Assembly: GCA_045863855.1 (NCBI GenBank)
Contig: BTVV01000157.1
Location: 1 to 13,136 of the forward strand
DNA length: 13,136 bases
Direction of reading: 5' to 3'
DNA from: Planctomycetota bacterium
Lineage (GTDB): Bacteria; Planctomycetota; SZUA-567; H5-PLA8
This document shows positions 1 through 13,136 of the stretch, piece after piece (position 1 is the stretch's first letter; every line of letters begins with the position of its first letter). The translations under genes and the position numbers were made by a program. Under the pieces are notes generated by a model, which was not told the origin of the DNA, searched no databases, and worked only from the letters and a program-made list of their open reading frames with translations.

Positions 1-1
1 T

Positions 2-1831
2 GGGCAGTTCTTCTGCCTCCTTCTTGGAACGCAGGTAGGTACAAACCTCGCCGGGTGCGCAGTCGAGCCGGATAAAATCGGGAATTTCCTTACCGTGGAG
101 GCTTTCTGACCTGAAGTATTTCTGGCAGCCCATACATAGGGCGCTCATGATATTGTGGCCTTTCGCTCCAAGCGCCTGGACCTCATTCATCCGGCCGCAA
201 TTCTTCGGATTGCGCCCTGATAAATATACTGCCCCCGCCCCAATCTGCTTCACGAGGTCCTCGCCCTTCTTGATTGTCCCCTTCGCTTCCTGTTCACGGG
301 AAGAATCCACGAGCACGCAGACCCGCATCGGCCTGGAAGACTTGCCGCGCTTCACTTGGGGCCAGCCGACGGCATATTTCGCACGCAACACCTTAACCAC
401 GGCCGTCGTCTTCCCAACTCCGAAAGGATCCTGCCGAACCAGCAGTTCGGCGCGACCGCGACGAGCAGGATGAATGGCCCGGATCAGGCTCGCGGTTAAG
501 TGGCCGGCGGCGAAGTAGACGCTTCGAGCGTCCGTCGAAGTCTGAAGCAGCCAGGTAGGAGGCGGGCATTCCTGTATTCTGGGCCCTTCAACTACTTCAG
601 CTTCAGGTGCCGTCTCTTTCGCCGGTGGCGGGCAGATCCGCGGCGAACGGCCTAGGGCCAGAAGATCGTCTATGCCTTTGGGACTCCCGGATTCATCGGT
701 GTCCCATTCGGCCACGGATACCCGGTACCCGTTCGCTTGAAGCGCGCCAATCAACGCCAGTTCAGCGCGCCGTACTTGCTTATTGGCGTTCTTGTCCTGG
801 TCCATCGCCACTACGATCTCGCCAGCCTTGTCCGGCAGGACCCGTTGAAGCGCCGCGAGCGCATGCCGCCACACTGTAACGCCTGGAATGCCGACCACGA
901 TTTCACTGAGAAACTCTGCGGCAACATCGGCCTTAAGTCCGCCTTCCGTGATCCAGATCCGTTTGTCATTGGCGTTAAGTCGACCTGGACTAGCGATGTT
1001 GGCCATCAGCGATGCCTTGGTCCCGTCCATGCGTGGAGGCCCGTCCTCCGATCCACCCGAGGGGTTAGAACTGAACGAGAAGTATTTCGACCGCTTACTT
1101 GAGCCCGAAGACATCCCCTCCTCCATATCGGGCCGTATCTGCATGAATGGAATGCGGCCTTGCTCGTCGCGAAATGGAATGAGCAATCCGGACAGGCCGG
1201 CCATGTTCCATCGCGAGATCCCGCCCCGGAACTGACGCATATAAAAGCCGGGAATACCCAACAAGTTGTCCAAACCGACCGCGTCCATTACTTCTTCTGC
1301 GATTCCTAATCGATCAAACGACTTCAAGGATGCGTAGCCCTTGCGCGTGATGGCTGCCTCGCTGAGCCCACGCGCCAAGAGAGCCTTGCGGTGCTGGTCG
1401 GATAAACCAAGTGCTTGCAGCAACGCTCGGTAAACCCGATCTCGAACCTCAACCGGCGCCAAGTTGTCTTCTGCTTGGGGACTGACTACAGGTTCAGCGC
1501 TGGGAAGCTCGAAGGCCGATTTCCCAGGCGTCCAATCCAAGCCCCTGTAAGGCCGCCGGGGACCTTCAACCATGGATTCAAAAGTAAGGGGATGCCAATA
1601 GCCGACGTTACCGTCGCTAAACTCGACTTCAATTTCAGAGTCCCATTTTGAACAGATGGCCTCATCAGGTCGAACTAGACAATACTTCTCTCGACCACAG
1701 ACTGGACACATGCGCGTGGACTTTGCTTCCCACCAGATCCGGCTCCACTTTTTTACTTTGCGAGGGTAGGAAGGGGGCGTTTGAAGGCCCGGCCACTTGC
1801 GCTCCGGCTCCCCGGGGGGTACGTTCGACAT
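2..1831 (-). CDS. Primase-helicase fusion, 3'-truncated by the window edge (at least 610 aa): Zn finger + DUF3854-like TOPRIM primase + SF2 helicase N-terminal part
   Basis: Manual translation of the minus strand is open from ATG 1831 (alternative in-frame ATG 1897) to the window edge. Motifs: CPVCGREKYC-x8-C (about 1708-1652); RDRVYRALLQALGLSDQHRKALLARGLS; LLGIPGFY; GLLIPFRDEQGRI; TOPRIM IWITEGGLKAD (about 955-925), GIPGV, VVAMDQD (about 810-790) and W-x7-PKGIDDLL (about 705-660); Walker A QDPFGVGKTT (about 432-403); then LSGRNPKNC, CMGC and CAPGEVCTY. Confidence 0.88.
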   Translation of the reverse strand, partial: MSNVPPGEPERKWPGLQTPPSYPRKVKKWSRIWWEAKSTRMCPVCGREKYCLVRPDEAICSKWDSEIEVEFSDGNVGYWHPLTFESMVEGPRRPYRGLDWTPGKSAFELPSAEPVVSPQAEDNLAPVEVRDRVYRALLQALGLSDQHRKALLARGLSEAAITRKGYASLKSFDRLGIAEEVMDAVGLDNLLGIPGFYMRQFRGGISRWNMAGLSGLLIPFRDEQGRIPFMQIRPDMEEGMSSGSSKRSKYFSFSSNPSGGSEDGPPRMDGTKASLMANIASPGRLNANDKRIWITEGGLKADVAAEFLSEIVVGIPGVTVWRHALAALQRVLPDKAGEIVVAMDQDKNANKQVRRAELALIGALQANGYRVSVAEWDTDESGSPKGIDDLLALGRSPRICPPPAKETAPEAEVVEGPRIQECPPPTWLLQTSTDARSVYFAAGHLTASLIRAIHPARRGRAELLVRQDPFGVGKTTAVVKVLRAKYAVGWPQVKRGKSSRPMRVCVLVDSSREQEAKGTIKKGEDLVKQIGAGAVYLSGRNPKNCGRMNEVQALGAKGHNIMSALCMGCQKYFRSESLHGKEIPDFIRLDCAPGEVCTYLRSKKEAEELP

Positions 1832-1992
1832 AGGAGTGCATTCCGGTCCCTGGGCGTTGCGCCCGACACGCGCACGCCCTTTTTTATCATTCCGCATCTT
1901 CCCGCGAATGCAATTCAGCCTTCGTCAGTGACCAACGGGACGCGCCCTTGGTCTCACTTGAATCCGGCTTCTCTTGCACCGATACCGGTGCC

Positions 1993-2634
1993 ATGCCCAG
2001 AAAGCCAAAGCCGAGCCGTGCGCTCACCCAGGATGAAGTCACCCACTGCCTCAAATGGCTGGCCCGCCCCCGCTCCCTGCACGGGTGCTGGTCCGTCGGC
2101 CAGACTCTCGCCGCCGCCCTAGGCCCTCGGCGCGCCGAGTACGGAAAGGGAACCCTGAACGAATACGCCAAGGAACTCGGTGTCAGCGCAGACGTGCTGC
2201 GGCACATGCTGAGGCTCGGCCAGAAATGGAAGAAGGGTGAGGTGAAGGCCGCACAACGAGCAGGACTGGGGTTCCGCGCGGCGCAAATCCTCGTCGTGCT
2301 CGATACCCGGGGCAAGTCCGCGCGGCGCCGCCGTCTCGTGGAAAAGTTCCGCAAGAAGAAGCTCAGTCGCGCCGGCCTGTACGAAAAGATTCGCTCCGCC
2401 AAGGCCAAGCCCAAACGCTTGAAGGCCGGCCCCCGTCTGCGCGCCCTGCTTGACCTGCGCCGCACGCTCGCCACCCGGCTTGACCGCGTGCGTGCTCGCC
2501 TCCAGTCCGACCGGCGGCTCTGGCCGGCCGCGCAACGGCCACGCGTCCAGCGTTTGAGCGCGCAGCTTCGACGGATCCAGGAGGCGCTGGAGCAGCGTTA
2601 CCAGGACGCCGCGAAGGAGTTGCGGGCGCGCTGA
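1993..2634 (+). CDS. Basic DNA-binding protein with a DUF1016 (YhcG) N-terminal-like domain and a helical C-terminus, about 213 aa
   Basis: ORF 1948..2634, with ATG 1993 (MPRKPKPS) preferred. WSVGQTL...RRAEYGKGTLNEYAKELGVSADVLRHMLRL resembles the DUF1016-N pattern (W.IG...AEYG...L...L...S...LR.M). It is very Arg/Lys-rich with GC3-rich codons, and no PD-(D/E)xK C-terminal domain is visible. Confidence 0.65.
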   Translation: MPRKPKPSRALTQDEVTHCLKWLARPRSLHGCWSVGQTLAAALGPRRAEYGKGTLNEYAKELGVSADVLRHMLRLGQKWKKGEVKAAQRAGLGFRAAQILVVLDTRGKSARRRRLVEKFRKKKLSRAGLYEKIRSAKAKPKRLKAGPRLRALLDLRRTLATRLDRVRARLQSDRRLWPAAQRPRVQRLSAQLRRIQEALEQRYQDAAKELRAR

Positions 2635-2638
2635 GCGC

Positions 2639-2857
2639 CTACGGCGGCTCCGCGTGCTCGGCCTGGGCGCCGCAACGGATCCGCTCGGCAATGATCGCGA
2701 CCAGTTCAGCTTCGTCCTTGCTCAGCTGGTCCAAGACCAACAGCTTCAAAATCGTGCCGACCGGCAGCCCCGCGAAATGGCGCGCGTGCAGCGCCTCAAG
2801 CCGCCGTTGGGGACCCGGCGGCAGGCGCGTGTGAAAAGTCCTACCGGGTTCGCCCAT
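2639..2857 (-). CDS. Small protein, probable ribbon-helix-helix (CopG/Arc-like) regulator, 72 aa
   Basis: AGGAG ribosome-binding site 6 nt before ATG 2857. The pattern is an alternating strand TFHTRL, a helix PQRRLEALHARHF, a Gly turn and a helix PVGTILKLLVLDQL. It converges on the 1993..2634 gene with a 4-nt gap. Confidence 0.6.
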   Translation of the reverse strand: MGEPGRTFHTRLPPGPQRRLEALHARHFAGLPVGTILKLLVLDQLSKDEAELVAIIAERIRCGAQAEHAEPP

Positions 2858-3046
2858 GGGAAGCTCCTGGGAAGGGCGCGGGCTGCCCGTACATGGGCGC
2901 GAGCGCGACGGTTGGGGTGGAGGGATGCGACTGGGACGCGTTACGAGACGGTGCTGAGGCGGGGGACGGGACGGATCAGAAGGGAAAGCGTGGCCCTGAC
3001 CAGGAAATATTAACGCATTTTCATCTGTAAATTAGATGCAGCGCCG

Positions 3047-6000
3047 CTAACCCGCCGCCCAAGCTCCCGACAATAACTCCGCCTGCATGAGCACTGTCTG
3101 CACGGCCTCATCCTGCAAGTCCGGCGGGTAGCCAAACTTGTTCAAAATGCGCTTCACGAGCACGCGAATCTTCGCGCGGGCGCCCTCGCGATATTGCCAG
3201 TCTATGGTCACGCTCTCGCGCACGCGCGTGATCAGTTCGGTCGCGATTACTTTAAGCTGCTGGTCGCCCATCACCTGCACCGCAGAAGCGTTCGTCGCCA
3301 GGGCGTCGTAGAAGGCTACTTCGTCCTCATTCAGCCCCAGGCTCTCCCCGCGCTTGCCGGCCGCCTTGACCTCCTGCGCCAGCTTGATCAGTTCCTCGAT
3401 CACCTCCTGCGTGGCAATGGCGCGGTTGTGGTAGGCGTTCAAGGTCTTCTTCAGCTTCTCGCTGAAGCGCTCCGACTGAACCAGATTCCGTTTCGAGCGC
3501 GTTTTAATCTCGTCCTTGAGCAGCTTCGCCAGCAACTCGGCAGCGACGTTCTTGTGCTTCAGGCCGCGCACTTCGGCCAGAAAGCGCTCGTCGAGGATCC
3601 CGATGTCCGGCTGCTTCAACCCGGCGGCGGCGAATACGTCAATCACTTGGCCTTCGGTCACGATGGCCTTCGAAACCAACTGGCGTACGGCCGCATCAAG
3701 CTGCTCCGGCGTCTTCTGGGCGCCCGTCGTCTGCTTGTTCAGCGCCGACTGGATCGCCTGGAAGAAGCTCACGTCGTCGCGGATCGCCGTCGCTTCATCG
3801 CTGGCCGCGCACAAGGCGAACGCCTTGGACAGCTCGCTCACCACCTGCACGAAGCGCTTCTTGCCGTCCTCCTGAGCCAGCACGTGTTCCTGTCCGGCCG
3901 GGATTAGCGCCAGGCGCTCGGCCGGCTTGCCCGTGGTCCACTTCGTCCTGTCGAAGCCATGGAGCATGTCGCCGGCCACGGCGTGCTTCTCCAGCATGAC
4001 CGCGATGGCCTGTTTCGTATCGTAGGTGGGGTCGCCCTTCCCGCCGCTCTCGGTGTACGTCGCCAGCGCCCGCTTGAGCTGGTCGGCCAGGCCCAGGTAA
4101 TCCACCACCAGCCCGCCGGGCTTGTCGCGGAAGACGCGGTTCACTCGGGCGATCGCCTGCATGAGCCCATGCCCGCGCATGGGCTTATCGGCGTACATCG
4201 TATGCAGACACGGCGCGTCGAACCCCGTCAGCCACATGTCGCGCACGATCACGATCCGGAAGGGGTCTTTGCTGTCCTTGAAGCGGTTGGCCAGCTTACG
4301 GCGCTTGTCTTTGTTGCGGATATGCGGCTGCCACTCGGGGCCGTCCTCGGCGCTGCCGGTCATCACGACCTTGACCACACAGCTCTTGCCCTGCTCGGCT
4401 TCCGCGTCGTCGTCTTTCACGCCGGCCCAATCGGGGCGTAGCTTGATAAGGGCCGCGTACAAGTCCACGCAGATCCTCCGGCTCATGCAGACGATCATGG
4501 CCTTGCCGTCCAGCGCCTCCAGCCGCTTCTCGAAGTGCGCGACTAGATCGGCGGCGATCAGCTTGATCCGCTTGGGGTCGCCCACCAGCGCTTCCAGCGC
4601 CGCCCACTTCGTCTTGAGCTGCTCCTTCTTCGTCTGCTCTTCCCCTTCGGTGATCTCGTCGAACGCGTCGTCCAGTCTGGGCAGTTCGCTGGCATTCAAG
4701 CTCAGCTTGGCGATGCGGCTCTCGTAGTAGATCGGAACCGTCGCCTTGTCGGCCACGGCACGCTGGATGTCGTAGATGCTGATGTAATCCCCGAAGACTG
4801 CCCGTGTGTTGGCGTCGGTCTTCTCGATGGGCGTGCCGGTAAAGCCGATAAACGAGGCGTTGGGCAACGCGTCGCGCATGTTCCGCGCCAGGCCGTCAAT
4901 CAGATCGTACTGGCTACGGTGCGCTTCGTCGGCGATCACCACGATATTCCGGCGCGTGCTCAACTCCGGCATCTTCTCTTGCCTGTCGGGCAGGAACTTC
5001 TGGATCGTCGTGAAGACCACGCCGCCGCTGGCCACTTTCAGCAGTTCGCGCAACTGCTCCCGGTTGGCCGCTTGCACGGGCGTCTGGCCCAGCAGTTCGT
5101 GGCAGCGCTGGAATTGCCCGAAGAGTTGGTCGTCGAGGTCGTTACGGTCGGTCAGGACCACCAGCGTAGGGTTCTGCATCTTCGGATGCCGGATGGCCCG
5201 GGCGGCGTAGAAGAGCATGGAGTAGCTCTTGCCGCTCCCCTGCGTGTGCCAGACCACGCCCGCGCGGCGGTCGCCGGGCTGGCCCCCGTGCATTCGTCCC
5301 GACCAGTACCCGCCGGGGTCTTCTTGCGCGCTCACGACCGGCTTGGCCTTGCCGCTGGCGCGGAGGGTCTCTTCCACGGCCGCGTTCACGGCGTGGAACT
5401 GGTGGTAGCCGGCGATGATCTTGTGGATGGCACCCGTGTCCGGGTCGTCCTCGAAGGCGATGAAGTGTTGGAGCAGTTCCAGAAAGCGCCGCGGCTCGAA
5501 GACACCGCGGACCAGGACTTCCAGTTCCAGGGCGCTCTTGGGCGCGTCGGCTTCGCCTTGGATCGTACGCCAGACCTTGAACCATTCTTGGGATGCCGTC
5601 AGCGATCCGATCCGCGCCTGCAAGCCGTCCGAGACCACCAGCACCGCGTTGTACTGCAAAAGCGACGGGATCTCGGCCTTGTAGGTCTGGATCTGCTCGT
5701 AAGCGCTCCAGATCGTGGCGTTCTCGTCGGCGGCGTTCTTCAATTCGATCAGCCCCAGCGGCAGGCCGTTGACGAAGACCACGATGTCCGCCCGCCGATT
5801 GTGGTTTCCTTCGATCACGGTGAACTGGTTGACAGCCAGCCAGTCGTTGGCGTCGGGGTCGCTGAAGTCCACCAGCCACGCTTTGTCGTGCTTGACGGAC
5901 CCGTCGGGGCGGGCGTACTCCACGTCCACGCCGTCGCGCAGCAGCTTATGGAAGGCGCGGTTGGTCTGGACGAGCGAGGGGGTCGCGATGCGCGTGACTT

Positions 6001-6214
6001 TGCGCAGCGCGTCCTCGCGGGCTTCGGCCGGGATGTTGGGGTTGAGCTTCGCCAGCGCTTCGGCCAGCCGCGCCTTCAGGACCACCTCGCCCAGGGAATC
6101 GCGCTCGGCGTGCGTTTCGCCGGGCGCCATGTTCGGGCCGTAGCGCAGGCCGTACGCCAGGCTCGAAAACCAGGAGATGGCGGCTTCTTCGACGTGGGAT
6201 TCGTTAAGGCTCAT
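3047..6214 (-). CDS. hsdR: Type I restriction endonuclease subunit R (1055 aa from ATG 6214)
   Basis: Nuclease motif [19 protein letters not shown] and QIQTY; Walker [41 protein letters not shown]3387-like C-terminus (FGYPPDLQ). The start [12 protein letters not shown] is typical of the family, and the 39-codon upstream extension in the ORF track runs through the repeat region. Confidence 0.97.
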
Positions 6215-6384
6215 CGCCGACCCTCTGGCGGTGCAGCCGAATCCTGCCAAAGTGGCAGGATAAACGGCAGGATACCGTGACTTCGTCCTAAGAAAGAAAG
6301 ATGAACCCCGGCATGTCTGGAATCCTGCCAAAATGGCAGGATATTTGGCAGGATACTCCCTGGGTTCTCCACGAGAGTGTTCAT
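6211..6384 (-). CDS. Putative 57-aa mini-ORF linking the deaminase gene and hsdR ([57 protein letters not shown])
   Basis: ATG 6384-6382 overlaps the TGA of the deaminase gene (ATGA). Its own TGA (6213-6211) overlaps the hsdR ATG (ATGA). It contains ILPxILPxWQDS twice. Confidence 0.45.
6239..6356. repeat. Two 37-bp imperfect direct repeats (6239-6275, 6320-6356), each with three GGCAGGAT boxes (one inverted, two direct)
   Basis: gaatcctgccaaagtggcaggataaacggcaggatac vs gaatcctgccaaaatggcaggatatttggcaggatac: 33/37 identical, 81-bp period, 44-bp spacer. Each unit holds the palindrome ATCCTGCCA-N3-TGGCAGGAT plus a further box 12 bp on. Confidence 0.95.
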
Positions 6385-7877
6385 ACCGTGCGAACCTTGT
6401 ACTTGCTGGCCCTTGCCGAACCTACCTTCACCAGTAGGTTCAACTCTTGAAACCGCCCAAGGTGATGCATCGCGGTACGATAGGGTATATTCATTGCCTT
6501 GGCATAGTCCGCCGATGTGGTTTCTTCGCGCGTCACCAGCCACTCCCAGCCCTCGCGCTCCGACCGGCTCATCTTGCTCAGCACTGCCGCCCCCAGCGCC
6601 TGAACGGCCGCTTGCGCATGCCGGTACAGCGTCAAGTTCAGGTACACGCCATCGAATGCGTATTTCGGAACCGGAAGCCCATGCTGGGTGGCCGCCGCGG
6701 CGAGCGTTCGCATGCCCAAGCCGCGCCCTTCCACCAGCTTGGTGCCGCCAAACGCAAACTGTAGCTTGGGATTCCGGTTGTACATGGGCGCGCTGAAATC
6801 CTGCAACTGTTCCAGCGTAACCGGCGATAGCGGAGCGCCAGGACTGCGTATCCGCACGGCATCCGCCGTCACCACCACGTGGCACGTGGCCCCGGTCAGG
6901 TCGTAGTCGCGGTGGACCAGCGCGTTGATCACCGCTTCCCGTATCAACTCGAACGGAAGCACGGACCGCTCTTGCCGCGCCATCCGGCTGCGGTCAATAA
7001 CCTGCGGCATCTTGGGGCGCAGCCATTTCTCCACTTCACCGGGGATCAGCACGGCCGGCCCGTCGAAGGTGCGAATCTCGTGCGCGCCTTCGGGAAATTC
7101 GAGCGTGCCGTTCAAACCCGCGTGATGGAGCATCTCGCGGGGCGCCTTGCCGAAGAGCAGCAACCCAAACCCCGTGGGGCGCAGCTTGGACCGATGGCGG
7201 CGCAGCAAACCCTGCCGTTCCAGCCGCCTTTGAAATCCTACCGAGTTCGTCTTATCCGGGATCCCAGCGCTTTGGCGGTAGCGCTCCAACGCATTTTTCG
7301 CGAGATCGGTCCATGCCGCGTCGGACAATGCTTCGTCCCACCGGGATATCGGCGCGGGCTGGAAAGTCCCTTTCTTGGCCTCAGCCGCGCGCACTTGCGC
7401 CTGGACGAGGAACGCTTTGTTGGCTTTGCGAATCCGTTCCTGTAAGTCCCGGTCGAAGAAATGAACCCGGACGCCGTGCTCCTCCAGGTACCGGATACCT
7501 CGCCCGTCCACGTTGGGGTCAGGATCTTCGATGCCCACCCACACATCGGCGATCCGGGCATTCACGATCCGCTCGGCGCAAGCCAGCTTGGGGTGCTTCC
7601 GCGCGCCCGGCGCGCAGGGTTCCAGGGTCGCGAAGATCACGGACCCGTCCAGCCTTGTGTCGCGGTGTTTACGCTCCAGCAGGGTGAACTCGGCGTGGTC
7701 CCCTTCGCGCAATTCTCCGCGCGAGGCCGTGTCCACCGAGCCGTCCGGCTTCACCAGCACCGCGCCCACCAGCGGGCTTGCTTTCCCGTCCGAGCGCCCT
7801 TCCGCAACGGAGTGTTCCATCACCTCGATGGCCTTCTCCATCATCGCGCGCGGATTTAGCTTGGGCTTAGCGGTCAC
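6381..7877 (-). CDS. RibD-like Zn-dependent deaminase fused to a HATPase_c_4 (RecG C-terminal-like) domain and a C-terminal winged HTH, 498 aa
   Basis: N-terminal [16 protein letters not shown]-x11-C and [14 protein letters not shown] match the cytidine deaminase/RibD fold. The middle carries [31 protein letters not shown] and VEGRGLGM. The C-terminus [41 protein letters not shown] fits a wHTH. GTG start preceded by GGAG. Confidence 0.88.
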
Positions 7878-8007
7878 GTGAACTCCGAACGGTGGTGCCC
7901 ATTAAATGCACACAGGGTTTGGGCTGCGGCTCGTGCCCGACCGTATAGCCCAACTTCCCGAACCATTCGAGGGAGGCGTCTTCGACGATGGATTCGTTGA
8001 GGGGCAT
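7867..8007 (-). pseudogene. Remnant of an hsdR 5' end (46-codon [49 protein letters not shown])
   Basis: 12 of the first 21 aa match the HsdR N-terminus at 6214 ([21 protein letters not shown]), and 27 of the first 33 nt are identical. It starts 3 nt after the OLD-gene stop, and similarity ends near codon 27. Confidence 0.85.
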
Positions 8008-8010
8008 CGG

Positions 8011-10008
8011 CTACTTCCACGTGGCTGCGACCGCATTGACCGCATCAATGAGTTTCCGAAACTTTGCAGCCGTGTCGACATCGACCTCCGCCAGCTTCTT
8101 CTTGCCGAGGTCTGACATGATGCGCTTCGCGACCCGGCCTTTGTTGTATTCGCCGATCCCGGCCTTTGAAAACGCGTCCTCAACCCGGTCAACGATTGTT
8201 TTCTTTCCGGCTGTCTTCGCATCGACCGTCAGCGGCTTACCGCCGAGTTCCTTGGCGTAGGCTTCCGATACCTTTCCCACGTAGTAGGATTCGCCGAATA
8301 GGTCTTCCAGAGCGCATGGGTTTGCTCCGACGGCATCGCCAACCATCACAACAAGCTTGTCCTGCAGAATCCATTGATGCACCAACTGCTCGAAGGCTTG
8401 CTTCCCGGCGGCGTCCGAATCCAAAAGAACGGCTACGTTTAGTTCCTGTCCTTTCAGAATTGTGCCAACGTAAGCAACTTTGCTCGCCCCACCCGCCGGC
8501 GTGACCACAAGGCGTGGGTCTATGCCTGCCTGACCGCCCTCCTCAAACATGGTCGAGAAAGCTGTCAGCAGCCAGAAATCATCCACGCCTTCGACGACGA
8601 GATTGAATTGGCCGACAAACAGCGACTGGCTCCAGGACAGACCGAGCGCAGCCTGTAGCGTGAAGCGCGCATCCTTATCAGCGGTAGCCCAGTTCTTGTG
8701 AACCTTCGATCCTTCCTTCGGGATTTCCTCCGCGACGTAGATGTTGTCGAGTCGCTTGAAGTCAATCATGAAAGGCAGGTGCGTGGTGTAGAACAGTTGA
8801 TTCCCCTTCGCGTATGCTTTCATCCGTTCCAGCAAGTCCCGTTGCGCGGCGGCGTGCAGATGCAGCCCGGGCTCATCCAGAAGGATGATGGCGTTTTTGA
8901 ACTGCCCGTCCGTCTCATACATGAAGCGCATGTCGAACGAGAAAAACCATTGGAATCCTTTCGATCTGTCCTCCAGCGGGACAAGCCCCTTGTCGTTCAG
9001 GTCTTTCACAAATGTGATGAAATGCTGGCCGTCCGCTTGGAACACCACCTGGTAACGCCTCTGTGACCACCTCTCCGCAATTAGTGACGTGAGCGTGTTG
9101 CTCGCATCATTCATGTCGAGAATGCGTTGCTCCCGGTCCTCTTCCCCACCCTTCTTGACCTCTTCCTCAAGATCGAGACCCGACATCTCCATGATGACAA
9201 TAATGGTCTCTTCCTCCGGGCTCAGTCCCTTTTCCTTCTTGTGCTTCAGCACATCATCAAGCTGGGCGGAGCCAACAAAAGTCCTGTGGTCGTCCATGTA
9301 GATGAAGGTCGGCAGGCAGTCATGAACGATGTCGACCACGCGAAGGAGCGGCGTCGCCTCGATTTCCTTAATGAGACGGTCAATTTTTTCGTTGAGCGCA
9401 GGAATCGTATTTTGATCCTGCTGATGTGGCGGATTGTTCGGGTGCCGAAATGAGGCGAACTGGTTCTTAAACTCTGGGAGCTTCGCTAGAGCGTGAGCAC
9501 TGCCGCCGTGCTCCTTGACTTCGGCAATAAGCTCATCCCGCTTCGGTGCATACTGTTGCTGAAAATGGTCACTAAAACCCGCAGGCAATTCAGCAAGTCC
9601 GTTACGAAGCAAATCAACGACCCAATCAACATTGTGGTCTGTGCTCGGGTTCTTGGGAACGAACGAATGGGTGTAATTTCCCGCATACGTTCTCGCCATT
9701 TCGACGCCAGTGATGCCCTTCGCGGACTCGTGGATTGCTTCGATCCTGGCAATTTCCTCAGCGTTGAAGGTGAATTTCGCCTCCACAACGACTTTGTCTG
9801 GCGACTTCTCCTTTCTCCTGCCGCTAGGCCATTCACGGTCGATGTTATAACCGACATCATGGAAAGGGTTGAACTTCCAAAGTGCCTTGAGGAACGATGT
9901 CTTACCCGACTCGTTTTTACCGACGATGACGCCGATATCGTCGATGTCGACCCAGCCTGAGTCGAGAATGCTCCGATAGCTCTGAACGCGGCATGATGTG
10001 AGTTTCAT
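8011..10008 (-). CDS. OLD-family ATP-dependent nuclease (ABC-type ATPase + TOPRIM), 665 aa
   Basis: N-terminal VQSYRSI; Walker A VGKNESGKTS; degenerate ABC signature RSKGFQWFFSF; Walker B/D-loop LLDEPGLHLH; H-switch TTHLPF; TOPRIM LVVEGVDD and VLLDSDAAG; LEDLF. AGGAG lies 7 nt before the ATG, which overlaps the hsdS stop (ATGA). Confidence 0.9.
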   Translation of the reverse strand: MKLTSCRVQSYRSILDSGWVDIDDIGVIVGKNESGKTSFLKALWKFNPFHDVGYNIDREWPSGRRKEKSPDKVVVEAKFTFNAEEIARIEAIHESAKGITGVEMARTYAGNYTHSFVPKNPSTDHNVDWVVDLLRNGLAELPAGFSDHFQQQYAPKRDELIAEVKEHGGSAHALAKLPEFKNQFASFRHPNNPPHQQDQNTIPALNEKIDRLIKEIEATPLLRVVDIVHDCLPTFIYMDDHRTFVGSAQLDDVLKHKKEKGLSPEEETIIVIMEMSGLDLEEEVKKGGEEDREQRILDMNDASNTLTSLIAERWSQRRYQVVFQADGQHFITFVKDLNDKGLVPLEDRSKGFQWFFSFDMRFMYETDGQFKNAIILLDEPGLHLHAAAQRDLLERMKAYAKGNQLFYTTHLPFMIDFKRLDNIYVAEEIPKEGSKVHKNWATADKDARFTLQAALGLSWSQSLFVGQFNLVVEGVDDFWLLTAFSTMFEEGGQAGIDPRLVVTPAGGASKVAYVGTILKGQELNVAVLLDSDAAGKQAFEQLVHQWILQDKLVVMVGDAVGANPCALEDLFGESYYVGKVSEAYAKELGGKPLTVDAKTAGKKTIVDRVEDAFSKAGIGEYNKGRVAKRIMSDLGKKKLAEVDVDTAAKFRKLIDAVNAVAATWK

Positions 10009-11264
10009 TTGGTTTCTCCTGTAATTGATAATTCTCCTGAAAGCAGCTTCGGCAGCAGCGTGTCGCGCAGGGTGGCGAGGGTGCGGGATTGGTTTTCGAG
10101 GATACGGATTTGCTCATCGAGTGGTCCCGCTTGGCGCTCGTAGGCCGCGATGATTTCCGGTGGCGAAATGACGAAGGGAAGTTTCTCGAAGCCGTCTTTG
10201 TTGATGGACCCGAACACAGTGCCTTCGGCCTCGAAGCGGGCGAAGTCAGGATAGAGGTTCGCCATCGAATGATAGGTGAAGGAAGTCGCGCCGGACTTGT
10301 GGCGCACGGCGGCGACGCCTCGCCCGATGCAGCATTCCTCGTTCGCCATGTTGATGTCGCCCACGGGCGCACGGACGCTGACGAGCGTGTCGCCCGGCTT
10401 CGCGTAGCGAGTCGGGGCGGTGCAGTAGATGCGGCGGGTTGGGAAACGGAAACCGAAGTCAGTTCGTCCTTGGTAGAACGGTAGGCCGTTGCCTTCTTCG
10501 TTATAGGTATCGCCGGGCGGCGATTGCCCCATCGTAAGGGTGAAGCCTTCGGCCACTGATCCTGCTTTCCAACCCGTCGGAATGTGTCCCAGCGGTGTGT
10601 CTTCTAAATGCTCGGGGAATAGGGCTGCGGTGGCATCGTCGAGGCCGGTGGGTTTGCGGCCGTCGAGTTTGGCGCGGACGGGGTCGAAATCCACGAACCA
10701 GCTCTGGAACAGCGCCCGCGCCATCGCCTCCAGCGTCGCGTTCATCCGCCGGTTCAACTCGATCTTGTCGTCCAGGCTACCAAGCACCGCCGCGATGGCC
10801 TTTTGCTCGGCGAGGGGTGGGAGCGTGATTTCAAATGCTTCAAAGCCCGACTTATTCAGAATGGGAGTTCTCGACCCACCCGCTCCAAGTCGAAAGATCG
10901 CATTTCTTTCTGAGGTCAGGGAATAGTAAACAAAAAGGTCATCCGCCAGGTCGGGGTCTGGAACCAGCGTGTTTATTTGTTGGTTCGTTGCAGCAGGCCT
11001 GTCGATCAAGACAGCCTTTCCCATCTGCCAGCCAATACATGAAACGGCAACGCCGCGCTGCACGATGACTCTCTTGAGAACCTCGCTTCCTTGAACAGAA
11101 AGTGACCTTGCCGTCTCGCGAACTTTGCGGCGACCGTCCATATCGGTAGGCGTGACAAACGGAACCGCATCGCCGAAATACTCCGGCAACGTTCCTGGAG
11201 GTGTTCGGCCCGTAACGACAGAACCAAGCTGACCTAACTGGAATTTCTTCCATTTACCCGCCAT
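10005..11264 (-). CDS. hsdS: Type I RM specificity subunit S, 419 aa
   Basis: Two TRDs separated by the conserved [49 protein letters not shown] and IPTGW segments, with C-terminal [17 protein letters not shown]. The start overlaps the hsdM stop by 11 nt. Confidence 0.97.
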
Positions 11265-12834
11265 AGCCCAACCCCTTCAGGTTGGCCTTGATCGCCTTCT
11301 CCAGCTTCGCCGATTCCGCGAACTGCCCATGCAACTCCCCCACCAGCCGCGCCATCTTCCGCTCGAACGGCTCGCCGTCGTCTTCCACTTCCTCCGCGCC
11401 CACGTACCGACCCGGCGTAAGCACGAACCTGTGCGCGGCGATTTCCGCCGTCGTCGCCGACTTACAGAAGCCCGCCACGTCCGCGTACTTCCCCGCGCCT
11501 TTATCGCCCCGCCACGCATGGTACGTGGACGTGATCTTGGCCAGGTCGGCATCGGTCAGTTCGCGGTGGACGCGGTCGATCAGCGTCCCCAGCTTGCGGG
11601 CGTCTATAAAGAGCGTCTGCTTGCGCCGGTCGCGGCGTTTGCCGTCGTGCTTGTTTTTCGCCAGGAACCACAGGCAGACGGGGATCTGCGTGCTGTAAAA
11701 GAGCTGCCCCGGCAGCGCGACCATGCAGTCCACCAGATCGGCCTCGATCAGCGCCTGGCGGATCTCGCCTTCGCCCGACTGGTTCGACGACATGCTCCCG
11801 TTGGCCAGCACGAAGCCCGCCATCCCCTGCGGCGCCAGATGGTGGATGAAGTGCTGCACCCAAGCGAAGTTGGCGTTGCCCTTGGGCGGGACGCCGTACT
11901 TCCAGCGCACGTCGTCGTCCTTGCGGAACCAGTCCGAATCGTTGAAGGGCGGGTTGGCCAGCACGTAATCGGCGCGCAGGTCGGGGTGCAGGTCGCGGCG
12001 GAAGGAATCGGCATGCTCCGGCCCGAAGTCGGCCTCGATGCCGCGGATGGCGAGGTTCATGATGGCCAGCCGGCGCGTGGTGGCGTTGCTTTCCTGCCCG
12101 TAGATGCTGATGTCGCCCACTTTCCCGCCGTGGGCCTCGACGAACTTCTCCGACTGCACGAACATCCCCGCCGAGCCGCAGCACGGGTCAAAGATGCGTC
12201 CCTTGTACGGCGCGAGCATCTCGACGAGGCAGCGCACGACGCAGGACGGAGTGTAGAACTGCCCGCCGTTCTTGCCTTCGGCGCTGGCGAACATGGTCAG
12301 GAAGTATTCGTAGACGCGCCCCAGGATGTCCTTGGCGCGGTTCTCGGCATCGCCCAGGCCGATGGTGCCGACCAGGTCAATCAGTTCGCCCAAGCGGTGC
12401 TTATCCAGCGCGGGCCGCGCGTAATCCTTGGGCAGGACGCCCTTCAAGCGTGTGTTGTCGCGCTCGATGGCGACCATGGCGTCGTCAAGGAGCTTGCCGA
12501 TGGTGGGCTGCTTGGCGTTGGCCTGTAAGTGCGGCCAGCGCGCTTCTTTAGGCACCCAGAAGATGTTCTCGGCGCGGTACTCGTCGGCGTCTTCGGGGTT
12601 CGAGCCCTTGTACTCGCCCTTGCCTGCGAGCAGCTTGGCGCGGTGCTCTTCGAAGCTGTCGGAGATGTACTTCAGGAAGATCAGGCCCAGTACGACGTGC
12701 TTGTACTCCGCCGCGTCCATGTTGTTGCGCAGCTTATCGGCCGCCAGCCACAGCTTGGCCTCGAAGCCCAGGGCAGCCGCGGAGCCGTTGGTGCCTTTGG
12801 GCGGGGCGTCCGCCGCCGCCTTCCGTCGTCCCAT
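11254..12834 (-). CDS. hsdM: Type I RM N6-adenine methyltransferase subunit M, 526 aa
   Basis: [33 protein letters not shown]-domain, GQFYTP, motif [12 protein letters not shown], motif [16 protein letters not shown]. Confidence 0.98.
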
Positions 12835-12881
12835 CGCGAGGAACCCCTGTGCGCTTTTACCGTATACCGAGTTGAGCGCGT

Positions 12882-12909
12882 ATCATGCCGCATGGTGCAG
12901 GGGTGTAAA
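12882..12909 (-). promoter_or_regulatory. Possible sigma70-type promoter for the hsd operon
   Basis: Minus strand TTTACA-16 nt-CATGAT, ending about 47 nt upstream of the hsdM ATG. It matches -35 at 5/6 and -10 at 4/6; consensus match only. Confidence 0.3.
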
Positions 12910-13136
12910 GGGGAAGCCGGGCACGACGTTTCATCGGGTGGCGCAGGCTGGTCAATGGGGCGGACAAAGCCATGGTCACATATTTGGCGCGCTTACCTTT
13001 CAATCCAGGCCCACGCCCAGCCCGCGTACGTGGAAACTGAACGAGGCGCGCCAATCATCCAACTGTTGGAGAATCCCCTCCTCTACCTATCCCATAAAGT
13101 CATGCAGGATTGCGGCGCTCCACCAACACCCTGCGG

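Follow-up and report, generated by a model that had tools for sequence, protein, structure and literature searches.

A gene embedded in a type I restriction-modification (RM) operon of a Planctomycetota bacterium encodes a protein in which a zinc deaminase of the RibD clade is joined to the HATPase_c_4 and winged-helix body of Schlafen-type proteins, and the conserved deaminase-headed family to which it belongs probably represents a novel type of anti-phage effector. The favoured reading, held tentatively and with slightly less than even confidence, is that of an accessory, self-contained defence module in the RM operon, in which a deaminase of nucleotide type would be gated by a sensor. The gene was studied in a window of 13,136 nucleotides, the whole stretch of DNA analysed (contig BTVV01000157.1 of assembly GCA_045863855.1).

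The open reading frame begins with GTG and runs without an internal stop, as seen in the ORF list and translation, and the AlphaFold2 model of the 498-aa protein has a mean pLDDT of 92.1. For the domain boundaries the initial annotation had proposed profile comparison and structure prediction; the four domains of Table 1 are placed by Pfam, PDB profile and structural comparison of the models. The fusion it described, of a deaminase to an ATP-binding type of module and a winged helix-turn-helix (wHTH), was borne out by Pfam, PDB profiles and structural matches, the Pfam matches being dCMP_cyt_deam_1 at residues 14-115 (37.6 bits, cut-off 25), Inv-AAD at 78-149 (32.1 bits, cut-off 26.5) and HATPase_c_4 at 329-417 (48.5 bits, cut-off 26). 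The family is large, with 240 clusters when members at E<=1e-30 are grouped at 50% identity, and conservation was evaluated in an alignment of 45 diverse members (A1). Because the two-domain architecture (deaminase plus chassis) was found in 120 of 120 homologues among the matches listed, and each motif residue is retained by between 43 and 45 of the 45 diverse members, the architecture is not a product of chance.

Table 1. Coordinates of the deaminase-chassis gene, its domains and motifs, and the neighbouring operon genes in the window
Feature	Coordinates	Strand	Description and basis
Whole gene	6381..7877	minus	deaminase / winged-helix-like domain / HATPase_c_4 (GHKL-like) / wHTH; 498 aa
RibD-clade zinc deaminase domain	7383..7868	minus	residues 4-165; PDB profile search and VIA-align
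H61-A62-E63, zinc ligand and catalytic glutamate	7689..7697	minus	translation, alignment A1
P87-C88...C100, two cysteine zinc ligands	7578..7619	minus	RibD-like long insert carrying R93 and K97
D118-P119-D120-P121	7515..7526	minus	counterpart of the RibG DPNP ribose-binding motif
Small helix/hairpin (winged-helix-like) domain	7134..7346	minus	residues 178-248; model secondary structure, hhalign, 3lmm
GHKL / histidine-kinase-like module	6612..7133	minus	residues 249-422; Pfam HATPase_c_4 at 329-417
[13 protein letters not shown], N-box-like motif	6903..6941	minus	residues 313-325, GHKL-like module
C-terminal winged helix-turn-helix	6384..6590	minus	residues 430-498; PDB profiles, structural matches
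hsdM, N6-adenine methyltransferase subunit	11254..12834	minus	Pfam HsdM_N, N6_Mtase; PADLOC MTase_I 734.7 bits
hsdS, specificity subunit	10005..11264	minus	Pfam Methylase_S; PADLOC Specificity_I
AAA_15 / OLD-like ATPase	8011..10008	minus	Pfam AAA_15 83.3 bits, AAA_21; PADLOC AriA, Old, GajA models
hsdR, type I restriction subunit	3047..6331	minus	Pfam HSDR_N, SWI2_SNF2, T1R_D3-like, T1RH-like_C; PADLOC REase_I 1119 bits

The N-terminal domain is closest to the deaminases of riboflavin synthesis. Its best PDB profile match was B. subtilis RibG (2b3z; E 2.9e-24, 89 bits), followed by TadA (2e-15, 60 bits), and comparison of model residues 6-164 using VIA-align again placed RibG first (4g3m_B; Z 20.5, rmsd 2.5, 146 aligned, 31% identity), with Rib2 (Z 16.0), TadA (Z 15.3) and dCMP deaminase (Z 14.9) as other fold matches. 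The zinc-deaminase motif set had been described as intact, and is so in the translation, with HAE at H61-A62-E63 and the PC-x11-C element at P87-C88...C100; H61, C88 and C100 are each present in 44 of the 45 members and E63 in all of them, and by this conservation the deaminase is predicted to be catalytically intact. Residues resembling the ribose and phosphate contacts of RibG are likewise conserved, and basic residues are kept at R53 (44/45), R57 (41/45), R93 (42/45) and K97 (38/45). Features shared with RibD and RibG are the HAE and TLEPC motifs, the long insert that separates the two cysteines, and the ribose-binding Asp within DP(N/D)P. The region of the two cysteines aligns to EPCS..GKTPPC of RibG, the insert having 11 residues here (9 in some members) compared with 8 in RibG. 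In the PDB profile alignment D118, kept in 44/45, and position 120 align with RibG Asp101 and Asn103; Asn103 of RibG is replaced in the family by D (22/45) or retained as N (14/45, 36/45 for the two combined). Asp101 of RibG binds a ribose hydroxyl, the roles of Asp101 and Asn103 being those given in the available text of PMC8256712.

The domain had also been described as RibD-like, lacking a reductase domain and lying away from rib genes, and each of these points was upheld. The NCBIfam model TIGR00326 scored 64.2 bits, below its cut-off of 156.35, and covered only model positions 12-136 of 343, that is, the deaminase third; the reductase domain is absent and the residues after 165 are instead homologous to the HATPase_c_4 chassis (Pfam, hhalign and 3lmm). 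No rib gene occurs in the window, where the other genes are only hsd, OLD-like and DUF3854 genes, and a canonical ribD (337 bits) is found elsewhere in the genome, on contig C151. Unlike RibD and RibG, then, the protein has no reductase domain, falls below the family cut-off and lies outside a rib operon, and it is not the genome's housekeeping RibD. A housekeeping metabolic deaminase, either a stand-alone riboflavin-pathway or a nucleotide-salvage enzyme, would be in keeping with RibD as nearest family and with two related loci, one adjoining pyrimidine-biosynthesis genes on the other strand (L078) and one adjoining a GMP synthase gene (L082). However, this proposal failed the tests run, namely the TIGR00326 score far under the cut-off, the full ribD elsewhere, the fusion of the deaminase to a 320-aa sensor/DNA-binding body, and a patchy distribution, with the family carried by 6 genomes out of 401 in the phylum (E<=1e-60), missing from the remaining 395, and absent as well from all 7 further genomes of the source genome's family-rank group; it is regarded as very improbable.

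The remainder of the protein is a body held in common with Schlafen-type proteins. By hhalign, the deaminase-headed family (A1) and an AlbA_2-HATPase_c_4 family (A2) matched with a probability of 99.8% (E 2.4e-28, 315 columns), spanning residues 178-495 of the window protein and 154-480 of A2, and BLASTP against an AlbA_2-type protein of 484 aa, also from this phylum, was collinear over 183-495 versus 158-483. The model was further matched by DIP2311 of Corynebacterium diphtheriae (3lmm; Z 23.1, 234 aligned, residues 175-453). These comparisons agree with the earlier statement that an ATPase-wHTH chassis of this type normally carries an AlbA_2/Schlafen domain, and with its proposal that the Schlafen head had been swapped for a deaminase: homology begins only at residue 178, the SLFN_AlbA_2 Pfam domain has no match in the protein, and residues 4-165 are the deaminase. 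Judged from these alignments, the deaminase occupies the Schlafen position and the domain swap is real. Schlafen(AlbA_2)-HATPase_c_4-wHTH proteins thus share with it a homologous body, spanning everything from about residue 178 onwards, and a similar total length (484-595 aa), whereas their N-terminal Schlafen/AlbA_2 RNase is missing here and the RibD-clade zinc deaminase stands in its place. Besides DIP2311, Schlafen-headed proteins of this type are the class that Taboada et al. (2025) named 'pSlfn-HisKinase-HTH' and, in a 2026 BREX survey, the 'Schlafen + minimal histidine kinase + wHTH' proteins.

In the available text of 10.1101/2025.07.24.666596, fusions of Schlafen with histidine-kinase-like and HTH domains are the commonest prokaryotic Schlafen architectures, and the accessible parts of PMC13462974 and PMC12839542 describe these fusions as tightly tied to RM and BREX systems. 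Deaminase-headed and Schlafen-headed proteins have the same habitat, in RM or BREX-type operons. Prokaryotic Schlafens cleave tRNA, according to the available portions of 10.1101/2025.07.24.666596 and PMC13462974, and the former records phage protection by 2 of 7 Schlafen proteins tested, a DUF262 fusion and an Ig-like fusion. For the Schlafen-headed cousins having the same body a defence role is itself putative, which counts against the defence reading. As a separate observation, at one related locus (L003) the deaminase-headed and Schlafen-headed kinds both occur within one hsd operon.

The claim of an ATP-binding module stood in part. The N-box of GHKL ATPases has a conserved Glu and Asn, and the HATPase_c_4 match is accompanied by an N-box-like motif in which E314 and N318 are invariant (45/45), as are H322, N369 and G388, while R323 (43/45) and Y325 (44/45) are also conserved. 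In the textbook GHKL fold the G1 box is DxGxG, its Asp reading adenine; the counterpart here is S345-P346-G347 (each 43/45), with no DxGxG, and the other motifs in the translation are RNP at 368-370 and GRGLG at 384-388. Region 75-248 of a chassis-only model (residues 249-422 of the protein) gave middling matches to the histidine-kinase catalytic domains of HprS (9epn_B; Z 8.7, rmsd 3.6, 119 aligned) and to HK853 (5uht_A; Z 8.7, 125 aligned). The module is thus a putative ATP binder, with SPG in place of DxGxG and the middling fold match counting against this function. The winged-helix-like domain that precedes it lies within the region aligned to A2 by hhalign and within the 3lmm match, and Pfam searches at E<=10 of the middle region, the tail and a 106-aa ORF of the window gave chance-level matches only.

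The C-terminal wHTH matched PDB profiles of XylR/MarR-type regulators (E 1e-4 to 1e-2), with structural matches to PerR, Fur, MarR and ArsR (Z 9-10) and to the C-terminal wHTH of Fic proteins (Z 8.8-9.0); the C-terminus of the PADLOC SoFic model also matched it (E 0.0083). Its resemblance to MarR/ArsR/Fur-type regulators would suit a protein that is no effector at all, and is instead a wHTH DNA-binding regulator whose enzyme or ligand head responds to a metabolite by tuning the RM operon or other genes. Satellite phages carry relatives of the body with the annotation 'putative transcriptional regulator', and the surroundings of some loci look like housekeeping ones. On the other hand, a ligand sensor would have no need of the catalytic Glu and all three zinc ligands, which 44-45 of the 45 members retain, and the patchy spread and defence-rich surroundings better fit an accessory immune gene, so that a purely regulatory role is given a low likelihood.

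The gene order in the window is hsdM-hsdS-OLD-like ATPase-[deaminase-chassis gene]-hsdR, and the embedding in a type I RM operon noted in the initial annotation was confirmed through identification of the flanking HsdM, HsdS, OLD-like ATPase and HsdR proteins by Pfam and PADLOC. The OLD-like ATPase gene, a second gene embedded in the operon, has a start that overlaps the hsdS stop by 4 nt, and its C-terminal part has a weak Toprim_2 match (E 0.0062). The true hsdR start is likely the ATG at 6214 (M40 of the listed ORF), the REase_I match beginning at residue 40. Between 6100 and 8200 no promoter-like sites were found, and the two terminator-like sites there are both on the other strand and are no more than occur in shuffled sequences; a tRNA scan of the window found none. 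The 106-aa ORF (7902-8222) had no relative among 170 upstream ORFs. A conserved small upstream partner gene was considered and rejected, as none was general and a DSPc-like gene recurs in 6 loci only; nor did the N-terminal extensions of longer members (P0150, P0171, P0175 and P0257) qualify as DSPc fusions, showing no such similarity and no Pfam family.

An enrichment of hsd and defence genes around homologues, looked for at 88 related loci, was found: the surroundings are strongly enriched in RM and defence genes. The type I RM link is frequent, not obligate. A type I hsd gene lies within 4 genes at 35 of the 88 loci (30 of 74 after merging targets at least 95% identical), and hsdR lies downstream on the same strand at 24 of the 59 loci having at least 1 kb of downstream sequence. 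Since HSDR_N occurs at only 3 places in the 6.9 Mb of the source genome, chance adjacency to hsd is estimated by us at well under 1%. Other loci belong to restriction clusters of type ISP or of a IIG-like or III-like kind: four further loci adjoin Eco57I-like, type ISP or Mrr-helicase genes, and one is flanked by genes for a ResIII helicase and an N6_N4 methylase. Genes co-embedded at related loci include GmrSD, RhuM, Abi_C, SIR2(-HerA), OLD, Thoeris and AAA_13. At the other 53 loci the four-gene span holds no hsd gene; many of them lie on short contigs, but housekeeping-looking surroundings were seen on long contigs at L056, L066, L077, L078, L082 and L088. As for mobile DNA, the matches in 115 plasmid records and 20 phage records all cover less than 80% of the protein, and none of 67 IMG/VR loci spans both deaminase and chassis.

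The position of the gene bears on whether it might be a guard of the restriction enzyme, silenced by the Hsd complex and freed once a phage has blocked restriction with an anti-restriction protein; PrrC with EcoprrI is a precedent. Typically the gene immediately precedes hsdR on the same strand (hsdR at +1 or +2 in 21/88), genes of the family also occur inside other RM types, and the operon genes in the window overlap or are closely spaced. Yet most loci lack a nearby hsd gene, among them L004, L008, L056, L058 and L076, whose contigs extend 10 kb to both sides, and RM partners drawn from unrelated classes argue against one specific protein contact; the chance that the protein is such a guard is judged slim.

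Under the favoured reading of a sensor-gated defence module, the family would consist of horizontally scattered one-polypeptide modules, in which the body would bind nucleic acid and nucleotide and sense an infection cue, and would then switch on the deaminase. Its substrate would be a ribose-phosphate-bearing small molecule (a nucleotide or nucleotide-like metabolite), and deamination would spoil or deplete a pool needed by the phage. The RibD-likeness does not pin down the substrate, the tRNA editor TadA being the next-best match. A more specific version, considered quite unlikely, has the enzyme act as RibD does, attacking the 2-amino group of a ribonucleotide derived from guanine; candidates would include GTP/GMP, guanine nucleotides of ring-opened or 7-deaza type, and nucleotide second messengers. 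The GHKL-like/wHTH body would then be triggered by DNA or RNA from failed restriction. To our knowledge, nucleotide-targeting immunity has so far provided no case of 2-amino guanine-type deamination. The modified phage bases put forward earlier as a possible target are pure speculation.

The same module could instead edit nucleic acid, most likely tRNA, on which the replaced Schlafen RNase acts; this would poison translation, or the enzyme could mutate phage DNA or RNA. Such editing is unlikely on present evidence, although several features point in its direction: the body is common to Schlafen tRNases by hhalign and so may recruit tRNA, TadA is the second-best relative (E 2e-15; Z 15.3), the AID/APOBEC-like Inv-AAD model scores above its Pfam cut-off, and the protein has two domains of nucleic-acid-binding type. 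Against these, RibD/RibG, having a mononucleotide-like substrate, is clearly closest (89 versus 60 bits; Z 20.5 versus 15.3), and the Asp that binds free ribose hydroxyls is kept in 44/45 members, whereas an internal polynucleotide residue has no free 3'-OH.

The initial annotation had left it to be seen whether the system was already named, and no system in PADLOC v2 fits the protein. PADLOC-DB v2.0.0 gave no full-length model match, the partial ones being to Aga_SIR2-PNTD1-PNTD2 (138-353), a second Aga model (312-353) and pAgo (191-427, E 1e-4); a literature search on the 'PNTD1' label yielded nothing related. No prior description of the deaminase-chassis fusion was found in the literature, and the supplements of Schlafen surveys might list such architectures. 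Deaminase-based anti-phage systems include the dCTP deaminase AvcD/DCD, RADAR RdrB and CRISPR-associated Cad1, of which AvcD/DCD has the zinc cytidine-deaminase fold and RdrB and Cad1 have another. With these the protein would share the concept of an infection-triggered deaminase that alters nucleotides, but its deaminase is of a different, RibD-like clade, and its regulatory part is GHKL-like with a wHTH, in place of a kinase-like P-loop, the RdrA ATPase or CARF. Models of the deaminase-based PADLOC systems had no match to it at E<=0.01.

If the favoured defence reading is true, a deaminase clade known so far only from vitamin biosynthesis joins the bacterial immune effectors, and the widespread Schlafen/histidine-kinase-like/wHTH scaffold would be a general switch driving different enzymatic heads, its trigger testable by the two read-outs of RNA cutting and deamination. 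The family would also offer a compact, regulated deaminase. RM operons of several classes appear to be landing sites for second-layer defence genes. The PrrC and RloC anticodon nucleases are encoded by defence genes embedded in type I RM operons, in a similar position between hsd genes, and are unrelated in protein to the deaminase-chassis family. The TgvAB pair of Vibrio cholerae, also situated within a type I RM operon, was shown to be functional in defence according to the available text of PMC11411939; its proteins are again unrelated, and the likeness lies in the position between hsd genes and in the proposed second layer against phages that escape restriction.

The deaminase-chassis gene is one of five consecutive minus-strand genes arranged head to tail, in the order hsdM, hsdS, an AAA_15/OLD-like ATPase gene, the deaminase gene and hsdR, on a contig of a 6.9 Mb draft genome that makes up the whole window. 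All of the deaminase and ATP-binding motifs named in the initial annotation were located in the translation. An AlphaFold2 model, built with an alignment of 45 diverse homologues as input, was confident (mean pLDDT 92.1, pTM 0.65) and shows a zinc deaminase (residues 4-165) joined to the body, or chassis, by a short linker of low model confidence (residues 172-174). By both sequence profile and fold, the nearest relatives of the deaminase are RibG/RibD: the profile search gave E 2.9e-24 for 2b3z versus 2e-15 for the best TadA, and the fold matched 4g3m_B (Z 20.5, rmsd 2.5, 146 residues aligned, 31% identity), with fungal Rib2 (Z 16.0), TadA (Z 15.3) and dCMP deaminase (Z 14.9) also found. The standout structural match of the body is DIP2311 of Corynebacterium diphtheriae (3lmm), an uncharacterised protein, with Z 23.1 over residues 175-453 and Z 22.3 when the body was folded alone. 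Its C-terminal wHTH also resembles the C-terminal wHTH of Fic proteins (Z 8.8-9.0). The G1 box of the GHKL-like module reads SPG, the textbook consensus being DxGxG, and ATP binding is predicted only.

Features of the deaminase-chassis protein (residues), its operon (window positions) and related loci (locus positions)
Feature	Position	Strand	Basis or conservation
hsdM	12834-11254	-	Pfam and PADLOC
hsdS	11264-10005	-	Pfam and PADLOC
AAA_15/OLD-like ATPase (OLD/AriA/GajA-like)	10008-8011	-	Pfam and PADLOC
Deaminase-chassis gene	7877-6381	-	498-aa product
hsdR	6331-3047; probable start ATG 6214	-	Pfam and PADLOC
Deaminase motifs	H61-A62-E63; P87-C88-x11-C100		translation
ATPase-like motifs	R313-Y325; S345-G347; R368-P370; G384-G388		translation
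dCMP_cyt_deam_1	14-115		Pfam, above cut-off
Inv-AAD	78-149		Pfam, above cut-off
HATPase_c_4	329-417		Pfam, above cut-off
Body part 1, small helix/hairpin domain	178-248		body-only model
Body part 2, histidine-kinase-ATP-binding-like module	249-422		HprS, HK853, both Z 8.7 (middling), 119-125 aligned
Body part 3, C-terminal wHTH	430-498		PerR, Fur, MarR, ArsR domains, Z 9-10
Zinc ligands and catalytic Glu	H61; E63; C88; C100		44/45; 45/45; 44/45; 44/45
GHKL-like motifs	E314, N318, H322, N369, G388		45/45 each
GHKL-like motifs	S345, P346, G347		43/45 each
Schlafen-headed scaffold gene, L003	4236-6023
Deaminase-headed scaffold gene, L003	10001-11497
DSPc-like genes	L003:9338-9862; L004:9319-9831; L006:2296-2808
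DSPc-like genes	L033:5073-5555; L034:641-1126; L043:556-1038

Profile-profile comparison of the deaminase family with the Schlafen-type family (AlbA_2-HATPase_c_4-wHTH proteins) gave a probability of 99.8% (E 2.4e-28, 315 columns) and paired window residues 178-495 with Schlafen-type residues 154-480; an AlbA_2-type protein of 484 aa, encoded in another genome of the phylum, is likewise collinear with window residues 183-495. The entire body is thus common to both families and the deaminase sits exactly where the Schlafen RNase usually does, which confirms the head swap proposed in the initial annotation. Schlafen plus a histidine-kinase-like module, with or without HTH, is given as the commonest prokaryotic Schlafen architecture (34.0% + 19.2%, n=5,930 proteins; 10.1101/2025.07.24.666596), and tight RM and BREX linkage is described for this design (PMC13462974; PMC12839542). 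In a Bipolaricaulota MAG (locus L003), a single hsd operon holds Schlafen-headed and deaminase-headed versions of the scaffold alongside genes for an OLD nuclease and a DSPc-like protein; the Schlafen-headed protein has 595 aa with AlbA_2 and HATPase_c_4, and 120 of 120 homologues among those listed carry both Pfam domains.

The family is large, conserved and patchy. A word-indexed search returned at least 120 near-full-length relatives (66-100% identity), all of those listed with both domains, and an exhaustive search of 50%-identity representatives gave 240 clusters at E ≤ 1e-30, rising to 1,926 when the threshold was relaxed to 1e-10, the weaker matches taking in plain RibD and plain chassis proteins. 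A metagenome scan yielded 584 related stretches. Conservation was scored in 45 members having 28-73% identity to the window protein. Matches at E ≤ 1e-60 occur in 6 of 401 sampled genomes of the phylum (4 full length) and in 0 of 7 other members of the window genome's family-rank group, and the deaminase-chassis gene is the one HATPase_c_4 gene of its genome. No full-length members were found on plasmids, phages or IMG/VR contigs. In public databases, relatives go by nothing more specific than "ATP-binding protein" (NCBI) or "ATP-dependent DNA helicase RecG" (JGI), a PADLOC v2.0.0 scan of the window protein gave partial matches only, to Argonaute-associated and SoFic models, and no description of the fusion was found in the literature searched. 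The finding is a known scaffold carrying a different, RibD-clade candidate effector, deaminase-based immunity being already known as a concept; its value is the large family and the additional read-out that it gives for what triggers the scaffold. Some members (P0150, P0171, P0175, P0257) are extended ahead of the deaminase by a further N-terminal domain of 135-185 aa, with no Pfam match at E ≤ 0.001; that common to P0171 and P0257 (first ~185 residues) opens CPIC...CPYC and looks like a zinc ribbon.

The RibD-like domain lacking a reductase was borne out, the NCBIfam RibD match being confined to the deaminase part and below cut-off (64.2 bits versus 156.35). A canonical RibD is encoded on another contig of the genome (337 bits, above cut-off). 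The missing reductase, the sub-threshold score, the accessory-gene distribution and the full RibD elsewhere led to rejection of the protein as a riboflavin enzyme, and a housekeeping deaminase is very improbable. In RibG, Asp101 and Asn103 are described as holding the ribose 2'- and 3'-hydroxyls and Lys79 as forming a salt bridge to the phosphate (PMC8256712). The counterpart of Asp101 is kept in 44 of 45 members, and four basic residues (R53, R57, R93, K97) are kept around the active site, which points to a ribose-phosphate-bearing small molecule, a nucleotide or nucleotide-like metabolite, as the predicted substrate class. The main rival, considered unlikely, is that the enzyme edits tRNA or another nucleic acid; in its favor, the Schlafen head that was replaced is a tRNase, and TadA comes next in closeness after RibG/RibD.

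Residue conservation shows the deaminase to be catalytically intact, on a body common to RM- and BREX-linked Schlafen candidate effectors and in a defence-rich setting. The body would sense a cue and then control the deaminase head; its two winged-helix-type parts suggest nucleic-acid binding, and its GHKL-like module is a putative nucleotide-binding element. A role as a plain regulator has a low probability. Ranked first is a putative defence role by spoiling or depleting a pool of nucleotide or nucleotide-like substrate, a tentative reading that, for role and substrate class jointly, falls somewhat short of an even chance.

Gene neighbourhoods were surveyed at 9 genome and 80 metagenome loci, with ORFs from a simple longest-first caller; Hsd genes were labelled with phmmer, using the Hsd subunits of the window as queries, and Pfam was run on neighbouring genes. 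L031, in which the target was not called, was left out, giving 88 loci. A type I hsd gene lies within four genes at 35 of 88 loci (4/9 genome, 31/79 metagenome), or 30 of 74 after merging targets at least 95% identical, and hsdR is downstream on the same strand at 24 of the 59 loci that have 1 kb or more of downstream sequence and at +1 or +2 in 21 of 88, all lower bounds because many contigs are short. As only three HSDR_N places occur in the window's own genome, chance adjacency should be well below 1%, an estimate rather than a computed control. Four further loci adjoin Eco57I/MmeI-like, type ISP or Mrr-helicase restriction genes, and in another genome of the phylum the deaminase gene lies between SIR2_2 and hsdR. 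Companions in the operon gaps include GmrSD, RhuM, Abi_C, SIR2-HerA, OLD, Thoeris ThsA/ThsB, AAA_13 and HEPN. Speaking against the link, several long loci (L056, L066, L077, L078, L082, L088) have ordinary metabolic or transport neighbours. Embedding in an hsd operon, as initially annotated, holds for the window gene itself, between the ATPase and hsdR, and is frequent among homologues, but is not obligate, 53 of 88 loci having no hsd gene within four genes. With several RM classes also represented, the family is linked to restriction-type operons without being restricted to type I. This pattern agrees better with a self-contained module often settling in RM operons than with a fixed type I enzyme subunit, and a guard of the Hsd complex in the style of PrrC appears improbable.

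At locus L099 (contig G111:C85, 6129-16334), in a genome of the phylum, the gene is flanked by those for a 1018-aa ResIII helicase and a 927-aa N6_N4 DNA methylase, with a UvrD-type helicase next; the cluster is of another restriction kind, type III-like or unnamed. A DSPc-like (dual-specificity-phosphatase-like) gene of 160-174 aa directly precedes the deaminase gene in six loci, whether or not hsd genes are present. It may act as a partner within one sub-branch of the family, and the window lacks it. A short ORF (about 50-145 aa) is shared by nine loci just upstream of the target (L011, L013, L014, L019, L034, L047, L062, L068 and L072), and phmmer matches those of L019, L062, L068 and L072 to a portion of HsdR; these ORFs may be pieces derived from HsdR or a gene for a small domain.

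In the window, the listed hsdR ORF has a TTG start 39 codons ahead of the point at which every family model begins; the ATG start is likelier and puts 166 nt between hsdR and the deaminase gene. The second embedded gene of the operon encodes a 665-aa AAA_15/AAA_21 ATPase, its start overlapping the hsdS stop by 4 nt. PADLOC matches it to models of AriA, Old and GajA, and its C-terminal part gives a weak Toprim_2 signal; it is probably an OLD-family nuclease, a further defence layer. At 2-1897 (minus strand), a DUF3854 protein, at least 632 aa long and with stretches rich in cysteine near its N-terminus, runs off the left end. It adjoins a 67-69% G+C stretch (about 2000-3000) without a confident gene, where ORF 1948-2634(+) has only a weak DUF1016_N match (E 0.0045); together, these may mark a mobile element flanking the RM island.
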